Positions 1 to 36,019 of a stretch of DNA of 36,019 bases are shown here, piece by piece. How positions within the stretch are numbered: the first letter of the stretch is position 1; each line of letters starts with the position of its first letter. Both the position numbers and the translations under genes were made by a program. The notes beneath the pieces were generated by a model. It saw only the letters and a list, made by a program, of their open reading frames with translations. It was not told the origin of the DNA and did no database searches. Origin of the DNA: a virus (taxonomy: Duplodnaviria; Heunggongvirae; Uroviricota; Caudoviricetes); the IMG/VR virus record IMGVR_UViG_2537561980_000006; one strand, 5' to 3'.

Positions 1-901
1 AGCAAAAACGACTTATGGTATTGCGAGCTTCAGTCGCACTACACGGTCGTTCTGTTACTCTTTATGAGAAAGCGTTCCCGCTTTCAGAGCAATGTTCAAA
101 GAAAGCTCATGACCAATTTCTAGCCGACCTTGCGAGCATTCTACCGAGTAACACCACACCGCTCATTGTCAGTGATGCTGGCTTTAAAGTGCCATGGTAT
201 AAATCCGTTGAGAAGCTGGGTTGGTACTGGTTAAGTCGAGTAAGAGGAAAAGTACAATATGCAGACCTAGGAGCGGAAAACTGGAAACCTATCAGCAACT
301 TACATGATATGTCATCTAGTCACTCAAAGCTTTAGGCTATAAGAGGCTGACTAAAAGCAATCCAATCTCATGCCAAATTCTATTGTATAAATCTCGCTCT
401 AAAGGCCGAAAAAATCAGCGCTCGACACGGACTCATTGTCACCACCCGTCACCTAAAATCTACTCAGCGTCGGCAAAGGAGCCATGGGTTCTAGCAACTA
501 ACTTACCTGTTGAAATTCGAACACCCAAACAACTTGTTAATATCTATTCGAAGCGAATGCAGATTGAAGAAACCTTCCGAGACTTGAAAAGTCCTGCCTA
601 CGGACTAGGCCTACGCCATAGCCGAACGAGCAGCTCAGAGCGTTTTGATATCATGCTGCTAATCGCCCTGATGCTTCAACTAACATGTTGGCTTGCGGGC
701 GTTCATGCTCAGAAACAAGGTTGGGACAAGCACTTCCAGGCTAACACAGTCAGAAATCGAAACGTACTCTCAACAGTTCGCTTAGGCATGGAAGTTTTGC
801 GGCATTCTGGCTACACAATAACAAGGGAAGACTTACTCGTGGCTGCAACCCTACTAGCTCAAAATTTATTCACACATGGTTACGCTTTGGGGAAATTATG
901 A
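1..901 (+). pseudogene. tnp: IS10 transposase, C-terminal ~300 codons, reading frame broken near 329-335
   Basis: Frame from nt 3 (..EQKRLMVLRAS..) hits TAG at 333-335; transposase sequence resumes in a different frame from 383 to stop 899-901. Segment lengths fit a 402-codon ORF missing one nucleotide. Confidence 0.75.
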
Positions 902-914
902 GGGGATCTCTCAG
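1..914 (+). mobile_element. IS10 (IS4 family) copy, left part cut by window edge; inside end at 914
   Basis: Transposase C-terminal coding sequence with DDE-type motifs (LIVSDAGF; YSKRMQIEETFRDLK = Y-2-R-3-E-6-K), then 13 nt ending GGGGATCTCTCAG, which matches the IS10 inside end as I remember it. Confidence 0.85.
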
Positions 915-1169
915 GATAAAGCTAGCATGCCAACGGTATACAGCGAGTCGCTCTTTGTGGAGGTGACGATTACCTAACAATCGGTCGATTCGTTTGATGT
1001 TATGTTTTGTTCTCGCTTTGGTTGGCAGGTTACGGCCAAGTTCGGTAAGAGTGAGAGTTTTACAGTCAAGTAATGCGTGGCAAGCCAACGTTAAGCTGTT
1101 GAGTCGTTTTAAGTGTAATTCGGGGCAGAATTGGTAAAGAGAGTCGTGTAAAATATCGAGTTCGCACAT
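915..1169 (-). pseudogene. tnp: IS10 transposase N-terminal fragment (85 codons), truncated at the IS junction
   Basis: ATG at 1169 (minus) encodes MCELDILHDSLYQFCPELHLKRLNSLTLACHALLDCK..WHASFI, then diverges where the other IS copy's end begins. Confidence 0.8.
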
Positions 1170-1230
1170 CTTGTTGTCTGATTATTGATTTTTCGCGAAA
1201 CCATTTGATCATATGACAAGATGTGTATCC
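1162..1230 (+). ncRNA. Predicted RNA-OUT antisense RNA of IS10 (position inferred from IS10 coordinates)
   Basis: Established IS10 biology: pOUT transcript starts ~nt 115 and runs toward the outside end, overlapping the transposase 5' end; mapped onto window coordinates, not independently detected. Confidence 0.4.
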
Positions 1231-1814
1231 ACCTTAACTTAATGATTTTTACCAAAATCATTAGGGGATTCATCAGTGCGGTGCCTGGTGCCTCCAGGTG
1301 ACGTTAACCAGTTAACAATTAACGCCGGATACAGAGAATCCACCCATAACACTGTTTTTGGTTTTAACTGTTCCGCGTGCGCTTAGCCGCATTCACCGCA
1401 TCACAAAATTCACTTTAAAAAGGGCGGCAGAGCAGTCACGGAGTAAAACTGATACCGCCAAACGTCACCAGAAAATTGATAACAGAGGGCGTTGCAGCGG
1501 GGTTGTCACTTAAGCGTATGGTCAACCTGACAACCAGGTGTCCTCAACGGGGAAGGAATAACCCCGCCATACTTACCGCCGCGCCATTTCGCGGAGTGCC
1601 ACAACCGGAAGCGCACGGCCGACGAAAATTTAACGACAGGCTATCTATGAACCAGCTACCTCGCCGTGCGCTTTCGCGTTATGGTCTGACTTTTCATGGA
1701 AATATCCTTTCAGTAAACTGTCAGTGCCGGATGCTCACCCGTGTCCGGCGCACGCACTCCACCTCACCCGTGGAGAACTCCTTAATTACCAACCTTAGCT
1801 TCGTTGGTTAGCTA

Positions 1815-2033
1815 TTAACGCGGGTATGTAATCATTCTGGCAATGCTTAATGCCGCTGCTTTTTCCAGCCTGGTGATATCCTGCTCCAGAGCGGACAGAT
1901 TTTCAGCCTGCTTAGCCCTGGCTTCATTGGCCCATTTCAGATCCTGCGCTGCATTAATTTTCTGGCGCATCCACTCATAAAGTTCATCATCGGTATAATC
2001 TGGCGCGATGATGACGGGTTCTCGTTTCTGCAT
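1815..2033 (-). CDS. Hypothetical small early-left protein (72 aa)
   Basis: ORF with GAGGA RBS upstream of ATG at 2033; co-oriented with the repressor-side leftward operon. Confidence 0.5.
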   Translation of the reverse strand: MQKREPVIIAPDYTDDELYEWMRQKINAAQDLKWANEARAKQAENLSALEQDITRLEKAAALSIARMITYPR

Positions 2034-2062
2034 ACTGATTCCTCGCGGTGTTGCTTCGCTTA

Positions 2063-2191
2063 TCAGCCGTTAGATTTTGCCGAGCTGGAAAGCGCCTGTT
2101 TAAACTCACTGAAGCTGAGAGCTTCTTCGCCTTCGGCAAGGCCTTCGAAGTATTCTTCGTAAGCCTTTTCCATGATTGTGTCGAAATCCAT
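2063..2191 (-). CDS. Hypothetical small acidic protein (42 aa)
   Basis: ATG at 2191 preceded by AGGTGGGTGAT RBS; start overlaps the stop of the upstream gene. Confidence 0.4.
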   Translation of the reverse strand: MDFDTIMEKAYEEYFEGLAEGEEALSFSEFKQALSSSAKSNG

Positions 2192-2192
2192 A

Positions 2193-2348
2193 TCACCCAC
2201 CTGAATTTCTTTCCAGCCAGCGACGCGCTCCAGATTCGGTTTTAAACGTTTTGCTTTTGGTATACGTCATTGCGGTGAACGTACCGTCCTGGTTGGGGAA
2301 CACGCCACATACCAGAGATTCGCTGTTGCCAAGATTGATAGTATCCAT
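2193..2348 (-). CDS. Hypothetical small protein (51 aa; alternative start at 2429)
   Basis: ATG at 2348 preceded by TGAGGT RBS; ORF MDTINLGNSESLVCGVFPNQDG.. Confidence 0.45.
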   Translation of the reverse strand: MDTINLGNSESLVCGVFPNQDGTFTAMTYTKSKTFKTESGARRWLERNSGG

Positions 2349-2519
2349 GCTGACCTCATTTCCCCTTAACGCCGGGGTAGCGGAACAAAAACCTGCTGCA
2401 TAGTTATTAAAGTTGAACCCTGCCGTCATGTTCTTACGCCTCGGGCTGGCTACTTAACCCCTGACCACTGCCTGGTAACTCGAAGTATTGCCCTGCATTC
2501 TGTGGGGCGGGGTGGGTGG

Positions 2520-2575
2520 CAGGTATATAATGTACTTTGCGTTCATTGTTGTAAAGTACTTTTAGTACATTCTGT
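2520..2575. promoter_or_regulatory. Leftward operator/promoter region (OL-like) with ATGTACT / AGTACAT motifs
   Basis: ATGTACT at 2530-2536, AGTACT at 2555-2560, AGTACAT at 2564-2570; the same heptamer recurs on the other side of the repressor gene. Confidence 0.4.
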
Positions 2576-2645
2576 GTGTAAAAAAATGAGATGGGATAAA
2601 GTGAAGCACAAACCCGGAGGAAGGCGCTACCGGATTTATGCTGGT

Positions 2646-3065
2646 TTAAGAGGCTTTTTGTTTTTTCTTTCGTGCTAACTCTTCGTAAATTGCATTGTAC
2701 TTCTGTTTTTTCTCTTCAAGAGTTTTTAAAAGTTCATCTGTCTCACTGTCAGGGAGCTCGTCCAGAAGGTCAATGATGATTTTTTGTCTTGGATTTAACT
2801 CCTGATAGAAACGTACCTGTCCACTTTCTTCTGTATCCTCTCCCAAAAGATAGGTTGGTGTTGTTCCTATTAGTGTTGCTAATTCCCTTAATTTCTCCCG
2901 GCGAGGAATTGTTTCGCCATTAAACCATTTGCTAACCGCTTTTGGTGTTAATTTCATTCGACGGGCAATTTCTGCCTGCCTTCCATGTTGTTCATAACCA
3001 GCGTTTTCACAGGCTAGCGCAAGCCTACTGGCGAACTCTTTACGCGCTTTATCTTCATGAACCAT
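2646..3065 (-). CDS. Prophage repressor, HTH (XRE/RacR-like)
   Basis: 139-aa ORF with N-terminal HTH region (..GRQAEIARRMKLTPKAVSKWFNGE..), divergently arranged against a cro-like gene. Confidence 0.75.
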   Translation of the reverse strand: MVHEDKARKEFASRLALACENAGYEQHGRQAEIARRMKLTPKAVSKWFNGETIPRREKLRELATLIGTTPTYLLGEDTEESGQVRFYQELNPRQKIIIDLLDELPDSETDELLKTLEEKKQKYNAIYEELARKKKQKAS

Positions 3066-3070
3066 AAGTT

Positions 3071-3125
3071 CAATGATATTCGCTCTTGAATGTACTGTCA
3101 GTTCTGTTATAGCATGTACTCAAAG
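3071..3125. promoter_or_regulatory. Divergent promoter/operator region (OR-like)
   Basis: Inverted repeat TTCAA-N12-TTGAA at 3069-3090 and direct repeats of ATGTACT at 3090-3096 and 3114-3120, between the divergent repressor and cro-like genes. Confidence 0.45.
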
Positions 3126-3144
3126 TTCACATTATGAGGGTGAT

Positions 3145-3399
3145 ATGAACCAGAAAACACTTGAAGATGTAATCAAAACTGTTCGCGTTGCTGTTGTGGC
3201 CGACGTTTGTGGTGTCAGCCAAAGAGCAATCTATAAATGGATGGATAACGGAAAATTGCCTCGCACAGAATATACCGGCGAAACAAATTACGCTGAAAAA
3301 ATCGCTCTTGCATCAAACGGATTATTTTCTGCCGATGCAATTTTAACTATTGGCAGGAATAAAACTACTACGAAAAAGCTGATGGGAGTTGATTCATGA
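3145..3399 (+). CDS. Cro-like HTH regulator (YdaS-like)
   Basis: ATG at 3145 after GAGGG RBS; contains HTH-like VADVCGVSQRAIYKWMDNGKLP. Confidence 0.65.
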   Translation: MNQKTLEDVIKTVRVAVVADVCGVSQRAIYKWMDNGKLPRTEYTGETNYAEKIALASNGLFSADAILTIGRNKTTTKKLMGVDS

Positions 3400-3821
3400 A
3401 AATCAAGCATGAACACATCCGCATGGCGATGAATGCCTGGGCGCATCCGGACGGCGAAAAAGTACCGGCTGCGAAAATTACCAAAGCGTATTTCGAGCTG
3501 GGAATGACGTTCCCGGAACTGTATGACGACAGCCATCCGGAAGCCTTGGCTCGCAATACCCAGAAAATTTTCCGCTGGGTAGAGAAAGACACCCCTGATG
3601 CAGTTGAAAAAATTCAGGCGTTGTTACCAGCGATCGAAAAGGCAATGCCACCTTTGCTGGTGGCCAGAATGCGCAGCCACAGTTCAGCTTATTTTCGGGA
3701 GCTGGTGGAGACGCGGGAGCGATTGGTGAGAGACGCTGATGATTTTGTCGCAGTGGCAATCGCCGGTTTCAATCAGATGAACCGTGGTGGCCCGGCAGGA
3801 AATGCTGTGGCAGTACATTGA
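3396..3821 (+). CDS. CII-like regulator (YdaT-like)
   Basis: 141-aa ORF starting MKIKHEHI.., start overlaps the cro-like stop; position and N-terminus resemble Rac-type YdaT as I recall it. Confidence 0.55.
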   Translation: MKIKHEHIRMAMNAWAHPDGEKVPAAKITKAYFELGMTFPELYDDSHPEALARNTQKIFRWVEKDTPDAVEKIQALLPAIEKAMPPLLVARMRSHSSAYFRELVETRERLVRDADDFVAVAIAGFNQMNRGGPAGNAVAVH

Positions 3822-3886
3822 CTGACAATAGCCATATCGAATCGCTTCCGGCAACTCGTGAGTAAAAAGATTCGGTATCAGAAGAG

Positions 3887-4969
3887 GTGAGTATGGCTAA
3901 CGCCTGGCTCAGATTATGGCATGACATGCCAAATGACCCTAAGTGGCGAACAATTGCCAGGGTGTCAGGGCAGCCAATTGCAACAGTGATGGCAGTGTAT
4001 ATCCACCTCCTGGTGAGCGCGTCACGAAATGTCACGCGAGGTCACATTGATGTCACGACAGAAGATTTGGCAAGTGCGCTCGACGTGACAGAAGAGGTAA
4101 TTGATTCAATTTTGCAGACGATGCAGGGGCGGGTACTTGATGGTGATTTAATCACTGGATGGGAAAAACGCCAGGTGCTTAAAGAGGACAACGGCAATAT
4201 TTCGCAAACCGCAAAATCTCCTGCAGAGCGCAAGAGGGCGCAGCGAGAGAGGGAAAGAAAGCGGGAACAAAATGGCGATTGTCACGGCGCGTCACGAAAT
4301 GTCACGCACATGTCACGACGAGTCACGACAGATAAAGATACAGATAAAGATACAGATACAGATCAAGAAGATCAAAACACTATGGTCCATGGCGTAAAAA
4401 ACGCCACGAACCAGGCAGGGGATGTTCAGACCGTCAATCTTGGTCAGCCAGCAGGCACGACACCGGAAGCCGATTCAGCGTATGCGCTGAAAGCCGATTC
4501 GGGCGCTGTGCAGCAGGTGATGACCGCAAGGCCGGAGCAATCACACCAACTGCAGCAGCCTGAAGCCGATTCCGCCATTCAGCGGGAAGCCGATCGGGTA
4601 GTCCCGGAAAACACCGGGCAGCCTGTGGGACGAGTGGATTATCCGGATGTGTTCGAACAGGTCTGGCGGGAATACCCGTTGCGTGCTGGGGCAAACCCGA
4701 AGAAATCCGCTTTCAGTGCTTGGAAGGCCAGATTACGCGAGGGGGTGTCACCAGAGGCCATGCTGGATGGCGTGAGGCGTTACGCAAGATACCTTGCGGC
4801 TACCGGGAAAACGGGAACGGAATTTGTTCAGCGAGCGACGACGTTTTTTGGACCGGACCGGAATTTTGAAAACCCCTGGCTGCTCCCGGTAAGCGGCACG
4901 AACAACCAGCGTTGTGTGAATCATATTTCTGAACCGGATACCGAAATTCCACCGGGCTTCAGGGGGTAA
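3887..4969 (+). CDS. Replication initiator (phage replisome organizer, O-like) containing the origin iterons
   Basis: 360-aa ORF with GAGGTGAGT RBS; internal GTCACG iteron arrays as in lambda O/ori. Confidence 0.65.
   Translation: MSMANAWLRLWHDMPNDPKWRTIARVSGQPIATVMAVYIHLLVSASRNVTRGHIDVTTEDLASALDVTEEVIDSILQTMQGRVLDGDLITGWEKRQVLKEDNGNISQTAKSPAERKRAQRERERKREQNGDCHGASRNVTHMSRRVTTDKDTDKDTDTDQEDQNTMVHGVKNATNQAGDVQTVNLGQPAGTTPEADSAYALKADSGAVQQVMTARPEQSHQLQQPEADSAIQREADRVVPENTGQPVGRVDYPDVFEQVWREYPLRAGANPKKSAFSAWKARLREGVSPEAMLDGVRRYARYLAATGKTGTEFVQRATTFFGPDRNFENPWLLPVSGTNNQRCVNHISEPDTEIPPGFRG
4021..4380. repeat. Iteron array plus AT-rich repeat (putative origin of replication)
   Basis: GTCAC(G/A) repeated at ~10-11 bp spacing (4021, 4031, 4041, 4052 and 4281, 4291, 4301, 4312, 4322), followed by GATAAAGATACAGATAAAGATACAGATACAGAT and two GATC sites. 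Confidence 0.55.
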
Positions 4970-5009
4970 GTGTTAATTTCTGGTCATGAGGTAATTTTCA
5001 GGAGGACTT

Positions 5010-5420
5010 GTGGCAAAAGTTTTTACACAAGAAGAGCGAGAAAAAATTAAAGGGCAGGTTGTTGAACTCGTACGCCAGAGTGGGCGTGAGACGTTACGGC
5101 AACTGGAAGTCAAAACAGGTGCGACAAGATATCTGATGAGCGTTCTTGCCAGAGAGCTGGTTGCTAGTGGCGATGTATACAACTCTGGTTACGGGTTATT
5201 TCCGTCTGAACAGGCTCGTAAGGACTGGCAAAATGCCCGCAAAAAATTATCGAGGGCAAAGCTGAAGAAACCGGTTGTGGTTGATCCGGACCTTATCTGG
5301 TCATTACCTGACGGAGAAATACGTCGCTACGACAGTCGCCTAAACATAATCTGTCGCGAGTGCCGGAAGAGCGAAGTTATGCAGCGCATATTGTCGTTTT
5401 ATCAGGGGAATTTTCAGTAG
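5010..5420 (+). CDS. Hypothetical protein (136 aa)
   Basis: GTG start at 5010 with AGGAGGA RBS. Confidence 0.55.
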   Translation: MAKVFTQEEREKIKGQVVELVRQSGRETLRQLEVKTGATRYLMSVLARELVASGDVYNSGYGLFPSEQARKDWQNARKKLSRAKLKKPVVVDPDLIWSLPDGEIRRYDSRLNIICRECRKSEVMQRILSFYQGNFQ

Positions 5421-5489
5421 GTGGTGCTGTGAGTGAAATTAGCTATCAGGCTTCAATTGCCGCTGGCATTCGCATCAAAGGAGAGGAGC

Positions 5490-5846
5490 ATGGAAATAAA
5501 ACCAGAAGATGAGTTAAGTAATATTGTTTTATTTCCGGTAAAAGAGGATGACCCACGTAATCAGGTTAATTTTCTTTATGAGCCATCGGAAAGACCATAC
5601 TGCCATCACGCCTCTGTCCGGGTTGACGAAAAAGAGCGCCAGGTCCGCTGTAAAATCTGCGGTGCAGTTGTGGAGCCATTTGACTGGATGCTCTCTGTGG
5701 CGAAAAGAGAAACCAGGCTGGCAGATGATGTAAAGCTATTGCGCCAGGAGGAACAGGAAAGGCGGAAAAATATAGAAAAGTTAATTCAGATTGAGCGTAA
5801 CGCGAAAGCGCGGATACGCAGGGCGACAAAATCCATAACTGAATAA
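5490..5846 (+). CDS. Hypothetical protein with Cys/His cluster (possible zinc ribbon)
   Basis: ATG at 5490 after GGAGAGGAG RBS; CHH..C-x2-C motif (PYCHHASV..RCKICG). Confidence 0.5.
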   Translation: MEIKPEDELSNIVLFPVKEDDPRNQVNFLYEPSERPYCHHASVRVDEKERQVRCKICGAVVEPFDWMLSVAKRETRLADDVKLLRQEEQERRKNIEKLIQIERNAKARIRRATKSITE

Positions 5847-5970
5847 TTAAATTTAGCACTGTAAATAAAATCAAATCCTTAACCGGAGGGATTTCTGCAC
5901 CCTCAAATCATCCGGAGGCCGCCCGAAAGGGCGGTAATAAAAATGGCTGAACTAATCGGAGAATAAAACG

Positions 5971-6153
5971 ATGAAAAACCGTAAAGCAAAGATTCTGTTA
6001 GTTCGTAGAAACGCTCCTGGCGTCTGGCAGTGGGTGAGACTCAGCAACCGACGGATGGGGTTAATGAAACATTACGGGATGATGGATTGTGGTTTTTGCA
6101 AAAAGCCTACCGCGGCACAGAACAGGCGGAAGAAAGGGTACGCAGTACGATGA
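5971..6153 (+). CDS. Small basic protein, paralog A (60 aa)
   Basis: MKNRKAK.. ORF; its stop overlaps the start of paralog B (ATGA); shares SNRR and AAQNR motifs with B. Confidence 0.45.
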   Translation: MKNRKAKILLVRRNAPGVWQWVRLSNRRMGLMKHYGMMDCGFCKKPTAAQNRRKKGYAVR

Positions 6154-6341
6154 AAAACCGTAAAGCAAAGATGCTTATTTCCCGTGTATACAGACGTTGC
6201 CATCCCAGCCAGTGGTTGAGAGTTAGCAATCGCCGTGTGGTGTTGTACTTATATTCTGGAATTGCCAGAGAGGGAGTCAAAGATAAGCGCAGCGCGGCGC
6301 AAAACCGCTGGAAAAACCACTTGCGTACTAAAGGAGAGTGA
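6150..6341 (+). CDS. Small basic protein, paralog B (63 aa)
   Basis: Second MKNRKAK.. ORF; codon changes relative to A in the W-x-R-x-SNRR block are partly synonymous. Confidence 0.45.
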   Translation: MKNRKAKMLISRVYRRCHPSQWLRVSNRRVVLYLYSGIAREGVKDKRSAAQNRWKNHLRTKGE

Positions 6342-6342
6342 T

Positions 6343-6558
6343 ATGGCTATCGCTGCAAGTTACACCATGCATCTCTATTGTGATTGCCTCCAGTGTACAA
6401 ATGGCAAATATAAGTCGCCAGATTTTGGTGAGTATATCGGTACGTCATGGGCTGGCTGTGCAAAAGAGGCACGTAAAGATGGGTGGCGAATAAGCGCCGA
6501 CAAAACGCGTGCTTTTGCGCCAGGGCATAAAATTTTGAGGAGCAACAAAGGAGAGTGA
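6343..6558 (+). CDS. Hypothetical Cys-rich small protein (71 aa)
   Basis: ATG at 6343 after AAAGGAGAGTGAT RBS; C-x-C-x2-C cluster (YCDCLQC); the same RBS string recurs before the next gene. Confidence 0.5.
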   Translation: MAIAASYTMHLYCDCLQCTNGKYKSPDFGEYIGTSWAGCAKEARKDGWRISADKTRAFAPGHKILRSNKGE

Positions 6559-6559
6559 T

Positions 6560-6778
6560 ATGCCTACATTATTCAGAAAAGAATATCCGCGAAAAAGTAG
6601 AGCGACAGAATTTTTGTTTCTCATTCTGTTTATCGTGTTGATGATACCGATATCCCCGCTATTACTGGCCTGGATAATCGGAAAAGTAATTGAGCCCGTT
6701 ATTGAATTGTATAACGACGTTGTATGGGCCCCGTTCAACACACTGCACAATAAAATTAATCCGTATAAGGAAAACTGA
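6560..6778 (+). CDS. Hypothetical small membrane protein (72 aa)
   Basis: AAAGGAGAGTGAT RBS; long hydrophobic stretch FLFLILFIVLMIPISPLLLAWIIG. Confidence 0.5.
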   Translation: MPTLFRKEYPRKSRATEFLFLILFIVLMIPISPLLLAWIIGKVIEPVIELYNDVVWAPFNTLHNKINPYKEN

Positions 6779-6779
6779 T

Positions 6780-7043
6780 ATGGCAACTTTGACAAAAAAA
6801 GAACAGGCATGGTTGAACGAATTACAGGACGTCATTGATCGCTGTCCATCACCGAAAAAAATTGGCTTTTACACCATTGGCGATAAAAACATTTACCTGT
6901 ATGACCTACGCCGCATGGATGAAATCATGGAGGCTCTTGATAATCGTTCGTCGGTGGATTGGTGTGTTGCTGTTCATGATATGAATGCAGGGTTTGATGA
7001 AAAGATTTTGTTCCCCTCATCAGTTGAAAGCACTGCGGGTTAA
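6780..7043 (+). CDS. Hypothetical protein (87 aa)
   Basis: ATG at 6780 with AAGGA RBS, immediately after the upstream stop. Confidence 0.5.
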   Translation: MATLTKKEQAWLNELQDVIDRCPSPKKIGFYTIGDKNIYLYDLRRMDEIMEALDNRSSVDWCVAVHDMNAGFDEKILFPSSVESTAG

Positions 7044-7053
7044 GGAGTAACAC

Positions 7054-7398
7054 ATGACCACTTTTACCAGAGAGCAGTTAATAACTCACGCAGAGGAGAC
7101 TATTGAAGCACAGAGACTGTGCATACCAGGCACAATCGACCATGACATCATCCGCACATATAAAATGGATATTGCTGTTTTGGAAATCGCATTGGCATCG
7201 CTGGCAGCAGAGCCAGCCGGTAAATTGCATGAATACAAACCAGTGGGATATCAGCGTCTGGTCGACGAGTTAACCATGCTGGTAAAGCAGTTAACCTGGC
7301 AACTGAGGAAAGTGAAGCCGGACTGTAAATTGCCGGATAAGGCGATGGACTACCTGAAGCGGAACGAACTGATAAGCGCGGAGGATGTTTTGCGATGA
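7054..7398 (+). CDS. Hypothetical protein (114 aa)
   Basis: ORF with AAGGAG RBS (7043-7048). Confidence 0.55.
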
Positions 7399-7481
7399 CC
7401 TGGCCTGAAGCATTCACAACGGTAGGAATTGCAATGGCGGTGGCGCTGGTGGTGTATTCGATTTGCCGCTGGGGTTGACGA
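7395..7481 (+). CDS. Possible small hydrophobic peptide (28 aa)
   Basis: ATG overlapping the upstream stop; [27 protein letters not shown]; below the ORF-track size cutoff. Confidence 0.25.
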
Positions 7482-7504
7482 AAACGGAGGCACAAAGTTA
7501 TATT
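7475..7504 (+). promoter_or_regulatory. Candidate sigma70 promoter at the AT-rich island boundary
   Basis: TTGACG (7475-7480), 18-nt spacer, TATATT (7499-7504). Confidence 0.35.
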
Positions 7505-7508
7505 TTCT

Positions 7509-7543
7509 CTGTGTGGTCGGTAACTCGCCCACACAGTTTGTGT
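7509..7543 (+). promoter_or_regulatory. Inverted repeat / attenuator-like hairpin just downstream of the candidate promoter
   Basis: CTGTGTGG (7509-7516) and CCACACAG (7529-7536), 12-nt spacer, followed by TTTGTGTT. Confidence 0.35.
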
Positions 7544-7594
7544 TCGTAAAAATACCATGTTGTTAGAATGTCGTATGCGGATTCATAAGGATAA

Positions 7595-7888
7595 ATGATG
7601 AAATTCACAGGGCTACAGTCGTCAGCGTTACCTGATACTTCTGATTCAGTAAAAGAGTGTGTGAATCTCGGGCAGTGGATGCTGTTCAAATCTTATGCGC
7701 ATGAAGTAACCACAACATTTGAAGTGGTGTTTTTTCTGAAAACTGGCGATGAAATATTTGGTTTGAATGAAAGAGGGCAAATAACGTCCACCCAAATTAC
7801 TGAACATTTAAGCATCGATGAGCTTTTTTACTTTATTGATATACCAAAGCCACCATCTTTCAGTAATGCAATGCCTCCTAAATATTAA
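7595..7888 (+). CDS. Hypothetical protein (97 aa), first gene of AT-rich island operon
   Basis: ATG at 7595 after AAGGA; low GC; 40-nt gap to the next gene. Confidence 0.5.
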   Translation: MMKFTGLQSSALPDTSDSVKECVNLGQWMLFKSYAHEVTTTFEVVFFLKTGDEIFGLNERGQITSTQITEHLSIDELFYFIDIPKPPSFSNAMPPKY

Positions 7889-7928
7889 CAAAATTTTAAC
7901 TTAAAACATTCGAATCATAAGGATATGT

Positions 7929-8631
7929 ATGAGCCTTAGGTCTGAGCGTACGAAATGGGTTATGTTTTTGCCTTGTTCTAAAGAAGAAGTTGAATCGCGC
8001 CACGTTTTGGATATTGTTTTTGGCGTGCTATGTCTTGAGAAGGCCGGTATAAATCCACGAGACATATCAATATATATTGACAGCCCTAACAGGAATTTTG
8101 ATGATTTTTTTTTCATCAGCCTCGAAGTATCCTTATGCGTCAAAAGCATCAGCAGATTTCTTTAATGACTTGCGTGATAATAACTACAATAACATAGTAA
8201 TGTTTGTTACTGGTCATGGTTGCCCACAAGGACTGGATGCAAAAAATCCTATTACTCCTCATCAACTTCTCAAGGCTTTAAAAGGAGCACCTAATTTAAA
8301 CAATGCTATTGTTTATTTTGGACAGTGTTATGCAGGTACGTTCAATTTTGTTGGGGCGGGTAAAAGAAAGGATGGCGAGCCTGAGGTTGTTTTAATTGGG
8401 GCGACTAATCTTACTGAGAGTCTGAGTATAGCGACTACTGAAACGTTTCTTGATGGAGATGAATTTCCTTGGACGGCCAATATTTTTCTCCTTCATGTTT
8501 TTAAATGGATGTCAAAACCTTCTGATATAGATGGTGATGGCCGTTATACTGTAATGGATTCTTATAAGCATGCTGGTATTTTTACTAACTTTGTGAATAA
8601 AAAACAAAAACAGATATGTTTGGTGAGATAA
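7929..8631 (+). CDS. Putative clan CD (caspase-like) cysteine peptidase, reading frame interrupted at a T9 tract (8105-8113)
   Basis: Hydrophobic strand + His-Gly (NNIVMFVTGHG) and hydrophobic strand + Gln-Cys (NAIVYFGQCYAG) 37 residues apart; N-terminal strands lie in ORF 7929-8165 and the catalytic core in ORF 8077/8101-8631; losing one T fuses them. Confidence 0.45.
8105..8113. repeat. Homopolymeric T9 tract at the frame break of the caspase-like gene
   Basis: Nine consecutive T at the junction of the two overlapping ORFs. Confidence 0.9.
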
Positions 8632-8825
8632 TTAATATGCATGCAGAGTGTAATAAACTCATGGCACTGGCTTCTTCGGGGACAGGGAATTGGATAATTG
8701 ATACGACAAATGAGTTAAATTATAAAGCCAAAAAAACACAACTACAAAATTTATTGATTGCGCACCACACTCATCAAGAATGTTGGATATTAAATGCAAG
8801 ACCAGCGCAAAAAATTGAGTTTTGA
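8616..8825 (+). CDS. Hypothetical protein (62-69 aa), or frame-shifted C-terminal continuation of the caspase-like gene
   Basis: ORF in the frame of 7929; upstream frame ends at 8629-8631 just after an A6 tract (8599-8604); alternative start ATG 8637 with GGTGAG RBS. Confidence 0.35.
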   Translation: MFGEIINMHAECNKLMALASSGTGNWIIDTTNELNYKAKKTQLQNLLIAHHTHQECWILNARPAQKIEF

Positions 8826-9085
8826 CTAATCGTTATGTCAATTAATTACAATAACGACTTATCATGGTGAGCAAAAACGGTTTGCGGGAAAAGGAGAGTT
8901 AAGTAGAATTGCTGCGGGTGCTTGAGGCTATCTGCCTCGGGCATGAACACCAAAAGGCAGATAGAGAAAAGCCCCAGTTAACATTACGCGTCCTGCAAGA
9001 CGCTTAACATTAATCTGAGGCCCAATCTATGTCTCACAAATGTAGGTTAGCCTCTTACGTGCCGAAAGGCAAGGAGAAGCAGGCT

Positions 9086-9241
9086 ATGAAGCAGCAAAAG
9101 GCGATGTTAATCGCCCTGATCGTCATCTGTTTAACCGTCATAGTGACGGTACTGGTAACGAGGAAAGACCTCTGCGAGGTACGAATCCGAACCGGCCAGA
9201 CGGAGGTCGCTGTCTTCACAGCTTACGAACCTGAGGAGTAA
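9086..9241 (+). CDS. Hok/Gef-family type I toxin (51 aa)
   Basis: MKQQKAMLIALIVICLTVIVTVLVTRKDLCEVRIRTGQTEVAVFTAYEPEE: single TM helix and the conserved Hok C-terminal region; in-frame upstream extension from 9029. Confidence 0.8.
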   Translation: MKQQKAMLIALIVICLTVIVTVLVTRKDLCEVRIRTGQTEVAVFTAYEPEE

Positions 9242-9311
9242 GAGACCTGGCGGGGGAGAAATCCCTCGCCACCTCTGATGTGTCAGGCATCCTCAACGCA
9301 CCCGCACTTAA

Positions 9312-9330
9312 CCCGCTTCGGCGTTTTTTC
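9312..9330 (+). terminator. Weak intrinsic terminator downstream of hok
   Basis: CGC-TTCG-GCG short stem with UUCG tetraloop, then T6. Confidence 0.3.
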
Positions 9331-9384
9331 CGTTGATTAACTCTAGTTATTAGAGAACCGAACTTTTATTGATGGGGCAGGGAG

Positions 9385-9777
9385 ATGAAGAAACTTGTTT
9401 TAGTCGCAGGTGTAATGATTGCAACAGTAATGTTGGGAGGGTGTGCAGCAAAGGTCGATCCAGCGTTGAAAGCAGAAGCAATGAAGCCACTAACATGTAA
9501 TGATGAAAAGCAATGTGACTTTTATTGGAAACGAGCGCAATTCTGGTTGGCTAATAATTCCTCATGGAAAATTCAAACGGCGACAGACACGCTAATTTCC
9601 ACTTATAATCCCTCTCCAAATAGTCCATTCCTCGCTTATCAAGTGAGTAAAATGCCAAATGAAGATGGATCCTCAAGAATTTTCATCAAGCCTTTTTGCG
9701 ATAATATGTTTGGCTGTCAACCAAACCCCTATCAGGCAGTTGTTTCCTTTAAAAACTTCGTTAAAACAGGGCAGTAG
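9385..9777 (+). CDS. Lipoprotein (130 aa), AT-rich cargo gene
   Basis: Signal peptide with lipobox MLGG-C (Cys20); RBS GGGAG; five further Cys residues. Confidence 0.65.
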   Translation: MKKLVLVAGVMIATVMLGGCAAKVDPALKAEAMKPLTCNDEKQCDFYWKRAQFWLANNSSWKIQTATDTLISTYNPSPNSPFLAYQVSKMPNEDGSSRIFIKPFCDNMFGCQPNPYQAVVSFKNFVKTGQ

Positions 9778-9975
9778 TGTATAGCTTGGACGATAAATTA
9801 TTAGTGAAAACGCCGTAAACCCTCACCCAATGTGGACTAAGTCTATCAAACATGACTGTGATGATTAGTCCGTAGTTGTTGTCTATGAAATCTGGATTGA
9901 GTCAGGGTTTAATCCAATAATTATTCTATCGTTCCTTTACAAGTCCGGTATATTACTTTCAGTTTGTTTTAGCAT

Positions 9976-10001
9976 ACCCGCTTCGGCGGGTTTTGTTTTT
10001 T
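9976..10001 (+). terminator. Intrinsic terminator
   Basis: CCCGC-TTCG-GCGGG stem-loop followed by TTTTGTTTTTT. Confidence 0.6.
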
Positions 10002-10073
10002 CCTGGCATTCTGGTTTACAATTCGCACGCCAGCCTGAACAACTGGCACCTGCTGCGCCAGCAGAGACAACCG

Positions 10074-10352
10074 ATGGCGCACGATACCAAATTACACAAT
10101 TCTGATGATTCTGCCGTCTTTGCCAGCAGGCACGGGCGGCGTTCCCGCACTTTCAAATCTGACTGGTTCCAGCATGACCCATGTACTGAAGAACAGGCCG
10201 AATGGCTAATTCATAACTATCGCAGACGCGGATACGAGATTAAGAAAGCCCTCAGCCTCGATTATCGTCACTGGATAATCTATGTCAGGCTCCCTTATTC
10301 CGAACGCCCACCGCACCCATCCCGCACATACCAGCAACGGATCTGGAGGTAA
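10074..10352 (+). CDS. Hypothetical protein (92 aa)
   Basis: ATG at 10074 in the ORF directly upstream of the DUF968-like gene; weak RBS. Confidence 0.4.
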   Translation: MAHDTKLHNSDDSAVFASRHGRRSRTFKSDWFQHDPCTEEQAEWLIHNYRRRGYEIKKALSLDYRHWIIYVRLPYSERPPHPSRTYQQRIWR

Positions 10353-10353
10353 C

Positions 10354-11403
10354 GTGCGGATATTACTTCGACCTGTTCTGGTACCGGAACTCGGGCTGGT
10401 GGTCCTTAGGCCGGGCCGTGAATCCATGCAAGTATTTCATAACCCTCGAGTGCTGGTGGAGCCTGAACCGAAAAGCATGCGCGGTCTGCCGTCCGGAGTC
10501 GTCCCTGCCGTTCGCCAGCCGCTGGCGGAGGATAAATCATTACTGCCATTTTTCAGCGATGAGCGGGTGATTCGTGCTGCTGGCGGCGCTGGGGCACTGT
10601 CTGACTGGCTGTTGCGTCATGTCAAATCCTGCCAGTGGCCTCATGGTGACTATCATCACAGTGAAATCGTCATACATCGTTACGGTACCAGCGCGATGGT
10701 GTTGTGCTGGCACTGCGACAACCAGTTGCGTGACCAGACATCCGAATCACTCGGGCAACTTGCTCATCAAAACCTGTCAGCATGGATGATTGACGTCATA
10801 CGCCATGCAATGAATGGCACGCAGGAGCGGGAATTGTCGCTGGCTGAATTATCTTGGTGGGCGGTCTGCAATCAGGTGGCGGACGCGCTTCCGGAGGCAG
10901 TATTACGTCGTTCTCTGGGGGTACGTGCGGAAAAAATCCGCTCCTTGTACCGCGAAAGCGACATCGTACCGGGAGAGCAGACCGCCACCAGCATACTGAA
11001 GCAGCGCACAAAAAATCTTGCGCCGTTGCCTCATGCCCACCAGCAACAGAACCCACCACAGGAAAAGACGGTGGTATGCATCACCGTTGATCCGGAGTCT
11101 CCGGAATCTTTCATGAGGCGACCTAAACGTCGCCGTTGGGTAAATGAGAAATATACGCGCTGGGTGAAGACACAGCCGTGTGCGTGTTGTGGTCAGCCAG
11201 CCGACGATCCCCATCACCTGATTGGTCACGGTCAGGGAGGGATGGGAACAAAGGCCCACGATATTTTCACGCTACCGTTGTGCCGGGAACATCACAACGA
11301 ACTTCATGCGGATCCGCTGGCGTTCGAAGAAAAGCATGGTTCCCAGGTTGATTTAATTTTTCGTTTTCTTGATCACGCCTTTGCAACCGGCGTGCTCGGG
11401 TAA
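10354..11403 (+). CDS. Phage protein with C-terminal Cys/His nuclease-like motif (DUF968/YdfU-like)
   Basis: GTG at 10354 after GGAGG; C-terminus CACCGQPADDPHHLIGHG..LCREHHNELH; location upstream of rusA and Q as in Qin-type prophages. Confidence 0.55.
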   Translation: MRILLRPVLVPELGLVVLRPGRESMQVFHNPRVLVEPEPKSMRGLPSGVVPAVRQPLAEDKSLLPFFSDERVIRAAGGAGALSDWLLRHVKSCQWPHGDYHHSEIVIHRYGTSAMVLCWHCDNQLRDQTSESLGQLAHQNLSAWMIDVIRHAMNGTQERELSLAELSWWAVCNQVADALPEAVLRRSLGVRAEKIRSLYRESDIVPGEQTATSILKQRTKNLAPLPHAHQQQNPPQEKTVVCITVDPESPESFMRRPKRRRWVNEKYTRWVKTQPCACCGQPADDPHHLIGHGQGGMGTKAHDIFTLPLCREHHNELHADPLAFEEKHGSQVDLIFRFLDHAFATGVLG

Positions 11404-11415
11404 AAGAGGTTACTG

Positions 11416-11775
11416 ATGCGTATAGAGTTTGTTTTGCCTTATCCGCCGACGGTGAATACTTACTGGCGACGTCGTGGCAACACATATTTTGTATCAAAAG
11501 TCGGTGAGCGTTATCGCCGTGATGTGGCACTAATTGTTCGCCAGCAGCGGTTGAAATTAAACCTGTCCGGAAGGCTGGCAATAAAAATTATTGCAGAGCC
11601 ACCGGATAAGCGCCGCCGCGACCTGGACAATATCCTGAAGGCACCACTGGATGCGCTGACGCATGCCGGACTTCTCATAGACGACGAGCAGTTTGATGAA
11701 ATCAATATTGTGCGCGGACTGCCTGTTCCTGGTGGTCGGCTGGGGATAAAAATCACAGAACTGGAGTGCGCATGA
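11416..11775 (+). CDS. rusA: Holliday junction resolvase RusA
   Basis: 119 aa with RusA-family features (TVNTYWRRRG.., DKRRRDLDNILKAPLDALTHAGLLIDDEQ). Confidence 0.8.
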   Translation: MRIEFVLPYPPTVNTYWRRRGNTYFVSKVGERYRRDVALIVRQQRLKLNLSGRLAIKIIAEPPDKRRRDLDNILKAPLDALTHAGLLIDDEQFDEINIVRGLPVPGGRLGIKITELECA

Positions 11776-12461
11776 ATAACCAGTATTTACAGTTTGTGCG
11801 TGAGCAGCTCATTATCGCTACCGCTGATTTGAGTGGGGCAACAAAAGGTCAGCTTGAAGCCTGGCAGGAGAATGCCATGTTTGATACAGGGCGTTACAGG
11901 CGTAAAAAAATCCGGTACCGCGATGAAGTGACTGGAAGAATGATAACGCGGGATAGTCCACCGATACCGGGAAAACAATCACTGGCGAAAGGCTCATCAA
12001 TTGCTCTGGTAAGTCAGGTTGAGTTTTCGACATCATCATGGCGACGGGCAGTTCTGTCTCTTGAAGAACATCATAAAGCCTGGTTGTTGTGGTGTTACAG
12101 CGGGAGTATTTGTTGGGAATATCAGATCGCGATAACACAGTGGGCGTGGAATGAATTTAATACTCAATCCGGTACCAGAAAAATTGCAGGGAAAACGCAG
12201 GAACGCCTGAAAAAATTAATCTGGCTGGCGGCGCAGGCATTAAAAGCAGAACTTTTTGGTGGGGAAGGTTATGAATACCAGGAGCTGGCATTACTGGCGG
12301 GAGTGACAACTAAAAACTGGTCCAAAACATTTACTCGTCACTGGGTTGCAATGAAACACATTTTTCACCGACTTGATAGTGAGGCTTTATTGTTTGTAAT
12401 GAGAACACGTTCAAAACAAAAGGCGGCATTTTCAAAGCAAAGTGTTGCAAAAGTAGATTGA
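11772..12461 (+). CDS. Late-gene antiterminator, Q-type (QuuQ-like)
   Basis: 229 aa directly upstream of a promoter / short transcript / terminator and the lysis and morphogenesis genes; family assignment by position and size. Confidence 0.55.
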   Translation: MNNQYLQFVREQLIIATADLSGATKGQLEAWQENAMFDTGRYRRKKIRYRDEVTGRMITRDSPPIPGKQSLAKGSSIALVSQVEFSTSSWRRAVLSLEEHHKAWLLWCYSGSICWEYQIAITQWAWNEFNTQSGTRKIAGKTQERLKKLIWLAAQALKAELFGGEGYEYQELALLAGVTTKNWSKTFTRHWVAMKHIFHRLDSEALLFVMRTRSKQKAAFSKQSVAKVD

Positions 12462-12473
12462 AAGGCATATATT
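12445..12473 (+). promoter_or_regulatory. Candidate late promoter (pR'-like)
   Basis: TTGCAA (12445-12450), 17-nt spacer, TATATT (12468-12473), at the 3' end of Q. Confidence 0.4.
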
Positions 12474-12524
12474 TCATGCAAATCTGATATTTTGCCGATT
12501 TTGTACGTGATGGCAAAAGCAAAC

Positions 12525-12551
12525 AAAACCCGCCCACAAGCGGGTTTTTTG
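12525..12551 (+). terminator. Intrinsic terminator (tR'-like)
   Basis: CCCGC-CCACAA-GCGGG flanked by A4 upstream and T6 downstream. Confidence 0.6.
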
Positions 12552-12617
12552 TGCCACTTATCTCGGATAGACATGGTGAATGCGCTGGTGGAGGAGATAA
12601 GGGTGATTTTTGAATGC

Positions 12618-12646
12618 TTGCAACATTGATTTCGTAACGTTATTAT
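12618..12646 (+). promoter_or_regulatory. Candidate promoter for the tRNA cluster
   Basis: TTGCAA (12618-12623), 17-nt spacer, TATTAT (12641-12646), ~9 nt before the first tRNA. Confidence 0.4.
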
Positions 12647-12655
12647 CCTGCGCCC

Positions 12656-12731
12656 GGCCCTTTAGCTCAGTGGTGAGAGCGAGCGACTCATAATCGCCAG
12701 GTCGCTGGTTCAAATCCAGCAAGGGCCACCA
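12656..12731 (+). tRNA. tRNA with CAU anticodon (Ile2-lysidine type or Met)
   Basis: Cloverleaf folded by hand: acceptor GGCCCTT/AAGGGCC, loop CUCAUAA, T-loop TTCAAAT, 3' CCA; close to E. coli ileX-type sequence as I recall it. Confidence 0.8.
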
Positions 12732-12732
12732 G

Positions 12733-12809
12733 CCGCCACTAGCTCATCAGGAAAGAGCGTCAACCCTTTAAGTTGAGTGTGCGAGGTTCGAGTCCCCGGT
12801 GGCGGTCCA
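12733..12809 (+). tRNA. tRNA with UUU anticodon (Lys-like) and unusual C at position 33
   Basis: Acceptor CCGCCAC/GTGGCGG, anticodon stem TCAAC/GTTGA, loop CCTTTAA, T-loop TTCGAGT, 3' CCA. Confidence 0.6.
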
Positions 12810-12811
12810 GT

Positions 12812-12887
<76 letters not shown>

Positions 12888-12890
12888 TAT

Positions 12891-12965
<75 letters not shown>

Positions 12966-13232
12966 GCAGAGGACGATTGATACTAGGTTGTGTTAGGCAC
13001 TGACACATTTTATGTGGGGCGTTTTTCCTGACTCCTTACCTCGCCCTGTACTGTAAGGAGTGATATCGCTTGCAGCACCAGTGCCATTTTTTACGTCACC
13101 GGAATGGTGCATTATTGGTAGAGATTTGCAATGTTTCTGGCAGGGGCCGATGATGCATCATTCTGGTGTTGTAAATAACACCATGACATTGAGATTAATC
13201 ATATATTAAGCAAAACCTGGAAATGCATCCTT

Positions 13233-13258
13233 AACCGCCTCTATCGGGCGGTTTTTTT
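13233..13258 (+). terminator. Intrinsic terminator
   Basis: AACCGCC-TCTATC-GGGCGGTT then T7. Confidence 0.6.
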
Positions 13259-13581
13259 ATTCTGAACTCAGAAAAGAATACACGGGCATTGATATTACCC
13301 GTGTGGCAAGGCCATGAAAGCTAATAATGAACTGAGCGCAAAAAAAGCGCGGCTGTCGGATTAACGCCGCGGGACAAAGTCCGTGAAGAAGAATAAGCAT
13401 CAGTCTCCTCCAGGAGACGATTTGATATTACTAAGCTTTAAAAATGGTTTAAATCCCCGGATTAACCTTAATTTCAGATAAGCTTTATTTCATTTTCTCC
13501 GAGCCACGTCAGGCGCACATCACATCAGATAACACCACATAAAAGGCATCTGCGGGTGTCTTTGATGGGGTGTTTTTTTAC

Positions 13582-13606
13582 GGGCCGCTGGTGGCCCTTT
13601 TTTATT
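13582..13606 (+). terminator. Intrinsic terminator upstream of the lysis genes
   Basis: GGGCC-GCTGGT-GGCCC then TTTTTTATTT. Confidence 0.55.
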
Positions 13607-13621
13607 TACAGGAGAAAAAGT

Positions 13622-14014
13622 ATGTCTGAACCCTTATCCGGTTCCGGCACGGCTGCGGCGCTCGGCGGGGCGACGGTGTACGGGTTGTTTACCGGAACGG
13701 ATTTCGGGATTGTGTTTGGTGCGTTCGCCGGGGCGTTATTTGTGGCAACGATGCCGCAGGCGCTTTCAGCCTGGCGTGTGGCGGCGCATTTTCTGGTGTC
13801 GTTCATTATCGGTGTGCTGGGCGCAGAGGTTCTGGCATCCTGGCTGGTAAAGCATACAGGGTTTGACGGAGCGCCTGTCGACGCATTGTGTGCAGTGCTG
13901 GTGTCAGTGGTGTCGGTGAAGATTCTGTCGTTCATCCACCAGCAGGATATTGCATCGCTGGTGTCCGGCCTGTTCTCCCGCCTGCGGGGTGGAGGAGGCG
14001 GCAATGTTAAGTAA
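13622..14014 (+). CDS. Putative holin (multi-TM membrane protein, 130 aa)
   Basis: ATG at 13622 after GGAGAAAAAG; several hydrophobic segments; first gene of the lysis cassette. Confidence 0.5.
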   Translation: MSEPLSGSGTAAALGGATVYGLFTGTDFGIVFGAFAGALFVATMPQALSAWRVAAHFLVSFIIGVLGAEVLASWLVKHTGFDGAPVDALCAVLVSVVSVKILSFIHQQDIASLVSGLFSRLRGGGGGNVK

Positions 14015-14279
14015 CCTTCCCGGATTGCTGAATGTGGCGTTATGCACGGTTATCGTGCTGACGCTCTTTTTTTATCGTCGCCGTGATTCCAGACATAAAC
14101 CGCTGATGTCATGGCTGGCCTGGCTGCTGATGCTGCTGTATGCCTTTGCGCCCCTCAGCTATCTGTGTGGTCGCCCATTAGCAACGGGCTGGCTGGAAGT
14201 GTTTTTTAATCTGCTGTTCTGCGTGCTGGTAATACGCGCACGCGGGAACGTCGCAAGAATTTTTCCATTGTTGAGGTGA
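14004..14279 (+). CDS. Putative lysis-associated membrane protein (91 aa; holin/antiholin-like)
   Basis: ATG at 14004 after GGAGGAGG; 2-3 hydrophobic segments; overlaps the upstream gene end. Confidence 0.45.
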   Translation: MLSNLPGLLNVALCTVIVLTLFFYRRRDSRHKPLMSWLAWLLMLLYAFAPLSYLCGRPLATGWLEVFFNLLFCVLVIRARGNVARIFPLLR

Positions 14280-14281
14280 GT

Positions 14282-14659
14282 ATGTCGGGTAAATTCAGAT
14301 TTAGTCGTCGCAGCGAAAAGAATCTGGAGGGCGTCAAACCACAGCTGGTTGCTGTCGTTCGCCGTGCGCTGGAACTGACGGAGGTTGATTTCGGTATTAC
14401 GGAAGGCCTGCGCAGTAAGTATCGCCAGAAACAGCTGGTCGCGGAAGGGAAAAGCCAGACCATGAACAGCCGCCACCTGACCGGTGATGCGGTGGATGTT
14501 GTGGCCTACATTGGCAGCCAGGTGTCATGGGACTGGCCTCTGTACGAGAAAATCGCGCAGGCATTTAAGCAGGCTGCCGCAGAGCTGGGAACTGCCATCG
14601 AATGGGGCGGGGACTGGAAAACACTGAAAGACGGGCCTCACTTTCAGTTGAAACGCTGA
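14282..14659 (+). CDS. Endolysin, L-alanyl-D-glutamate peptidase (peptidase M15 family)
   Basis: GVKPQLVAVVRRALELTEVDFGITEGLRS..HLTGDAVDVVAY..GDW resembles the T5-type M15 endolysin as I recall it; RBS GAGGTGAG. Confidence 0.8.
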   Translation: MSGKFRFSRRSEKNLEGVKPQLVAVVRRALELTEVDFGITEGLRSKYRQKQLVAEGKSQTMNSRHLTGDAVDVVAYIGSQVSWDWPLYEKIAQAFKQAAAELGTAIEWGGDWKTLKDGPHFQLKR

Positions 14660-14673
14660 TAACCAGGTGTGTT

Positions 14674-14853
14674 ATGAGCAGAAAACACTGGACACACAGA
14701 ATGCCGCGAACGGCGGCGAAATGGGCACTGGTAGCGATACTGGTGCCTTTTTTATTGGCGGGATGCGTTAGCCTGGATAAGGCGCGCCAGTTTTTTGACG
14801 CTGCTTCTCAGGCCTGCCAACTGATTGATGGCATCCGGCAGTGTATGCAGTGA
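14674..14853 (+). CDS. Small lipoprotein (59 aa), possible spanin-like lysis component
   Basis: Signal peptide with lipobox LLAG-C; located directly after the endolysin gene. Confidence 0.45.
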   Translation: MSRKHWTHRMPRTAAKWALVAILVPFLLAGCVSLDKARQFFDAASQACQLIDGIRQCMQ

Positions 14854-14905
14854 GGTTAGATAAAGTGAACTCAATTCATCCTCGCATATTTATTCAGGAG
14901 GAAAT

Positions 14906-15040
14906 ATGTTTCTTTTCCCAAAGATTTTTAATATTGCTATGAAGTCAAAATTATTAAAAATTCTCAATAAAAAACCTGAGGGCGCATTTGATAATACGGG
15001 AGCGTTTTACTTAAAAGGAAATATTACATACACCAAATAA
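14906..15040 (+). CDS. Small ORF (44 aa) in AT-rich islet
   Basis: Strong RBS CAGGAGG 5 nt before ATG; MFLFPKIFNIAMKSKLLKILNKK..; below ORF-track cutoff. Confidence 0.35.
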   Translation: MFLFPKIFNIAMKSKLLKILNKKPEGAFDNTGAFYLKGNITYTK

Positions 15041-15046
15041 AGAAAA

Positions 15047-15068
15047 GGGGGGAGGTGCTCCCTCCCCG
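15047..15068. terminator. GC hairpin between convergent small ORFs (terminator for the minus-strand gene)
   Basis: GGGGAGG-TGCT-CCTCCCC; on the minus strand it is followed by a T-rich run (TTTTCT). Confidence 0.4.
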
Positions 15069-15091
15069 CTCCTGTAAACGATGGATTCAGA

Positions 15092-15301
15092 TTATATCTT
15101 TGGGTTGAAATTACTATATAAGCTGGCCTCTTCATTAAGCCCGACGCCTTTTAGATCTGCAATGAATGAATCACGCTGTTCTGGAGGTAGTTTAGCCAAT
15201 AATATTCCAATCGTAACTTTTAAACGGGAAATTTCTAAAGCTACGTCAGAAATGGTTTCAACCTTTGTTGTTACATTTAAATTTATATTAAAGCTTGTCA
15301 T
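15092..15301 (-). CDS. Small ORF (69 aa from internal ATG; 79 aa from TTG) in AT-rich islet
   Basis: Minus-strand ORF MTSFNINLNVTTKVETISDVALEISRLK.. with AAGGA RBS before the second ATG; convergent with 14906-15040. Confidence 0.35.
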   Translation of the reverse strand: MTSFNINLNVTTKVETISDVALEISRLKVTIGILLAKLPPEQRDSFIADLKGVGLNEEASLYSNFNPKI

Positions 15302-15722
15302 TGTCATTCCTTTTGCGGAGCCGTCAGCCAAGGCTCTTATTCATTGTTCACACAGTGTCCGAACACTGGAGGGCTGAGGTTGTATTTTAACAATGGATAA
15401 AGCGCATAAAAACCAGGATATTCAACCAGTAAGCGACAAAAGGAGTATTGTCCACAGCATTACAGCAGCCCTTCCGTTGAACTGACCCCATAAAATCGGA
15501 AATTGTTTCTGCTGACTCTCCATTTTTATTGGATGGGCGGTTGTGTGGGGGTCATTCACTGGTGCTGAGCATCGAAACGAATGCAAATCGCTGTCGTGAA
15601 TTGCTTGATGAAACAATGCAGCTTGTCAATGAACATAATCAGCACGCTGTGGCGGCGGGACTGAATGCAATACATGTTATCCCCGAGAGAGAAACGTTTT
15701 AATCGCTGGAGAACGAAGTTCC

Positions 15723-16073
15723 ATGCCATCACGAATCCCCCGCGCATGTCGTAAGCGAGGCTGCGCAGGCACAACAACAGACAGTTCGGGCTACTGCGAT
15801 AAACATTGGGGTGAAGGCTGGGTGCAGCACCAGCGCGGACTGAGCCGCCACCAGCGTGGCTATGGCTCGAAATGGGATGCCATACGTGCGCGCATACTGA
15901 AGCGTGATAATCATCTGTGTCAGAACTGCCTGCGCAATGGGAGAGCTGTTGAAGCCAGAACTGTGGACCACATCATTCCGAAAGCTCATGGTGGCACGGA
16001 TGCAGACAGTAACCTGCAGAGTCTGTGCTGGCCCTGCCATAAAGCAAAAACAGCGCGCGAACGCATCAATTGA
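15723..16073 (+). CDS. HNH endonuclease (phage packaging-associated)
   Basis: Cys-rich N-terminus and HNH core (..RDNHLCQNC..VDHIIPKAHGGTD..NLQSLCWPCH), directly upstream of terminase genes. Confidence 0.8.
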   Translation: MPSRIPRACRKRGCAGTTTDSSGYCDKHWGEGWVQHQRGLSRHQRGYGSKWDAIRARILKRDNHLCQNCLRNGRAVEARTVDHIIPKAHGGTDADSNLQSLCWPCHKAKTARERIN

Positions 16074-16220
16074 TAACAGTTCTCATCTGTAGGGGAGGGG
16101 CGGGGCAAATCTCTGCCGCCCTGGCTGCTCAGTACCGCCGCCTGACCCTTCCTCACATCGCCGCAGGTTCGAAAACTTTTTTTGGAAATGTGAACAAACG
16201 ATTGATAGGTAAGACCGATT

Positions 16221-16703
16221 ATGTCAGGACCTCCGAAAACCCCGCCACGCCTGCATTTGATTCGAGGCAACCCCTCAAAGCGCCCCGTTAAAGACCACAA
16301 AAAAACCGCTAAAAAGGATGAAAAAGGTCTTCCTAAAATTCCGCAGCATTTAGGGGCTCAGGGGAAGTACTGGTTCAGGCGAATGGCGGAAGAGCTGAAT
16401 GCGGAAGGGATCATTTCTCAGCTTGATGCGCGTGCGCTCGAGTTGCTGGTGGAAGCCTACACCGAATATCGGCATCACTGCGAAACACTCGATGTTGAGG
16501 GGTATACCTACCGCACGGAAACGCAGAGCGGTGATGTACTGATTAAGGCGCACCCCGCGGCGGCAATGAAAGCGGATGCCTGGAAGCGGATCCGGGCAAT
16601 GCTTGCAGAGTTTGGTATGTCACCGGCAAGCCGGGCTAAAGTAAATATCGCCGGACCGGATGATGTTGATCCGCTGGCGGAGCTTTTAAAAGCGAGAGAC
16701 TGA
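16221..16703 (+). CDS. Terminase small subunit
   Basis: 160-aa ORF immediately upstream of, and overlapping by 1 nt with, the large terminase gene; RBS AGGTAAG. Confidence 0.7.
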   Translation: MSGPPKTPPRLHLIRGNPSKRPVKDHKKTAKKDEKGLPKIPQHLGAQGKYWFRRMAEELNAEGIISQLDARALELLVEAYTEYRHHCETLDVEGYTYRTETQSGDVLIKAHPAAAMKADAWKRIRAMLAEFGMSPASRAKVNIAGPDDVDPLAELLKARD

Positions 16704-18460
16704 TGGCAAAAGTGGCTGACGGGATCCGCTACGCCGAACGTGTTGTTGCAGGAGAAATTGTTGCTGGCGAATTTGTCCGCTTGGCCTGCCAGCGTTTTCT
16801 TGATGATCTGAAGTACGGCGAAGAGCGGGGGATTTATTTCAGTGAACCCCGTGCGCAGCACATCCTGAATTTCTACAAATTTGTGCCTCATGTAAAAGGG
16901 GCGCTGGCAGGCCAGCCCATTGAACTGATGGACTGGCATGTATTTATCCTCATTAATATTTTTGGTTTTGTCATTCCGCTGGTGAATGAAGAGACCGGGG
17001 AAGTTGTCATGCGCAGCGATGGCAGCGGACGTCCGGTGATGGTGCGCCGGTTCCGGACGGCGTACAACGAAGTCGCCCGTAAAAACGCAAAATCAACTCT
17101 GTCATCGGGTATCGGCCTGTATATGACGGGGGCAGATGGTGAAGGCGGTGCTGAGGTGTATTCAGCCGCCACCACGCGTGACCAGGCCAGAATTGTGTTT
17201 GAAGACGCCAAAAATATGGTCAGAAAAGCCCGGTCGACACTCGGGCGGTTGTTTGATTTCAACAAGCTGGCGATTTACCAGGAGCAGAGCGCATCAAAAT
17301 TTGAACCGCTTTCCTCGGATGCAAACAACCTGGATGGTCTGAACATCCACTGCGCCATTATTGATGAGCTGCATGCACATAAAACCCGCGACGTGTGGGA
17401 CGTTCTGGAAACGGCAACCGGTGCCCGCCTGCAGTCCCTGTTATTTGGTATCACCACGGCAGGGTTTAACAAGGAAGGGATTTGTTACGAGCAGCGTGAT
17501 TACGCCATCAAGGTATTGCGTGGCTATAACAGCGATGTGGAGGGCGCTGTAAAAGACGACTCCTACTTTGCGATTATTTACACCCTCGATGAGGGAGATG
17601 ATCCGTTTGATGAAACGGTCTGGCAGAAAGCGAATCCCGGCCTGGGCATCTGTAAACGCTGGGATGATCTGCGTCGCCTGGCGAAAAAAGCGAAAGAACA
17701 GGTCTCTGCGCGGGTGAATTTTTTTACCAAACACATGAATGTGTGGGTAACAGCAGAGTCTGCCTGGATGGACATGATTAAGTGGGAGAAGTGCGAATAC
17801 ATTGCCCCACGACATGAGCTGAAAACGTATCCCATGTGGGTCGGCGTTGACCTTGCTCATAAGATTGATATCTGTGCGGCGGCAAAACTCTGGCGAACGG
17901 ATAACGGGCATGTTCATGCCGATTTTAAATTCTGGCTTCCGGAAGGACGGCTGGAACGATGCTCGCGGCAGCAGGCAGAACTTTACCGGAAGTGGGCGGA
18001 GATGGATAAGCTGATTCTGACGGATGGTGATGTTATCGATCATGCTCAGATAAAAAGTGACTTACTGGAATGGATTGGTGGTGAAAACCTCAGGGAACTG
18101 GGATTTGACCCGTGGAGCGCGATGCAGTTCAGCCTGGCACTGGCTGAAGAAGGGATACCGCTGGTGGAGGTTCCGCAGACGGTTCGCAATCTGTCAGAGG
18201 CCATGAAGGAAACGGAATCACTGGTCTATGCCGGGCGTTTCCATCACAGCAATCATCCGGTCATGAACTGGATGATGTCTAACGTTACGGTAAAACCGGA
18301 CAAAAACGACAATATCTTCCCGAATAAATCCACGCTGGAAGCCAAAATCGACGGCCCTGTTGCGATGTTTACAGCAATGAGCCGGATGCTGGTCAATGGT
18401 GGTGAACCGGAGCTGGATCTGTCTGAACATCTGGTCAGCGTGGGCATCCGTTCGCTTTAA
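16703..18460 (+). CDS. Terminase large subunit (HK97-like)
   Basis: 585-aa ORF with ATPase and nuclease regions typical of large terminases; followed by portal gene. Confidence 0.85.
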
Positions 18461-18471
18461 CCGAGGTCATT

Positions 18472-18654
18472 ATGTTTCTGATAATTCTCGCGCCACTGGT
18501 GGGCGTGCTGGGTGCGCTTTTGCTGGCGTATGGTGCCTGGCTGATTTATCCCCCGGCGGGTTTTGTTGTTGCCGGGGTGCTGTGCCTGTTCTGGTCGTGG
18601 CTGGTGGCGCGATATCTCGACCGTACACAGCCGTCTGTCGGCGGAGGTAAATAG
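18472..18654 (+). CDS. Small membrane protein (60 aa)
   Basis: ATG after GAGG RBS; two hydrophobic segments ([38 protein letters not shown]). Confidence 0.4.
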
Positions 18655-19895
18655 TGTTCTTTTCGGGATTATTTCAACGAAAAAGTGACGCGCCGGTGAC
18701 CACGCCAGCAGAGCTGGCGGATGCCATCGGGTTGTCTTACGACACCTATACCGGAAAGCAGATCAGCAGTCAGCGGGCCATGCGACTGACGGCGGTTTTT
18801 TCCTGCGTCAGAGTGCTAGCAGAGTCGGTCGGGATGTTGCCCTGCAATCTGTATCACCTGAACGGCAGCCTGAAACAGAGAGCCACCGGCGAACGTCTGC
18901 ATAAGCTGATCTCCACGCATCCCAATGGCTATATGACGCCGCAGGAGTTCTGGGAGCTGGTGGTCACCTGTCTGTGCCTGAGGGGAAACTTTTACGCCTA
19001 CAAAGTGAAAGCATTTGGCGAAGTGGCTGAACTGCTGCCCGTCGATCCCGGTTGTGTGGTACCGAAGCTTAACAGTCGCTGGGAGCCGGTCTATCAGGTC
19101 ACATTCCCGGACGGTTCCACGGATGTACTGAGCCAGGAAGATATCTGGCATGTGCGCACGCTGACGCTGGACGGTCTGGTGGGACTGAATCCCATCGCCT
19201 ATGCCCGCGAGGCAATATCGCTGGCAGCAGCGACCGAAGAGCACGGGGCCAGACTGTTCAGCAATGGTGCGGTGACGTCCGGTGTGTTGCGTACAGAACA
19301 GACGCTGTCGGATCAGGCTTATGAGCGCCTGAAGAAAGATTTTGAGGAGCGTCACACCGGGCTTGGCAATGCTCACCGCCCGATGATCCTTGAGATGGGG
19401 CTGGACTGGAAGTCGATGGCGCTGAACGCCGAGGACAGCCAGTTCCTGGAAACCCGCAAGTTTCAGCTTGAAGAAATCTGTCGTCTGTTCCGGGTGCCGT
19501 TGCACATGGTGCAGAACACCGATCGCGCCACCTTCAACAATATCGAAGAGCTGGGGCTGGGATTTATCAACTATTCACTGGTGCCGTATCTGACCCGCAT
19601 CGAACAGCGGATCAACACCGGACTGGTACGAAAAAGTAAGCAGGGCGTTTATTACGCCAAATTTAACGCCGGGGCGTTACTGCGCGGGGATATGAAGTCC
19701 CGTTTTGAAGCCTACGCCACCGGGATCAACTGGGGAATTTACTCTCCCAATGACTGCCGCGACCTGGAAGATATGAATCCGCGTCCCGGTGGGGATGTCT
19801 ATCTCACACCGATGAACATGACCACGAAACCATCCGATGGCAGTAAAGCCGGTAAGCAGAAGGATAACGCCAATGCAGACGAAACAACGTCTTGA
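18654..19895 (+). CDS. Portal protein (HK97 family)
   Basis: 413-aa ORF, GTG start after GGAGG, between terminase and prohead protease. Confidence 0.8.
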   Translation: MFFSGLFQRKSDAPVTTPAELADAIGLSYDTYTGKQISSQRAMRLTAVFSCVRVLAESVGMLPCNLYHLNGSLKQRATGERLHKLISTHPNGYMTPQEFWELVVTCLCLRGNFYAYKVKAFGEVAELLPVDPGCVVPKLNSRWEPVYQVTFPDGSTDVLSQEDIWHVRTLTLDGLVGLNPIAYAREAISLAAATEEHGARLFSNGAVTSGVLRTEQTLSDQAYERLKKDFEERHTGLGNAHRPMILEMGLDWKSMALNAEDSQFLETRKFQLEEICRLFRVPLHMVQNTDRATFNNIEELGLGFINYSLVPYLTRIEQRINTGLVRKSKQGVYYAKFNAGALLRGDMKSRFEAYATGINWGIYSPNDCRDLEDMNPRPGGDVYLTPMNMTTKPSDGSKAGKQKDNANADETTS

Positions 19896-20523
19896 TGTAC
19901 CGCTGAGTCTGAAATCTGTCAGTGACTCCGGTGAGTTTGAAGGGTATGGCTCCGTCTTTGGTGTAAAGGACAGCCACGATGATGTGGTGATGTCCGGGGC
20001 ATTTGCTGCTTCACTGCGGGCGTGGAGTGACAGAAAAGCGTTACCTGCGCTGCTCTGGCAGCACCGCATGGATGAACCCATCGGTGTTTACACCGAAATG
20101 AAGGAAGACGATGTCGGGCTTTACGTCAGGGGACGGTTGCTTATTGATGATGATCCCCTCGCAAAACGCGCACATGCACACATGAAGGCCGGTTCGTTAA
20201 CCGGCCTTTCTATTGGGTACGTCCTGAAAGACTGGGAATACGACCGGAGCAAAGAAGCCTTTCTGCTGAAAGAAATCGACCTCTGGGAAGTCAGCCTGGT
20301 GACGTTCCCGTCTAACGACGAGGCGCGGATCAGCGACGTCAAGAACGCACTGGCCCGCGGGGAAATCCCCGAACAGAAAAAAATCGAAAGAGTCCTGCGT
20401 GATGTCGGACTCTCCCGTACCCAGGCCAAAGCATTCATGGCCGGGGGCTATGGCGCACTGTCCCTGCGCGACGCTGAGGATGTGGGCTCTGCACTGAATG
20501 CACTGAAAAATCTAAACTTCTAA
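19873..20523 (+). CDS. Prohead protease (HK97 family); alternative start at 19837
   Basis: Protease-family region ..FEGYGSVFGVKDSHDDVV..; gene order portal-protease-capsid. Confidence 0.75.
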   Translation: MQTKQRLDVPLSLKSVSDSGEFEGYGSVFGVKDSHDDVVMSGAFAASLRAWSDRKALPALLWQHRMDEPIGVYTEMKEDDVGLYVRGRLLIDDDPLAKRAHAHMKAGSLTGLSIGYVLKDWEYDRSKEAFLLKEIDLWEVSLVTFPSNDEARISDVKNALARGEIPEQKKIERVLRDVGLSRTQAKAFMAGGYGALSLRDAEDVGSALNALKNLNF

Positions 20524-20537
20524 TCAGGAGAAATACG

Positions 20538-21743
20538 ATGGCGGTTGATATTAAAGATGTCGAACAGGTCGCGCAGGAGCTGCAGCAGAAGTTTGACGAC
20601 TTCAAAGCAAAGAACGACAAGCGCGTGGATGCGATTGAGCAGGAAAAAGGCAAACTTGCCGGGCAGGTGGAAACCCTGAACGGGAAACTCAGCGAGCTGG
20701 AAAACCTCAAAAGCGATCTTGAAAAAGAGCTGCTTGAGCTGAAACGTCCGGCAGGTGGTGCGCAAAATAAACTGGCCACCGAGCATAAAGAAGCGTTTGT
20801 GGGCTTCCTGCGTAAAGGCCGTGAAGATGGTCTGCGCGATCTGGAGCGCAAGGCATTACAGGTGGGCACCGATGAAGACGGCGGCTATGCCGTGCCGGAA
20901 GCACTGGATCGCAACATTCTCACCCTGCTGAAAGATGAAGTGGTGATGCGCCAGGAAGCCACGGTGATCAGCGTTGGTGGTTCCGACTACAAAAAACTGG
21001 TGAATCTGGGCGGCACGGCTTCCGGATGGGTTGGCGAGACTGACGCGCGCTCCCAGACTGCCACCTCAAAACTGGGCCTGATTGAACCTTTCATGGGGGA
21101 AATCTACGGTAACCCGCAGGCCACCCAGAAAATGCTGGATGATGCCTTTTTCAACGTGGAAGCATGGATCAACAGCGAGCTGGCAACCGAATTTGCCGAA
21201 CAGGAAGAAATTGCCTTTACCACCGGCGATGGTACCAAGAAGCCGAAAGGGTTCCTGGCGTATGAGTCCACGGATGAAACAGACAAGGTCCGGGCGTTCG
21301 GCAAACTTCAGCATATTGTATCCGGCGAAGCGACGGCGGTGACCGCAGATGCCATTATCAAACTGATTTACACGCTGCGTAAGGCACACCGCACTGGCGC
21401 GAAGTTCATGATGAACAACAACAGTCTGTTTGCCATCCGTCTGCTGAAAGACAGTGAGGGTAACTATCTGTGGCGTCCGGGGCTGGAGCTGGGGCAGCCG
21501 TCCTCTCTGGCGGGTTACGCTATCGCTGAAAACGAACAGATGCCGGATATTGCCGCTGATGCGAAAGCCATTGCATTTGGTAACTTCAAACGGGGTTACA
21601 CCATCGTTGACCGTATCGGTACCCGCATTCTGCGTGACCCGTACACCAATAAACCGTTTGTCGGTTTTTATACCACCAAGCGCACCGGCGGCATGCTGGT
21701 CGATTCGCAGGCCATCAAACTGCTGAAGATTGCAGCGGCGTAA
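20538..21743 (+). CDS. Major capsid protein (HK97 fold) with N-terminal scaffolding-like coiled coil
   Basis: 401 aa; N-terminal ~100 aa coiled-coil-rich (delta-domain-like), remainder capsid-like; strong terminator follows. Confidence 0.85.
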   Translation: MAVDIKDVEQVAQELQQKFDDFKAKNDKRVDAIEQEKGKLAGQVETLNGKLSELENLKSDLEKELLELKRPAGGAQNKLATEHKEAFVGFLRKGREDGLRDLERKALQVGTDEDGGYAVPEALDRNILTLLKDEVVMRQEATVISVGGSDYKKLVNLGGTASGWVGETDARSQTATSKLGLIEPFMGEIYGNPQATQKMLDDAFFNVEAWINSELATEFAEQEEIAFTTGDGTKKPKGFLAYESTDETDKVRAFGKLQHIVSGEATAVTADAIIKLIYTLRKAHRTGAKFMMNNNSLFAIRLLKDSEGNYLWRPGLELGQPSSLAGYAIAENEQMPDIAADAKAIAFGNFKRGYTIVDRIGTRILRDPYTNKPFVGFYTTKRTGGMLVDSQAIKLLKIAAA

Positions 21744-21751
21744 TCATTCAG

Positions 21752-21780
21752 GGGGCGCAGAAGTGCGCCCCCTGTTCTGA
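21752..21780 (+). terminator. Intrinsic terminator after the capsid gene
   Basis: GGGGGCGCA-GAAG-TGCGCCCCC (9-bp stem) followed by TGTTCTG. Confidence 0.6.
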
Positions 21781-21794
21781 CAGGTGAAAGAATC

Positions 21795-21983
21795 ATGATC
21801 CTGAAACAAGATCTGAAATGGTCACCGGACGGTATGCGTGTTGAGATTATTCGGGCCGGTGAGTATGAAGATAAAGAATTACCCGAACGGGTACGCGAAA
21901 TTGCCACTGCAGCTGGGATTGTCTCTGATAAGAGAACACCTGTTGCGCGGGGGGCTGATAAGTCTAAAAAACAGCATTCATAG
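21795..21983 (+). CDS. Hypothetical small protein (62 aa)
   Basis: ORF with AGGTGA RBS between the capsid and connector genes. Confidence 0.4.
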   Translation: MILKQDLKWSPDGMRVEIIRAGEYEDKELPERVREIATAAGIVSDKRTPVARGADKSKKQHS

Positions 21984-21994
21984 AGGTTGCCCAA

Positions 21995-22300
21995 ATGATG
22001 CCCACTCTGGAAGAGCTTCGTGTTCAGTGCCGGATTGATGATGACAATGAACAGGAGAATTCTCTTCTTATGATGTATCTGGCTGCTGCCAGGGAAGAGG
22101 CTGAAAAGTTTTTAAACCGGACGCTTTACGATGAAACTGTTTCTGAGCAGGATACGACCGGGCTTGTAATAACACCTCTGATAAAACTGCGTCTTATGCA
22201 ACTGGTTGGCTACTGGTACGAGAACAGGGAAATGCAGGATGCAGTGCCTGATTTTTTCTATACCGGACTGCGGATGTATCGATTTCATCCCGGAACATAG
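21995..22300 (+). CDS. Head-tail connector (gp6-like DNA packaging protein)
   Basis: 101 aa, position and size typical of HK97-like head completion genes. Confidence 0.55.
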   Translation: MMPTLEELRVQCRIDDDNEQENSLLMMYLAAAREEAEKFLNRTLYDETVSEQDTTGLVITPLIKLRLMQLVGYWYENREMQDAVPDFFYTGLRMYRFHPGT

Positions 22301-22308
22301 GAGGATTC

Positions 22309-22647
22309 ATGCAGGCAGGAAGATTACGTGATCGTGTGGTTATTCTGAATGCCACCACCGTTCGGTCTCCGTCAGGGCACCCTGTGGAAACAATGACGGA
22401 GGGGGCAACCATATGGGCAGAAGTTAAGGGGATCAGTGGCAGGGAGAGAATATCCGGAGGCGCAGAAACTGCTCAGGCTACAGTGAGGGTCTGGATGAGA
22501 TTCCGGCGAGATGTAACAGCAACTTCATGTCTGAAAGTGCTGACTGGTGCATTCAAAGGCGCGATTCTGAGTATAGACGGTCCGCCGATACCGGATGCTC
22601 GTGCCACACGGCTTGAGATACTCTGTTCTCAGAAGGGGAATGTGTGA
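22309..22647 (+). CDS. Head closure / head-tail adaptor protein
   Basis: 112 aa, RBS GGAGGA; gene order. Confidence 0.55.
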   Translation: MQAGRLRDRVVILNATTVRSPSGHPVETMTEGATIWAEVKGISGRERISGGAETAQATVRVWMRFRRDVTATSCLKVLTGAFKGAILSIDGPPIPDARATRLEILCSQKGNV

Positions 22648-23093
22648 TGGATTTCAGTCTTGATTTTTCAGGTCTGGCGGATATTGCACGGGATCTGGAG
22701 ACGCTCAGCAGGGCAGAAAACAATAAGGTACTGCGCGATGCCACCCGTGCCGGTGCTGAAGTTATGCGGGATGCAGTTGTTGAACGTGCGCCGGAGCGAA
22801 CCGGGAAACTGAAGAAAAATGTGGTTGTTCTCACTCAGCGTTCAAAGCGTCGGGGGGAAATTATCTCGGGTGTCCACATTCGTGGACGGAACCTGCGAAC
22901 CGGAAACAGTGATAACAGCATGAAAGCCAGTGATCCCCGAAATGCGTTTTACTGGCGCTTTGTGGAGCTGGGAACGATAAACATGCCCGCGCATCCGTTC
23001 ATTCGCCCGGCTTTCGATACGACAGAGGAACTGGCAGCACAGATTGCCATACAGCGAATGAATCAGGCTATTGATGAGGTCTTAAGTAAATGA
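22644..23093 (+). CDS. Tail component (HK97 gp10-like)
   Basis: 149 aa, overlapping starts and stops with neighbours. Confidence 0.55.
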   Translation: MMDFSLDFSGLADIARDLETLSRAENNKVLRDATRAGAEVMRDAVVERAPERTGKLKKNVVVLTQRSKRRGEIISGVHIRGRNLRTGNSDNSMKASDPRNAFYWRFVELGTINMPAHPFIRPAFDTTEELAAQIAIQRMNQAIDEVLSK

Positions 23094-23434
23094 GAGAGAC
23101 CACACTGTATTCCCTGCTGTCTCAACTGGCCGGAGGACAGGTTTATCCTTATGTGGTCCCGCTGACGGAGGGAAAGCCTGCGGTATCTCCGCCATGGCTG
23201 GTATTTTCTGTGGTGTCTGACACTGCGTCTGATGTGCTTGATGGTCAGGCTGAATCCAGAATTACCGTGCAGATCGATGTCTGGGCAACAGTACCTGATG
23301 ACGCAGATGATATCCGTGAGCAGGCGCTTGATGCGGTAAGGCAACTTGCACCCTCCGTTATTTCTAAAACTCAGGGTTATGATCCTGATTCCCGTCTGAG
23401 CAGAGCCACGCTTGAATTTCAGGTAATAGCCTGA
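23090..23434 (+). CDS. Tail completion / terminator protein
   Basis: 114 aa directly upstream of the major tail gene. Confidence 0.5.
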   Translation: MRETTLYSLLSQLAGGQVYPYVVPLTEGKPAVSPPWLVFSVVSDTASDVLDGQAESRITVQIDVWATVPDDADDIREQALDAVRQLAPSVISKTQGYDPDSRLSRATLEFQVIA

Positions 23435-23454
23435 GGTCGTTAATGATTTTACCC

Positions 23455-23477
23455 ACCCGCCGCTGGCGGGTTTTTTA
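23455..23477 (+). terminator. Intrinsic terminator upstream of the major tail gene
   Basis: CCCGC-CGCTG-GCGGG then T6. Confidence 0.55.
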
Positions 23478-23493
23478 TTTTCAGGAGACGAGT

Positions 23494-24198
23494 ATGTCCT
23501 CTAATTTTGAGCGTTCGCAACTGACGAAAATTATGATTTCGTCTGCACCGGTAACAGCAGAAACCCTGGATTCTGCCAGCTATCTTGGCCTGAGCTGTAC
23601 AATCAAAGAGGTGCAGTTTACCGCAGGACAAAAGCAGGATATTGATGTCACCACGCTGTGTTCTGTTGAGCAGGAAAATATTAACGGCCTTGGTGCCGCG
23701 TCAGAGATTTCCATGTCAGGCAACTTTTACCTCAATGCTGCCCAGAACGCGTTGCGCAGTGCCTATGACAATGACACCACGTATGGCTTTAAAGTTATTT
23801 TTCCGTCAGGCAACGGATTTACCTTTATGGCAGAGGTGCGTCAGCATACCTGGTCTGCAGGAACTAATGGTGTTGTGGCTGCAACGTTTTCCCTGCGCCT
23901 GAAAGGTAAACCTGTGCTGACGACAGAGCCGCTGAAAGTGAAGGTCGATTTAAACAGCACGCTGCAGGTTTCTGCCGGAGCGAAACTCGAAATGGTGGTT
24001 GAGGCTGCCGGTGGTGTGCCGCCTTATTCTTATGTCTGGAAGAAAGGTAGTTCTCCTGTTTCCGGACAGACGGCGGCAACATTCAGTAAGGCATCAGCAG
24101 CATCAGGTGATGCCGGTGCGTATACCTGCGAGATTTCTGATTCAGCAAGCCCTGTTAACAAGGTGACCTCCACTTCCTGCACTGTTACCGTCAGTTAA
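23494..24198 (+). CDS. Major tail protein with C-terminal Ig-like domain
   Basis: ATG after CAGGAGACG; C-terminal ~80 aa has Ig-like signature (..GGVPPYSYVWKKGSSPVSG..AGAYTCEISDSASP..). Confidence 0.75.
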   Translation: MSSNFERSQLTKIMISSAPVTAETLDSASYLGLSCTIKEVQFTAGQKQDIDVTTLCSVEQENINGLGAASEISMSGNFYLNAAQNALRSAYDNDTTYGFKVIFPSGNGFTFMAEVRQHTWSAGTNGVVAATFSLRLKGKPVLTTEPLKVKVDLNSTLQVSAGAKLEMVVEAAGGVPPYSYVWKKGSSPVSGQTAATFSKASAASGDAGAYTCEISDSASPVNKVTSTSCTVTVS

Positions 24199-24212
24199 TG
24201 AGGATAGATGTG

Positions 24213-24584
24213 ATGACTAAAAATATCCGCAATCTGGCACTGGCAACGATGTCGGGGTTTCGCCATAAAACTGTTGATGTGCCTGAATGGGAAGGGGCAA
24301 CGGTTGTATTACGGGAACCTTCTGCAGAAGCCTGGTTGCGCTGGCAGGAGATCGTTAAAGCAAAAGATGATGAGACACCGTTATCCGTTGCGGAGCGCGC
24401 CCGCCGAAATCTGGAGGCAGATGTTGAACTATTCATTGATGTTCTGTGTGATACCGGACTGCAACCTGTATTTTCAGAGGATGATCGTGAACAGGTGATT
24501 GCCGTGTATGGCCCGGTGCATGCGCGGCTTCTTCGGCAGTCTCTGGAACTGATCAGTGATGCCGGCGAGGTTAAAAAAAAGTAG
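24213..24584 (+). CDS. Tail assembly chaperone G
   Basis: ORF ending ..GEVKKK at the slippery site; RBS GAGGA; ORF is open from 24198. Confidence 0.7.
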   Translation: MTKNIRNLALATMSGFRHKTVDVPEWEGATVVLREPSAEAWLRWQEIVKAKDDETPLSVAERARRNLEADVELFIDVLCDTGLQPVFSEDDREQVIAVYGPVHARLLRQSLELISDAGEVKKK

Positions 24585-24886
24585 CGCTTCCGGGGATGCG
24601 TTTTCTGATGATGCTGGCGCTCAGGATGGGGCGCACATTGTCAGAGTTACGCCGGGAAATGTCCGCATCAGAAATCATGATGTGGGCAGAATTTGACAGG
24701 TTCAGCCCGCTGGGTGACGAGCGGGCTGATATCCGGGCTGCCCAGATAGTTTCTGCGGTTTACGGTGCGCAGGGTGTCAAAGTCCCACTGAATGATGCGC
24801 TTCTTCAGTGGGAACAAGAGCAGACAGAAGGCGTCTCAGATCCATTTGCCGGACTGGAAAACGCGCTTTTAATAGTGTCTCAGTGA
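24213..24886 (+). CDS. Tail assembly chaperone GT (product of -1 programmed frameshift)
   Basis: Downstream ORF (to 24886) lies in the -1 frame relative to G and resembles lambda T; slippery A_AAA_AAG at the G terminus. Confidence 0.6.
24575..24581 (+). promoter_or_regulatory. Slippery heptamer A_AAA_AAG for -1 ribosomal frameshift
   Basis: In the G frame, codons AAA AAG precede TAG; a -1 shift enters the T frame. Confidence 0.6.
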
Positions 24887-24894
24887 GTCAACAT

Positions 24895-24916
24895 AACCGC
24901 TTCGGCGGTTTTTTTC
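24895..24916 (+). terminator. Intrinsic terminator-like hairpin between GT and tape measure genes
   Basis: AACCGC-TTCG-GCGGTT then T7. Confidence 0.5.
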
Positions 24917-24925
24917 GTCCGGAGA

Positions 24926-34671: not shown

Positions 34672-36019
34672 ATGGCAGTAAAAATTTCAGGTGTACTGAA
34701 AGACGGTGCAGGTAAACCGGTACAGAACTGCACAATCCAGCTGAAAGCAAAACGTAACAGCACCACGGTGGTGGTGAACACGGTGGCATCTGAAAATCCG
34801 GATGAAGCCGGGCGTTACAGCATGGACGTTGAGTACGGTCAGTACAGCGTTATTCTGTTGGTGGAAGGCTTCCCGCCATCGCATGCCGGGATCATCACCG
34901 TGTATGAAGACTCACAACCGGGTACGCTGAATGATTTTCTCGGTGCCATGACGGAGGATGATGCCCGTCCGGAGGCTCTGCGCCGTTTTGAACTGATGGT
35001 GGAAGAGGTGGCGCGTAACGCGTCCGTGGTGGCACAGAACACGGCAGCCGCGAAGAAGTCAGCCAGTGATGCCAGCACATCAGCCCGTGAGGCGGCAACC
35101 CATGCGACTGATGCTGCAGGCTCAGCACGCGCAGCCAGCACGTCAGCCGGACAGGCCGCGTCGTCGGCTCAGTCAGCGTCTTCCAGCGCAGGAACGGCAT
35201 CAACAAAGGCCAGTGAAGCATCGAAAAGTGCTGCTGCTGCAGAGTCCTCAAAAAGCGCGGCAGCTACCAGTGCCAGTGCCGCGAAAACGTCAGAAACGAA
35301 TGCGGCAGCGTCACAAAAATCTGCAGCCACTTCTGCATCCGCAGCGACCACAAAGGCGTCAGAAGCTGCCACCTCAGCCCGGGATGCGTCGGCCTCAAAA
35401 GAGGCAGCGAAATCATCAGAAACGAACGCATCATCAAGTGCCAGTAGTGCAGCTTCCTCGGCAACGGCGGCAGGAAATTCCGCGAAGGCCGCAAAAACGT
35501 CTGAGACGAATGCAGATAACAGCGCACAGGCGGCAGCAGACTCACAAACTGCATCAGCAAACTCCGCGACAGCAGCCAAAAAATCAGAAACCAACGCGAA
35601 AAATAGCGAGGCAGCAGCAAAGAGCAGCGAAACCAACGCTAAAGCCAGCGAAACTAATGCTAAATCCAGTGAAACAAACGCGGCGAAATCGGCAGCGGAC
35701 GCACTTAATTATCGCAACCAGGCGCAAGGGATTGTAGGCACCAGCATCGGCCTCGGGGCATCACCGCGTGATTGTCCTGATATTTCCGGCAACCCATCAG
35801 GGTATATCGGATTTATGCGCATTATGAGTAATGCAAAAGGCTTTCCATCGATTGCATCCGGTGAAAGCAGTCTTACGGGGTTTATTAGTCAGGTAGATGG
35901 AACACCAGCGTATACAGGTGTATTTCAGGGATGGGCTACGCGCTCGCTTTATACTTATCGCTGGAATCCGACAATAGGCCCGCAGTGGACGCGTCACGCA
36001 AGAAAAGATGAAGTGGACA
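34672..36019 (+). CDS. stf: Side tail fiber protein Stf, N-terminal part (runs off window end)
   Basis: MAVKISGVLKDG.GKPVQNCTIQLKA.RNSTTVVVNTV.. then Ala/Ser/Thr-rich repeats (KTSETNA..); no stop before window end. Confidence 0.8.
   Translation, partial: MAVKISGVLKDGAGKPVQNCTIQLKAKRNSTTVVVNTVASENPDEAGRYSMDVEYGQYSVILLVEGFPPSHAGIITVYEDSQPGTLNDFLGAMTEDDARPEALRRFELMVEEVARNASVVAQNTAAAKKSASDASTSAREAATHATDAAGSARAASTSAGQAASSAQSASSSAGTASTKASEASKSAAAAESSKSAAATSASAAKTSETNAAASQKSAATSASAATTKASEAATSARDASASKEAAKSSETNASSSASSAASSATAAGNSAKAAKTSETNADNSAQAAADSQTASANSATAAKKSETNAKNSEAAAKSSETNAKASETNAKSSETNAAKSAADALNYRNQAQGIVGTSIGLGASPRDCPDISGNPSGYIGFMRIMSNAKGFPSIASGESSLTGFISQVDGTPAYTGVFQGWATRSLYTYRWNPTIGPQWTRHARKDEVD

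What the first reader, a model, noticed from the sequence alone, without database searches (positions are those of the whole stretch)
1..1276. Tn10-type remnant: IS10 copy joined at its inside end to an inverted 362-bp IS10 outside-end fragment
The plus-strand IS10 ends at 914 with its inside end, and from 915 an inverted IS10 runs from an internal point (transposase codon ~85) back to its outside end at 1276. This is the structure expected if a composite Tn10-like element lost everything between the inside end of one IS10 and the interior of the other, as happens in IS10 inside-end-promoted deletions. Neither piece encodes an intact transposase. The outside-end region that would carry pIN/pOUT and RNA-OUT is retained. 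The flank after the end (1277-1285 TGCGGTGCC) has GC at positions 2-3 and 7-8 of the 9-bp Tn10 target consensus NGCTNAGCN.
Basis: partly seen in the sequence, partly recalled or inferred. Interest (0 to 1): 0.55.

Follow-up and report, generated by a model that had tools for sequence, protein, structure and literature searches.

The report
Rearranged IS10 cluster at contig end
The window begins with two pieces of the well-known insertion sequence IS10, joined head-to-inside by the element's own transposase and sitting between dicF and dicB in a prophage of E. coli EPECa12. It is an ordinary transposon rearrangement, and its full layout is hidden because the draft contig stops inside the repeat.

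Summary
Window 1-914 is IS10 positions 415-1329 and ends at the inside end. Window 915-1276 is IS10 positions 362-1, inverted, at 100% identity, and ends at the outside end with an intact RNA-OUT gene.

The window is a whole draft contig (AKNH01000025.1, E. coli EPECa12, a natural isolate). The left edge is therefore an assembly break inside IS10, not a biological truncation.

The same junction occurs in two independent complete records, and both are three-piece structures with a 9-bp duplication of IS10 354-362:
- A nested IS10-in-IS10 insertion on a Klebsiella plasmid.
- A Tn10 deletion-inversion in NEB Turbo, R(zgb-210::Tn10)TetS.

A canonical Tn10 would leave IS10-Left polymorphisms in one of the two pieces, and both are pure IS10-Right type at all 15 diagnostic sites.

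The cluster is inserted about 30 bp upstream of dicB and 145 bp downstream of DicF in a lambdoid prophage. The empty site is seen in ETEC4085 and 14EC029.

My estimates are: nested insertion about 0.42, deletion-inversion about 0.36, simple deletion about 0.13. This is known biology and of low interest. A minor point is that IS10 seems to have recurrent self-target sites.

The parts
1..914 (+). IS10 positions 415-1329 (IS10-Right / 'ISVsa5' type): the C-terminal two-thirds of the transposase gene, running to the inside end. The left edge is the contig end.
   Evidence: 0 mismatches and 1 gap against the IS10 reference; the contig is 36,019 bp, the same as the window. IS10-Right type at sites 425, 903, 1249, 1268, 1271, 1272, 1281 and 1300.
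329..335 (+). 1-bp deletion (the A at IS10 position 744, CAAAG[A]CTTT, between window 329 and 330). It causes a frameshift at transposase codon 213 and a TAG stop at 333-335.
   Evidence: The resulting 106-aa ORF is found on no other contig in the gene index.
892..914 (+). IS10 inside-end terminal repeat (...GAGGGGATCTCTCAG).
915..923 (-). GATAAAGCT, the reverse complement of IS10 354-362 (AGCTTTATC). This is the 9-bp target that is duplicated in the complete comparators.
   Evidence: L001 and L002 carry the complementary junction at IS10 position 354.
915..1276 (-). Inverted IS10 fragment, positions 362-1, ending at the outside end.
   Evidence: 362/362 identical. IS10-Right type at sites 24, 25, 27, 47, 83, 107 and 203.
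915..1169 (-). Transposase codons 1-85 (start codon at IS10 position 108 = window 1169). It reads on through the junction as a 99-aa chimeric ORF, 870-1169.
   Evidence: The exact 99-aa product is EIQ65412.1 of E. coli EPECa12 and occurs on one contig only.
1162..1231 (+). RNA-OUT antisense RNA gene, full length, transcribed towards the outside end.
   Evidence: RF00240, 98.8 bits, E = 1.3e-20.
1254..1276 (-). IS10 outside-end terminal repeat (reverse complement of CTGATGAATCCCCTAATGATTTT).
1277..1285 (.). Target 9-mer TGCGGTGCC in the dicF-dicB spacer of the prophage. It is presumably duplicated at the unseen left border.
   Evidence: empty site at L004 6001-6009; 4/6 match to NGCTNAGCN.
1422..1473 (-). 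DicF small RNA gene of the prophage. It is context, lying 145 bp from the insertion point.
   Evidence: RF00039, 76.7 bits.

Best explanation
IS10 transposase joined the inside end of one IS10 to target site 354-362 (AGCTTTATC) of a second IS10 lying in the opposite orientation. The window shows only the right-hand part of the resulting IS10 cluster.

The layout I judge most likely is a nested insertion:
1. A solo IS10 first landed in the dicF-dicB spacer of this lambdoid prophage, with its outside end towards dicF (target TGCGGTGCC).
2. A second, complete IS10 then transposed into it.

This gives [IS10 1329-354, minus][complete IS10, plus][IS10 362-1, minus], with the 9 bp 354-362 duplicated. 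The draft assembler could not get past the repeat, so the contig stops at position 415 of the inner copy.

Shown:
- The exact end-to-target joint.
- The insertion site.
- The intact RNA-OUT gene and outside end.
- The existence of exactly this nested layout at the same 9-bp site in another replicon.

Inferred:
- That the left half exists in EPECa12.

Functional consequences, inferred from established IS10 and dicB-operon biology:
- dicB and the genes beyond it are cut off from the operon promoter upstream of ydfA.
- The fragment still makes RNA-OUT, which can repress IS10 transposase translation in trans.
- The cluster keeps usable transposon ends and so could move again.
For: - The joint uses the very last base of the inside end.
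- Identical joints occur in two independent complete records, each with a complementary joint 9 bp away. A 9-bp staggered cut is the signature of IS10.
- Klebsiella plasmid NZ_CP132692 has exactly the nested layout at 354-362, with a 9-bp outer duplication GGCTGTGTA.
- E. coli E94/E92 have the same kind of nesting at 834-842.
- Both visible pieces are IS10-Right type, as expected when wild IS10 copies hit each other.
- No tet DNA and no IS10-Left polymorphism is visible.
- The strain is a natural isolate.
- Every other IS10 seen in this prophage region in complete genomes is a solo IS10. These are KMi006 (5 bp away, plus another in the exonuclease gene), 2014EL-1345-2 and E9.
Against: - The left half is not in the data.
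- The record whose visible part is identical to the window apart from the window's 1-bp deletion (NEB Turbo) is a deletion-inversion, not a nest.
- In my small survey, deletion-inversions (4 lineages) outnumber nests (2 lineages) overall, and are 2:2 among natural isolates.
- In neither surveyed nest were both visible parts pure IS10-Right type.
- Sequence inside the repeat may be a consensus over several IS10 copies, which weakens the polymorphism arguments away from the junctions.
Confidence: 0.42

Rival explanations
1. Tn10-type deletion-inversion. A composite of two inverted IS10 copies (Tn10 or similar) had inserted here. Transposase cut both inside ends, discarding the DNA between them, and the ends attacked site 354-362 inside one of the IS10 copies on opposite strands. 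The result is [complete IS10, plus][IS10 354-1329, plus][IS10 362-1, minus]. On this reading the window's plus piece is the flipped part of the split copy. Only 61 more bases of it would lie left of the contig end, followed by the inside end of another complete IS10.
For: - NEB Turbo, whose genotype lists R(zgb-210::Tn10)TetS, has exactly this layout in speA at the same 9-bp site. It has the outer duplication TACACGGTG, and its visible part matches the window apart from the 1-bp deletion.
- The same layout at other sites occurs in E. coli 98219, Klebsiella plasmid CP092407 and a DH5alpha assembly. Each pairs one IS10-Left-type copy with one IS10-Right-type copy, so each derives from Tn10.
- Both window pieces being the same (Right) type is what this model predicts when IS10-Right is the split copy. 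That was the case in 3 of the 4 examples.
- The mechanism is textbook (PMC2723962).
Against: - It requires a whole Tn10-like composite to have landed in this prophage.
- No tet DNA or IS10-Left sequence is visible.
- Solo IS10 insertions are far more common, and are the only kind seen nearby in other genomes.
- No complete E. coli genome has any IS10 or Tn10 end at this site.
Confidence: 0.36
2. Two-piece structure: [complete IS10, plus][IS10 362-1, minus] and nothing more. It could arise in two ways. One is the deletion outcome of a Tn10-type inside-end attack on 354-362. The other is transposition, as a unit, of the 1.69-kb segment bounded by two outside ends that exists inside a nested structure.
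For: - The same inside-end event can give a deletion instead of an inversion (PMC2723962).
- A two-piece structure exists in the E. coli LY180 lineage at IS10 site 628-636.
- The segment [inner IS10 + 362-bp fragment] is bounded by two outside ends, the preferred substrate of IS10 transposase (inference).
Against: - For a canonical Tn10, one piece must be IS10-Left type. Both pieces are IS10-Right type at 15 of 15 diagnostic sites, including the sites within 80 bp of the junction and within the 362 bp next to unique flank, where the consensus should be copy-specific.
- Neither complete record with this junction is two-piece.
- The only two-piece example found (LY180) lacks a target duplication and comes from an engineered strain.
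Confidence: 0.13
3. Assembly chimera: the 914/915 join is an artefact of assembling repeated IS10 reads at a contig end.
For: - The window is a 2012 draft contig whose two ends both lie in repeats.
- The single-base deletion at IS10 position 744 is unique to this contig, which hints at imperfect consensus.
Against: - The join is base-for-base identical to junctions in two independent finished records, where it is half of a 9-bp-staggered transposition product.
- There is no sequence repeat at the breakpoint that would mislead an assembler: the native context is CCGAACA|GATAAAGC and the window has CTCTCAG|GATAAAGC.
Confidence: 0.04

Closest known systems
IS10-Right (IS4 family; RefSeq label 'ISVsa5 family')
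   Same: Sequence identity is 100% over 362 bp, and 914/915 aligned columns are identical over the other piece. It has the same inside and outside ends, the same RNA-OUT, and a transposase with a DDE_Tnp_1 hit.
   Different: No complete copy is visible. One piece is cut by the contig end and carries a 1-bp frameshift. The other is only the first 362 bp.
NEB Turbo R(zgb-210::Tn10)TetS remnant in speA (NZ_CP053605, 2,667 bp)
   Same: It has an identical inside-end|362 junction and an identical visible sequence. It is a Tn10 inside-end deletion-inversion with 354-362 duplicated.
   Different: It is in a laboratory strain at a different locus (speA), and its full layout is known. The left copy there is an IS10-Left/Right hybrid. 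Whether EPECa12 has that third piece is unknown.
Nested IS10-in-IS10 on K. pneumoniae IncFIB/IncHI1B plasmid NZ_CP132692 / NZ_CP132703
   Same: It has the same target 354-362, the same orientation and the same right-hand junction.
   Different: The inner copy there is IS10-Left type (16 differences), whereas the window's plus piece is IS10-Right type. The replicon and host also differ.
Tn10-promoted inside-end deletions (Kleckner; reviewed in PMC2723962)
   Same: An inside end is joined to a new target, and whatever lay beyond it is lost.
   Different: The expected IS10-Left/Right pairing is not seen. No tet remnant is present. The strain is a natural isolate with no TetS selection.

Membership tests
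IS10 (IS4 family insertion sequence) | Near-identity to the 1329-bp IS10 sequence | tested here: met
   362/362 identical for one piece; 0 mismatches and 1 gap over 915 aligned columns for the other.
IS10 (IS4 family insertion sequence) | Characteristic outside and inside terminal repeats at the element boundaries | tested here: met
   the inside end stops at 914 and the outside end stops at 1276.
IS10 (IS4 family insertion sequence) | Intact DDE transposase gene (402 codons) | tested here: not met
   the plus piece lacks codons 1-102 because of the contig edge and is frameshifted at codon 213. The minus piece has codons 1-85 only.
IS10 (IS4 family insertion sequence) | RNA-OUT antisense gene near the outside end | tested here: met
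   RF00240, 98.8 bits, full length.
IS10 (IS4 family insertion sequence) | 9-bp direct target duplication flanking the insertion | not testable with these tools
   The left flank is not in the contig. The right 9-mer TGCGGTGCC is single-copy in the empty sites.
Tn10 composite transposon or its remnant | Two IS10 copies in inverted orientation with inside ends facing each other | tested here: inconclusive
   Inverted IS10 pieces are present, but the same picture arises from nesting of solo IS10 copies.
Tn10 composite transposon or its remnant | tet(B) region DNA or fragments of it between the IS10 copies | tested here: not met
   the two IS10 pieces abut directly, with no intervening DNA.
Tn10 composite transposon or its remnant | One arm carrying the 16 IS10-Left polymorphisms | tested here: not met
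   all 15 diagnostic sites that are visible are IS10-Right type. An unseen third piece could still be Left type.
Nested IS insertion (IS10 in IS10) | Complete inner element flanked on both sides by the interrupted outer element, with a 9-bp direct repeat of the outer sequence | tested here: inconclusive
   The right side is met (inside end|362). The left side lies beyond the contig end. The full pattern is seen in L002 and L009.
Tn10 inside-end deletion-inversion | Two inside ends joined to the two sides of one 9-bp target, with the segment between them inverted | tested here: inconclusive
   One such joint is present. The second would lie 61 bp beyond the contig end. The full pattern is seen in L001, L008, L010 and L011.

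The most novel reading that the evidence does not exclude
IS10 has a small set of preferred self-target sites, and these repeatedly generate the same compound, outside-end-bounded elements in unrelated bacteria.
- Site 354-362 was hit in NEB Turbo, in a Klebsiella plasmid and in EPECa12.
- Site 628-636 was hit in the LY180 lineage and in strain 98219.
- Site 834-842 was hit in E94/E92 and in a second Klebsiella plasmid.

The most-used site, 354-362, matches only 3 of the 6 consensus positions. Something other than the NGCTNAGCN consensus (local DNA structure or flanking context) would therefore be directing self-insertion.
Probability: 0.5. Interest if true: 0.25.

Novelty: already known. Interest (0 to 1): 0.12.

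Why it matters
It matters little beyond bookkeeping.

- **Assembly caution:** An IS fragment at a draft-contig edge should not be read as a biological truncation. One junction cannot tell apart three known IS10/Tn10 rearrangement products.
- **Local effect on the prophage:** The insertion separates dicB, which encodes a cell-division inhibitor, from its operon promoter. It also places an outward-reading IS10 end next to DicF.
- **Effect on other IS10 copies:** The retained RNA-OUT can still damp IS10 transposition in trans.
- **Possible follow-up:** The recurrent self-target sites may be worth a short note for people who study IS10 target choice or annotate Tn10 remnants in laboratory strains.

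Tried and rejected
- **Pattern scans for the two junctions.** Exact-pattern scans in the species-representative genomes, viral contigs and metagenome contigs all returned nothing.
- **Source contig.** The source was found through the exact 99-aa junction-spanning ORF. This gave no sequence beyond the window, because the window is the whole contig.
- **The 114-aa downstream ORF.** The look-up was uninformative. Ordinary truncated IS10 remnants next to tet genes encode the same product.
- **An ancestral state at this site.** A search for any complete E. coli genome with an IS10 end here found none.
- **Other IS10 copies near dicB.** The copies in 2014EL-1345-2 and E9 lie in neighbouring genes, not at this site.
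- **Promoter scan.** The simple promoter/terminator scan did not pick out pIN or pOUT. Their presence rests on 100% identity to IS10 and on the RNA-OUT model.
- **Literature.** Searches for the accession, for IS10-in-IS10 and for Tn10 TetS remnants found no description of this structure. The two papers that name EPECa12 were not read.
- **dicB look-up considered and dropped.** I considered retrieving the dicB-side contig of EPECa12 through a DicB homology search followed by an exact look-up. The look-up cannot be aimed at one assembly, and a contig ending next to dicB would rank low.
- **Contig end at position 415.** I considered whether it discriminates between the models. It does not, because all the models place a repeat boundary at 354-362.
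- **pOUT-driven dicB expression.** I considered whether this would exclude layouts with an outside end facing dicB. It does not, because KMi006 has exactly that arrangement.

Full report
**What is there**

I took a complete 1329-bp IS10 from E. coli KMi006 as the reference. Window 1-914 aligns to IS10 415-1329 with no mismatch and one single-base gap. Window 915-1276 aligns to IS10 362-1 on the other strand at 362/362.

The join reads ...ATTATGAGGGGATCTCTCAG|GATAAAGCTAGCATGCC. The terminal base of the inside end therefore abuts IS10 position 362, the last base of transposase codon 85. The outside end stops at 1276. Rfam finds a full-length RNA-OUT at 1162-1231 (98.8 bits) and DicF at 1473-1422 on the minus strand.

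**Where it comes from**

The minus-strand ORF 870-1169 reads from the truncated transposase across the junction. Its exact 99-aa product exists on only one contig of the gene index, AKNH01000025.1 of assembly GCA_000268125.1, length 36,019 bp. NCBI calls the protein EIQ65412.1, from Escherichia coli EPECa12.

The window is therefore a whole draft contig of a natural isolate. Its left edge, at IS10 position 415, is an assembly break in a repeat. Its right edge lies in a repetitive tail-fibre gene. Nothing can be said from this contig about what lies left of position 415.

**Insertion site**

From base 1277 onwards the window is 100% identical to a lambdoid prophage next to tRNA-Ser/mtfA in ETEC4085, 14EC029 and relatives. 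Those genomes have no IS10 there.
- Window 1277-1285 (TGCGGTGCC) equals L004 6001-6009, about 30 bp upstream of the dicB start codon.
- It lies 145 bp beyond the 3' end of DicF.
- The 9-mer matches 4 of 6 consensus positions of NGCTNAGCN.
- No complete E. coli genome out of 5,426 has an IS10 end at this exact site.
- KMi006 has an independent solo IS10 only 5 bp away, with target duplication TGCCTGGTG.

**The same junction elsewhere**

A 141-bp probe across the junction finds it as a single aligned piece in three records. These are the E. coli NEB Turbo chromosome and one 308,779-bp Klebsiella pneumoniae plasmid sequenced from two isolates.

| Record | Layout in IS10 coordinates | Outer 9-bp duplication | Interpretation |
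|---|---|---|---|
| NEB Turbo | [1-1329 +][354-1329 +][362-1 -], inside speA | TACACGGTG | Tn10 deletion-inversion |
| Klebsiella plasmid NZ_CP132692 | [1329-354 -][1-1329 +][362-1 -] | GGCTGTGTA | Nested IS10-in-IS10 insertion |

In both records IS10 positions 354-362 (AGCTTTATC) occur twice. A 9-bp staggered cut of this kind is what IS10 transposase makes. The NEB Turbo genotype lists R(zgb-210::Tn10)TetS. Its layout is what the textbook mechanism predicts when both Tn10 inside ends are cut and attack opposite strands of a target (PMC2723962), with the target lying inside IS10-Right itself.

**A wider look**

Other records have an inside end followed by inverted IS10 at other offsets.

| Layout | Records | IS10 target site | Outer target duplication |
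|---|---|---|---|
| Nested | E94/E92 | 834-842 | present |
| Deletion-inversion | 98219 | 628-636 | present |
| Deletion-inversion | Klebsiella plasmid CP092407 | about 834-842 | present |
| Deletion-inversion | a DH5alpha assembly | 876-884 | present |
| Two-piece | LY180 lineage | 628-636 | absent |

All three layouts therefore exist. The two-piece layout is the rarest in this sample. The survey could only detect targets between roughly positions 362 and 900.

**Polymorphism test**

Copies of the second sequence type differ from the reference at 16 fixed positions: 24, 25, 27, 47, 83, 107, 203, 410, 425, 903, 1249, 1268, 1271, 1272, 1281 and 1300. A fragment adjoining the jemA/gltS side of a Tn10 carries the last six of these, so this type is IS10-Left.
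- Every deletion-inversion in the survey pairs a Left-type (or hybrid) copy with a Right-type copy, as expected for Tn10.
- In the window, the plus piece is Right type at all 8 sites in 415-1329.
- The minus piece is Right type at all 7 sites in 1-362.

The sites nearest the junction and the unique flank are the ones least likely to be blurred by repeat collapse in the assembly. The test does not exclude a composite of two Right-type copies. It also does not exclude movement, as a unit, of the 1.69-kb outside-end-bounded segment that exists inside a nest.

**Weighing the layouts**

Nest and deletion-inversion both fit everything visible.
- For a nest: the strain is wild; solo IS10 insertions are the only kind seen in this prophage region in other genomes; no Tn10 hallmark is visible.
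- For a deletion-inversion: it is the commoner product in the survey, and the record whose visible part matches the window apart from the 1-bp deletion is one.

My estimates are nest 0.42, deletion-inversion 0.36, two-piece 0.13, assembly chimera 0.04, and anything else the remainder. A chimera is unlikely for two reasons. The join is identical to half of a proven transposition product in two finished records. There is also no repeat at the breakpoint that would mislead an assembler.

**The single-base deletion**

The A at IS10 position 744 is missing (window 329/330). It is not in a homopolymer. It breaks the frame at codon 213. The ORF it creates is unique to this contig. It may be a real inactivating mutation of that copy or a consensus error. 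The data here cannot tell.

**Likely consequences**

These are inferred from established IS10 and dicB-operon biology and were not tested here.
- The cluster interrupts the ydfABC-dicF-dicB transcription unit between dicF and dicB. dicB should therefore lose its normal promoter.
- RNA-OUT is intact and should still pair with transposase mRNA from other IS10 copies.
- pOUT reads out across the outside end into the strand antisense to DicF.
- Whatever the full layout, the cluster keeps at least two usable IS10 ends and could move again.

**Novelty**

IS10, Tn10 inside-end rearrangements and nested insertion sequences are all well known, so this is an instance of them.

The one point I could not find described is that the same internal IS10 sites are hit repeatedly in unrelated lineages. 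IS10 has no 6/6 consensus site within itself, six 5/6 sites and 54 perfect half-sites. Yet the site used three times, 354-362, scores only 3/6.

Noticed in passing
IS10 positions 354-362, 628-636 and 834-842 (window 915-923 for the first); loci L001, L002, L007-L010: The same internal IS10 9-mers are used as targets in unrelated lineages. Site 354-362 is used three times including the window, and sites 628-636 and 834-842 twice each. Site 354-362 matches only 3/6 of the NGCTNAGCN consensus, while better-matching sites exist in IS10.
   Followed up: partly
window 1277-1291; L003 3587-4915: E. coli KMi006 carries an independent solo IS10 just 5 bp from the window's insertion point (target duplication TGCCTGGTG). 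Its outside end, and hence pOUT, faces dicB. Further solo IS10 copies sit in the neighbouring exonuclease and ydfD-like genes of similar prophages (L003, L013, L014).
   Followed up: partly
window 329-335: A single-base deletion (the A at IS10 position 744, not in a homopolymer) frameshifts the transposase reading frame. The resulting ORF is found on no other contig in the index. It is either a real mutation or a consensus error.
   Followed up: partly
window 1422-1473 (-): The DicF small RNA gene lies 145 bp from the IS10 outside end. pOUT/RNA-OUT transcription leaving IS10 would run antisense to it.
   Followed up: no
window 8916-9091 (+): An Rfam sok antitoxin RNA match (120 bits) lies in the prophage, next to the region where hokD is annotated in the related ETEC4085 prophage.
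   Followed up: no
window 12656-12965 (+): A cluster of four prophage tRNA genes (anticodons CAT, TTT, TGT, TCC). The CAT gene is annotated tRNA-Ile in the related RefSeq records but is called tRNA-Met by ARAGORN.
   Followed up: no
window 35300-36019: The contig ends inside a tail-fibre gene with an Ala/Ser/Thr-rich repetitive stretch. The right edge is therefore also a repeat-induced assembly break.
   Followed up: no
L007 2239-4206 (E. coli LY180, ydeN): This is the only two-piece IS10 + inverted-fragment structure found. It has no 9-bp target duplication (TGCTTTACC versus TACTACGCT), and its fragment is an IS10-Left/Right hybrid. This suggests an additional adjacent deletion or recombination.
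   Followed up: no
L001 2611-3939 (NEB Turbo): The complete IS10 in the NEB Turbo Tn10 remnant is a hybrid. It is IS10-Left type at positions 24-903 and IS10-Right type at 1249-1300, which is consistent with gene conversion between the two arms.
   Followed up: no

Follow-up and report, generated by a model that had tools for sequence, protein, structure and literature searches.

A probable lambdoid prophage immunity switch with a short DicA-like repressor and five candidate operators of the HK022/933W type

Immunity in lambdoid prophages is described for several systems to which the locus studied here can be compared. The immunity region of phage HK022 comprises cI, cro, three right operators (OR1-3) and OL, in the layout outlined in PMC8053113, which cites Carlson & Little (1993), and its CI protein is 235 aa long and carries an S24 peptidase C-terminal domain. 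The 933W operator is a symmetric site of 15 bp, in which positions 2-5 of the half-site are conserved and position 1 is unimportant (PMC3317979); the 933W CI repressor is RecA-cleavable. In the Qin prophage of E. coli K-12, loss of the short repressor DicA derepresses dicBp, and dicBF is growth-inhibitory (PMC10448788; PMC3441716), while the prophage is induced in a bistable manner and without RecA, the antirepressor Rem being one possible trigger. Two further systems place a YdaT gene to the right of the repressor, namely PaaR2/YdaS/YdaT of CP-933P in E. coli O157:H7 (PMC8630535, PMC9986795) and RacR/YdaS/YdaT of Rac. The CP-933P YdaT is reported to be non-toxic and to act as a CII analogue, and the authors argue that YdaS/YdaT is not a toxin-antitoxin pair (PMC8630535), whereas the Rac YdaT is reported to be toxic upon expression (PMC11879457). 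Here we describe a locus in a 36,019-nucleotide stretch of caudovirus DNA (IMGVR_UViG_2537561980_000006; hereafter the window). Positions 2527-3129 very probably constitute a lambdoid prophage immunity switch, in which a 139-aa repressor would act on five candidate operators of the HK022/933W type.

A sequence-only reading of this DNA had pointed out a heptamer, ATGTACT, on either side of a leftward repressor gene, and had taken the copies for candidate OL and OR operators. The repeats are all present where it placed them, at 2530-2536 (+), 2564-2570 (-), 3090-3096 (+) and 3114-3120 (+), together with AGTACT at 2555-2560, and they flank the gene at 2646-3065. The window holds eight copies of the heptamer or its complement against 2.5 expected from shuffling, four of them inside 591 bp, where 0.04 would be expected (Poisson P ~1e-7). 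Each of these four clustered copies is one half of a 15-bp pseudo-palindrome, TGWACT-N3-AGTWCA. The operator definition, taken from PMC3317979 and the annotation of phage 24B (GenBank HM208303), was G-(A/T)-A-C-(T) at half-site positions 2-6. With at most one mismatch, the pattern GWACTNNNAGTWC occurs seven times in the 36 kb against 1.9 expected, a count that none of 100 shuffles attained, and five of the seven matches fall within 600 bp, at 2532-3128 (cluster P ~3e-10). These are the five 15-bp sites OL1, OL2, OR3, OR2 and OR1, each fitting the pattern with zero or one mismatch; the site at 3058-3072 (TGAACCATAAGTTCA) had been overlooked before.

The assignment of these sites as operators is supported by their site-for-site homology to those of HK022 and 933W/24B. 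On the left, OL1 (2531-2545, TGTACTTTGCGTTCA) matches the pattern, lies in the spacer of the predicted promoter PL and is homologous to the HK022 OL site TGAACTTTAAGTACA, and OL2 (2555-2569, AGTACTTTTAGTACA), an exact match adjoining the PL -35, is homologous to HK022 TGTACTATTGGTACT; the two are spaced 24 bp centre-to-centre. On the right, three sites lie between the divergent repressor and cro genes, at offsets of -64, -40 and -7 from the repressor ATG. OR1 (3115-3129, TGTACTCAAAGTTCA), an exact match just 3' of the PR -10, is homologous to OR1 of HK022 and 24B. OR2 (3091-3105, TGTACTGTCAGTTCT), also exact, is situated in the PR spacer, where it takes in the PRM -35, and has its homologues in OR2 of HK022, Klebsiella phage 2b (Kp2b) and 24B. 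OR3 (3058-3072), with one mismatch, overlaps the repressor start codon (3063-3065); its sequence equals that of HK022 OR1/OR3, TGAACTTATGGTTCA, and its location is that of the annotated 24B OR3. The operators annotated in 24B/933W read CGTACTGAAAGTACG for OR1 and TGAACCATGAGTACG for OR3. For HK022, the identities of the operators come from our scan of AF069308 together with the layout in PMC8053113, and the sites so found (OL, OR, OL3 and the far-right operator) agree with that layout. The window thus shares with HK022 the 15-bp operator type, the OR geometry and the homologous OL pair, but a counterpart of HK022 OL3, or of the HK022 operator some 300 bp to the right of OR, was not found. With 933W/24B it shares symmetric 15-bp operators with G-(A/T)-A-C-T half-sites, three in OR and two in OL, whereas half-site position 1, the unimportant one, is C in 933W and T or A in the window. 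A terminator-like hairpin on the plus strand at 2532-2559 was also considered, and was rejected as a terminator: it arises from the pairing of two OL half-sites, on a strand with no gene upstream.

Predicted promoters overlap these sites, and their hexamers are kept in relatives. A promoter scan places PL on the minus strand at 2527-2555 (-35 TTTACA at 2555-2550, 17-nt spacer, -10 CATTAT at 2532-2527); its hexamers are retained in phage Tritos, in the relative L095 (89%), in the Salmonella loci L092 and L093 and in HK022, while the flanks vary. The same scan predicts a maintenance promoter, PRM, on the minus strand at 3073-3101, with a 10/12 match (-35 CTGACA at 3101-3096, within OR2; 17-nt spacer; -10 TATCAT at 3078-3073). 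Because the repressor ATG follows the predicted -10 by only 7 nt, the repressor mRNA would be leaderless, and no Shine-Dalgarno sequence is visible. This layout is that of the annotated pRM and transcription start of 24B, where OR3 likewise covers the start of a leaderless cI and the PRM -35 lies inside OR2; in HK022, whose cI is leaderless as well, the PM -10 is marked just 5' of the cI ATG. The rightward promoter PR would occupy 3086-3113 on the plus strand (-35 TTGAAT at 3086-3091, 16-nt spacer, TG-extended -10 TATAGC at 3108-3113), and aligns with TTGACT/ATAATA of HK022, TTGCGT/TATAAT of the relative L097 and the annotated pR of 24B. In the generic scan PR fell below threshold, its -10 being weak, and because the scan missed it we propose PR from this homology. 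Directly after the repressor stop codon, on the minus strand, an RNA hairpin at 2605-2642 (MFE -19.2 kcal/mol, z -4.7) may be a terminator or a stabiliser; in L095 its stem is retained and its loop differs.

The repressor itself (2646-3065, minus strand, 139 aa) consists of an N-terminal XRE-HTH domain (Pfam HTH_3), a linker and a two-helix C-terminal domain. The N-terminal domain is 58% identical to that of HK022 CI, 51% to 24B/933W CI and 72% to the CI of Klebsiella phage 2b, and in every close relative the recognition helix TPKAVSKWFNGE is unchanged; it is one residue off that of HK022. The residues K42, K46 and E51, which make contacts in 933W, are present, but the contact residue S41 of 933W is replaced by P41 both in HK022 and in the window repressor, whose fine specificity is thus tentative. 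In place of the S24 peptidase domain of HK022 CI, the window repressor carries a DicA-like helical domain of 55 aa; on its own this domain matches the DicA model NF007257 with E 3e-7, and no Pfam match to Peptidase_S24 was found in the 139-aa protein. Relatives that do bear an S24 domain resemble it in the N-terminal domain only. The repressor is therefore, as judged from its sequence, CI-like of the HK022/933W kind in its N-terminal half, DicA-like in its C-terminal half, and presumably non-cleavable, unlike 933W CI. A structure search with an AF2 model returned only generic XRE-HTH matches (best E 1.7e-3) and did not inform the C-terminal domain. Phage Tritos, on which our literature search found nothing, encodes the same protein (100% identity), annotated there as 'CI repressor'.

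Leftward of the switch, PL is predicted to drive ydfA-ydfB-ydfC-dicF. This operon (1422-2348, minus strand) contains ydfA (2193-2348), ydfB (2063-2191), ydfC (1815-2033) and the DicF sRNA (1422-1473), as identified by DUF1391 in ydfA, by the RefSeq annotation of an identical locus (L001) and by the Rfam DicF model (76.7 bits). It lies directly downstream of the PL that the repressor would control; an IS10 end at 1276 truncates it 29 bp short of dicB, which is thereby parted from PL and lies beyond the element. HK022, in contrast, has nun and cII as flanking genes where the window has ydfABC-dicF and ydaT. It is possible, though we consider it considerably less likely than not to be the whole account, that the locus is best seen as a domesticated module of the Qin/DicA type, whose main role for the host is to silence the cell-division inhibitors DicF and DicB, loss of the repressor then doing harm through the leftward operon; such a role would complement rather than exclude the immunity switch. 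The length of the repressor and its homologous C-terminal domain are DicA-like, the genes ydfA-ydfB-ydfC-DicF(-dicB) lie under PL as in Qin, and the known consequences of DicA loss for dicBp and for growth fit. Yet the full-length repressor reaches only 56.8 bits with NF007257 (E 2e-15), below the cut-off of 101, and is 28.6% identical to K-12 DicA; its DNA-binding domain and its operators are not those of DicA, and the DicA operator Oc, TTGTTAGTCATAACTAACAA, is absent from the switch even at five mismatches. The window Cro is unrelated to DicC, with no blastp match between them, dicB is separated from PL by IS10 in the window, and the element is no obvious remnant: the 46-kb genome of phage Tritos has the module too, as does a prophage whose set of structural genes is full. 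The immunity switch remains, in our view, the better description, and should repressor loss prove harmful, the division inhibitors DicF and DicB of the leftward operon are better candidates for the cause than YdaS and YdaT.

To the right of the switch, cro (3145-3399, plus strand, 84 aa) is preceded by a GAGGG Shine-Dalgarno sequence and starts as in RefSeq. Its product is of the HK022/933W Cro type, with 60% identity to HK022 Cro and 47% to 24B Cro (E 1e-23). An alternative, the 108-aa ORF from 3073 that the Tritos annotation calls Cro, was rejected in favour of the start at 3145, which is 3' of PR, follows the Shine-Dalgarno sequence and agrees with the N-terminus of HK022 Cro. At the junction of cro and ydaT is an exact TTGATTN6AATCAA, the candidate YdaT operator OM (3389-3406, TTGATTCATGAAAATCAA), which is the single match in the window and shows no variation in 81 loci; the site footprinted by YdaT in CP-933P has the same sequence and location (PMC9986795). 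The ydaT gene (3396-3821, plus strand) encodes 141 aa, matches PF06254 (E 7.4e-10, 39.6 bits, cut-off 21) and PHROG 163, 'CII-like activator', and would thus specify a CII-like protein that activates the establishment of lysogeny. The identity of YdaT to the CP-933P protein (PDB 8BT1) is 90% and to Rac YdaT 33%, and it is near-identical to 3C4R. In RefSeq, the genes of the module are labelled merely as "helix-turn-helix" proteins and a "toxin YdaT family protein".

These data bear on the proposal, made in the sequence-only reading, that the locus has a Rac-type arrangement and may double as an addiction module, its repressor restraining YdaS and YdaT proteins that are toxic once derepressed. 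What holds of it is the gene order, with a repressor followed by a cro-like HTH gene and ydaT, and the genuine membership of YdaT in its family (PF06254); the leader 3' of PL (2440-2513) is, moreover, homologous to DNA downstream of racR, and toxicity of Rac YdaT has been reported, as noted above. However, repressor, Cro and operators are all of another type. In blastp the repressor resembles RacR over no more than 33 aa of the HTH, the RacR model NCBIfam NF049929 gives it 13 bits against a cut-off of 200 (E 0.074), and none of the RacR, DicA or PaaR2 operator motifs, including the GCCTAAT repeats of RacR, occurs in the switch. The gene taken for ydaS encodes the HK022 Cro homologue, and its product has no YdaS Pfam match and only an 18-aa alignment with K-12 YdaS (E 0.075). 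Because YdaT is 90% identical to the non-toxic CII analogue of CP-933P (PMC8630535), against 33% to that of Rac, an addiction module built on YdaS/YdaT is largely unsupported, and we regard the Rac-type explanation as very unlikely. The nearer parallel is CP-933P, which has the same CI/Cro/CII-analogue logic, an exact OM in the same place and a short leaderless repressor without a peptidase domain. The window is set apart from it by repeats and layout: the PaaR2 repeats (GTTTAGTAA) are absent from 2430-3145, Cro does not, in the comparisons made, belong to the YdaS type of CP-933P, and there is no toxin-antitoxin cassette (paaA2-parE2) after the repressor, nor any ORF between its stop codon and OL, whereas Salmonella relatives have higBA in that slot.

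The immunity switch is further supported by how its operators have been conserved, both in position and in half-site cores. A repressor scan of genome contigs returned one locus, identical to this one, and a scan of viral contigs only copies 99-100% identical, so near-identical copies served for polymorphism and not for deep covariation, and diverged relatives were obtained by protein search and contig look-ups. The OR offsets of -64, -40 and -7 recur unchanged in relatives whose full-length repressors are 89%, 65% and 62% identical to this one and in one with 72% in the N-terminal domain; one relative with conserved OR offsets has an S24 C-terminal domain, and the Salmonella relatives retain the OL pair past the inserted higBA cassette. 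Among 54 haplotypes, variation is seen in one of the 36 columns that make up the GWAC cores and in 25 of the 104 remaining non-coding columns (Fisher p 0.002, with related, non-independent sequences counted), and operator variation falls mostly in the central triplet. OL1 is polymorphic only at position 6' and in the central triplet, and the central triplet of OL2 takes at least eight forms while its GTAC cores are retained; in 81 loci, OR3 and OR2 show no variation, and the sole recurrent polymorphism of OR1 is at central position 3121. That the repeats are a matter of chance, or a non-binding by-product of an ancient duplication that copied PL from PR, is most improbable: eight heptamer copies were attained in one of 100 whole-window shuffles and an in-register alignment of PL with PR extends over ~50 bp, but the clustering is far above chance expectation, the duplicated segment does not include the third OR site, central triplets and spacers drift while the cores of the half-sites are kept, and sites of the same type are footprinted operators in 933W.

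As to how the switch would work, we infer binding itself, the promoter start points, the order of occupancy, the oligomeric state and the route of induction from these comparisons. The repressor, presumably a dimer, would bind the five pseudo-palindromes. At OR1 and OR2 it would cover PR, and hence control cro, ydaT and the replication genes; occupancy of OR2, within which the -35 of the repressor's own PRM lies, may either activate or repress that promoter. At OR3 it would cover its start codon and leaderless transcription start, permitting autoregulation. OL1 and OL2 would give it control of PL, and thereby of ydfABC, DicF and, in intact relatives, DicB. Cro is expected to act at the same sites and to shut off PRM, and the switch is therefore proposed to be bistable. 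YdaT may bind OM in the manner of CII and activate a leftward establishment promoter for the repressor; a PRE-like promoter near OM was not found by the generic scan. Because the DicA-like helical domain replaces a LexA-type peptidase domain, induction would be independent of RecA cleavage, and would proceed through spontaneous flipping or an antirepressor, as described for DicA, for which Qin offers the working model. A tblastn search with Qin Rem gave nothing significant, so that, unlike Qin, the window has no recognised Rem homologue. The LexA box CTGTN8ACAG has no match in the window, and there is therefore no evidence for an SOS-controlled antirepressor. In other respects the switch is a standard lambdoid one in a common E. 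coli prophage, the switch core being present in 1047 of 5426 complete E. coli genomes, nearly always once per genome.

For this widespread module, the analysis supplies an operator set, a promoter layout and a likely HK022-like specificity, and it corrects the toxin or Rac-type reading. One DNA-binding domain and operator set are common to SOS-cleavable repressors with an S24 C-terminal domain and to short DicA-like ones, which amounts to a clear instance of module exchange among phage repressors. The near-HK022 recognition helix, the fit of the operators to the measured specificity of the repressor of 933W, a Shiga-toxin phage, the presumably non-cleavable nature of the window repressor and its occurrence in about one fifth of complete E. 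coli genomes lead us to suggest, as a speculation with rather low odds, that the repressor could act in trans on incoming or co-resident phages of HK022 immunity, and possibly of the 933W type. This gives a testable prediction of cross-immunity, towards HK022 and perhaps also towards Stx phages of the 933W type. If it is true, the prophage would confer SOS-resistant cross-immunity or dampen the induction of Stx prophages, and toxin-converting phages would be linked to a Qin-like prophage by cross-talk of their repressors.

The heptamer ATGTACT or its complement recurs at 2530, 2564, 3090 and 3114, with AGTACT at 2555, exactly as in the sequence-only reading, which had proposed these repeats as candidate OL and OR operators. 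The window holds eight ATGTACT copies against 2.5 expected, and four of them lie within 591 bp, where 0.04 would be expected (P ~1e-7). Repeat analysis placed every clustered heptamer in a unit of about 15 bp, spaced by 24 bp in both clusters and forming the pseudo-palindrome TGWACT-N3-AGTWCA. Allowing at most one mismatch, the pattern GWACTNNNAGTWC has seven matches in the window against 1.9 expected, a number attained in none of 100 shuffles, and five of the seven fall within 2532-3128. These five putative operators are designated OL1 (2531-2545), OL2 (2555-2569), OR3 (3058-3072), OR2 (3091-3105) and OR1 (3115-3129); OR3 (TGAACCATAAGTTCA), which extends over the start codon of the repressor, had been overlooked. 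Two further one-mismatch matches lie outside the switch, at 23028-23040 (GAACTGGCAGCAC) and 34833-34845 (GTACGGTCAGTAC), and are probably not functional, since their number equals the chance expectation.

Judged from alignments, the DNA-binding domain, the operators, the arrangement of promoters and Cro are all homologous to their counterparts in the HK022/933W immunity region, and the switch would work in the same way. The repressor gene (2646-3065, leftward) encodes a 139-aa protein of the XRE-type helix-turn-helix (HTH) class, which in tblastn searches of phage genomes matched the product annotated as "CI repressor" in phage Tritos at 100% identity, and whose N-terminal domain was 72% identical to the Klebsiella phage 2b repressor, 58% to HK022 CI and 51% to 933W/24B CI. 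The 933W repressor site is described as symmetric and 15 bp long, with positions 2-5 conserved, position 3 accepting T or A, and position 1 unimportant, and the repressor contacts it through S41, K42, K46 and E51 (PMC3317979). The window half-sites, (T/A)G(T/A)AC(T/C/G), are consistent with this description; K42, K46 and E51 are retained, and residue 41 is P41, as in HK022. When the DNA between cro and cI is aligned for the window, Kp2b, HK022, 24B and SI8, the three OR sites correspond one-to-one. The 24B GenBank record annotates OR1 (CGTACTGAAAGTACG), OR2 and OR3 (TGAACCATGAGTACG), the last over the leaderless cI start, and OR3 of the window reproduces the HK022 OR1/OR3 sequence exactly. The OL region can likewise be aligned to HK022 OL, sharing an operator pair 24 bp apart and TTTACA and CATYAT hexamers. 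Our HK022 site list agrees with the published layout (PMC8053113), in which OL3 lies some 53 bp from OL2 and a further operator some 300 bp to the right of OR. Operator motifs of DicA, PaaR2 and RacR were not found in the switch.

The predicted promoters follow the same plan. On the minus strand, the predicted PRM has its -35 hexamer CTGACA inside OR2 and, after 17 nt, the -10 hexamer TATCAT, only 7 nt from the ATG at 3065, which implies a leaderless repressor mRNA, as annotated for 24B and marked for HK022. The predicted PL (2555-2527; TTTACA, 17 nt, CATTAT) contains OL1 within its spacer and abuts OL2 at its -35, and its hexamers are conserved in relatives. PR, placed by alignment only, would comprise TTGAAT (3086-3091), 16 nt and a TG-extended TATAGC (3108-3113); its spacer would hold OR2, and OR1 would follow closely downstream.

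Conservation argues in the same direction. A protein search yielded three short-form relatives, identical to the window repressor over its full length at 89% (L095), 65% and 62% (L092 and L093, both Salmonella), and one S24-bearing form (L097) that is 72% identical in the N-terminal domain. In all four, the three OR sites keep precise offsets of -64, -40 and -7 relative to the repressor ATG, their half-sites retained and their central bases freely variable; the recognition helix TPKAVSKWFNGE is the same in every close relative, whichever of the two architectures it has. Across 81 loci that are nearly identical (54 haplotypes), no variation occurs in OR2, OR3 or the YdaT site, and OL2 shows at least eight variants of its central triplet with GTAC cores intact. 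Variable columns number 1/36 in GWAC cores versus 25/104 elsewhere in non-coding DNA (Fisher p 0.002; 54 haplotypes), which supports the operator case, although the sequences are related and the comparison is therefore no strict test. The family-conserved N-terminus MV(H/Q) is encoded by ATGGTTCA at 3063-3072, the inner half of OR3, so that coding sequence and operator are mutually constrained. Both Salmonella relatives have a HigB/HTH (higBA-like) toxin-antitoxin cassette inserted after the repressor gene (L092 2553-3220, L093 2588-3255), and the OL pair lies beyond it, where the DUF1391 operon has its promoter. As paaA2-parE2 occupies the same slot in CP-933P, the interval between repressor and OL has apparently received such cassettes repeatedly.

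The repressor departs from the HK022/933W family in its C-terminal part, where that family carries an S24 autocleavage domain; a domain search found no S24 peptidase domain in it, and relatives sharing only the N-terminal domain do carry one. Here the likeness is to Qin, which extends to the repressor C-terminal domain and the PL operon. Residues 80-139 alone match the DicA model (E 3e-7, positions 83-132 of 135), and the full repressor is 28.6% identical to K-12 DicA. In the AlphaFold model (pLDDT 82.5), an HTH domain of five helices is joined through a disordered linker (77-86) to a pair of C-terminal helices (92-103 and 106-138); a fold search with this model retrieved only generic HTH repressors. 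DicA is RecA-independent, is derepressed by the Rem antirepressor, heat or urea, and governs a switch that flips spontaneously in a DicC-dependent manner (PMC10448788). By analogy, induction of the window switch would take a DicA-like, non-SOS route; neither a LexA box nor a Rem homologue was found in the window.

The leftward operon beyond the repressor comprises ydfA (DUF1391), ydfB, ydfC and the DicF sRNA (1422-1473, Rfam 76.7 bits), and the left arm is therefore Qin-like rather than Rac-like. An IS10/ISVsa5-like sequence (1-1276) ends in the terminal repeat ...GGGGATTCATCAG and carries RNA-OUT at 1162-1231. It looks internally rearranged near 900-930, because the N-terminal part of its transposase reads from the minus strand (870-1169) and the middle and C-terminal segments read from the plus strand (15-901). 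In plasmids, most matches to it are split into two pieces, and a few Klebsiella plasmids show the same arrangement in one. By comparison with an uninterrupted relative, its end (junction 1276/1277) falls 29 bp before the start codon of dicB, leaving DicF attached to PL and dicB cut off; escape from DicB toxicity may have been selected here. Immediately past the stop codon of the repressor gene, a stable minus-strand hairpin (2605-2642; -19.2 kcal/mol, z -4.7) retains its stem, with a different loop, in the 89% relative; its T-run starts only about 25 nt later, so it is no canonical terminator.

Rightward, the likeness to CP-933P concerns YdaT and its operator. The 141-aa YdaT-family protein (3396-3821) shares 90% identity with CP-933P YdaT, known from crystal structure 8BT1, and differs little from 3C4R, and TTGATTN6AATCAA, the DNase-footprinted YdaT site at the CP-933P cro/ydaT junction (PMC9986795), occurs exactly once in the window, at the same junction (3389-3406). 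A replisome organiser and further early genes follow. The 84-aa HTH protein (3145-3399, rightward), earlier likened to YdaS, has no notable similarity to YdaS and none to DicC, and shares 60% identity with the Cro of HK022 and 47% with that of 24B. In Tritos (2245-2993), YdaT is labelled a 'Rha family regulator' and Cro is started at an upstream ATG (108 aa); given the homology to 8BT1 and HK022 Cro, both appear to be mis-annotations. The proposed Rac-type YdaT holds as to family, but identity to Rac YdaT is only 33%, against 90% to the CP-933P protein, which reportedly lacks toxicity and reportedly activates a PRE-like promoter; the authors of that study argue against YdaS/YdaT being a toxin-antitoxin system (PMC8630535). 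Rac YdaT is toxic through rcsA (PMC11879457). Likeness to Rac is confined to the order of the genes and to leader DNA: PL is followed by a G-rich leader (2440-2513, …GGGGCGGGGTGGGTGG…) that is homologous to DNA downstream of racR in K-12 Rac, and the similarity ends exactly where the immunity-specific operators start, a sharp mosaic boundary.

Elsewhere in the window, a sok antisense RNA (8916-9091, Rfam 120 bits) adjoins a hokD-like ORF, together a type I toxin-antitoxin locus of the early region, and four tRNA genes (12656-12965; CAT 'Met', Lys-TTT, Thr-TGT and Gly-TCC) lie downstream of the Q antiterminator region, the CAT gene being named Ile by RefSeq in a relative.

The locus matches, at 100% identity, a prophage adjoining tRNA-Ser/mtfA in strains that include E. 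coli CV839-06, and the module is present in 1047 of 5426 complete E. coli genomes, nearly always as one copy, as well as in the complete phage genome of Tritos. On a further, rather unlikely reading, the repressor would act in trans and make its host cross-immune, in an SOS-resistant way, to phages of the HK022 type and perhaps to Stx phages of the 933W type. A modest twist on a known switch is that a DNA-binding domain of the HK022 type here carries a DicA-type tail.

Follow-up and report, generated by a model that had tools for sequence, protein, structure and literature searches.

Two overlapping genes for small, highly basic proteins in a lambdoid Escherichia coli prophage are members of the uncharacterised accessory family phrog_1380

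Two adjacent genes of an E. coli prophage, here called A and B, belong to phrog_1380, an already catalogued, uncharacterised family of phage accessory proteins, and are ordinary members of it. The window analysed is a stretch of 36,019 nucleotides that forms part of a lambdoid (Rac/Qin-like) prophage, and both genes lie on its + strand, gene A at positions 5971–6153 (60 amino acids) and gene B at 6150–6341 (63 amino acids). The explanation that we favour, with a probability of about 0.4, is that A and B are co-transcribed and translationally coupled accessory genes whose basic products, predicted to have an α-β3-α fold, bind nucleic acid. What is added here to the existing record is the order of the cassettes, a position-specific C-terminal tail, figures for selection at the protein level, a fold model and the prevalence of the family, including its occurrence in Stx phages.

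The initial annotation described the two genes as a tandem pair of diverged paralogues encoding small, highly basic proteins, and this description holds: the products share 49% identity (BLASTP, E = 4e-12), fall in the same PHROG family, have masses of ~7 kDa each and carry net charges of +16 for A (pI 11.7) and +15 for B (pI 11.6). The blocks MKNRKAK, W-x-R-x-SNRR and AAQNR, which the two proteins had been said to share, are all found in both. The 23 nucleotides reported as identical at both starts are right when counted from the ATG, and the full identical stretch is the 26-mer ACGATGAAAAACCGTAAAGCAAAGAT, which consists of ACG, the MKNRKAK codons and two bases of the following codon; it stands at 5968–5993 and, as an exact repeat, at 6147–6172, giving two exact matches where none is expected in shuffled sequence, and the period of the A/B unit is 179 nt. 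The overlap of the stop of A with the start of B is confirmed as ATGA at 6150–6153, where the TGA of A (6151–6153) lies over the ATG of B (6150–6152). The SNRR motif, in which S and N are invariant throughout the family, is encoded by AGC AAC CGA CGG in A (6043–6054) and by AGC AAT CGC CGT in B (6225–6236), so that three of the four codons differ synonymously, as had been noticed. A 103-aa ORF (6030–6341) passes in another frame through the 3′ part of A and continues into B (…EERVRST-MKNRKAK…); a long form of this type is called by some databases (P0041, P0043 and P0053) and is a side effect of the conserved junction.

Gene A matches phrog_1380 with E = 3.5e-36 (residues 1–60 on profile positions 1–60 of 62) and gene B with E = 2.5e-32 (residues 1–63 on profile positions 1–62 of 62); both are full-length members and show no difference from the family. 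The family, which the initial annotation did not recognise, carries no functional annotation in PHROG and has no Pfam or NCBIfam model. Both proteins are identical to existing RefSeq entries, WP_000797277.1 for A and WP_001384637.1 for B, each named 'hypothetical protein', and the other members include VT2-Sap08 / ECs_1168 of VT2-Sakai and PhiV10p50 and p51 of phiV10. In the GenBank record of phiV10, p51 is already annotated as resembling p50, and the tandem paralogy is therefore already on record. Scans of A and B gave no match in Pfam or NCBIfam and no PADLOC family at E ≤ 1, and scans of A, B and 30 family members against Pfam, NCBIfam and PADLOC gave nothing meaningful; weak matches to NdhS and Myb (E of at least 0.006, in 1–3 members) were dismissed. 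Sequence searches of the PDB with A, B and the family profile found no match, and the family is not mentioned in the literature searched by sequence strings, locus tags and accessions, including the supplements of an EHEC translatome paper.

Judged by their codons and those of their relatives, A and B are real genes. A total of 157 related loci was gathered from IMG/VR, GenBank phages and E. coli genomes and scanned by custom scripts, copies being counted as distinct by 300 nt of context (n=110). Broken frames in related phages, which the initial annotation had named as the outcome that would speak against genes, are rare: the frame is intact in 108 of the 110 distinct copies (104 by a strict test and 4 with a MATNNRKAK start), and the two broken copies contain one frameshift and one lost stop codon. 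The copies fall into three main types, C (…RLFLQRPVRVVELVISNHK…), A (…ILLVRRNAPGVWQWVRLSNRR…) and B (…MLISRVYRRCHPSQWLRVSNRR…), and dN/dS (also given as pN/pS) is ~0.3 within each of them, namely 0.31 in type A (n=40 distinct sequences), 0.35 in type B (n=31) and 0.29 in type C (n=10). The earlier proposal of selection on the protein is borne out by these values and by the invariant residues, which are encoded by varying codons. In an alignment of 30 sequences the invariant columns are M1, R4, K5, A6, S25, N26, Q50, N51 and R52, all carried by A and B; listed by region, the unchanging residues comprise N, R, K and A of the N-terminal block, a central S-N pair, one Gly, one Lys and, near the C-terminus, Q, N and R. 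The codons used at such positions include AGC/AGT, AAC/AAT, CGA/CGC/CGT/AGA, GGG/GGA/GGT and CAA/CAG.

The strength of this selection differs along the protein. pN/pS is 0.04–0.06 in the NRKAK block, 0.04–0.15 in the SNRR block (0.04 within types and 0.15 between types, with pS of 0.26–0.94) and 0.18–0.31 in the K..QNR block, at a synonymous divergence of 0.2–0.9. Since there are many synonymous and almost no amino acid changes, the conserved blocks are kept as protein, beyond the conservation of their DNA. In the central segments pN/pS is ~0.9 between types and 0.4–0.5 within types; positive selection on these segments is undemonstrated, because selection within types is purifying and the values between types are near saturation.

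Copies of the family are arranged in arrays with a strict architecture. Among 89 distinct arrays there are 56 with a single copy, 32 with two copies and one with three, and the order of the cassettes is always C, then A, then B, the combinations found being C-A, A-B, C-B and C-A-B. The C-terminal tail is set by the position in the array and not by the type of the cassette. Copies that are not the last end in …QNR-R(K/E)KG(Y/N/D/G)AVR, for example in the form QNRRKKGYAVR, with the stop within the following ATG; the last copy ends in …QNRWKNHLRTKGE, following the pattern …QNR-W(K/R/E)(N/K)H… and most often reading WKNHLRTKGE. In the window the type-A cassette, with B after it, has the linker tail RKKGYAVR, and the type-B cassette, which is the last, has the tail WKNHLRTKGE; in 933W and Sakai, where type A is alone, it carries the terminal tail.

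The A-B junction (6118–6153) comprises the QNR codons, the linker tail and the stop within ATGA. At every inter-copy junction (34/34) stop and start overlap by the 4 nt ATGA, and hardly any variation is seen across the 36 nt of the junction. In 72 of the 89 arrays, this one included, the tetramer GGAG lies exactly 9 nt ahead of the first copy, and neither GGAG, GAGG nor AGGA occurs in the 20 nt before internal copies; no unusual or start-occluding RNA structure was found at the junction (z = -0.9). Because of the ATGA stop/start and the lack of a canonical Shine-Dalgarno (SD) tetramer at internal copies, translation of B is probably dependent on termination on A, and the pattern is as expected if internal copies are translated by termination-reinitiation; the translational coupling suggested in the initial annotation thus fits the data.

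The conserved blocks also contain the endpoints of rearrangements. In the chimera P0022 a different type takes over at SNRRMGL from the N-terminal half of type A, DUF4014 is the fusion partner in P0024 and P0025, and P0125 consists of a type-C N-terminus and phrog_926; since these endpoints fall in conserved blocks, the conserved ends behave as recombination sites as well, in keeping with the classic linker view of lambdoid mosaicism. A derivation of the linker tail from a 5′ flank ('ERVRSK-M', upstream of copies after Ead/Ea22 fragments, P0006 and P0066) was considered and rejected on reading by hand. In the frame of the family this flank reads N-R-R-E-K-G-Y-A-V-R-stop, and by its sequence it is a remnant of a deleted upstream cassette.

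The segment 5850–6600 is 100% identical to the chromosome of E. coli CV839-06, in which the pair is preceded by the repressor, cro-like genes, a YdaT-family gene, a replication protein, DUF977 and a hypothetical gene, and is followed by small hypothetical genes including DUF4014 and then by hokD, DUF968, rusA and Q. By this gene order the A-B pair belongs to the accessory, nin-like section of the early-right operon. The genes around the pair are closely packed on the + strand, on which a consensus scan of positions 5300–7500 detected nothing resembling a promoter or a terminator. A match to the sok antitoxin RNA (8916–9091, 120 bits) lies beside hokD, and a cluster of four tRNA genes is located at 12656–12962 in the late-regulatory region of the prophage. 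In the first part of the window, a full-length Rfam match to RNA-OUT (1162–1231, + strand, 98.8 bits) is accompanied by ORF fragments at 870–1169 (− strand, N-terminal) and 383–901 (+ strand, C-terminal), which we take to be pieces of the IS10 transposase; together they suggest a rearranged IS10 remnant at 383–1240, and the DicF sRNA gene (1422–1473, − strand, 76.7 bits) lies ~200 nt from it.

Upstream of A, an intergenic leader of 124 nt (5847–5970, + strand) contains a GC-rich hairpin at 5918–5935 (GCCGCCC-GAAA-GGGCGGU, without a U-run behind it) and the SD sequence GGAG at 5958–5961, 9 nt before the ATG. Its RNA fold has an energy of -31.4 kcal/mol (z = -1.9). The leader is dispersed: megablast detects it in 1582 of the 5426 complete E. 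coli genomes, as many as five times in one genome, and its neighbours are mostly prophage genes (DUF7167, DUF4014, Q); it could be a conserved prophage spacer or a terminator-like element. The covariance models of Rfam 15 gave no match at E ≤ 1 on either strand of 5800–6600.

At the other end of the array, the terminal linker AAAGGAGAGTGATATG (6330–6345, + strand) covers the KGE codons and stop of B together with the SD and ATG of the following gene. This 16-mer is repeated exactly at 6547–6562, at the end of the following gene, where 0.01 matches are expected; a third TGATATG stop/start junction is found at 6776–6782, so that three consecutive gene boundaries are alike, and these junctions look like the boundary or linker sequences of mosaic lambdoid phages. 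The gene between the first two of them (6343–6558, + strand) belongs to phrog_926 and encodes a Cys-rich protein of 71 amino acids with no Pfam family, whose C-x-C-x2-C…C pattern suggests a small metal-binding protein. The gene after the array is phrog_926 in ~30 of the 89 arrays, a 171-aa protein in 24, and DUF4014 or others in the rest; phrog_926 is thus a frequent partner and not an obligatory one, and since the downstream neighbour varies, the array is a free-standing module.

The family is very small and has a narrow taxonomic range. Searching 5.8 billion clusters by word index gave 40 matches for A and 67 for B, and an exhaustive HMM search of 1.84 billion representatives gave 52 clusters, containing only the phrog_1380 family; the weakest matches of the HMM search are of low complexity or in several stretches and lie in long proteins. 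The named sources are nearly all Enterobacteriaceae (Escherichia, Salmonella, Citrobacter and Phytobacter) or phages of these bacteria. A search of GTDB species representatives had a sole match, the 228-bp contig JQCU01000388.1 of an Acinetobacter idrijaensis assembly, on which a type-C copy is followed by the start of a second type-C copy, a C-C arrangement that would have no parallel among the arrays. Judged by its size and sequence, the contig probably stems from contamination with E. coli, other enterobacterial or phage DNA, or else represents a collapsed repeat, and it is no evidence of spread beyond Enterobacteriaceae.

Among GenBank phages, tblastn finds the family in 144 records, always as 'hypothetical' or unannotated. 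The carriers belong to lambdoid, epsilon15-like and P1-like phages and include Stx1/Stx2 phages, phiV10, O157 typing phages, HK225, Salmonella phage Solent, Yersinia phage vB_YpM_39 and, of the P1-like group, RCS47 and D6. The family is nevertheless common in E. coli, being present by megablast in 647 of 5426 complete genomes, with 44% of the places on plasmids. The copies of phiV10 are located after the replication genes, as in the window; those of 933W and Sakai are in the exo-xis region, between ea22 and xis and directly downstream of an ea22-like gene. The Sakai copy is ECs_1168. The copy of 933W (AF125520; 62 amino acids, 2514–2702) is unannotated in the GenBank record, in which the L0068 CDS (2632–2919) corresponds to the phrog_926 gene that follows, extended at its N-terminus so that it runs over the family ORF in another frame.

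The AlphaFold2 model of B (49 sequences) has a pLDDT of 78.3 and a pTM of 0.51, with the five models at 73–78, and consists of a helix (residues 4–13), three strands (20–26, 29–34 and 39–44) and a second helix (49–61). The model of A (30 sequences) has a pLDDT of 57.8 and is too weak to use. The order of elements is the same in both models, α-β-β-β-α, and an α-β3-α fold is predicted for the family with moderate confidence. In the model N-R-K-A opens helix 1, S-N-(R/H)-(R/K) closes strand 1 and takes up the turn that leads to strand 2, and K-x-S-A-A-Q-N-R runs into helix 2; the strands between these motifs diverge fast. A Foldseek search of the PDB gave no significant neighbour (best E 0.9), and in a structural search of BFVD the only match was a family member from phage Av-05. 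Across 49 diverged members the median net charge is +13 and the median pI 11.6, so that charge is kept though the sequence diverges, and the variable parts alone have a median net charge of +4. A likeness to the N-terminus of CsrA ('LILTRR' versus 'ILLVRR') was rejected: types B and C do not share it, Pfam gives no match, and AlphaFold places a helix there.

Taken together, A and B would be two co-transcribed genes of a small accessory family of temperate enterobacterial phages, located after the replication genes and before Q in the nin-like, early-right operon, and this position leads us to expect their products only after induction or infection. Each non-terminal cassette carries a dedicated linker of 9 codons (R-KKGYAVR-stop) that puts its stop within the next ATG, and B would probably be translated by ribosomes terminating on A. 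The three invariant polar or basic motifs, which are under strong purifying selection, may form a surface that binds the backbone of RNA or DNA, and the variable core could tune specificity between the paralogues. Binding of nucleic acid is favoured because the strong positive charge is conserved and the invariant Asn, Arg, Lys, Ser and Gln are typical of such binders; that the family protein is a nucleic-acid binder is nevertheless a tentative assignment, held at somewhat less than even odds, and the description of it as a nucleic-acid-binding accessory protein made early after induction is given with low confidence. The proposal in the initial annotation that the proteins could be nucleic-acid-binding modulators stays a reasonable guess.

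The main rival, possible if rather unlikely, is that the proteins act early in host takeover or counter-defence and have a host protein, and not a nucleic acid, as their target, the fast core and the arrays of paralogues reflecting an arms race with variable targets. The location of the genes among the exo-xis / nin accessory genes, which are non-essential modulators (PMC8614690), would agree with such a role, as would a pN/pS of ~0.9 between types in central segments whose flanking ends are fixed, the multiple paralogues and chimeras such as P0022, and the fact that lambdoid, epsilon15-like and P1-like phages all carry the module, free-standing and beside differing neighbours. However, no PADLOC match was found, the middle segments are under purifying selection within types (pN/pS 0.4–0.5) with between-type values near saturation, and a net charge of +13 to +16, conserved as it is here, is seen more typically in proteins that bind nucleic acid. 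A broader version is distinctly unlikely: a fold-orphan class of cationic early proteins, encoded in coupled C-A-B cassettes marked by linker tails, in which hypervariable β cores would have different nucleic-acid or host targets and the array would serve as a battery for host takeover or counter-defence. That A and B form an obligate heteromeric pair, of a toxin-antitoxin-like or two-subunit kind in which ATGA would ensure 1:1 synthesis, is improbable. ATGA at 34/34 junctions and the fixed cassette order are what such a pair would require, but 56 of the 89 arrays hold a single copy, A is alone in 933W and Sakai and B in other phages, and A-B, C-A and C-B combinations are all found. As single-copy arrays of A and of B exist, each type works without the other, and the predominance of single-copy arrays makes an obligate A-B heteromer unlikely.

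There is very little room for the suggestion that the ORFs are by-products and that the conserved thing is the nucleotide sequence itself, as recombination linkers or as an RNA element. The identical 26-nt start block, the nearly invariant 36-nt junction, the sharing of the linker AAAGGAGAGTGATATG with the next gene boundary and the deletion and fusion endpoints in conserved blocks (P0024, P0025, P0125) could be read in this way, but it is largely refuted by the codon data, as the conserved blocks have pN/pS of 0.04–0.18 with many synonymous changes, and frames are intact in 108/110 copies. The RNA-element reading was rejected, as Rfam yielded nothing at E ≤ 1 and the predicted fold of the junction is unremarkable (z = -0.9). 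It is equally hard to credit that the family is a diverged branch of the HicA-like or dsRBD-like proteins with RNA-binding or RNase activity, which have the order α-β-β-β-α in ~60 residues. The predicted order of secondary structure is the same, the motifs are located at regions where dsRBDs contact RNA, and S-N-H of type C recalls the HicA motif G-S-(N)-H. Against this stand the profile and structural comparisons and the absence of a catalytic His and of an antitoxin partner, which are set out below with the other known systems.

[quoted passage not shown] In Stx phages this region influences both lysogeny and the induction of the prophage (PMC3824215, PMC10789677), which would make a conserved phrog_1380 protein, if expressed there, a reasonable candidate modulator. 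In the HMM, PDB and BFVD searches described above, no relatives outside the family were detected by sequence or predicted fold. For phage genomicists the family is unsurprising and opens no long-standing question; it belongs to the ordinary dark matter of phages and has a tidy architecture. With a tail that depends on position and a cassette order that never varies, it does provide a clean, small example of conserved gene ends driving duplication, deletion and shuffling.

Compared with HicA and the dsRBD, the family has the same order of predicted elements, a similar size and a basic character, and the resemblance is topological only. The dsRBD contacts RNA through helix 1, the β1-β2 turn and the start of helix 2, and it is in these three regions that the conserved motifs of the family fall; no superposing dsRBD fold is among the structural matches listed, and none of 30 members matches Pfam dsrm. 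For HicA, 0 of 30 members match PF07927 at E ≤ 5, comparison of the family profile with HicA of E. coli by hhalign yields a probability of 0.3%, and the HicA fold is absent among the structural matches listed. The catalytic His of HicA is located in strand 2, and the sole candidate position in the family, after S-N, is Arg in A and B and His only in C. No HicB antitoxin gene is found next to the array, where the neighbours are phrog_926, DUF4014 and others and vary between phages. Identity with HicA or the dsRBD was rejected on these grounds.

A parallel in setting is offered by the small proteins of the exo-xis and nin regions of lambda, whose accessory genes are non-essential modulators (PMC8614690). 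Ea8.5, Orf60a, Orf61, Orf63, Orf73 and Orf55 occupy the same niche, the non-essential part of the early operon, and belong to the same size class (55–95 amino acids); early expression is presumably common to them and to phrog_1380 (PMC8614690). However, no relation in sequence or predicted fold connects them, the phrog_1380 family is far more basic, and tandem cassette arrays with overlapping stop and start are a feature of phrog_1380.

The gene ends themselves recall the linkers of lambdoid phages, whose modular theory is said to go back to Susskind and Botstein and whose boundary sequences were reportedly described in HK620 by Clark et al. in 2001. On the one hand, the gene ends here show the same exact conservation (TGATATG with AAAGGAGAG upstream of it, and the QNR...ATGA junction), are common to otherwise unrelated neighbours, and are the places where deletions, fusions and chimeras have their endpoints. 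On the other hand, unlike such linkers, the conserved ends of phrog_1380 are also under selection at the protein level with synonymous variation, and they are therefore more than recombination linkers.

Follow-up and report, generated by a model that had tools for sequence, protein, structure and literature searches.

A legumain-like protease gene and its small partner gene in an AT-rich prophage island: a possible protease-effector module

Introduction

Clan CD proteases, whether caspase-like or of the CHAT type, are increasingly recognized as switches in bacterial immunity. Family C13 of this clan comprises, besides the legumains, plant peptide asparaginyl ligases (PALs) and PIGK, a subunit of GPI transamidase. 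A quite different prophage-borne protein, RelE, is an mRNA interferase; its gene matters here because of the place that it occupies in a well-known prophage. In legumain, Arg44 and His45, carried by helix alpha-1, are residues of the S1 pocket, which confers Asn/Asp specificity, and the enzyme is blocked by substrate-like segments that bind Arg44 and Ser216, as in cystatin E/M or the legumain prodomain (PMC4357240). Finally, in modules of bacterial antiviral defence, the small proteins Pepco and EACC1 have protease genes next to their own and need a single cut to become active; the cut in Pepco removes an unstructured C-terminal tail of about 2 kDa after a conserved residue (PMC12642450). We found no description, in the literature searched, of a legumain-type (C13-like) role in bacterial immunity. 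We describe here a pair of genes, one for a legumain-like protease and the other for a small protein, that may belong with such systems.

An AT-rich island in a Qin-like prophage

The window, by which we mean the whole stretch of 36,019 nucleotides that was analysed (IMG/VR record IMGVR_UViG_2537561980_000006), takes its prophage annotation from prophage 14EC029, which is 99.5% identical to the prophage of the window. Its composition profile gives a GC content of 0.33-0.39 over about 7550-8900 and of 0.46-0.53 in the flanks, which bears out the sharp drop that the initial annotation had placed at about 7560-8830. The adjacency to hok was rightly noticed too: a hok ORF (9086..9241, called hokD after the annotation of orthologous loci) comes after the island, with an Rfam sok match (8916..9091, 120 bits) alongside. 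Likewise, the statement that this slot upstream of hok holds relBE in K-12 is correct, Qin of K-12 having relB-relE-hokD where the window has the gene pair. The island (Table 1), which lies in a Qin-like E. coli prophage, is best explained as a horizontally mobile cassette of two genes. A scan of the region for promoters and terminators yielded site counts no higher than the shuffled expectation.

Table 1. Features of the island and its surroundings (positions in the window)
Feature	Position	Strand	Basis or remark
Promoter-like site TTGACG-18-TATATT	7475..7504	+	10/12 consensus matches; ahead of the partner gene; evidence weak
AT-rich island (GC 0.33-0.39)	7560..8830	.	nin-like genes on one side, hok/sok on the other; Qin-like lambdoid prophage
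Partner gene, 97 aa (phrog_30138), intact	7595..7888	+	beta-rich domain, disordered C-terminal tail
Asn91 codon, putative cleavage site	7865..7867	+	...D-I-P-x-P-x-S-[LF]-S-N, then 6-residue tail AMPPKY
Legumain-like (clan CD) cysteine protease gene, 298 aa, disrupted	7929..8825	+	intact orthologues, indel repair, structure and fold searches
T9 homopolymer, first frameshift (+1 T)	8105..8113	+	T8 in intact copies; alignments
Catalytic His codon (H96 of the intact protein)	8215..8217	+	G-H-G invariant; aligns with legumain His148
Catalytic Cys codon (C133 of the intact protein)	8326..8328	+	G-Q-C invariant; aligns with legumain Cys189
DIDGDGRYTVMD, EF-hand-type (DxDxDG) loop, putative Ca2+ site	8524..8559	+	between helices 185-195 and 208-249
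A6 homopolymer, second frameshift (-1 A)	8599..8604	+	A7 in intact copies; alignments
hok/sok type I toxin-antitoxin locus	8916..9241	+	neighbour marking the slot, outside the module

A single protease gene with two frameshifts

The open reading frames listed at the outset (7595..7888, 7929..8165, 8077..8631 and 8616..8825) are all found in the window. They had been understood as a three-ORF operon, with a separate ORF of 62-69 aa downstream of the protease. This anatomy must be revised: the last three frames are one gene, that of the protease, split by two single-base indels, and the supposed downstream ORF, detached by the second frameshift, corresponds to the C-terminal quarter of that gene. 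Translation from 7929 ends after 78 aa, upstream of both catalytic residues. Repairing both indels gives exactly WP_000058713.1, of 298 aa, while seven out of 12 complete E. coli genomes carry uninterrupted 897-nt orthologues (WP_000058713.1, WP_000058712.1 and WP_000058714.1). That the fold requires fused ORFs, as the initial annotation had it, is confirmed by the alignments and by this repair. The extra T that it proposed to remove is indeed present relative to intact copies, and the resulting T9 allele is also found in ETEC4085, but removing it does not suffice, the missing A of the second frameshift having to be restored as well.

Could the window nevertheless carry three or four separate small ORFs arranged as an operon, the protease being split by nature? 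The listed ORFs do exist; yet the window differs from the uninterrupted gene by the two homopolymer indels only, and more than 200 homologues are single proteins of about 300 aa. The chance of this literal anatomy is negligible, and it is refuted by the alignments together with the indel repair, which yield one intact protein. There is a lesson for annotation here, three 'hypothetical' ORFs being one frameshifted gene.

Read from the window sequence as given, the protease is inactive; a true mutation and a homopolymer sequencing error look alike here. Five indels separate the window from 14EC029, all five inside runs of at least 7 bases. A programmed frameshift or a phase-variable switch at the T8/T9 and A6/A7 runs was weighed as well, and the evidence tips neither way.

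A C13-like protease with a putative calcium site

Single-sequence searches with the repaired protease found nothing significant in NCBIfam, PADLOC, PHROGs or PDB sequences, and in Pfam only a sub-threshold match to C13 (PF01650; 12.8 bits, E 0.088, below the curated cutoff of 22.8 bits), so that profiles and structure were needed; neither NCBIfam nor PADLOC has a model for this protein. PF01650 is matched at E < 1 by 19 of 43 homologues (best 2.8e-6), and a profile search against PDB sequences returned legumains, AEPs and PALs only (best E 9e-4). The AF2 model of the intact protein (pLDDT 92.3, pTM 0.88) predicts an alpha/beta fold, the central sheet of which can be superposed on that of caspase and legumain, and all top 38 Foldseek matches belong to C13 (best E 7.8e-8). 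The structural similarity to clan CD peptidases that had been put forward as a check is thus found for the repaired protein. As for the earlier label, caspase-like (clan CD), the clan CD fold and dyad stand, but the nearest relatives are legumain and C13, not C14. The best explanation is that the second gene specifies a stand-alone, C13-like clan CD cysteine protease, its peptidase activity being predicted.

The family comprises 271 clusters among 1.84 billion representatives, almost all of about 300 aa. None of its best 150 representatives carries an added domain; most are about 290-320 aa long, the others being fragments (about 100-280 aa) or, in a few cases, longer proteins of up to 354 aa. 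The protease is probably cytosolic, since its N-terminal sequence, on reading, has no evident signal peptide. In the model, the C-terminal part forms a two-helix hairpin and a strand that bears the motif HQECWILN.

The two hallmark blocks, NNIVMFVTGHG and NAIVYFGQCYAG, are present as claimed, with their His and Cys 37 residues apart. The triplets G95-H96-G97 and G131-Q132-C133 never vary, either among the 43 homologues or in any full-length distant copy, and D28, S164 and N184 are likewise invariant in these homologues and in distant loci. R24 and H25 align with legumain R44 and H45. R24 is kept in every lineage but one, and position 25 is His, Phe or Tyr, with Phe in many lineages; at the position of Asn42, the third catalytic residue of legumain, the family has Glu or Asp (E22 here). 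The hmmsearch alignment to legumain stops short of the region of Ser216 and Asp231, which also belong to the S1 pocket, and hhalign, given the family profile and one legumain sequence, covered the first 43 columns only. Judging by position in the sequence, S164 and N184 are candidates for the counterparts of Ser216 and Asp231.

The protease also carries a DxDxDG loop, of which D199, D201, G202, D203 and D210 are invariant. PROSITE pattern PS00018 matches 16 of the 43 members strictly and 41 when its position 8 is relaxed, and the AF2 model shows a helix-loop-helix around the loop, which we infer to be a Ca2+ site. The protease would in this way carry a plausible built-in Ca2+ switch instead of a fused sensor.

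The partner protein and its asparagine

The small protein resembles nothing familiar in the collections searched: none of 30 diverse members matches a Pfam family at E < 0.1, such matches as there are being at chance level, and there is no match in NCBIfam, among PDB folds or among PADLOC models. The Pfam scan, whose copy of the database is assumed to hold the relevant models, gave no match to Pepco, Trypco or EACC1; the Pfam and PDB searches brought up no DNA-binding, known antitoxin, ubiquitin-like or other known fold.

Among 84 non-redundant copies of the partner, 58 have an Asn at the aligned position. The tail past it is short, variable and disordered (1-14 residues, mostly 3-8). Legumains cleave after Asn; the conserved residue is indirect evidence that the present protease does so too, in which case the partner would be its probable substrate and Asn91 the putative cleavage site. 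The Asn tail is missing from an 80-aa alphaproteobacterial subgroup and from a few other lineages, the proteases of which still hold R24 and the catalytic dyad, making a covariation test uninformative.

The same Asn might serve another chemistry. In an asparaginyl transpeptidase, a thioester would form at the Asn of the partner and the protein of about 91 residues would then be ligated onto a target, in an ATP-independent tagging system. PIGK (7wld_K) is the best Foldseek match and several PALs are among the closest structural relatives, while the tail past the Asn is short and looks like a leaving group. However, a ligase and a hydrolase are indistinguishable from the present evidence, no conserved third gene could supply an acceptor, and the partner has neither a ubiquitin-like nor any other known fold. 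We regard this as very improbable; were it true, it would be an unprecedented tagging system borne by prophages and defence islands.

A conserved pair in mobile settings

Of 39 distant loci, drawn from Proteobacteria, Spirochaetes, Cyanobacteria, Bacteroidota, Clostridia, Bdellovibrionota and Myxococcota, 36 have a homologue of the partner gene directly upstream of the protease gene and on the same strand, so that the initial annotation was right in placing the 97-aa ORF in one unit with the protease. It is two genes only that recur, not the three ORFs once expected to co-occur: near the pair no third gene is conserved, nor are TIR, SAVED, CRISPR or cyclase genes. The settings are varied. Three E. 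coli alleles sit in the relBE slot beside hok; in a Yersinia prophage the pair is a moron within the tail genes; in Burkholderia it is inside an integrase/resolvase island, in P. fragi it adjoins SIR2_2 and PLDc_2, and in Leclercia it stands beside SymE. GajA, PD-T4-6, DRTs, PbeA and AEP-TOTE are neighbours elsewhere, counted as raw occurrences, and many other neighbours in distant loci are housekeeping, metabolic or transport genes. Searches of 50,697 GenBank phage records and of 72,556 plasmids brought up no DNA or protein match to either gene.

The slot invites comparison with toxin-antitoxin systems. The protease would be a growth-arresting toxin and the upstream protein its antitoxin, the Asn tail of which would plug the S1 pocket as a pseudo-substrate, much as substrate-like segments can block legumain at Arg44 and Ser216 (PMC4357240). 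The pair occupies the exact relBE slot of K-12 Qin, small gene first, in the same orientation and beside hok, and its Leclercia neighbour SymE fits as well. Furthermore, five of the 12 complete E. coli genomes have a broken protease gene (three by indels and two by independent IS1 insertions), and so has the window, whereas the small gene is intact in every one of these copies, a pattern to be expected if the protease is costly. The excess of disruptions is not significant, however (P about 0.06-0.13), the protease gene being three times longer and having the longest homopolymers; the small protein has no DNA-binding or known antitoxin domain; and the exchange with relBE speaks of a cargo slot, not of a common mechanism. 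We consider a toxin-antitoxin-like pair rather unlikely.

It might also be that the pair has no part in conflict, and serves lysogenic conversion or physiology by processing some protein of the host or of a phage, its mobile context being incidental. The ordinary metabolic and transport neighbours common in distant loci would fit, as would the fact that neither protein has a PADLOC model and that no defence phenotype has been published. The distribution tells another story, with a patchy spread (12 of 5,426 complete E. coli genomes, and so few clusters in the whole set of representatives), an AT-rich island, recurrent moron positions in prophages of unrelated phage types, integrase/resolvase islands and defence-gene neighbours, and we deem such a role improbable.

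A possible protease-effector module

The reading to which we lean, tentatively and with somewhat less than even confidence, is that the pair is a conflict module made of a protease and a small effector, of the defence or abortive-infection type. The protease would be set off by some trigger, for which a rise in Ca2+, detected through the DxDGDG loop, is a candidate; the triggered enzyme would cut its partner after the conserved Asn; and the loss of the short tail would activate or release the partner. That the partner is the substrate, that it is cut at Asn91, that Ca2+ is the trigger and that the outcome is defence are all conjectural steps of this scheme. The abortive-infection or toxin-processing function mentioned in the initial annotation is plausible, and we may be dealing with a Ca2+-gated, Asn-specific protease-effector system of abortive infection, with an effector of a new fold.

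We counted in favour of the module the fold, the invariant dyad, the Arg of the S1 pair, the pairing across phyla, the substrate-like tail of the partner, the mobile contexts and the precedent of Pepco and EACC1. On the other side we counted the protease without a fused sensor, unlike known modules; the variability of H25, the Glu or Asp at the position of Asn42, the sequence alignments that end before Ser216 and Asp231, and the tail-less lineages; the absence from the phage and plasmid sets, the partner without a Pfam family and the want of a PADLOC model; and the many housekeeping neighbours. In the literature searched there is no paper on these accessions, on Peptidase_C13 in defence or on toxin-antitoxin systems involving a bacterial legumain; the pair goes unmentioned in DefensePredictor, and we found no published defence phenotype. 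If true, the proposal would mean that both the protease-effector module and the fold of its effector are new, and might provide an Asn-specific protease or ligase as a tool.

Comparison with known systems

With relBE of K-12 Qin the pair shares its slot and orientation upstream of hokD, and the arrangement of two genes with the smaller first; there is no kinship in sequence or structure, a protease standing here in place of an mRNA interferase. The bacterial gasdermins with their caspase-like protease, the caspase-like protease of type IV Thoeris, and SAVED-CHAT/Craspase differ in other respects: the partner has no kinship with gasdermin and is much too small for one, genes of the TIR, SAVED, CRISPR or cyclase kinds are not conserved near the pair, and the protease has its nearer relatives in C13, not in C14 or CHAT.

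The Pepco and EACC1 modules resemble the pair in organization. They too have a gene for a non-enzymatic protein of about 100 aa immediately upstream of the protease gene, in a pairing conserved across taxa, and the unstructured C-terminal tail of Pepco, which comes after the conserved residue of its cleavage site, has its predicted equivalent here. The present partner has no Pfam family match, however; its tail is shorter, mostly 3-8 residues as against about 2 kDa in Pepco; and the protease is C13-like where theirs are trypsin-like or caspase/CHAT-like, standing alone at about 300 aa with no fusion to Avs/STAND, FGE or another sensor.

Legumain/AEP, the PALs and PIGK (C13, clan CD, PF01650) remain the closest relatives of the enzyme itself. 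Identity is only 12-18%, and the window protein scores below the Pfam cutoff, as noted above. It has no evident signal peptide and is probably cytosolic, whereas legumains are lysosomal, vacuolar or located in the ER; Asn42 is replaced by Glu or Asp, and the residue before the Cys is Gln instead of the Ala of legumain. An EF-hand-type loop, not seen in legumain, and a dedicated small partner protein are further differences, and the C-terminal part has the hairpin with its HQECWILN strand instead of a death-domain-like LSAM. What they have in common is the dyad, His-Gly and then Cys, on the same strands, the N-terminal strand with an Arg-His..Asp motif that aligns with the YRHQAD of the S1 pocket, and a helical C-terminal extension after the peptidase domain. 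If our proposal is correct, this enzyme would be a counterpart of legumain in the bacterial cytosol, with relevance to the evolution of C13.

The island and its two genes

The initial annotation had seen here an AT-rich island of three ORFs, one of them a caspase-like protease of clan CD, next to hok. The observation is real, yet it was mis-parsed: there are two genes, and two frameshifts. GC content does fall over ~7550-8900 (0.33-0.39, against 0.46-0.53 on both flanks in the composition profile of the window), the four ORFs listed are all present, and both motifs, NNIVMFVTGHG and NAIVYFGQCYAG, are found, at a His-to-Cys distance of 37 residues. The island occurs in only 12 of 5,426 complete E. 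coli genomes (Megablast), and in seven of these one 897-nt gene spans 7929 to 8825, with an intact product of 298 aa (WP_000058713.1, WP_000058714.1 or WP_000058712.1). Between 7560 and 8860, two single-base homopolymer indels are the sole differences between the window and E. coli strain 14EC029, which carries a near-identical prophage. Mending both gives exactly WP_000058713.1; the supposed downstream ORF of 62-69 aa is therefore the C-terminal quarter of the protease, and the removal of one T, as had been proposed, repairs only one of two frameshifts.

Without repair, the frame from 7929 stops after 78 residues, ahead of both catalytic residues, and as sequenced this copy is inactive. The T9 allele is common to the window and strain ETEC4085. 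Along the 27.6 kb that the window has in common with the 14EC029 prophage, at 99.54% identity, indels number only five, all of them in homopolymer runs of at least 7 bases, which is consistent with sequencing error and slippage alike; the longest homopolymer of the region lies within the protease gene. An identical 11-nt stretch, TCATAAGGATA, with the Shine-Dalgarno sequence AAGGA, lies ahead of each of the two genes. ETEC4085 and ETEC1747 each have two places matching the island.

Features of the window discussed in the text
Feature	Position	Strand	Remarks
RNA-OUT	1162..1231	+	Rfam, 98.8 bits, full-length model
DicF sRNA	1422..1473	-	Rfam, 76.7 bits
Gene preceding the small ORF	7054..7398		stop overlaps next ATG (ATGA)
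Shine-Dalgarno GGAGGA	7380-7385		ahead of the small ORF
Small ORF	7395..7478	+	27 codons, hydrophobic
First 11-nt repeat	7583..7593	+	
Partner gene	7595..7888		97 aa
Second 11-nt repeat	7915..7925	+	
Protease gene	7929..8825		298 aa when repaired
First frameshift	8105-8113		extra T; T9 in window, T8 in 14EC029
Second frameshift	8599-8604		missing A; A6 in window, A7 in 14EC029
sok	8916..9091		Rfam
ORF past hok	9385..9777	+	130 aa, hypothetical (WP_000737636.1)
Four tRNA genes	12656..12965	+	CAT anticodon (RefSeq tRNA-Ile), Lys-TTT, Thr-TGT, Gly-TCC
Other indels vs 14EC029	13251, 16176, 23470		1-nt deletions; intergenic T-tails/T-runs of at least 7 bases

Genomic setting

The window represents a lambdoid prophage of the Qin type, with DicF, a dicB/ydf region, nin-like genes, RusA, Q, four tRNAs, lysis genes, terminase, an HK97-type head and a tail. 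Directly downstream of the pair lies hok/sok, and the corresponding slot of K-12 Qin is occupied by relB-relE-hokD with the same orientation; the initial annotation was right on this slot. Other features deserve a word. RNA-OUT is normally the antisense RNA of IS10, and one would not expect it ~190 nt from DicF in a Qin-like prophage. The tRNA genes lie just downstream of the Q antiterminator gene. The small ORF upstream of the island, not annotated in the orthologous RefSeq loci, may encode a small membrane peptide, and the ORF directly past hok, with its lipoprotein-like N-terminus (MKKLVLVAGVMIATVMLGGC...), may be another moron.

Elsewhere, an E. coli allele (72% identical) sits in a lambdoid prophage, again upstream of a Hok gene, while in Yersinia enterocolitica (CP107099.1, locus L071, 6686..7891) the pair is a moron among the tail/baseplate genes of an unrelated myovirus-like prophage. 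It lies inside an integrase/resolvase island in Burkholderia cepacia, adjoins PLDc_2 and SIR2_2 genes in Pseudomonas fragi and SymE in Leclercia, and stands between ordinary transport genes in Vibrio. Neither gene was found in the GenBank phage and PLSDB plasmid collections. Among the 123 nearest large neighbours at 33 distant loci there are strong PADLOC matches (GajA, PD-T4-6, Drt8 and other DRTs, PbeA, mad6, PrimPol/TOTE primase), along with resolvases, integrases and many housekeeping genes; this raw listing of neighbours may point to a role in conflict or defence.

A legumain-like protease of clan CD

Taken alone, the repaired protease gives a sub-threshold match to Pfam Peptidase_C13 (E 0.088, residues 82-138), a chance-level match in NCBIfam (E 0.21), none in PADLOC and no significant one among PDB sequences, whereas the profile of its family, searched against the same PDB sequences, finds legumains, asparaginyl endopeptidases and peptide asparaginyl ligases only (best E 9e-4). 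Homologues number more than 220, are about 296-300 aa long and occur in enterobacteria, Pseudomonas, Burkholderia, Xanthomonas, Vibrio and further groups. When 43 were aligned, the invariant features were R24, H25 and D28, G95-H96-G97, G131-Q132-C133, an acidic loop (D199-x-D201-G-D203 ... D210) and a C-terminal motif (Q283-E-(C)-W-x-L-N ... P-x-Q); 19 of the 43 match PF01650 individually. The alignment with legumain consists of two collinear stretches, the N-terminal strand with R-H..D falling on YRHQAD and the His-Gly and Cys strands on H148/C189, and it was confirmed against human legumain, the sequence of which was verified against PDB. In copies from at least seven phyla, H96, G97, Q132, C133, D28, S164, N184 and the acidic loop residues are essentially invariant, a pattern to be expected of an active enzyme that purifying selection maintains. 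HMMER, run exhaustively on 1.84 billion representatives, retrieved only 271 clusters, nearly all matching over their full length and measuring about 290-320 aa; no fused domain was present among the 150 best representatives.

The fold that had been expected of the fused product was recovered: the AlphaFold2 model is confident (pLDDT 92.3, pTM 0.88), with a predicted caspase-like alpha/beta domain (about residues 1-200) followed by a helix-loop-helix around the DxDGDG loop, then a long hairpin of helices (208-280) and, last, a short strand. In Foldseek, the top 38 PDB matches all belong to family C13, and caspases rank only below. Because profile, structure and conservation agree, membership of clan CD is well supported, but within the clan the enzyme is legumain-like rather than caspase-like, too divergent for the curated C13 threshold. 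Strict agreement of the DxDGDGxxTxxD loop with EF-hand pattern PS00018 is seen in 16 of the 43 homologues, and agreement with position 8 relaxed in 41. Ca2+ switches are present in metacaspases and clostripain; one at this loop may reasonably be inferred, but no more than that.

Legumain cuts after Asn, its S1 pocket consisting of Arg44, His45, Ser216 and Asp231, and its own helical C-terminal domain inhibits it (clan CD review, PMC4357240). The sequence alignment maps the Arg44 and His45 positions, stopping short of Ser216 and Asp231; the Arg is conserved in our family, the His partly (His, Phe or Tyr).

The partner and its Asn tail

The partner matches phrog_30138 (E 1.2e-62; function annotation: unknown) and no family of Pfam, NCBIfam or PADLOC. 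Among 42 loci from other species, 39 have upstream DNA, and 36 of these carry, directly upstream of the protease and on the same strand, an ORF of about 90-110 aa that matches the iterated partner HMM (E 1e-17 to 1e-36 as computed inside this set). All-against-all clustering of neighbouring ORFs at the distant loci yielded no third conserved gene. The pair is a self-contained two-gene unit.

Besides G26, L30 and G61, the most conserved feature of the partner is a C-terminal D-[IL]-P-x-P-x-S-L-S-N. Of 84 non-redundant copies, 58 have its Asn (N91 in the window) at the aligned column, and in the remaining copies possessing the segment it is mostly within a residue or two; past it come 1-14 variable residues, mostly 3-8. 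The partner gene and this tail are new information. Since the Asn heads a floppy tail, and the gene adjoins a protease of an Asn-specific family that keeps the S1 Arg, we propose that the substrate of the protease is the partner itself. The Asn tail is missing from an 80-aa alphaproteobacterial subgroup and from a few other lineages, yet their proteases look alike. A 126-aa E. coli protein (P0125), with 89% identity to residues 1 to ~70 of the partner, nevertheless matches Pfam DUF7167; apparently it is a recombined or fused version of the partner.

Proposed mechanism and comparison with known systems

Pepco, a beta-rich protein of 117 aa whose gene directly precedes that of its protease, turns into a pore-forming toxin once the protease trims off the unstructured C-terminal tail behind one conserved residue; for EACC1, whose gene likewise lies ahead of those for caspase-like proteases, activation takes a single cut (PMC12642450). 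By analogy, we infer that the pair most likely works in the same way: a trigger would elicit protease activity, the protease would cut the partner after Asn91, and the cut partner would become active. The chief alternative resembles a toxin-antitoxin system: the partner would be a pseudo-substrate inhibitor of the protease. This reading fits the relBE slot, and it fits the repeated loss of the protease gene: other disruptions among the 12 E. coli genomes comprise frameshifts in three and independent IS1 insertions in two (IS1A and IS1B, at different positions, in STEC409, L047, and strain 0-4, L048), with the 97-aa gene left whole in each of the 12. This bias has no statistical significance once gene length and homopolymer content are considered. 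A transpeptidase tagging proteins in the manner of PAL or PIGK would be a further, far less likely reading. Activation of the partner by cleavage has the merit of being a specific and cheaply testable mechanism.

Literature searches brought up no paper on either protein, nor on any C13-type enzyme in bacterial defence. The closest precedent is that of the protease-effector modules (PMC12642450), with which the pair shares its outward anatomy; it stands outside the Pepco and EACC1 families, however, because its partner matches no Pfam family and its protease is C13-like, without a fused sensor.

What the first reader, a model, noticed from the sequence alone, without database searches (positions are those of the whole stretch)
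8105..8113. Caspase-like gene is split at a T9 homopolymer, with a second break at an A-tract
ORF 7929-8165 and ORF 8077-8631 overlap in different frames exactly across a run of nine T; removing one T yields a single ~233-aa protein. The downstream ORF 8616-8825 sits in the frame of 7929, and the middle frame ends just after an A6 tract (8599-8604). Possible explanations are slipped-strand phase variation (a contingency locus), pseudogenisation, or homopolymer sequencing error.
Basis: seen in the sequence. Interest (0 to 1): 0.6.

Follow-up and report, generated by a model that had tools for sequence, protein, structure and literature searches.

The report
Frameshifted legumain-like protease gene in prophage
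Three small ORFs are the pieces of one conserved 298-residue legumain/caspase-fold protease gene on an E. coli prophage, broken by one-base length changes in two homopolymer runs: an ordinary dead gene or a sequencing miscall, not a genetic switch.

The parts
7598..7888 (+). Small partner gene (96 aa; WP_236293809.1), first gene of the conserved two-gene cassette. It ends in an invariant D-[IL]-P-x-P-x-S-L-S-N motif.
   Evidence: A homologue of 92-119 aa lies 5-57 nt upstream on the same strand in 15 of 15 orthologous loci that have upstream sequence. Conservation is shown. No Pfam or PADLOC hit. No fold match.
7929..8825 (+). The whole disrupted gene for a legumain-like clan CD cysteine peptidase (298 aa when T8/A7 are restored).
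   Evidence: Intact 897-nt gene in 14EC029, ETEC1747 and others. Family alignment. Fold.
7929..8165 (+). Fragment 1: residues 1-60 of the peptidase (strand 1, helix 1 with the R24-H25-x-x-D28 motif, strand 2), followed by 18 out-of-frame codons.
8105..8113 (+). T9 run. It is T8 (codons D-F-F-S) in intact alleles, T7 in ETEC1731 and strain 0-4, and T9 also in ETEC4085 and in Logan contig ERR5386542.
8101..8631 (+). Fragment 2, annotated as EIQ65429.1 / ECEPECA12_1316 (176 aa from ATG 8101; the mechanical ORF starts at TTG 8077). It holds the catalytic His96 (8215-8217) and Cys133 (8326-8328) but lacks the N-terminal strands and helix.
   Evidence: secondary structure
8599..8604 (+). A6 run. It is A7 (codons N-K-K-T) in intact alleles, A6 also in DEC7D, and A8 in SRR30307702 and in the 91% lineage.
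8616..8825 (+). Fragment 3: the C-terminal 69 residues (end of the helical hairpin plus the conserved HQECWILN..PAQ.IEF tail), in the frame of fragment 1.
8730..8736 (+). Third homopolymer (A7) of the gene. It is intact here and A6 in CV839-06, where it truncates the protein.

Best explanation
This is one gene, not three. It encodes a 298-aa cytoplasmic cysteine peptidase of the caspase/legumain fold (clan CD, nearest family C13). It is the second gene of a conserved two-gene cassette carried as a moron between the replication/nin-type genes and hokD of a lambdoid prophage at the tRNA-Ser/mtfA site of E. coli EPECa12. In this copy the two most slippage-prone runs have each changed by one base: T8 to T9 at codon 60 and A7 to A6 at codon 225. 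The T9 change cuts strand 1, helix 1 and the Arg-His S1 motif away from the catalytic His96/Cys133. The A6 change removes the conserved C-terminal tail. The gene as deposited is therefore a non-functional pseudogene. I take the lesions to be unprogrammed replication-slippage mutations that accumulated in a decaying prophage. In that prophage the left arm is replaced by IS10, gpJ is frameshifted, and the integrase is annotated as frameshifted in all four near-identical relatives (the window itself does not contain it). The gene is also recurrently lost in E. coli. Shown: one gene, its fold, the catalytic motifs, the position and effect of both lesions, and the allele distribution. Inferred: that the lesions are biological rather than technical, and that the loss is neutral or favoured.
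For: Intact T8/A7/A7 alleles occur in 7 of the 12 complete E. coli genomes that carry the gene, and the exact intact protein is on 90 contigs. An independent k-mer re-assembly of run SRR063724, which I take to be the strain's own reads, gives the identical T9/A6 sequence over 2408 nt. The T9 allele also occurs in Logan contig ERR5386542 (2 samples; identical to the window over 1565 nt except A7) and in ETEC4085. A6 occurs in DEC7D. A8 occurs in SRR30307702 and in the 91% lineage on 3 contigs. Unambiguous lesions hit the same gene elsewhere: IS1 in STEC409 and in strain 0-4, a non-homopolymer frameshift at the catalytic His (P0131), and N-terminal deletion fusions (P0126, P0142). Within the EPECa12 clone, which shares SNP 9405, the alleles nest as intact (L041), A6 (DEC7D) and A6+T9 (window). 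This fits a simple tree. A second split, in gpJ at 30813, lies in a 3-base run where miscalls are unlikely, and it recurs in a 3%-diverged metagenome scaffold.
Against: A sibling assembly of the same clone (L041/L091) differs from the window by 8 one-base indels but only 3 substitutions over 23.7 kb. Another sibling (L043/DEC7D) differs by 2 indels and 0 substitutions over 10.3 kb. The window lineage itself has 1 private substitution against 2 private indels plus T9 in 24 kb. From memory of E. coli mutation-accumulation data, indels are about a tenth as frequent as substitutions, so this excess looks technical unless the clone is a mutator. T7 and T9 in the complete genomes occur mainly in Nanopore R9.4.1-only assemblies. 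The SRR063724 re-assembly uses the same reads, so it does not exclude platform bias. The sequencing platform of EPECa12 could not be established.
Confidence: 0.5

Rival explanations
1. Homopolymer miscalls. The strain really carries T8/A7 and an intact gene, and the 2012 draft assembly (possibly pyrosequencing) over-called the 8-mer and under-called the 7-mer.
For: The two changes sit in the longest and among the longest runs of the gene, and T8/T9 is the longest run in the window. Clone siblings show 0 mismatches over the gene-proximal 10-12 kb but differ at 2661, 8105, 8599, 9996 and 13573. Over the tail region 22245-33602, L091 shows 3 substitutions and 4 more one-base indels (24573, 30813, 31866, 31869). 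Each assembly has its own private homopolymer changes. All one-base indels among five near-identical prophages lie in runs of 5 or more, except 30813. Indels outnumber substitutions in the window lineage. The ETEC assemblies that show T7 and T9 are Nanopore-only, which shows that this tract is a technical hotspot.
Against: A separate assembler on the same reads gives the same T9/A6, so the read majority supports both. That requires one over-call and one under-call to win the consensus within 500 nt. A6 is shared with DEC7D, and T9 with an unrelated run. The 30813 change is not a long homopolymer and recurs in a metagenome. The gene is demonstrably decaying in other strains.
Confidence: 0.38
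2. Slipped-strand phase variation. The T run is a contingency tract that switches the peptidase ON (T8) and OFF (T7/T9) reversibly at high frequency.
For: T7, T8 and T9 alleles, and A6, A7 and A8 alleles, all exist among near-identical prophages. The tract lies early in the ORF.
Against: Homopolymer content equals the synonymous-shuffle expectation (P = 0.61). The T run at this position is absent from all 15 orthologues examined, and only one of the two Phe residues is conserved. This copy has two frameshifts and strain 0-4 has T7 plus IS1, so a single slip cannot restore function. Part of the allele variation is confounded with error-prone platforms. From general knowledge, 8-9-nt runs in mismatch-repair-proficient E. 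coli slip far more rarely than classical contingency loci.
Confidence: 0.05
3. Recoding. The T9 allele is still partly expressed, because RNA polymerase slips on runs of about 9 T (as reported for Shigella mxiE, from memory) or the ribosome frameshifts, giving some full-length protein. Alternatively the ORFs are separate functional genes.
For: T9 reaches the run length at which transcriptional slippage is known in enterobacteria (my knowledge, not tested here). PGAP annotates the downstream part of the T9 allele as a 241-aa protein in ETEC4085.
Against: The second break, at A6, is too short for such rescue. No homologue is encoded as separate ORFs. A product starting at 8101 lacks invariant T8, W10, R24, H25, D28, Y49 and D51, as well as strand 1, helix 1 and strand 2 of the fold.
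Confidence: 0.03

Closest known systems
Legumain / asparaginyl endopeptidase family (MEROPS C13, Pfam PF01650), clan CD
   Different: The sequence match is below Pfam's threshold (12.8 against 22.8 bits). The protein is much smaller (298 aa) and bacterial. No signal-peptide or localisation analysis was run, so the cytoplasmic location is my assumption. It carries family-specific invariant motifs (D199-x-D-G-D-G and the C-terminal HQECWILN..PAQ). It is always paired with a 93-aa partner gene. Activity and specificity are untested.
Caspases and metacaspases (C14), and bacterial caspase-like or CHAT immune proteases (gasdermin-associated proteases, SAVED-CHAT, the type IV Thoeris caspase-like effector)
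   Different: No C14 or CHAT sequence match. No PADLOC hit for it or for three diverse homologues. The partner is not a TIR, gasdermin, SAVED or CRISPR component.
Homopolymer frameshift pseudogenes, and homopolymer miscalls in pyrosequencing or Nanopore assemblies
   Same: A one-base change in the longest runs of an AT-rich (36.9% GC) gene, with intact alleles in close relatives. The same tract varies in Nanopore-only genomes.
   Different: Nothing unusual. The only notable point is that two tracts are hit in one gene and that the alleles recur in several datasets.
Phase-variable contingency loci (Haemophilus, Neisseria, Campylobacter type)
   Same: A mononucleotide run inside the 5' part of an ORF, with length polymorphism between isolates.
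   Different: The tract is not conserved and not enriched. There are double lesions, IS insertions and deletions in the same gene. The organism is not known for mononucleotide phase variation.

Membership tests
Clan CD cysteine peptidase (caspase/legumain fold) | Caspase-haemoglobinase alpha/beta fold | tested here: met
Clan CD cysteine peptidase (caspase/legumain fold) | Catalytic His-Gly and (Ala/Gln)-Cys, each after a block of hydrophobic strand residues | tested here: met
   IVMFVTGHG (H96-G97) and AIVYFGQC (Q132-C133) are invariant in 45 sequences. They lie at the ends of strands 88-93 and 125-130 and align to the legumain catalytic His and Cys.
Clan CD cysteine peptidase (caspase/legumain fold) | Proteolytic activity | not testable with these tools
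   Needs enzyme assays, or the phenotype of a C133A mutant.
Legumain family C13 (Pfam PF01650) | Score above the Pfam gathering threshold | tested here: not met
   12.8 bits against a cut-off of 22.8, E 0.088. A few homologues carry a precomputed PF01650 hit. Profile against PDB: best hit E 9.7e-4 to asparaginyl endopeptidase, and all 17 hits are C13.
Legumain family C13 (Pfam PF01650) | Arg-His S1-pocket motif (RHQAD) after strand 1 | tested here: met
   Invariant R24, H25 and D28 align to legumain R-H-Q-A-D in the HMMER alignment. Asn/Asp specificity itself was not tested.
Caspase / metacaspase family C14 | Sequence match to Peptidase_C14 or CHAT models | tested here: not met
   The only Pfam hit is the weak C13 one.
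Phase-variable contingency locus | Repeat tract in the ORF whose length varies between isolates | tested here: inconclusive
   T7/T8/T9 and A6/A7/A8 alleles exist. Several come from Nanopore-only or old draft assemblies.
Phase-variable contingency locus | Tract maintained or enriched beyond what composition and coding give | tested here: not met
   Synonymous shuffles: P = 0.61 for runs of 7 or more, and 63% of shuffles hold a run of 8 or more. There is no run at this position in 15 orthologues.
Phase-variable contingency locus | A single reversible slip restores the ON state | tested here: not met
   The window has two independent frameshifts. T9 to T8 alone gives a 233-aa protein that lacks the conserved C-terminus.
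Phase-variable contingency locus | High-frequency switching within a clonal population | not testable with these tools
   Needs read pileups or amplicon sequencing.
Pseudogene | Intact full-length orthologues exist, and the local copy has disabling lesions that remove essential residues | tested here: met
Pseudogene | Lesions present in the organism's DNA, not only in the assembly | tested here: inconclusive
   The re-assembly of SRR063724 agrees, but the platform is unknown and sibling assemblies differ only at homopolymers.
Known anti-phage defence systems (PADLOC-DB 2.0) | Match to any model of a known or candidate system | tested here: not met
   No hit for the peptidase, three diverse homologues or the partner.

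The most novel reading that the evidence does not exclude
The split gene belongs to an undescribed, widely spread two-gene cassette: a 93-aa protein plus a legumain-like peptidase, found in Enterobacteriaceae, Vibrio, Pseudomonas, Xanthomonas, Lysobacter, Burkholderia, Bordetella and Chromobacterium. In this reading the peptidase keeps a legumain-type Arg-His S1 pocket and acts on its partner at the invariant Asn of the C-terminal ...P-x-S-L-S-N motif, exactly where conservation of the partner stops. The cassette would then be a protease-gated toxin or abortive-infection/defence module. Its cost would explain why the peptidase, but not the partner, is knocked out in 5 of the 12 complete E. coli genomes that carry it, and in this window.
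Probability: 0.2. Interest if true: 0.6.

Novelty: new member of a known kind. Interest (0 to 1): 0.22.

Why it matters
The split itself matters little. It is either a routine pseudogene or a routine homopolymer error, and it should not be catalogued as a phase-variable locus or as three hypothetical proteins, which is how the GenBank record treats it. The practical lesson concerns homopolymer-length differences between near-identical prophages. In old drafts and Nanopore-only genomes these dominate over substitutions, so they cannot be read as biology without reads. The by-product could be worth following. It is a compact, strongly conserved, unannotated cassette of a small protein plus a legumain-fold peptidase on mobile elements. 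It matches no known defence or toxin-antitoxin model and is repeatedly inactivated in E. coli.

Tried and rejected
- **Annotation searches of the fragments and the repaired protein.** Pfam, PHROGs, PADLOC and PDB sequence searches gave only a sub-threshold C13 hit.
- **'Separate genes'.** Rejected: every homologue is a single ORF.
- **'Caspase (C14)' as the family.** Rejected in favour of legumain-like.
- **Genome-contig scan with the single protein.** Found nothing. The alignment-based scan gave 18 loci.
- **Metagenome-contig scan for the T tract.** 0 hits.
- **tblastn against 50,697 phage records.** No match, so the cassette is not seen in isolated phages.
- **Sequencing platform of EPECa12, DEC7D and SRR063724.** Not found in the literature. 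My suspicion of pyrosequencing is unverified.
- **L017.** It looked like another broken copy because only the 69-aa piece is on record, but the gene there is intact.
- **Link to type IV Thoeris (TIR + caspase-like).** Considered and dropped: the partner is not a TIR protein.
- **Conserved neighbours.** Beyond the partner gene, no third conserved neighbour was found. Flanks are heterogeneous: phage-like genes in Vibrio, an integrase in Kluyvera, housekeeping genes elsewhere.

Full report
**Observation.** The sequence is as described. T9 lies at 8105-8113. ORF 7929-8165 and ORF 8077-8631 overlap across it in different frames. ORF 8616-8825 is back in the frame of 7929. An A6 run at 8599-8604 precedes the end of the middle frame. 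T9 is the longest homopolymer in the 36-kb window; the only other run of 8 or more is A8 at 24573-24580.

**Identity of the window.** The middle ORF read from ATG 8101 is exactly EIQ65429.1 (ECEPECA12_1316). The window is the whole contig AKNH01000025.1 of assembly GCA_000268125.1, E. coli EPECa12. It is a lambdoid prophage. In near-identical relatives this prophage sits at the tRNA-Ser/mtfA site. Window 1-1276 is IS10/ISVsa5 and replaces the left arm. The split gene lies between small replication/nin-region genes and hokD.

**One gene.**
- Twelve of 5426 complete E. coli genomes carry the region.
- In seven of them the locus is a single 897-nt gene with T8, A7 and A7 at the three long runs. 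These are WP_000058713/4 in the 99.8% lineage and WP_000058712 in a 91% lineage.
- The window differs by +1 T and -1 A.
- A database search with the repaired protein gave 220 hits. The 120 listed are single proteins of about 292-348 aa, nearly all covering 99-100% of the query. They come from Enterobacteriaceae, Vibrio, Pseudomonas, Xanthomonas, Burkholderia, Cupriavidus and others.
- The 'separate genes' reading is therefore excluded.

**What the gene encodes.**
- Sequence libraries give only a sub-threshold Peptidase_C13 hit (12.8 bits against a cut-off of 22.8). PADLOC, PHROGs and PDB sequence searches give nothing useful.
- An AlphaFold2 model built from a 45-sequence alignment is confident (pLDDT 92.6, pTM 0.89).
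- H96-G97 and Q132-C133 are invariant and follow strands 88-93 and 125-130.
- A family profile searched against PDB sequences hits only C13 enzymes (best E 9.7e-4). It aligns R24-H25-x-x-D28 to the legumain RHQAD motif and the His and Cys to the legumain catalytic residues.
- After the catalytic domain come a long helical hairpin (208-280) and an invariant tail, HQECWILN..PAQ.IE.
- 'Caspase-like' is thus right at fold level. 'Legumain-like' is more exact, and formal Pfam membership is not met.

**Effect of the lesions.**
- T9 shifts the frame at codon 60. Fragment 1 keeps strand 1, helix 1 (with R24/H25/D28) and strand 2. Fragment 2 keeps His96 (8215-8217) and Cys133 (8326-8328) but lacks ten invariant N-terminal residues.
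- A6 shifts the frame at codon 225 and removes the tail.
- Reverting T9 alone gives a 233-aa truncation, which exists as WP_024183986.1 in DEC7D.
- As deposited, the gene is dead.

**Is it a contingency locus?**
- The intact gene is AT-rich (36.9% GC against 50.8% for the window).
- Its homopolymer load matches expectation. Runs of 7 or more number 3 observed against a mean of 2.77 in 5000 synonymous shuffles (P = 0.61). A run of 8 or more appears in 63% of shuffles.
- In 15 orthologues from other genera there is no run at this position. At the protein level only one of the two Phe residues of D-F-F-S is conserved.
- This copy has two lesions, and strain 0-4 has T7 plus an IS1 insertion. That pattern is decay, not switching.
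- I rate phase variation at about 5%.

**Real mutation or miscall? Evidence for real mutation.**
- A Logan re-assembly of run SRR063724 is identical to the window over 6601-9008, including T9 and A6.
- T9 with A7 occurs in Logan contig ERR5386542 (two samples) and in ETEC4085.
- A6 with T8 occurs in DEC7D.
- A8 occurs in SRR30307702 and, in the 91% lineage, on three contigs.
- Lesions that cannot be sequencing errors hit the same gene: IS1 in STEC409 and in strain 0-4, a frameshift at the catalytic His (P0131), and deletion fusions (P0126, P0142).
- Five of the 12 complete genomes carry a disrupted copy.
- Within the EPECa12 clone, which shares the private SNP at 9405 and T7 at 13251, the alleles nest as intact (L041), A6 (DEC7D) and A6+T9 (window).
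- The window's other split gene is gpJ, where GGG became GG at 30813, giving ORFs 30545-30826 and 30823-33939. This is not in a long run, and it recurs in a metagenome scaffold of 96.9% identity. However, 0 of 120 IMG/VR contigs have it.

**Real mutation or miscall? Evidence for a miscall.**
- Sibling L041/L091 (IMG 2531839448) differs from the window by 8 one-base indels and 3 substitutions over 23.7 kb.
- DEC7D differs from the window by 2 indels and 0 substitutions over 10.3 kb.
- Each sibling assembly has private homopolymer changes.
- In 1277-25500 the window lineage has 1 private substitution against 2 private indels plus T9.
- Among five near-identical prophages every one-base indel except 30813 lies in a run of 5 or more.
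- The complete genomes with T7 and T9 come mainly from a study that used Nanopore R9.4.1 reads only, with Bonito, Trycycler and medaka and no short-read polishing (PMC10151945).
- From memory of E. coli mutation-accumulation work, indels are roughly ten-fold rarer than substitutions. The observed excess therefore points to technical error or to a mutator lineage.
- I could not establish the platform of EPECa12.
- I weigh real decay at about 0.5 and artefact at about 0.4. Only the reads can decide.

**The cassette.** In 15 of the 15 orthologous loci that have upstream sequence, a 92-119-aa ORF lies 5-57 nt upstream on the same strand. It is homologous to window 7598-7888 (35-51% identity, E 1e-16 to 1e-29). 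The genera are Xanthomonas, Burkholderia, Vibrio, Pseudomonas, Lysobacter, Pandoraea, Duganella, Herbaspirillum, Kluyvera, Bordetella, Luteibacter, Chromobacterium and Enterobacter. No other neighbour is conserved, and the flanks vary from phage-like or integrase genes to housekeeping genes. The partner has no Pfam, PADLOC or fold match. Its conservation ends at an invariant Asn in the motif ...D-[IL]-P-x-P-x-S-L-S-N. Given the legumain-type S1 motif of the peptidase, I infer that the partner may be bound or cleaved there. This was not tested. The cassette is absent from 50,697 phage records.

**Verdict.** The split is an unprogrammed one-base change at two slippage-prone and error-prone runs. 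It is either true decay of a repeatedly lost moron in a degrading prophage or homopolymer miscalling, and it is not phase variation. Interest in the split is low. The uncharacterised two-gene cassette is the only part worth following.

Noticed in passing
window 7598-8825; loci L019-L036: A conserved, unannotated two-gene cassette: a protein of about 93 aa sits directly upstream of the legumain-like peptidase in 15 of 15 loci from 13 genera. Conservation of the partner stops at an invariant Asn (…PxSLSN). The peptidase keeps the legumain R-H-x-x-D S1 motif.
   Followed up: partly
window 30545-33939 (break at 30813): The tail-tip gene gpJ is split into 93-aa and 1038-aa ORFs by GGG to GG. The window is alone in this among 4 close relatives, a clone sibling and 120 IMG/VR contigs. 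The same break with the same 93-aa product is in ENA metagenome scaffold L038 (96.9% identical; all 9 in-ORF differences are synonymous).
   Followed up: partly
window 24570-24584: GTT AAA AAA AAG TAG at the end of the tail assembly chaperone gene. The A AAA AAG heptamer leads by a -1 shift into the frame of the downstream T ORF (24596-24886), which is the classic G/GT programmed frameshift site. The run is A7 in ETEC1747, ETEC4085 and L091, where PGAP calls the gene incomplete.
   Followed up: partly
window 1-1276: An IS10/ISVsa5 (IS4-family) copy abuts the prophage at 1277 and replaces the integrase/exonuclease arm present in the relatives. The contig ends inside it.
   Followed up: partly
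window 1277-36019 against L041/L091 and L043: Three assemblies of one clone (EPECa12, DEC7D, IMG 2531839448) differ almost only by one-base homopolymer indels (8 indels against 3 substitutions, and 2 against 0). This is either a platform artefact or a mutator lineage.
   Followed up: partly
window 13251: The intergenic run after GGGCGG (terminator-like, between the tRNA cluster and the holin gene) is T7 here and in sibling L041 but T8 in four relatives. It looks like a clone marker.
   Followed up: no
window 9029-9241: A hokD-type type I toxin gene lies immediately downstream of the cassette, as in all relatives.
   Followed up: no
L009 (STEC409) and L015 (strain 0-4): Two independent IS1 insertions (IS1A and IS1B; different positions, orientations and lineages) in the peptidase gene. 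Strain 0-4 also has T7.
   Followed up: yes
relatives L005-L008, locus coordinates 7748-8798: The prophage integrase is annotated as frameshifted in all four near-identical complete genomes, including the non-Nanopore ones. This suggests the element is already defective.
   Followed up: no

What the first reader, a model, noticed from the sequence alone, without database searches (positions are those of the whole stretch)
8928..9330. hok-family type I toxin with a structured leader; the antisense partner RNA is expected but not located
The 51-aa product is a clear Hok/Gef-type peptide. Its leader contains a 9-bp inverted repeat (CTATCTGCC 8928-8936 / GGCAGATAG 8956-8964) and an in-frame upstream extension (from 9029) that could act as a coupling reading frame. 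By analogy with hok/sok, an antisense sRNA should be encoded opposite the leader.
Basis: partly seen in the sequence, partly recalled or inferred. Interest (0 to 1): 0.45.

Follow-up and report, generated by a model that had tools for sequence, protein, structure and literature searches.

The report
Ordinary prophage hok/mok/sok toxin-antitoxin cassette
This is a complete, textbook hok/mok/sok type I toxin-antitoxin cassette in an E. coli lambdoid prophage, and the "missing" antisense Sok RNA can be placed on the minus strand at about 9037 to 8967, so the finding is correct but already known.

Summary
Window ~8881-9329 is a complete hok/mok/sok cassette.

- **Toxin:** hok (9086-9241) encodes a 51-aa peptide matching Pfam HOK_GEF (E 2e-23). 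It is 50/51 identical to K-12 HokD and 46/51 to HokW.
- **Coupling frame:** the in-frame ORF from 9029 is mok, laid out as in K-12 mokC/hokC.
- **Inverted repeat:** the 9-bp repeat is the core of the 5' "tac-stem" hairpin (8916-8975).
- **mRNA switch:** folding reproduces the canonical switch. Full-length RNA pairs tac 8915-8927 with fbi 9291-9304, and ucb with the mok SD. Without fbi, tac pairs with ucb and the mok SD with dcb.
- **Sok:** minus strand, 5' end ~9037, 3' end ~8967-8961 (71-77 nt). Promoter is TTGCCT (9072-9067), 17 nt, TAACCT (9049-9044).

Evidence for Sok:
- Annotated K-12 SokC, SokB and SokE all map there.
- The experimentally studied Sp5 hokW-sokW locus is 93% identical, and its mutated -10 and northern probe match these coordinates.
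- The stem pairs far better on the minus strand (94% vs 73% of cells over 67 sequences).

Rfam's "sok" model actually hits the hok-sense leader. The locus occurs in 4728 of 5426 complete E. coli genomes, annotated hokD. The only unusual feature is a hypervariable patch at the Sok 5' tail.

The parts
8881..8909 (+). hok promoter: -35 TTTGCG (8881-8886), 17-nt spacer, -10 TAGAAT (8904-8909)
   Evidence: Read from the sequence. It is 100% identical to Sp5 hokW over 8882-8909. TAGAAT is present in the 14 commonest of 29 promoter alleles among 76 phage loci, while the -35 varies between TTTGCx and TTGGCx. The consensus scan missed it because its thresholds are stricter. The transcription start near 8915-8917 is inferred from spacing and from the start of the Rfam model at 8916.
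8915..9329 (+). full-length hok mRNA (about 413 nt; ends inferred)
   Evidence: MFE -169.5 kcal/mol, z = -6.8, with none of 100 shuffles as stable. Conservation across 76 phage loci starts at about 8900 and ends at about 9330, and the flanks are mosaic.
8915..8927 (+). tac (translational activator element) at the mRNA 5' end: CGGGUGCUUGAGG
   Evidence: It pairs 13/13 with 9291-9304 in the full-length fold and switches to 8969-8975 (ucb) when the 3' end is removed. A perfect 9-nt complement, 8913-8921 / 9298-9306, plus 8922-8934 / 9284-9296, is seen (I5, I3). Across 67 distinct sequences, 97.8% of cells are paired.
   Evidence: It matches the first helix of the RF01794 consensus structure. Compensatory changes occur at 8930-8962 (A-U to G-C in 3 sequences) and 8936-8956 (C-G to U-A in 2), and 95% of cells are paired.
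8969..8977 (+). ucb (upstream complementary box, the anti-SD for mok): AAGCCCCAG
   Evidence: It pairs with the mok SD region 9015-9021 in the full-length fold and with tac 8916-8923 in the truncated fold. Element definitions are from PMC9841398.
8986..9003 (.). 18-nt lineage-specific insertion (ACGCGTCCTGCAAGACGC) that lengthens the tip of the Sok stem-loop
   Evidence: Absent from K-12 hokC, hokB and hokE. Present in Sp5 hokW and in all hokD-type chromosomal and plasmid loci aligned, and in 68 of the 76 phage-sample sequences (window included). It forms a 6-bp GC-rich tip in the Sok fold and appears as a 16-nt loop insertion relative to the Rfam model.
8967..9037 (-). Sok antisense RNA (predicted 71 nt; 3' end may extend to 8961, giving 77 nt): single-stranded 5' tail, long stem-loop (9023-8969), U-tract
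   Evidence: Annotated K-12 sokC, sokB and sokE all map to 9037 down to 8961/8962. The fold is -32.2 kcal/mol, z = -6.3. The same interval folds at -29.2 on the minus strand and -17.8 on the plus strand, the same asymmetry as annotated SokC and SokB. Over 67 sequences, 94% of stem cells pair on the minus strand against 73% on the plus strand. The sokW northern probe YO-592 corresponds to 9008-9037, and sokW is stated to have a 71-nt complementary region.
9044..9072 (-). sok promoter: -35 TTGCCT (9072 to 9067), 17-nt spacer, -10 TAACCT (9049 to 9044); start at G (9037)
   Evidence: Both hexamers are identical to Sp5 sokW; region 9038-9072 is 34/35 identical. The 'pro-less' primer YO-421 of PMC8621323 changes TAGGTTA to CCGGCTC, which is window 9043-9049, and that mutation unmasked HokW toxicity. 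The -10 TAACCT is present in 58/76 loci (TAATCT in 9), and the -35 TTGCCT in 58/76 (TTGACC in 15).
9017..9020 (+). mok Shine-Dalgarno (GAGG), 8 nt upstream of the mok ATG
   Evidence: Read from the sequence. It pairs with ucb in the full-length fold and with dcb 9051-9054 in the truncated fold. It lies inside the Sok-complementary region.
9024..9048 (+). Sok-target hairpin (stem 9024-9032 / 9040-9048, loop 9033-9039 CUCACAA) carrying the mok start codon; its 5' arm and loop (9024-9037) are complementary to the Sok 5' tail
   Evidence: third helix of RF01794. It contains the hypervariable patch 9032-9036.
9029..9241 (+). mok reading frame (70 codons, in frame with hok, same stop codon)
   Evidence: The layout matches annotated K-12 mokC/hokC and Sp5 ECs_1245. 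The frame is open at 70 aa in 64/76 phage loci. In 9/76 a 2-nt shorter allele gives a 19-codon frame.
9048..9054 (+). dcb (downstream complementary box): UAGCCUC
   Evidence: It pairs with the mok SD 9017-9021 in the truncated and nascent folds. GCCTC is conserved in 73/76 loci. Definition from PMC9841398.
9071..9076 (+). hok Shine-Dalgarno (AAGGAG), 9 nt upstream of the hok ATG; it overlaps the sok -35 on the other strand
   Evidence: Read from the sequence. It is partly sequestered in the full-length fold (P unpaired 0.27) and more open after truncation (0.59 with the 3' end at 9290, 0.38 at 9283).
9086..9241 (+). hok toxin gene (51 aa + stop): MKQQKAMLIALIVICLTVIVTVLVTRKDLCEVRIRTGQTEVAVFTAYEPEE
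   Evidence: Pfam HOK_GEF E 2.1e-23. NCBIfam Hok-family hits fall below the curated cut-off. PHROG 251 E 4e-33. RefSeq annotates the identical DNA as hokD. It is 46/51 identical to HokW and 50/51 to K-12 HokD (alignment; single V22A difference).
9291..9306 (+). fbi (fold-back inhibitory element): CCUCAACGCACCCGCA
   Evidence: It pairs with tac in the full-length MFE, with C9297 bulged. Direct complementarity is seen (I3, I5). The only recurrent variant inside the element falls at the bulged position (CAACGC to CAATGC).
9312..9329 (+). hok terminator, minority allele: CCCGC-UUCG-GCG followed by UUUUUU (only 3 G-C pairs)
   Evidence: K-12 hokD and most relatives have CCCGC-TTCG-GCGGG-TTTT. The window's allele is in 4/76 phage loci. 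The consensus terminator scan did not call it. Sequence similarity to the other terminator group ends inside the 3' arm.

Best explanation
Window ~8881-9329 is an intact hok/mok/sok type I toxin-antitoxin cassette of the hokD/hokW lineage, carried in the early-right (replication-to-Q) region of a lambdoid prophage. The proposed mechanism follows; steps marked 'shown' rest on computation on this sequence, and the others are inferred from characterised homologues.

(1) A weak constitutive promoter (TTTGCG-17-TAGAAT) makes a ~413-nt hok mRNA. In its full-length form the 5' end (tac, 8915-8927) pairs with the 3' element fbi (9291-9304). The anti-SD box ucb (8969-8977) covers the mok Shine-Dalgarno, so the RNA is translationally inert (pairings shown in silico).

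(2) Slow 3' trimming removes fbi (inferred from plasmid R1). The mok SD moves into the target hairpin with dcb (9048-9054), presenting the loop 9033-9039 (refolding shown in silico).

(3) Sok is transcribed from the opposite strand from TTGCCT-17-TAACCT, starting at G 9037 and ending at the U-tract around 8967-8961. Its single-stranded 5' tail pairs with the target loop and the mok start region, and the duplex extends over the mok SD and AUG. This blocks mok translation and, through coupling, hok translation. The duplex is a substrate for RNase III (inferred from R1 and from the partial RNase III/Hfq dependence of sokW).

(4) When sok transcription stops, short-lived Sok disappears while hok mRNA persists. 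Possible triggers are prophage induction, loss of the element, or host transcription shut-off. Ribosomes then translate mok across the hok ribosome-binding site, Hok is made, inserts into the inner membrane and collapses the membrane potential.

The most likely biological role here, by analogy with hokW-sokW, is a prophage-linked accessory killer that fires on induction and speeds lysis. Addiction or abortive-infection roles are not excluded.
For: Family identity: Pfam HOK_GEF E 2e-23; PHROG 'MokW-like host killing' E 4e-33; Rfam RF01794 120 bits over the leader; RefSeq annotates identical DNA as hokD, and the locus occurs in 4728/5426 complete E. coli genomes.

mok: a 70-codon in-frame ORF, the same layout as annotated K-12 mokC/hokC and Sp5 ECs_1245.

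Structural switch: in the full-length MFE, tac pairs with fbi 13/13 and ucb with the mok SD. With the 3' end cut at 9290 or 9283, tac pairs with ucb and the mok SD with dcb. This is the scheme described for R1 in PMC9841398.

Sok position: the annotated SokC, SokB and SokE coordinates all map to 9037 down to 8961/2. The 77-nt RNA folds as a tail plus a long hairpin plus a U-tract, z = -6.3. Strand asymmetry is -29.2 vs -17.8 kcal/mol, and 94% vs 73% of stem cells pair over 67 distinct sequences.

Experimental anchor: Sp5 hokW-sokW is 93.4% identical over the mRNA, 100% in the hok promoter and 97% in the sok promoter region, with both hexamers identical. In that system HokW is toxic, sokW expressed from its own promoter neutralises it, mutating the -10 (window 9043-9049 equivalent) unmasks toxicity, a fragment equivalent to 8934-9089 rescues in trans, and a northern probe equivalent to 9008-9037 detects sokW, which has a 71-nt complementary region.

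Conservation in 76 phage loci: the sok -10 and -35, dcb, ucb, tac and fbi are conserved, and mok is open in 73/76.
Against: No transcript, toxicity or processing data exist for this exact locus; everything about expression is by homology. The sok promoter is a poor match to the sigma-70 consensus (TAACCT is 3/6), and neither promoter nor either terminator was called by the consensus scan. The hok terminator here is a minority allele with only a 3-bp G-C stem, so the 3' end, and therefore the geometry of 3' processing, could differ from the model. Chromosomal hok loci tested in the literature did not mediate post-segregational killing (summarised in preprint 10.1101/2025.08.07.668861), so a cassette can look intact and still show no phenotype. 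The Sok 5' tail differs from sokW at 5 of 14 positions, so kinetic properties cannot simply be transferred. tac/fbi shows almost no covariation in my closely related sample. Support for that helix therefore comes from direct complementarity and the literature, not from compensatory changes seen here.
Confidence: 0.93

Rival explanations
1. The cassette is an evolutionary relic. It looks like hok/sok but is silent or non-toxic in vivo, like the five K-12 chromosomal hok loci that are inactivated by IS elements, point mutations or rearrangement.
For: K-12 hokD has lost everything upstream of about -20 (relBE sits there instead). K-12 hokC, hokA and hokE are flanked by IS186 or IS150. Intact chromosomal loci tested did not give post-segregational killing. 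The window's terminator is a weakened minority allele. The gene immediately upstream carries two frameshifts in this assembly, which hints at either decay or sequencing error in the region.
Against: Every regulatory element is present and intact: both promoters, tac, fbi, ucb, dcb, both SDs, both start codons, and the Sok stem and U-tract. The Hok peptide differs by one conservative residue (V22A) from HokD, which is toxic when overexpressed, and by 5/51 from HokW, also toxic. The cassette is under visible purifying selection in 76 phage loci (pi = 0.006 in hok, 0.07-0.08 in the regulatory elements) while its flanks are mosaic.
Confidence: 0.12
2. The Rfam hit taken literally: the antitoxin 'sok' RNA is a 176-nt plus-strand RNA at 8916-9091, co-directional with hok.
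For: RF01794 is named 'sok antitoxin (CssrC)' and typed 'Gene; antitoxin'. It hits 8916-9091 on the plus strand at 120 bits.
Against: In four calibrant loci the same model hits the hok-mRNA strand and encloses the annotated or experimentally mapped Sok on the opposite strand. In L002 the hit is 502-654 (-) and sokC is 553-611 (+). In L004 the hit is 1067-1218 (-) and sokB is 1120-1176 (+). In L006 the hit is 690-845 (+) and sokE is 734-793 (-). The Sp5 hokW locus behaves the same way. The model's last positions align at the hok start codon. The stem-loop pairs better on the minus strand. The model therefore describes the hok leader, not Sok.
Confidence: 0.02
3. The mechanism is the same, but the role is addiction or abortive infection and not help with lysis. 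Either the cassette stabilises the prophage by killing cells that lose it, or it kills the host when an infecting lytic phage shuts off host transcription, as reported for R1 hok/sok against T4.
For: These are established roles of R1 hok/sok: plasmid maintenance and T4 exclusion (PMC8621323 discussion; PMC10305079). hok genes are about four-fold enriched in prophages. The same cassette also sits on IncY and IncF/HI plasmids.
Against: The only experiment on a member of this lineage found a positive effect on release of its own phage after induction, with sokW disappearing on RecA-dependent induction. Chromosomal hok loci failed post-segregational killing tests. No enrichment near defence systems was found in the preprint. 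The location here (early-right operon, same direction as hok) differs from Sp5 (right end, after the tail genes), so the hokW result may not transfer either. The roles are not mutually exclusive.
Confidence: 0.35
4. The 9-bp inverted repeat is an independent element, such as an intrinsic terminator or attenuator for upstream transcription or a protein operator, and is not part of the hok mRNA.
For: It lies about 100 nt downstream of the stop codon of the upstream gene (8825), and it is a stable hairpin.
Against: No T-run follows it; AGAAAAG follows. It lies downstream of the conserved TAGAAT -10 and inside the RF01794 consensus structure. It shows compensatory changes as an RNA helix. It is flanked by tac and ucb, which close the same hairpin in the truncated fold.
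Confidence: 0.02

Closest known systems
hokW-sokW of Sakai prophage 5 (Sp5, Stx2 phage) in E. coli O157:H7 (Takada et al. 2021, PMC8621323; locus ECs_1245)
   Same: 93.4% nucleotide identity over the whole hok mRNA. The hok promoter is 100% identical and both sok promoter hexamers are identical. It has the same 18-nt insertion in the Sok stem, the same 70-codon in-frame mok and a 51-aa Hok (46/51 identical). Both are carried by lambdoid prophages.
   Different: The Sok 5' tail and its target differ at 5 of 14 positions, including four consecutive bases at 9032-9035. The Hok C-terminus differs (TAYEPEE vs VDYESEK). The 3' end diverges after fbi. The position in the phage genome differs: here it lies between the replication genes and DUF968/RusA/Q, co-directional with early-right transcription, whereas in Sp5 it lies at the right end beyond the tail genes on the opposite strand.
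hokD (relF) of the Qin cryptic prophage, E. coli K-12
   Same: Hok is 50/51 identical. The 3' UTR including fbi is nearly identical. The neighbourhood is syntenic (hok, small ORFs, DUF968/ydfU, Q/ydfT, with dicB/DicF on the other side). RefSeq names the window's gene hokD.
   Different: K-12 hokD retains only about 20 nt upstream of the ATG. The promoter, tac, ucb, mok, the Sok gene and dcb are replaced by relBE. The window therefore holds the intact form of the locus that K-12 carries as a remnant. K-12 has the full 5-bp terminator stem.
hok/sok (parB) of plasmid R1, the paradigm
   Same: The same parts list and the same predicted conformational switch (tac/fbi plus ucb/mok-SD changing to tac/ucb plus mok-SD/dcb), and Sok antisense to the mok translation initiation region. 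The block 9044-9090 (dcb, sok promoter, hok SD) is conserved at 87-90% identity with plasmid-borne loci in Klebsiella, Enterobacter, Citrobacter and Cronobacter, some annotated DUF5431 (per my own knowledge the Mok-type annotation) or HokB.
   Different: Hok identity is low: PMC8621323 gives 44% identity between HokW and R1 Hok. From my own knowledge of the R1 sequence, R1 mok is out of frame with hok, whereas here it is in frame. Sok is predicted to be 71-77 nt because of the 18-nt insertion. The carrier is a prophage, not a plasmid.
hokC (gef)/mokC/sokC, E. coli K-12
   Same: In-frame mok sharing the hok stop codon. The annotated SokC maps exactly onto the predicted Sok coordinates. The tac hairpin and dcb-SD block are highly similar.
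   Different: It lacks the 18-nt insertion (SokC is 59 nt). In K-12 an IS186 lies just downstream and the 3' UTR diverges from the window's before the fbi region. Its Sok-tail allele is the one found in hokW, not the window's.

Membership tests
[quoted passage not shown] | Small hydrophobic Hok/Gef peptide (Pfam PF01848) | tested here: met
   E 2.1e-23, 82.1 bits against a cut-off of 22, covering profile positions 1-42/42. PHROG 251 E 4e-33. The NCBIfam Hok subfamily match is only 47.7 bits against a cut-off of 73, so that specific model is not met, although RefSeq names the gene hokD.
[quoted passage not shown] | Upstream overlapping mok reading frame, with its own SD, that runs across the hok ribosome-binding site | tested here: met
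   ATG at 9029, GAGG at 9017-9020, 70 codons ending at the hok stop. The layout matches annotated mokC/hokC. The frame is open in 73/76 related phage loci, in one of two frame variants.
[quoted passage not shown] | hok mRNA leader with the conserved structure (covariance model RF01794 at or above the gathering score) | tested here: met
   120.1 bits against a gathering score of 59, full-length model match 1-157.
[quoted passage not shown] | Long-range 5'-3' pairing (tac/fbi) that locks the full-length mRNA | tested here: met
   13/13 tac nucleotides pair with 9291-9304 in the MFE (P unpaired 0.01). Direct complementarity is seen (I3, I5). 97.8% of cells are paired in 67 sequences, with no clear compensatory change.
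[quoted passage not shown] | ucb/dcb switch: ucb pairs with the mok SD in the full-length RNA; tac pairs with ucb and the mok SD with dcb after 3' truncation | tested here: met
   Reproduced by unconstrained thermodynamic folding of 8915-9327 compared with 8915-9290 and 8915-9283. Definitions are from PMC9841398. This is in silico only.
[quoted passage not shown] | cis-encoded antisense Sok RNA opposite the mok translation initiation region, with its own promoter and a stem-loop/U-tract terminator | tested here: met
   The sequence features are present at 9072 down to 8961 on the minus strand. They coincide with the mapped K-12 SokC/B/E annotations, with the sokW -10 mutations and probe, with the fold and with the strand asymmetry. 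The transcript itself has not been observed for this locus.
[quoted passage not shown] | Sok RNA is expressed, is unstable, and its duplex with hok mRNA is cleaved by RNase III; hok mRNA is stable and is processed at its 3' end | not testable with these tools
   This needs northern blots, RACE or half-life measurements. It is shown for R1 (cited) and partly for sokW: sokW is detected and disappears after mitomycin C, hokW mRNA is stable, and there is partial RNase III/Hfq dependence.
[quoted passage not shown] | Hok is toxic (membrane depolarisation) when expressed without Sok | not testable with these tools
   Not tested on this peptide. HokD (50/51 identical) and HokW (46/51) are toxic on induction.
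hokD/hokW lineage (prophage-borne sub-group) | 18-nt insertion extending the Sok stem, plus near-identical promoters and Hok of the MKQQKAMLIALIVICLTVIVT... type | tested here: met
   Insertion at 8986-9003, shared with Sp5 hokW and all hokD-type loci aligned, and absent from hokC, hokB and hokE.

The most novel reading that the evidence does not exclude
The cassette carries a specificity label. The first ~6 nt of Sok (which are also the loop of its target hairpin and mok codons 2-4; window 9032-9036) are under diversifying selection. Nearly identical hok/sok cassettes on co-resident prophages and plasmids would then be mutually orthogonal, each Sok neutralising only its own hok, so that every element keeps an independent kill switch. 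The evidence does not exclude this. There are 18 tail alleles among 76 loci whose Hok is at least 98% identical. Diversity is pi = 0.57 in the patch, against 0.05-0.08 in the adjacent non-coding elements and 0.011 at hok third-codon positions. E. coli genomes carry a median of 2 and up to 10 copies. The recent Hok survey explicitly did not analyse Sok or mok. The alternatives are relaxed constraint in a loop and a meaningless peptide, combined with gene conversion between lineages; for example, the hokW tail equals the K-12 hokC tail.
Probability: 0.3. Interest if true: 0.45.

Novelty: already known. Interest (0 to 1): 0.15.

Why it matters
For genome annotation, this result closes the finding.

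Two practical points follow.

First, RefSeq/PGAP annotates only the hok CDS at this locus in thousands of E. coli genomes. It annotates neither mok nor sok. Rfam's 'sok' family in fact marks the hok-sense leader. Automated pipelines that trust the family name will therefore place the antitoxin on the wrong strand and make it about 100 nt too long.

Second, the window holds the intact form of the locus that survives in K-12 only as the promoterless hokD (relF) remnant next to relBE. That makes it useful for anyone studying hokD regulation.

Biologically it adds nothing new to the hok/sok paradigm, with one possible exception. The sharply localised hypervariability of the Sok 5' tail could, if it reflects selection for orthogonality, help explain how many near-identical type I systems coexist in one cell.

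Tried and rejected
- **Consensus promoter/terminator scan of 8700-9500:** it found nothing on either strand. Its thresholds (at least 4/6 per hexamer; a clean stem with a 3-8-nt loop) exclude the real but weak hok and sok promoters, the long imperfect Sok hairpin and the 3-bp hok terminator. I do not read this as evidence of absence.
- **Wrong-frame translation:** I first put the hok ATG at 9087. Corrected to 9086.
- **Local files for K-12 loci:** they were not available to the script, so I used the alignment tool.
- **Wrong guess for hokW's position in Sp5:** the unannotated gap between the methylase and the antirepressor does not align with the window. The real locus is ECs_1245 near the right end.
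- **tac/fbi covariation using K-12 hokB:** the first call failed on syntax, and in the second the region I chose cut off the tac element. The result is uninformative and I did not pursue it.
- **tac/fbi covariation in the 76 phage loci:** the helix is almost invariant, so it gives no compensatory evidence either way.
- **Same-genome test of Sok-tail orthogonality:** only two genomes contributed two loci each. One pair shares a tail and one differs, so the test is inconclusive.
- **Reading the Rfam hit as the Sok gene itself:** rejected after calibration on four reference loci.
- **The inverted repeat as a terminator of the upstream gene:** rejected. It has no T-run, it lies downstream of the hok -10, and it covaries as part of the hok leader.
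Full report
**1. What is in the sequence**

It is the core of a longer imperfect repeat, 8917-8937 / 8955-8975 (I1). The 61-nt hairpin 8916-8976 folds at -29.3 kcal/mol, z = -4.9, and none of 200 shuffles folds as well.

The 51-aa ORF runs 9086-9241; the ATG is at 9086, one base earlier than I first assumed. It matches Pfam HOK_GEF over the whole profile (E 2.1e-23) and PHROG 251 'MokW-like host killing' (E 4e-33). The in-frame upstream ATG at 9029 opens a 70-codon frame that shares the hok stop codon. The leader 8916-9091 scores 120 bits (gathering score 59) against Rfam RF01794.

**2. Where it comes from**

Window 1277-25000 is essentially identical to a lambdoid prophage of porcine E. coli ETEC1747. 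The gene order there is dicB/ydfC, cI/cro-like regulators, YdaT, DUF977, small ORFs, a 298-aa hypothetical gene, hokD, a 130-aa lipoprotein, DUF968, RusA, Q, four tRNAs, holins, an endolysin and a P27/HK97-type head module.

The 496-nt hok region has a megablast match in 4728 of 5426 complete E. coli genomes, covering at least 80% of the region in 3862. The median is 2 places per genome and the maximum 10. RefSeq annotates it only as 'hokD: type I toxin-antitoxin system toxin HokD'. No mok or sok feature is annotated.

The neighbourhood is syntenic with K-12 Qin (hokD-rem-ydfU[DUF968]-ydfT[Q]). In K-12, however, similarity starts only about 20 nt upstream of the hokD ATG, and relBE occupies the place of the leader. 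The window therefore holds the intact form of the locus that K-12 keeps as a remnant.

**3. Locating Sok**

K-12 has annotated Sok RNAs at three loci: sokC, sokB and sokE. After alignment with the window, all three map to the same interval, from 9037 down to 8961/8962 on the minus strand. The mokC ATG aligns with the window's ATG at 9029.

The minus-strand sequence upstream of 9037 reads TTGCCT (9072-9067), 17 nt, TAACCT (9049-9044), 6 nt, then G 9037.

The 77-nt RNA folds as a single-stranded 5' tail, a long hairpin (9023-8969) and UUUUCUCU, at -32.2 kcal/mol with z = -6.3.

A cis-antisense pair cannot be assigned to a strand by Watson-Crick covariation. G·U pairs can do it, because they become C·A mismatches on the other strand. 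The interval 8966-9024 folds at -29.2 kcal/mol on the minus strand and -17.8 on the plus strand. The annotated SokC (-21.6 / -10.9) and SokB (-22.2 / -11.8) show the same asymmetry. Over 67 distinct related sequences, 94% of stem cells pair on the minus strand and 73% on the plus strand. The C·A and A·C positions at 8970-9022, 8974-9018, 8982-9009, 8983-9008 and 8993-8998 are conserved.

**4. Experimental anchor**

The literature search found hokW-sokW of Sakai prophage Sp5 (PMC8621323). I located it at ECs_1245 and aligned it with the window. Identities by element are:

| Element | Identity to Sp5 hokW-sokW |
|---|---|
| hok mRNA | 93.4% |
| hok promoter (8882-8909) | 100% |
| Sok stem-loop | 96.6% |
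| sok promoter region (9038-9072) | 34/35, both hexamers identical |
| Hok peptide | 46/51 |

In that system:
- HokW is toxic on induction.
- sokW expressed from its own promoter neutralises it.
- The 'pro-less' mutation unmasks toxicity. Primer YO-421 changes TAGGTTA to CCGGCTC, which is window 9043-9049, my predicted -10.
- A fragment equivalent to window 8934-9089 rescues in trans.
- The sokW northern probe YO-592 is the sense sequence of window 9008-9037, ending exactly at my predicted 5' end.
- sokW is described as having a 71-nt complementary region, which corresponds to 9037-8967, the end of the U-run.

**5. The Rfam hit is not Sok**

RF01794 is named 'sok antitoxin', but it hit the hok-sense strand. 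I calibrated it on K-12 hokC, hokB and hokE and on Sp5 hokW. In all four the model hits the hok-mRNA strand and encloses the annotated Sok on the opposite strand. The model therefore describes the hok 5' leader. Its consensus structure corresponds to the truncated, active conformation: the tac-stem hairpin, the hairpin complementary to the Sok stem, the target hairpin and the hok-SD hairpin.

**6. The mRNA switch**

PMC9841398 gives the canonical scheme. In full-length hok mRNA, tac pairs with fbi and ucb sequesters the mok SD. After 3' processing, tac pairs with ucb and the mok SD pairs with dcb, which permits translation and Sok binding.

Unconstrained folding of the window reproduces this. 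For 8915-9327, tac (8915-8927) pairs 13/13 with 9291-9304, and GCCCCAG (8971-8977) pairs with CUGAGGC (9015-9021). For 8915-9290 or 8915-9283, tac pairs with 8969-8975 and GAGGC (9017-9021) pairs with GCCUC (9050-9054). The direct complementarities also show up as inverted repeats (I3, I5, I10).

That hairpin is closed by tac/ucb only in the active form.

**7. Comparative sample**

I retrieved 80 IMG/VR loci whose Hok is at least 98% identical; 75 of them gave a usable fragment and were aligned with the window, making 76 sequences. Conservation begins at about 8900 and ends at about 9330, and the flanks are mosaic, so the cassette is a discrete module.

Findings:
- The sok -10 TAACCT is present in 58/76 loci (TAATCT in 9). 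The -35 TTGCCT is present in 58/76 (TTGACC in 15).
- tac, ucb, dcb and fbi are nearly invariant.
- mok is open at 70 aa in 64 loci. In 9 loci a 2-nt shorter allele gives a 19-codon frame. Because the frame changes while the ORF persists, this fits the view that what matters is the act of translating mok, not its peptide.

Compensatory changes support the 5' hairpin (8930-8962, 8936-8956) and the base of the Sok stem (8977-9015, 8979-9012, 8980-9011).

**8. What is unusual**

(a) An 18-nt insertion (8986-9003) extends the Sok stem tip. It is common to the hokD/hokW lineage and absent from hokC, hokB and hokE.

(b) The hok terminator is a minority allele, CCCGC-UUCG-GCG-U6, where most relatives have GCGGG. 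It is found in 4/76 loci. Similarity to the other terminator group ends inside the 3' arm, next to the downstream lipoprotein gene.

(c) There is a very local hypervariable patch at 9032-9036, which is at once the start of Sok, the loop of its target hairpin and mok codons 2-4. There are 18 alleles of 9024-9043. Diversity is pi = 0.57 in the patch, against 0.07 (tac hairpin), 0.08 (sok promoter), 0.055 (3' UTR) and 0.011 (hok third-codon positions). The window differs from hokW mainly here, with 9/14 identity in the tail. The hokW tail equals the K-12 hokC tail. Whether this reflects selection for Sok specificity or drift plus gene conversion is open. My only within-genome test had two pairs and is inconclusive. 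The recent Hok survey states that it did not analyse Sok or mok.

**9. Verdict**

The thing itself is already known: a standard hok/mok/sok cassette of the hokD/hokW lineage, present in most E. coli genomes, with a 93%-identical relative characterised experimentally.

Confidence that it is a hok/mok/sok locus with Sok at 9037 down to about 8967 on the minus strand is about 0.93. Confidence that it is active in vivo is lower, about 0.75, because nothing has been measured on this allele and chromosomal hok loci have often shown no phenotype.

The biological role is inferred, not shown. The candidates are help with lysis on induction as for hokW, addiction, or abortive infection. One difference from Sp5 may matter. 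Here hok is co-directional with the prophage early-right operon. Read-through transcription on induction would therefore run with hok and against sok. That is a plausible trigger, but it is my own speculation.

Noticed in passing
window 8916-9091 (+); also L002 502-654, L004 1067-1218, L006 690-845, L014 35570-35744: Rfam RF01794, named 'sok antitoxin (CssrC)' and typed as an antitoxin gene, matches the hok-mRNA sense strand in every locus tested. It encloses the annotated or experimentally mapped Sok on the opposite strand. The model is really the hok 5' leader, so annotation taken from the family name puts Sok on the wrong strand and makes it about 100 nt too long.
   Followed up: yes
window 9024-9043, core 9032-9036: There is a hypervariable patch at the Sok 5' tail, which is also the target-hairpin loop and mok codons 2-4. 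It has 18 alleles in 76 loci whose Hok is at least 98% identical. Diversity is pi = 0.57 against 0.05-0.08 in the neighbouring non-coding elements. The window's allele is in 7/76 loci, and the Sp5 hokW allele equals the K-12 hokC allele.
   Followed up: partly
window 9029-9088 and the related loci L016-L095: The mok reading frame is polymorphic. In 64/76 loci it is in frame with hok (70 aa). In 9/76 a 2-nt shorter allele gives a 19-codon frame, which by position should stop at the TGA overlapping the hok start (AUGA). The frame changes but an ORF across the hok ribosome-binding site is kept.
   Followed up: partly
window 9312-9345: The hok terminator has a shortened 3' arm (GCG where most relatives have GCGGG), leaving a 3-bp stem with a UUCG loop. 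Similarity to the other terminator group ends inside the arm, directly upstream of a 130-aa lipoprotein gene of unknown function (9385-9777, lipobox LGGC, phrog_16082). Read-through from hok into that gene is possible.
   Followed up: partly
window 7929-8825 (indels near 8105 and 8598): The gene just upstream of hok is a 298-aa hypothetical protein, WP_000058713.1, in ETEC1747. In the window it is broken by two homopolymer indels: an extra T in a T-run near 8105 and a missing A in an A-run near 8598. These shift the frame 0 to 1 and back to 0. This is either assembly homopolymer error or a real pseudogene. The protein has no Pfam or PHROG match.
   Followed up: partly
window 9224-9227: Hok codon 47 is TAC within a conserved TACGAA, invariant in all hok loci aligned. 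TACG is, as far as I know, the TadA recognition motif. The Hok preprint (10.1101/2025.08.07.668861) states that hokC, hokD and hokE mRNAs are A-to-I edited to create the second cysteine needed for a disulfide. A9225 would be the edited base (Tyr47 to Cys).
   Followed up: no
window 8986-9003: An 18-nt insertion (ACGCGTCCTGCAAGACGC) is specific to the hokD/hokW lineage. It adds a 6-bp GC-rich tip to the Sok hairpin, making Sok about 71-77 nt compared with 57-60 nt for the annotated K-12 SokC, SokB and SokE.
   Followed up: yes
window 1162-1231 (+), 1422-1473 (-), 12656-12962 (+): Other Rfam hits in the window: RNA-OUT (IS10 antisense RNA, 99 bits), DicF sRNA (77 bits) and four tandem tRNAs downstream of Q. 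Identity to ETEC1747 begins only at 1277, just after RNA-OUT, so the window appears to carry an IS10 end that ETEC1747 lacks next to the dicB/DicF region.
   Followed up: no
plasmid hits, including L009 (pXD35003, IncY) and L010 (pF1200-2, IncFIB/HI1B): The same hokD-type cassette, at 88% identity and with the 18-nt insertion, also sits on an IncY plasmid and on a large conjugative plasmid. In pF1200-2 it lies between IS3- and IS4/IS421-family transposase genes, and its 3' UTR follows the K-12 hokC version and not the hokD version, so that copy lacks the hokD-type fbi.
   Followed up: no

What the first reader, a model, noticed from the sequence alone, without database searches (positions are those of the whole stretch)
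12733..12809. Second tRNA has C instead of the near-invariant U at position 33
With the only well-paired anticodon stem (TCAAC/GTTGA), the loop is CCUUUAA, giving anticodon UUU but C33. U33 is needed for the canonical U-turn. This could be a decaying pseudo-tRNA, a functionally altered tRNA, or a base-call error.
Basis: seen in the sequence. Interest (0 to 1): 0.5.

Follow-up and report, generated by a model that had tools for sequence, protein, structure and literature searches.

The report
Decaying Arg-derived phage tRNA with C33
The odd tRNA is real and common in E. coli prophages, but it is most likely a broken arginine tRNA whose anticodon loop took two point mutations, so databases now label it a lysine tRNA although it probably no longer decodes.

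Summary
Window 12733-12809 folds as a cloverleaf with anticodon stem TCAAC/GTTGA and loop CCUUUAA, so C33 is at 12766 and the anticodon is UUU. It is not a base-call error: 799 of 5,426 complete E. coli genomes and several sequenced phages carry the allele.

It is the second gene of a lambdoid-phage tRNA cluster (Ile2-CAU, X, Thr-UGU, Gly-UCC) lying between antiterminator Q and the lysis genes. It is homologous to Stx-phage argN and to a canonical tRNA-Arg(UCU) that has the same anticodon stem. Its loop equals that Arg(UCU) loop plus two transitions, U33C and C35U.

Most likely it is a non-decoding relic.
- It lost C35, which ArgRS needs.
- It has U73 and C31-G39, both of which published work shows lower lysine charging.
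- It varies like the adjacent noncoding DNA and more than its neighbour tRNAs.
- 10 of 16 alleles carry structural damage, against 2 of 19 in the canonical sister clades.
- PGAP annotates it in only 18 of 40 sampled carrier genomes, against 39 of 40 for the neighbouring tRNA-Ile.

A rival remains open: a weak UUU decoder that escapes tRNA-Lys-targeting defence nucleases. C33 alone does not prove inactivity. Interest is modest.

The parts
12733..12809 (+). The tRNA in question: slot-2 gene of the cluster, 77 nt, CCA encoded. Acceptor 12733-12739 / 12799-12805, D arm 12742-12758, anticodon stem 12760-12764 / 12772-12776, T arm 12782-12798 (with an A51xC63 mismatch), discriminator U73 at 12806.
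   Evidence: ARAGORN; Rfam RF00005 at 44.4 bits with alignment; sequence
12765..12771 (+). Anticodon loop CCUUUAA: C32 12765, C33 12766, anticodon UUU 12767-12769, A37 12770, A38 12771. Differs from the canonical Arg(UCU) loop CUUCUAA on the same stem only at positions 33 and 35.
12656..12731 (+). Slot 1: tRNA with anticodon CAU, homologous to ileZ; PGAP names it tRNA-Ile. One base separates it from the tRNA in question.
12812..12887 (+). Slot 3: tRNA-Thr(UGU), 71.4 bits, two bases downstream of the tRNA in question. Its anticodon arm keeps the motifs cleaved by PARIS AriB and P2 Old.
   Evidence: motifs from PMC12409363 and PMC12445682
12891..12965 (+). Slot 4: tRNA-Gly(UCC), 65.6 bits.
12618..12646 (+). 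Promoter-like site (TTGCAA, 17 nt, TATTAT) ending 10 nt upstream of the first tRNA. Consensus match only.
12525..12548 (.). GC-rich hairpin flanked by A and T runs, terminator-like, between the Q gene and the tRNA cluster. This is the position of the late-leader terminator in lambdoid phages (inference).
11766..12461 (+). Antiterminator Q-like gene immediately upstream. It places the tRNA cluster in the late-operon leader.
   Evidence: PHROG 304, E = 2e-106
13556..14659 (+). Lysis genes downstream: two holin-family ORFs (13556-14014 and 13950-14279) and an endolysin (14276-14659).
   Evidence: PHROGs 198, 217 and 465

Best explanation
The gene is the second member of a four-tRNA cluster carried in the late-operon leader of lambdoid (pro)phages. 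It descends from a phage tRNA-Arg: it is homologous to argN (anticodon UCG) of Stx phages and, in its anticodon arm, to a canonical tRNA-Arg(UCU) that fills the same slot in sister phages. Two transitions in the anticodon loop, U33 to C and C35 to U, turned CUUCUAA into CCUUUAA. The RNA is probably still transcribed with its neighbours and still folds as a cloverleaf, so RNase P can cut it out (inferred). As a decoder it is most likely dead or nearly so. It lost C35, a major ArgRS determinant. It lacks A73 and has C31-G39, both of which lower lysine charging by E. coli LysRS. It also lacks the U-turn uridine. Since these changes it has drifted like noncoding DNA, and many lineages now carry copies with further damage. 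Annotation pipelines that read only the anticodon call the intact copies tRNA-Lys. Shown here: the homology, the two-step loop difference, the relaxed constraint and the damaged alleles. Inferred: poor aminoacylation, loss of decoding, and continued processing.
For: Homology and slot: the cluster aligns with ileZ-argN of Stx phages. A canonical tRNA-Arg(UCU) with the identical anticodon stem TCAAC/GTTGA sits in the same Ile-X-Thr-Gly slot. The arm AGAGC-GTCAAC-CTTCTAA-GTTGAG is also an Arg(UCU) arm in unrelated phages, one with the same CAU-UCU-UGU gene order. Identity elements, from the literature: bacterial Arg identity needs A20, C35 and U/G36; Lys identity needs all three anticodon bases plus A73, and any replacement of A73 lowers charging (PMC9976931); C31-G39 in E. 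coli tRNA-Lys lowers lysine acceptance about 100-fold (PMC1483225). The window tRNA has U35, U73 and C31-G39. Relaxed constraint: in 30 loci sharing the upstream module, positions 1-52 have S/len 0.115 and pi 0.023, equal to the adjacent noncoding leader (0.129, 0.025), whereas the three flanking tRNAs have 0.044 (p = 0.002 versus noncoding). In an independent sample anchored on the Thr-Gly junction, 15 of 77 sites vary versus 20 of 199 in the neighbours (p = 0.044). Damaged alleles (new mismatches, U8C, G18A, a D-stem deletion): 10 of 16 alleles and 21 of 68 copies in the C33 clade, against 2 of 19 alleles and 2 of 82 copies in the argN and Arg(UCU) clades (p = 0.003 and 1e-6). The canonical clades change by compensatory pairs (3:70, 7:66, 30:40, 27:43, 51:63); the C33 clade shows only one-sided changes. 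Damaged copies drop out of the Rfam hit list although their neighbours still score 57-74 bits. PGAP annotates the gene in 18 of 40 sampled carrier genomes, versus 39 of 40 for the adjacent tRNA-Ile and 16 of 16 for the Arg(UCU) sister allele.
Against: The commonest allele (38 of 68 sampled copies, identical to the window) still has an intact cloverleaf, conserved U8, A14, G18, G19 and T-loop, and an encoded CCA. The four changes unique to this lineage (A17, A20a, C33, U35) all lie in loops and none in stems, which hints at structural constraint when the allele arose (about 4% by chance on my rough estimate). The allele is far more common (799 genomes) than its intact Arg(UCU) sister (16 genomes). 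Induced phages 689R5 and 606R7 carry the intact allele. C33 is compatible with function in yeast tRNA-Leu(GAG) (PMC13492127). A UUU anticodon can be enough for some lysine charging (PMC9976931). The diversity tests rest on tens of related haplotypes with few independent mutations, and many carrier prophages may be defective as a whole. No expression or charging data were available.
Confidence: 0.6

Rival explanations
1. It is a working, if weak, lysine tRNA that reads AAA/AAG, made by an anticodon shift from tRNA-Arg(UCU). Its value to the phage is that its foreign body and altered anticodon arm escape host or rival-phage nucleases that destroy tRNA-Lys(UUU), such as PARIS AriB, P2 Old, PrrC or RloC. 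It would then work like the T5 tRNA-Lys that neutralises PARIS.
For: The anticodon UUU and loop positions 32, 34-38 are those I recall for E. coli tRNA-Lys (recalled, not checked with tools). AriB cuts at U36-A-A-U-C|A41; the window tRNA has U36-A-A-G-U-U41 (PMC12409363). P2 Old, the classic anti-lambda system, needs paired CNG motifs at 28-30 and 40-42; argN has CAG/CUG but this tRNA has CAA/UUG (PMC12445682). PrrC cuts 3' of U33, the very base that is changed (PMC2610378). The two main AriB targets, Lys(UUU) and Thr(UGU), are adjacent in this cluster. The allele is widespread, and intact in induced phages. C33 can be functional (PMC13492127).
Against: C31-G39 costs about 100-fold in lysine acceptance and non-A73 costs more (PMC1483225, PMC9976931). 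The stem that removes the AriB and Old motifs is inherited from the Arg(UCU) ancestor, so it is not an adaptation of the UUU form. The neighbouring Thr(UGU) keeps both cleavage motifs. More than half of carrier genomes hold copies too damaged for PGAP to call, and diversity equals that of noncoding DNA. No determinant role of position 33 for PrrC was found in the papers read.
Confidence: 0.2
2. The RNA no longer decodes, but its cloverleaf scaffold is kept for another job. One option is a processing unit: with spacers of only 1-3 nt, RNase P cutting at its 5' end makes the 3' end of the upstream tRNA-Ile. Another option is a decoy that soaks up a tRNA-binding enzyme.
For: Spacers are 1, 2 and 3 nt. 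All acceptor-stem variants in the clade are C-to-U changes that keep a G.U pair, and most damaging hits fall in the D arm. Other phages and enterobacteria carry the same acceptor/D/T scaffold with non-decoding anticodon arms (5-, 6- and 11-nt loops), some with compensatory stem changes.
Against: The excess of damage outside the acceptor and T arms is not statistically significant with the events available (my count: 1 versus 6). D-arm damage (U8C, G18A, deletion of U12) would also disturb the L-shape. No direct evidence for processing dependence or decoy activity.
Confidence: 0.12
3. It is a mistranslating tRNA. It keeps A20, the main ArgRS determinant in E. coli, so it could be charged with arginine and insert Arg at Lys codons, with C33 damping its decoding efficiency. 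This would resemble G33 in the Candida tRNA-Ser(CAG).
For: A20 and U36 are retained and U73 is tolerated by bacterial ArgRS (PMC9976931). U33C and C35U always occur together, and no single-hit intermediate was found in IMG/VR or metagenomes. G33 as a damper of an ambiguous tRNA is cited in PMC13492127.
Against: C35 is a major Arg determinant and is lost. There is no evidence of charging. The relaxed constraint argues against any maintained activity.
Confidence: 0.03
4. The C at 12766 is a sequencing or assembly error, or a different fold restores U33.
For: None found.
Against: The identical loop occurs in hundreds of independent assemblies. The covariance model and ARAGORN both give the same 5-bp stem and 7-nt loop.
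Confidence: 0.01

Closest known systems
argN (tRNA-Arg, anticodon UCG) of the ileZ-argN-argO cluster in Stx-converting lambdoid phages
   Same: Same position after ileZ downstream of Q. Same unusual scaffold (C1-G72, U73, U15, A20, same T arm); about 84% identity; similar Rfam score (43.0-53.6 versus 44.4 bits).
   Different: argN has U33, anticodon UCG and stem TCAGC/GCTGG, and its alleles keep the structure through compensatory change. The window gene has C33, UUU and stem TCAAC/GTTGA, and its alleles decay.
Canonical phage tRNA-Arg(UCU) in the same Ile-X-Thr-Gly slot (e.g. E. coli 504838, IMG/VR loci L145/L150/L182/L207)
   Same: Identical anticodon stem, same neighbours, same scaffold. The loop differs at only two positions.
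   Different: It has U33, C35 and G73. PGAP annotates all 16 of 16 genomic copies as tRNA-Arg and none of the 4 sampled alleles is damaged. It is about 50 times rarer in E. coli genomes (16 versus 799).
Phage T5 tRNA-Lys(UUU) that neutralises PARIS (PMC11464382, PMC12409363), and phage tRNAs resistant to P2 Old (PMC12445682)
   Same: A phage-borne tRNA with anticodon UUU whose anticodon stem lacks the nuclease recognition motifs.
   Different: The T5 tRNA is a bona fide lysine tRNA with demonstrated rescue. This one is Arg-derived, has C33, U73 and C31-G39, shows relaxed constraint, and has no functional data.
Natural C33 tRNAs, e.g. yeast tRNA-Leu(GAG) (PMC13492127)
   Same: C instead of U at position 33 in an otherwise normal 7-nt anticodon loop.
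   Different: The yeast tRNA is a conserved, expressed, cognately charged decoder. Here C33 comes together with a change of anticodon away from the body's identity.
Anticodon-shift ('remoulded') tRNA genes and tRNA pseudogenes
   Same: A point mutation in the anticodon changes the apparent isotype while the body keeps the signature of another isotype. The same cluster shows a second case, Thr(UGU) to UUU.
   Different: Successful anticodon shifts give tRNAs that the new synthetase charges well. Here the known LysRS requirements are not met.

Membership tests
Canonical elongator tRNA (Rfam RF00005) | Cloverleaf with 7-bp acceptor stem, D, anticodon and T arms, scoring above the curated threshold | tested here: met
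   44.4 bits against a gathering score of 29, full-length alignment; ARAGORN call. One A51xC63 mismatch in the T stem.
Canonical elongator tRNA (Rfam RF00005) | U at position 33 | tested here: not met
   C at 12766. All 143 tRNAs outside this scaffold family in the fetched loci have U33.
Canonical elongator tRNA (Rfam RF00005) | Purifying selection that preserves pairing and the conserved tertiary nucleotides | tested here: not met
   10 of 16 alleles damaged versus 2 of 19 in sister clades; diversity equals that of noncoding DNA.
E. coli-type tRNA-Lys (class II LysRS substrate) | Anticodon U34 U35 U36 | tested here: met
   UUU at 12767-12769.
E. coli-type tRNA-Lys (class II LysRS substrate) | Discriminator A73 | tested here: not met
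   U73 at 12806. Any replacement of A73 lowers lysine acceptance (PMC9976931).
E. coli-type tRNA-Lys (class II LysRS substrate) | A31-U39 at the bottom of the anticodon stem (C31-G39 lowers kcat/Km about 100-fold) | tested here: not met
   C31 (12764) pairs with G39 (12772); PMC1483225.
E. coli-type tRNA-Lys (class II LysRS substrate) | Actual lysine charging | not testable with these tools
   Needs in vitro aminoacylation or a charged-tRNA assay.
Phage argN / tRNA-Arg family | Sequence homology and the same genomic slot | tested here: met
   Alignments A1-A3; same position after ileZ and downstream of Q.
Phage argN / tRNA-Arg family | Arg identity set: A20, C35, U/G36 and A/G/U73 | tested here: not met
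   A20, U36 and U73 are present, but C35 is replaced by U (identity set from PMC9976931).
Anti-defence phage tRNA (nuclease-resistant surrogate) | Same anticodon as a nuclease target, with substitutions at the cleavage motif | tested here: met
   UUU; U36AAGUU41 instead of UAAUC|A; no CNG motifs at 28-30 or 40-42 (PMC12409363, PMC12445682). The stem is inherited from the Arg(UCU) ancestor.
Anti-defence phage tRNA (nuclease-resistant surrogate) | Is charged, decodes, and rescues infection or toxicity | not testable with these tools
   No functional data. Published identity rules predict poor charging.
tRNA pseudogene / relic | Loss of identity determinants, plus neutral-like evolution with disabling variants segregating | tested here: met
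tRNA pseudogene / relic | Absence of a mature, aminoacylated RNA | not testable with these tools
   Needs tRNA-seq or northern blots with a charging assay.

The most novel reading that the evidence does not exclude
The C33/UUU RNA is an adaptive anti-defence device: a lysine-anticodon tRNA, or an uncharged look-alike, built on an arginine-tRNA body. Its C33 sits at the PrrC scissile site and its stem lacks the motifs that PARIS AriB and P2 Old cleave, so it would survive or titrate tRNA-Lys-directed nucleases during lambdoid phage growth. This would be the first such case in temperate lambdoid phages, and the first to use a non-U33 loop.
Probability: 0.12. Interest if true: 0.7.

Novelty: new member of a known kind. 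Interest (0 to 1): 0.3.

Why it matters
The gene sits in about 15% of complete E. coli genomes, and RefSeq labels it tRNA-Lys whenever the copy is intact enough. If it is an inactivated tRNA-Arg, that label is misleading for tRNA gene counts, codon-adaptation estimates and surveys of phage tRNAs as anti-defence tools. It is also a clean natural example of how a phage tRNA dies: two transitions in the anticodon loop first, then drift, while its neighbours stay conserved. If the minority reading is right, temperate lambdoid phages would join T5-like phages in carrying nuclease-proof tRNAs.

Tried and rejected
- Base-call error: rejected by the prevalence of the allele.
- Alternative fold with U33: rejected, because the covariance model and ARAGORN agree on the 5-bp stem and 7-nt loop. 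The free-energy fold of the bare sequence was uninformative.
- Low Rfam score as evidence of decay: rejected, because canonical argN scores the same.
- My early argument that the G30A/C40U compensatory change shows selection on the UUU form: withdrawn, because the same stem is present in the canonical Arg(UCU) sister and so is inherited.
- Search for single-hit intermediates or revertants (U33 with UUU, or C33 with UCU, on this stem): only unrelated chance matches in IMG/VR. In metagenomes, only genuine Arg(UCU) tRNAs of unrelated phages.
- Recurrent evolution of UUU anticodons in the cluster as evidence of selection: the Thr-to-UUU change is a single allele in 6 of 5,426 genomes that has recombined onto different backgrounds, so it is weak evidence.
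- Literature: no paper in the library mentions ileZ with argN, or the anticodon-arm sequence. The supplement of the coliphage tRNA library screen was not held. No data were found on position 33 as a PrrC determinant.
- A register-shifted reading (U34 as the turn, anticodon UUA reading stop codons): considered and set aside as incompatible with 7-nt loop geometry. Not tested.

Full report
**1. The observation**

ARAGORN finds four adjacent tRNA genes on the + strand: CAU at 12656-12731, UUU at 12733-12809, UGU at 12812-12887 and UCC at 12891-12965.

The Rfam tRNA model aligns it end to end at 44.4 bits (gathering score 29). It pairs UCAAC with GUUGA and leaves the loop CCUUUAA. Reading the sequence directly puts C32 at 12765, C33 at 12766, UUU at 12767-12769 and A37-A38 at 12770-12771. 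The discriminator is U (12806) and CCA is encoded. The T stem has one A51xC63 mismatch.

**2. It is not an error, and the low score is not due to C33**

A 91-nt query around the gene matches 799 of 5,426 complete E. coli genomes. The same loop is present in phages 689R5, 606R7, PhiR47_1 and Evi and in the PPompW prophages.

The three neighbours score 65-72 bits. However, canonical argN of Stx2 phage F349, which has U33, scores only 43.0 bits, and argN of phi296 scores 53.6. The modest score is therefore a trait of this unusual scaffold (C1-G72, U73, U15) and not a result of C33.

Across all loci fetched, ARAGORN distinct tRNA sequences. Of these, 143 have U33, and all 15 exceptions belong to this scaffold family.

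**3. Where it sits**

Upstream are a RusA-like resolvase (11416-11775) and a Q-like antiterminator (11766-12461). Downstream are two holin-family genes and an endolysin. Between Q and the tRNAs lie a terminator-like hairpin (12525-12548) and a promoter-like site (12618-12646). This is the late-operon leader of a lambdoid phage, the position where Stx phages carry ileZ-argN-argO and the toxin genes.

**4. What it descends from**

The gene aligns with argN (anticodon UCG, loop CUUCGAA, stem UCAGC/GCUGG) at about 84% identity.

A sample of 120 IMG/VR loci anchored on the Thr-Gly junction is blind to the state of slot 2. It shows that the slot between tRNA-Ile and tRNA-Thr comes in several forms:
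- the C33/UUU form (48 loci);
- a canonical tRNA-Arg(UCU) with the identical stem UCAAC/GUUGA, loop CUUCUAA and G73 (14 loci);
- a form with a 6-nt loop (4 loci).

An Arg(UCU) allele in E. coli 504838 even shares the window's acceptor stem. The arm AGAGC-GUCAAC-CUUCUAA-GUUGAG also belongs to Arg(UCU) tRNAs of unrelated phages, one with the same CAU-UCU-UGU gene order.

The window's anticodon arm is therefore an Arg(UCU) arm with two transitions, U33C and C35U. No copy with only one of the two changes turned up in IMG/VR or, for U33 versions in the window's own sequence background, in the metagenome collection.

**5. Can it be charged?**

This part rests on published identity rules, not on tests done here.
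- Bacterial ArgRS uses A20, C35, U/G36 and A/G/U73 (PMC9976931). The window tRNA keeps A20, U36 and U73 but has lost C35.
- E. coli LysRS uses all three anticodon bases and A73, and any replacement of A73 lowers charging (PMC9976931).
- Changing A31-U39 to C31-G39 in E. coli tRNA-Lys lowers lysine acceptance about 100-fold (PMC1483225).

The window tRNA has UUU but also U73 and C31-G39. It is thus expected to be a poor substrate for both enzymes.

C33 by itself is weak evidence. Yeast tRNA-Leu(GAG) naturally has C33, and converting it to U33 changes little (PMC13492127).

**6. How it evolves**

- In 30 loci that share the same upstream module (21 haplotypes), positions 1-52 of the gene have 0.115 segregating sites per base and pi 0.023. 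The adjacent noncoding leader has 0.129 and 0.025. The three neighbouring tRNAs together have 0.044, significantly below the noncoding value (p = 0.002).
- In the independent Thr-Gly-anchored sample (48 loci, 23 haplotypes), 15 of 77 sites vary, against 20 of 199 in the neighbours (p = 0.044).
- A census of alleles is sharper. In the argN clade, 2 of 15 alleles are structurally damaged, both singletons. In the Arg(UCU) clade, 0 of 4 are damaged. In the C33 clade, 10 of 16 alleles (21 of 68 copies) carry a new mismatch, U8C, G18A or a one-base deletion in the D stem (p = 0.003 for alleles, 1e-6 for copies).
- The canonical clades vary through compensatory pairs (3:70 GC/AU, 7:66 UA/CG, 30:40 GC/AU, and several types at 27:43 and 51:63). 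The C33 clade shows only one-sided changes.
- Damaged copies fall out of the Rfam hit list while their neighbours still score 57-74 bits.
- In an evenly spaced sample of 40 carrier genomes, PGAP annotates the gene in 18, the adjacent tRNA-Ile in 39, and the Arg(UCU) sister allele in 16 of 16 genomes that have it.
- The authors of phages 689R5 and 606R7 did not annotate it at all. ARAGORN calls it tRNA-Lys in these loci, and the PhiR47_1 and PPompW records annotate it as tRNA-Lys.

**7. Best explanation**

The simplest account is a phage tRNA-Arg(UCU) whose anticodon loop took two hits. It thereby lost its arginine identity without gaining a good lysine identity, and it has since drifted. It persists because it sits inside a compact tRNA module that recombines among lambdoid phages as a unit. 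Spacers of only 1-3 nt may favour keeping a foldable unit for RNase P (inference). I put this at about 0.6.

**8. Caveats and rivals**

- The commonest allele is still a perfect cloverleaf.
- The four lineage-specific changes all lie in loops.
- The allele is about 50 times commoner than its intact Arg(UCU) sister.
- Induced phages carry the intact form.
- The statistics rest on few independent mutations in related sequences.

The main rival is a working UUU decoder that evades tRNA-Lys-directed nucleases.
[quoted passage not shown] P2 Old, the classic anti-lambda system, needs paired CNG motifs in the anticodon stem (PMC12445682). PrrC cuts 3' of U33 (PMC2610378). The window tRNA lacks the AriB and Old motifs and has C at the PrrC site.
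- Against it: the motif-free stem is inherited from the Arg(UCU) ancestor. The neighbouring Thr(UGU) keeps both motifs. The predicted charging defects and the decay pattern also argue against it.

I give this rival about 0.2, a non-decoding scaffold role about 0.12, and a mistranslating Arg-charged tRNA about 0.03.

**9. Comparison with known things, and novelty**

The gene works, or fails, like an anticodon-shifted tRNA gene or a tRNA pseudogene. By descent it is a member of the phage argN/Arg(UCU) family. It fails the membership tests for tRNA-Lys (A73, 31-39 pair) and for a functional tRNA-Arg (C35).

No paper in the library mentions this allele or its anticodon-arm sequence. I rate it a new member of a known kind, of modest interest. 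Its main practical consequence is a probable systematic mis-annotation as tRNA-Lys in hundreds of E. coli genomes.

Noticed in passing
L173 1719-1792; also L183, L192, L206; L136 2762-2835 (Salmonella diarizonae); L141 2-75 (Citrobacter amalonaticus); L033, L045, L068, L107 (81-82 nt forms); L066; L189: The same acceptor/D/T scaffold occurs with non-decoding anticodon arms: 6-nt loops (CCAGGU, CGGGAU, CAGGAU), a roughly 5-nt loop and a roughly 11-nt loop. All four stems stay intact, and some forms have compensatory changes (for example U4-A69 and A10-U25 in L066). ARAGORN labels them tRNA-??? with two-base anticodons. Their conservation across genera suggests that the scaffold may have a role other than decoding.
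   Followed up: partly
L225 588-663 (E. coli 720632); L188; L216: The third tRNA of the cluster, Thr(UGU), has become anticodon UUU through G35U (plus A26G), and PGAP annotates it as tRNA-Lys. It keeps U33, A31-U39 and A73, so it should be a good LysRS substrate. It is a single allele present in 6 of 5,426 E. coli genomes, found next to either an Arg(UCU) or a damaged C33 slot-2 gene.
   Followed up: partly
L004 1632-1708 and L006 1622-1698, compared with window 12760-12776: Canonical argN of Stx phages carries both CNG motifs (C28-A-G30 and C40-U-G42) plus A37, the features reported to make tRNAs substrates of P2 Old. The Arg(UCU) and C33 forms have A30-U40 and lack both motifs. Whether this G-C to A-U switch reflects selection by Old was not tested.
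   Followed up: no
window 12812-12887: The phage tRNA-Thr(UGU) is nearly identical to the host tRNA-Thr(UGU): a 60-nt stretch of the related L225 allele matches 5,421 genomes with two mismatches. It keeps the AriB motif UAAUC|A and both CNG motifs, so it looks like a copy of a host gene and not a nuclease-resistant variant.
   Followed up: partly
window 12477-12550: Weak, sub-threshold Rfam matches to the Salmonella prophage sRNAs isrJ and isrK (24.5 and 22.7 bits) cover the short stretch between the end of Q and the terminator-like hairpin, where lambdoid phages make a short late-leader transcript.
   Followed up: no
window 12966-13555: About 590 nt without an ORF of 60 aa or more on the + strand separate the last tRNA from the first holin gene. 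The stretch holds a terminator-like hairpin at 13233-13253 and a weak CyaR-like match at 13189-13258 (23.5 bits, below threshold). Homology to phage 689R5 ends right after the Gly tRNA, which marks a mosaic boundary.
   Followed up: no
window 8916-9091 (+), 1162-1231 (+), 1422-1473 (-): Curated Rfam hits elsewhere in the window: a sok antitoxin RNA (120 bits), RNA-OUT of IS10 type (98.8 bits) and DicF (76.7 bits).
   Followed up: no
L001 (ON470583), L227 (ON470580), L002 (PV340566), L003 (LC567818), RefSeq genomes: Annotation pipelines disagree on this gene. The authors of 689R5 and 606R7 omit it; the PhiR47_1 and PPompW records and PGAP call it tRNA-Lys. PGAP drops it once U8C or the D-stem deletion is present. 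The PPompW records annotate even the copy with a one-base D-stem deletion as tRNA-Lys.
   Followed up: yes
L006 1892-2097: Phage phi296 carries a strong match to the sRNA STnc100 (158 bits) just downstream of its tRNA cluster. The window has no counterpart.
   Followed up: no

Follow-up and report, generated by a model that had tools for sequence, protein, structure and literature searches.

The interval between the tRNA genes and the holin gene of this phage, positions 12966-13620 of the window (the whole stretch of 36,019 nucleotides that was analysed), appears from its sequence to be a conserved module of folded RNAs and of transcription stops on both strands, and to be neither junk nor a simple scar. 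Most probably it encodes a convergent pair of small RNAs together with insulating terminators that shield the lysis genes. This is also the layout known from the moron site of other lambdoid prophages, although the RNAs themselves match no described family. We likewise consider it rather probable that the module is mobile and non-coding, forms part of the late region in prophages of the lambdoid and P27 types, and acts at the level of RNA.

The gene order, as obtained from the ORF list, from ARAGORN and from the annotation of relatives, is Q, four tRNA genes, the interval, two holin genes and an M15 endolysin gene. The interval ends at the holin start, directly upstream of the holin/lysis operon. 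The first of the tRNAs (CAT) is annotated as tRNA-Ile in near-identical genomes. The features discussed below are collected in Table 1.

Table 1. Features of the interval and of the region upstream of it, in window coordinates, with the basis for each.
Feature	Position	Strand	Basis and remarks
Q antiterminator	11766-12461		ORF list; upstream of the tRNA array
Promoter-like site	12445-12473		Promoter scan
Terminator	12525-12548		Terminator scan; upstream of the tRNAs
Sigma-70-like promoter	12618-12646		Promoter scan; ahead of the tRNA array
Four phage tRNA genes (CAT, Lys-TTT, Thr-TGT, Gly-TCC)	12656-12965	+	ARAGORN, Rfam tRNA
Linker from tRNA-Gly to hairpin A	12966-13089	+	Alignments; variable among relatives
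Hairpin A	13090-13175	+	Folding, alignment of variants; long near-perfect stem-loop of 86 nt
Module B, short form	13176-13232	+	AU-rich, unstructured, from hairpin A to T1
T1, intrinsic terminator	13233-13260	+	Terminator scan; stem 13233-13253, then U run
H2, intrinsic terminator	13266-13304	-	Stem 13304-13280, U-rich tail 13279-13266; converges on T1
Middle of predicted minus-strand RNA	13304-13382	-	Small hairpin 13314-13304, H3, GGAC/GUCC hairpin
H3 hairpin and U7, second minus-strand terminator	13371-13348, U7 13346-13340	-	Sequence, fold
GGAC/GUCC hairpin	13382-13372	-	Alignment A3, pair counts
Conserved stretch CUUAUUCUUCUUCA(C/U)	13383-13402	-	Between H4 and the GGAC hairpin; unpaired in the consensus
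32-codon ORF, product MKKNKHQSPPGDDLILLSFKNGLNPRINLNFR	13383-13481	+	GTG here, ATG in most relatives
H4 hairpin	13418-13403	-	Pair counts; G·U cells 15 on minus, 1 on plus
Helix 1	13445-13427	-	Pair counts; G·U cells 28 on minus, 0 on plus
Candidate promoter	-35 TTTAAA 13453-13448, 17-nt spacer, -10 TAATAT 13430-13425	-	8/12 positions match
Right part of conserved AT-rich module C2	13446-13528	.	Ends at the recombination joint 13525/13529
T2a, intrinsic terminator	13531-13579	+	Compound hairpin and U run; overlooked in the first-pass annotation
T2b, second of the tandem pair	13582-13603	+	Terminator scan, fold; ends 7 nt before AGGAG 13610-13614

As had been noted at the first pass, the interval contains no ORF of 60 aa or more. 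The exceptions are at its edges only, and consist of an extended form of the holin ORF (13556-14014), which starts upstream at a GTG and crosses the terminator T2b, and of a minus-strand ORF beginning at 13606. The true start of the holin is the ATG at 13622, which is preceded by AGGAG (13610-13614). The run from 12575 to 13555 (981 bp) is the longest in the window without an ORF of 60 aa or more, the runner-up being 306 bp. When the interval was shuffled, 45% of the shuffles were likewise without such an ORF, so that the absence is compatible with non-coding DNA and is not improbable. Identical copies of the interval are annotated as empty in other genomes. The "hypothetical proteins" that PGAP places over the region in some relatives (79, 103 and 132 aa) cross T1 and are present in a minority only, and to judge from the sequences these annotations are spurious. 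Two smaller frames were also considered. A 16-codon micro-ORF at 13314-13364, pointed out in the first-pass annotation, does exist, but it is not conserved, close relatives having ATG TAA or no ATG at all. A 47-aa minus-strand ORF (13257-13400) was rejected, since most relatives have ATA in place of its ATG and the length of an internal A run varies. An echo of the operator motif had also been seen in TGTACTGT at about 13070. The true site is 13047-13054, a further copy lies at 3091 of the window, and the match is attributed to chance because at least two copies arise in 15 of 100 shuffles.

The module is widespread. Near-identical copies of the interval occur in 8 genomes, and partial copies were found in 285 of 5,426 complete E. 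coli genomes using megablast and in 492 of 5,426 using blastn with the central piece, while the most conserved 24-mer is present in a further 110 IMG/VR contigs and in one E. ruysiae genome. The carriers make up about 5-9% of complete E. coli genomes, and include many from pigs, poultry and cattle, among them porcine ETEC such as UMNK88. Identity among relatives ranges from 74 to 99%. Pieces of the interval always have a phage tRNA-Gly on one side and a holin gene on the other, with module A almost always directly after the tRNA-Gly, and the order tGly-A-B-T1-C-(cargo)-T2-holin is preserved before two unrelated types of holin. Most of the E. coli matches span 13456 down to 13340 (query 1-117), and end just beyond H3 and its U run. 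The refuting outcome named at the first pass, a plain spacer conserved in many phages, is half borne out: conserved in many prophages the interval is, but plain it is not. A 54-nt match beside a tRNA-Ser gene of E2348/69, which we take to be serU, resembles a prophage remnant and was set aside as uninformative.

A terminator scan of 12300-14100 gave 10 terminator-like sites, compared to 2.1 +/- 1.6 in shuffles. T1, T2a and T2b on the plus strand and H2 on the minus strand all have the form of intrinsic terminators, namely a G+C-rich stem-loop followed by a U run, and the direction of the G·U pairs agrees with the strand (minus for H2, plus for T2). The two terminators already named at the first pass are real, with small errors in their coordinates (13233-13253 and 13582-13597, each followed by a U run). 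Among the inverted repeats listed there, ACACGGG/CCCGTGT is found at 13280-13304 as described, but GTCTCC/GGAGAC is located at 13403-13418 and not at 13409-13424.

The most prominent structure on the plus strand is hairpin A, for which the minimum free energy is -43.7 kcal/mol (z -5.5), compared to -22.8 kcal/mol (z -1.1) for the minus strand. Its 29 pairs are 99% paired over 29 distinct variants, whereas controls with a slid partner are 31-56% paired. At 14 of these pairs G·U alternates with G-C or A-U, two pairs are altered on both sides, and G·U occupies 180 of 841 cells, as tallied from the per-pair counts. The folding thus indicates that hairpin A forms on the plus strand only. In the alignments, most relatives have the following module B replaced by a different and structured segment of about 125-150 nt, and no consensus structure was found in the short form present here. 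A weak CyaR-like match covers 13189-13258 (23.5 bits against a gathering score of 47, E 0.16). T1 folds with -12 kcal/mol (z -3.8) and is followed by U7. In all relatives its stem is kept while its loop varies freely, and it is the first strong stop downstream of the tRNA array: neither the terminator scan nor the alignment of relatives gave a conserved terminator between tRNA-Gly and T1. A weak hairpin at 12989-13007 was considered as a terminator just after tRNA-Gly and was rejected, being broken in a relative (L001) of 88% identity.

On the minus strand, six helices between 13280 and 13445 comprise 35 pairs, of which 99.5% of cells are paired over 27 variants, compared to 36-50% in controls with a slid partner. 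Eight pairs show compensatory changes on both sides, although the sequence variation consists of a few haplotypes reshuffled by recombination and such covariation counts therefore exaggerate how many independent events there were. The shuffles gave a covariation score of 0.159, compared to 0.267 for the real alignment, a value that none of 500 shuffles reaches. Standard pairs account for 937 of 942 cells if the RNA is read from the minus strand and for 872 of 942 if it is read from the plus strand, with 67 and 2 G·U cells, respectively. We therefore predict a minus-strand RNA, about 150 nt long or longer, that extends from 13445, or from a point to the right of it, to about 13270. Its terminator H2, found by the scan of the minus strand, folds with -14.4 kcal/mol (z -4.2). 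Two of its eight pairs are compensatory, there are 20 G·U cells if the RNA is from the minus strand and 1 if it is from the plus strand, and in relatives the stem is followed by a stronger tail, of 7 to 9 U. Each sequence type has a long U run after at least one of H3 and H2. The small hairpin, H3 and the GGAC hairpin are fully paired (100% of cells), and 3 of their pairs have compensatory changes; the last two of these helices contain no variation that discriminates between the strands. The CUUAUUCUUCUUCA stretch between H4 and the GGAC hairpin is near-invariant (columns 57-75 of alignment A3), and this CU-rich stretch is a candidate for the seed of the predicted RNA. A search of the window for a second site complementary to it gave matches at chance level only. 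A fold of the window sequence alone differs from the consensus fold in that it pairs this stretch with H4.

No promoter exceeds the threshold of the scan within the interval on either strand, and neither the scan nor inspection by eye gave a convincing plus-strand promoter in the AT-rich C2 block. The best candidate on the minus strand (Table 1) is below the detection of the scan. Its hexamers are invariant apart from the third base of the -10, and it overlaps helix 1, which itself resembles part of the minus-strand RNA.

Ahead of the holin, T2a folds with -21.6 kcal/mol (z -5.8). Read as plus-strand RNA, the family alignment of the T2 region has 76 G·U cells and an alignment fold of -19.9; read as minus-strand RNA, it has 2 and -7.7. 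An anti-Shine-Dalgarno pairing of 13491-13499 with the ribosome site of the holin was also considered, and was rejected because it is not kept in relatives with the same holin.

Taken as a working model, these structures would act as follows. A plus-strand transcript leaving tRNA-Gly would fold hairpin A, pass the AU-rich stretch and reach T1. In the lysogen, polymerase that starts at PR' or at the tRNA promoter and is not modified by Q would stop at T1 and release a trailer RNA consisting of hairpin A, an AU-rich tail and the terminator, which might then be processed to a small RNA, for instance through cleavage of the long stem by RNase III. The minus-strand unit would be an independently transcribed small RNA, with both H3 plus U7 and H2 facing T1, and its CU-rich stretch, being unpaired in the consensus, may act in trans. 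T2a and T2b would block transcripts that read through T1, or that come from a cargo cassette, from entering the lysis genes, and such tandem terminators are predicted to keep the lysis genes silent beside constitutively transcribed tRNAs and cargo. After induction, Q-modified polymerase would pass all of the terminators. The joint at 13525/13529, between the RNA module and T2, would serve as the exchange site for cargo such as TerB-DUF3927.

An unlikely alternative is that the interval is a plain insulating spacer, in which only the terminators matter, by excluding Q-less polymerase from the lysis genes, and the rest is conserved through recent shared ancestry and recombination, with no functional discrete small RNA. 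The terminators are indeed the strongest features, the range of identity among relatives and the small number of haplotypes would suit it, and so would the fact that no promoter passes the scan and no known RNA family matches. However, a spacer of this kind does not account for about 64 predicted pairs that are rarely broken (99-99.5% paired, compared to 31-56% in the slid controls), nor for the distribution of the G·U pairs, which are those of a plus-strand RNA in hairpin A and T2 but of a minus-strand RNA in H2, H4 and helix 1. Two minus-strand terminators would be senseless if the minus strand were not transcribed. It is somewhat less likely again that the conserved core encodes a 32-residue protein (plus strand, 13383-13481), made from the late transcript, which, with the antisense RNA, might even make up a pair resembling a type I toxin-antitoxin system. 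The ORF overlaps H4 and helix 1, and some of the conservation at those helices might be due to it. The same stop and an open frame are found in 63 of 66 aligned variants, the pairwise pN/pS is 0.36 in the frame of the ORF compared to 0.58 and 1.16 in the other frames, and a GGGA, read from the sequence, is located 8 nt before the start. The frame is intact in 78 of 100 loci, but 20 are frameshifted and 2 have an internal stop, so that 22% of copies are disrupted, and the indels fall in the H4 hairpin, where they are tolerated by the RNA. The spanning tree has 40 synonymous and 58 non-synonymous events, and the variable sites are distributed as 17/9/16 over the codon positions, which is not significant (chi-square about 2.7 by hand arithmetic). 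Rare variants have radical replacements (L to P, R to I) that are neutral for the RNA helices, and the peptide is without a membrane segment. A tblastn search of 50,697 phage records gave only two phages that share the DNA module, and hence no protein-level relatives outside the same DNA family. Finally, H2 and the neighbouring hairpin, with their minus-strand signal, fall outside the ORF. The suggestion made at the first pass that the interval may encode small RNAs is supported by conserved, strand-specific RNA structure on both strands.

The first-pass annotation had also described the interval as a cargo slot of the kind that carries stx, and this agrees with what is found in related prophages. 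About 19 of 111 relatives (about 17%) have TerB-family and DUF3927 genes, about 690 bp, inserted between 13525 and 13529, and phiP27 has its tRNAs, then stx2eA/B, and then the same pre-holin block and holin, with 92.5% identity over 13529-13620. In the window itself the slot is empty, with no cargo gene in the ORF list or the annotation. That the interval is what remains after the deletion of an ancestral TerB-DUF3927 (or toxin) cassette, in the form of its untranslated flanks, we consider very unlikely. It would fit with the presence of TerB-DUF3927 exactly at 13525/13529 in relatives, with the position of stx2e upstream of the same T2 block in phiP27, and with at least three types of junction in cargo-free relatives, one of which (L006) retains the last codons of DUF3927, GCGCAAATCTGAATAA. 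However, about 83% of the sampled loci are without cargo, making the cargo-free form the majority, and imperfect direct repeats of about 20 bp bound the cassette, so that gain and loss are indistinguishable and insertion is as possible as deletion. Moreover, either event concerns a 4-bp joint. It leaves unexplained the 560 bp of conserved and structured sequence to the left, which does not differ between cargo-bearing and cargo-free forms. A scar of cargo loss, which the first pass had entertained, is therefore not retained as the main reading, the cargo-free layout being that of the majority and the conserved part being outside the joint.

Rfam at gathering scores identified only the tRNAs in the whole window, and a permissive search of 12400-13700 gave no AgvB (RF02702) or AsxR (RF02703) up to E = 10. 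In the absence of an Rfam match there is no homology to any validated sRNA. Weak CyaR-like, isrK-like and microRNA-like matches were rejected as generic hairpin or terminator shapes. Lambdoid prophages of EHEC have convergent sRNA genes 3' of PR' at the moron site, these being the anti-sRNAs AsxR/EcOnc02 and AgvB/EcOnc01 and partners such as EcOnc27 (Tree et al., 2014, PMC4104026). Like the module described here, they follow Q and PR', adjoin the cargo slot and precede the next phage gene. They also form opposite-strand units with facing terminators, one of which is antisense to the late/toxin transcript, an arrangement that is predicted here. They differ in length, being 51-60 nt compared to a predicted length of about 80-175 nt here, and in that the plus-strand partner here lies behind a tRNA array and includes the 86-nt hairpin.

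The Pas sRNAs of EPEC prophages, PasA/PasC and PasD1/D2, and STnc100 (Pearl Mizrahi et al., 2021, PMC8550237; Zhu, Shabalina and Storz, 2026, bioRxiv 10.64898/2026.05.13.724894) are also intergenic, adjoin a holin-lysozyme operon and are near TerB and DUF3927 genes. PasA and PasC are antisense to the late operon and directly upstream of the holin, while PasD/STnc100 is in the sense orientation just after DUF3927, and each terminates in a hairpin and U run. The holin is of a different type, that here being of the P27 type. A blastn comparison with the E2348/69 loci, using 7-nt words, gave nothing in the interval, and a covariance model of the minus-strand RNA (R1), run unfiltered, gave at best 8.4 bits (E 1.3) at the PasA, PasC and PasD loci (L010-L012). 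The Rfam STnc100 model scored 123.6 bits in the control locus L011 and was absent from the window and its relatives; a trace of it (17.5 bits, E 0.3) was seen in the long B variant of L005. IpeX, an sRNA of DLP12 that adjoins nmpC and is at a different position, was considered too. In the K-12 DLP12 locus there was no match to the interval, only one of 24 nt, at chance level (E 0.084), to the terminator that precedes the tRNAs.

The AsxR, AgvB and Pas sRNAs, all in the same position, rewire host regulation in pathogenic E. coli, and few families of prophage sRNAs are known. The module is a further and widespread candidate, and it is located exactly at the exchange site of toxin or stress cargo (stx2e, TerB-DUF3927). 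If the RNAs are expressed, they would be new regulators to test in ETEC and APEC, and an example of the trailer of a phage tRNA operon serving as an RNA gene. A more specific proposal, which we put forward only tentatively, is that there are two undescribed regulatory RNAs of prophages, which would co-travel with the phage tRNA-Gly across otherwise unrelated prophages of the lambdoid and P27 types. One would be a trailer RNA of the tRNA operon with the 86-nt hairpin at its centre, processed to an Hfq-type sRNA. The other would be a convergent, antisense-oriented sRNA with the invariant, CU-rich CUUAUUCUUCUUCA as its seed, and in about 9% of E. coli strains, including porcine ETEC, it would regulate host or phage mRNAs or sponge a core sRNA. 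In a bolder variant, the antisense RNA and the overlapping 32-codon ORF would make up a type I toxin-antitoxin-like guard at the entrance of the lysis cassette.

It is worth adding two further comparisons. PhiP27 resembles the window in the order of its tRNAs, slot, homologous pre-holin block, holins, M15 endolysin, HNH endonuclease and P27-family terminase, but has stx2eA/B and a minus-strand hypothetical gene in place of modules A to C, so that only the T2 block is shared with the interval. The 3' spacer of the tRNA operon glyW-cysT-leuZ, 3'ETS-leuZ, is said, in work attributed to Lalaouna and colleagues in 2015, to act as a sponge for sRNAs. The plus-strand unit predicted here likewise runs from the last tRNA of an array to the first strong terminator, and has a terminator hairpin and U run after an AU-rich single strand. 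It differs in being much longer (about 290 nt) and phage-borne and in its long hairpin.

The window is a lambdoid prophage, in which Q is followed by a promoter-like site with a terminator, the tRNAs, the interval considered here (12966-13620) and the lysis genes. The E. coli CV839-06 locus, 99.8% identical, is annotated alike, with the interval left empty. The first-pass annotation had called the interval ORF-free, and inside it there is indeed no ORF of at least 60 aa. The two exceptions are at the edges: the holin frame, artefactually extended to a GTG, and a minus-strand ORF that starts at 13606. The longest ORF-free stretch of the window is 12575-13555 (981 bp), the runner-up being 306 bp. 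When the interval is shuffled, 45% of the resulting sequences have no ORF of at least 60 aa either, so the absence is compatible with non-coding DNA and alone proves nothing. It is worth adding that the ORF list begins the holin frame at a GTG (13556) and so reads through the terminator T2b, the real start being the ATG at 13622 behind AGGAG; in phiP27, too, the annotated holin is lengthened at its start in a similar way (435 nt, compared with 393 nt in the window).

The interval has a defined position and is conserved, it carries strand-specific RNA structure on both strands, and it contains five terminators and a cargo joint. It is a real feature, more than spacer, yet within an established pattern of prophage biology. 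Our overall picture, of convergent small RNAs with insulating terminators, is held with moderate confidence, and each individual predicted transcript with less.

Features of the locus and its terminators
Feature	Coordinates	Strand	Remarks
Q antiterminator	11766-12461		
Promoter-like site and terminator	12445-12548		
Four tRNA genes	12656-12965		
H3	13371-13348	-	U7 after hairpin
H2	13304-13280	-	-14.4 kcal/mol, z -4.2; U-rich tail after
T2a	13531-13579	+	-21.6 kcal/mol, z -5.8
T2b	13582-13603	+	In tandem with T2a; ends 7 nt before holin Shine-Dalgarno sequence
Two holins and M15 endolysin	from 13622		

A scan of 12300-14100 gave 10 terminator-like sites, compared with 2.1 ± 1.6 in shuffles. 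Both terminators named in the first-pass annotation are present, and T2a is one absent from its list. On the plus strand, hairpin A (13090-13175) is a long, almost perfect fold of -43.7 kcal/mol (z -5.5; none of 200 shuffles was as good), against -22.8 kcal/mol (z -1.1) for its reverse complement. Its consensus of 29 pairs is 99% paired across 29 distinct variants, the slid-partner controls being 31-56% paired. Of these pairs, 14 alternate between G·U and a Watson-Crick pair (G-C or A-U), and 2 have both partners replaced; G·U occupies 180 of 841 cells (a tally of per-pair counts), where the opposite strand would show A·C mismatches. The AU-rich stretch that separates hairpin A from the terminator T1 is without consensus structure. 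T1 (-12 kcal/mol, z -3.8, with U7 after it) has a conserved stem and a freely variable loop. For the T2a and T2b pairs, the family alignment has 76 G·U cells when read as the plus strand versus 2 as the minus strand.

The minus strand has a structure of its own. An alignment of 27 distinct variants in this orientation contains six helices with 35 pairs, from 13445 to 13281 (the H2 stem of the window reaches 13280). These are 99.5% paired, with both-sided changes at 8 pairs, and the slid-partner controls give 36-50%; the covariation score of 0.267, compared with 0.159 in shuffles, was reached by none of 500. As minus-strand RNA the helices form 937 standard pairs out of 942, 67 of these G·U, and as plus-strand RNA 872 out of 942, with 2 G·U. 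Two inverted repeats noticed earlier belong to this structure; both exist, one of them displaced by 6 nt. Relatives have 7 to 9 consecutive U in the tail of H2, and every sequence type has a long U run after H3 and/or H2, from which the two hairpins are recognised as minus-strand intrinsic terminators facing T1. A near-invariant stretch, CUUAUUCUUCUUCA, separates hairpin H4 from the one that follows and is unpaired in the consensus structure. A candidate promoter, TTTAAA-17 nt-TAATAT (13453-13425), shows no variation at its key positions but has only 8 of 12 positions matched, and it overlaps helix 1, which itself bears the minus-strand G·U signal; in the promoter scan of the interval, no site passed. 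The motif TGTACTGT, earlier placed at ~13070 as an echo of the operator, is actually at 13047 and is a chance match.

These minus-strand helices are overlapped by a 32-codon plus-strand ORF (13383-13481, MKKNKHQSPPGDDLILLSFKNGLNPRINLNFR; start GTG in the window and ATG in most relatives), and the region might instead be read as a protein gene. Of 100 loci, 78 have the frame intact, and its pairwise pN/pS is 0.36, as would suit a gene, but 22% of copies contain a frameshift or a stop, with the indels located in H4, and the spanning tree has 40 synonymous versus 58 non-synonymous events. Variable sites are distributed 17/9/16 over the codon positions, L to P and R to I are among the variants restricted to one or few sequences, and no protein-level relative was found beyond the same DNA family. 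We consider a protein gene improbable here; an arrangement with the minus-strand RNA that is dual-function or resembles a type I toxin-antitoxin is possible. The 16-aa micro-ORF proposed earlier as a possible peptide is not conserved in relatives. Long "hypothetical proteins" have been called by PGAP or submitters in some relatives; these read through terminators and are found in a minority only.

Parts of the interval were found by megablast in 285 of 5,426 complete E. coli genomes, with copies of at least 99% identity in 8 of these, mostly porcine ETEC and including UMNK88; by blastn, the central 195 bp occur in 492 genomes of the complete set. Only SerU-LTIIb and vB_EcoS-683R6 among deposited phages share most of the interval, the part common to phiP27 and a few others being only its last ~90 bp. 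The most conserved 24-mer was found in 110 IMG/VR prophage contigs and, in the species-representative genome set, in one additional genome, E. ruysiae. Sorted by module, the 111 distinct loci have a single recurring order: tRNA-Gly, A, B (short or long), T1, C1 and C2 (the modules right of T1), TerB-DUF3927 (in ~19 loci), T2, holin. The holin is of P27 type or an unrelated essD type, and Q or a DNA methyltransferase lies upstream of the tRNAs, depending on the locus. Given this constant order amid differing neighbours, the conclusion is that the non-coding block travels with tRNA-Gly through different prophage backgrounds.

Phage SerU-LTIIb holds the tRNA-Gly-spacer-holin unit twice: at 1201-2031 as a complete A-to-T2 module, and at 3107-3743 in a form without the C block, where blastn and alignment detect just module A, T2 and a T1-like terminator. 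In E2348/69 variety 2 (locus L124), 54 nt at 2501-2554 are 87% identical to the part of the minus-strand RNA that comprises the GGAC hairpin and H3; they lie in an unannotated gap between zinT and a tRNA-Ser gene, and are probably a prophage remnant.

In strain 504838 and similar relatives, ~690 bp with TerB-family and DUF3927 genes stand exactly between 13525 and 13529. This cassette (3550-4232 in the relative L001; ~19 IMG/VR loci) is flanked by ~20-bp imperfect direct repeats, GCGCACATCAAAAACCAC and GCGCAAATCTGAATAACACCAC. In phiP27 the tRNAs are followed by stx2eA/B and then by a block that shares 92.5% identity with 13529-13620, with the homologous holin next, so for the P27 type the interval is correctly described as the stx slot of Stx phages. 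Cargo-free relatives have at least three junction types, one of which keeps the last DUF3927 codons; these junctions suggest repeated exchange at the joint. The junctions are consistent with repeated loss, as in the earlier proposal of a scar of cargo loss, and equally with exchange by recombination, the direction not being polarised; either way, what is affected is a 4-bp joint, and the 560 conserved bases on its left are not involved. Just left of the joint is a small hairpin (13501-13516), which in relatives reads GCGCC...GGCGC or, with compensatory changes, GCGTC/GACGC or GCGCT/AGCGC; the GAGCC...GGCGC of the window is weaker.

We propose that in the lysogen, non-Q-modified transcription from PR' or the tRNA promoter would stop at T1, giving a trailer RNA of hairpin A, AU-rich tail and terminator, with the long stem as a possible processing site. 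The C block would give a convergent minus-strand small RNA, and T2a and T2b would block residual or cargo-derived transcription from entering the holin. After induction, Q-modified polymerase would pass all terminators.

Convergent sRNA genes occur at the moron site downstream of the Q-antiterminated PR' in many EHEC prophages, where AsxR is antisense to the stx2 transcript (Tree et al., 2014, PMC4104026). The Pas sRNAs of EPEC (PMC8550237) directly adjoin the holin-lysozyme operon, near TerB and DUF3927 genes; PasA is encoded on the strand opposite the late genes, and STnc100 immediately follows DUF3927 in the sense orientation, a position at which Rfam detects it in the control locus. The layout of the window is of the same kind, with its RNAs predicted. 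Rfam gave no AgvB, AsxR or STnc100 match in the window, blastn no similarity between the Pas loci and the interval, and a covariance model of the minus-strand RNA found nothing in the Pas loci, phiP27 or K-12 DLP12. Membership of the AgvB, AsxR, STnc100 and Pas families therefore fails. Judged from sequence alone, the module is thus a predicted, computationally well supported new representative of an already known kind of prophage sRNA locus. For prophages of livestock-associated E. coli it yields specific new sRNA candidates that can be tested; it also shows an unusually clear strand-specific covariation pattern, and offers a clean explanation of the terminators guarding the lysis genes.

In most relatives, including most of those in IMG/VR, a structured segment of ~125-150 nt replaces the short module B, with a GAGGCG...CGCCUC closing stem, internal hairpins and compensatory changes, a form not present in the window. 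In L005 (2241-2388) it matches STnc100 over the full length, weakly and below threshold (17.5 bits, E 0.3), and may be a distant STnc100/PasD-like sRNA.

Just 3' of Q (12445-12550), a promoter-like TTGCAA-17 nt-TATATT has, ~50-75 nt after it, a hairpin with a T run (12525-12548), an arrangement that looks like a PR'/tR' short transcript; the scan listed this hairpin on the minus strand, and the plus strand has TTTTTTGTG after it. The region has weak sub-threshold Rfam matches (22.7-24.5 bits, E 0.02-0.06) to the Gifsy-1 prophage RNAs isrK and isrJ. The tRNA array has its own promoter-like site (12618-12646). Its first tRNA (12656-12731, anticodon CAT) is Met according to ARAGORN and tRNA-Ile in near-identical genomes, presumably because it is lysidine-modified, like the ileZ tRNA of Stx phages. 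Elsewhere in the window, Rfam identifies a sok antisense RNA in a hokD-type module (8916-9091), RNA-OUT of IS10 (1162-1231) and DicF (1422-1473, minus strand), the last two contained in the second-longest ORF-free stretch (1170-1475).
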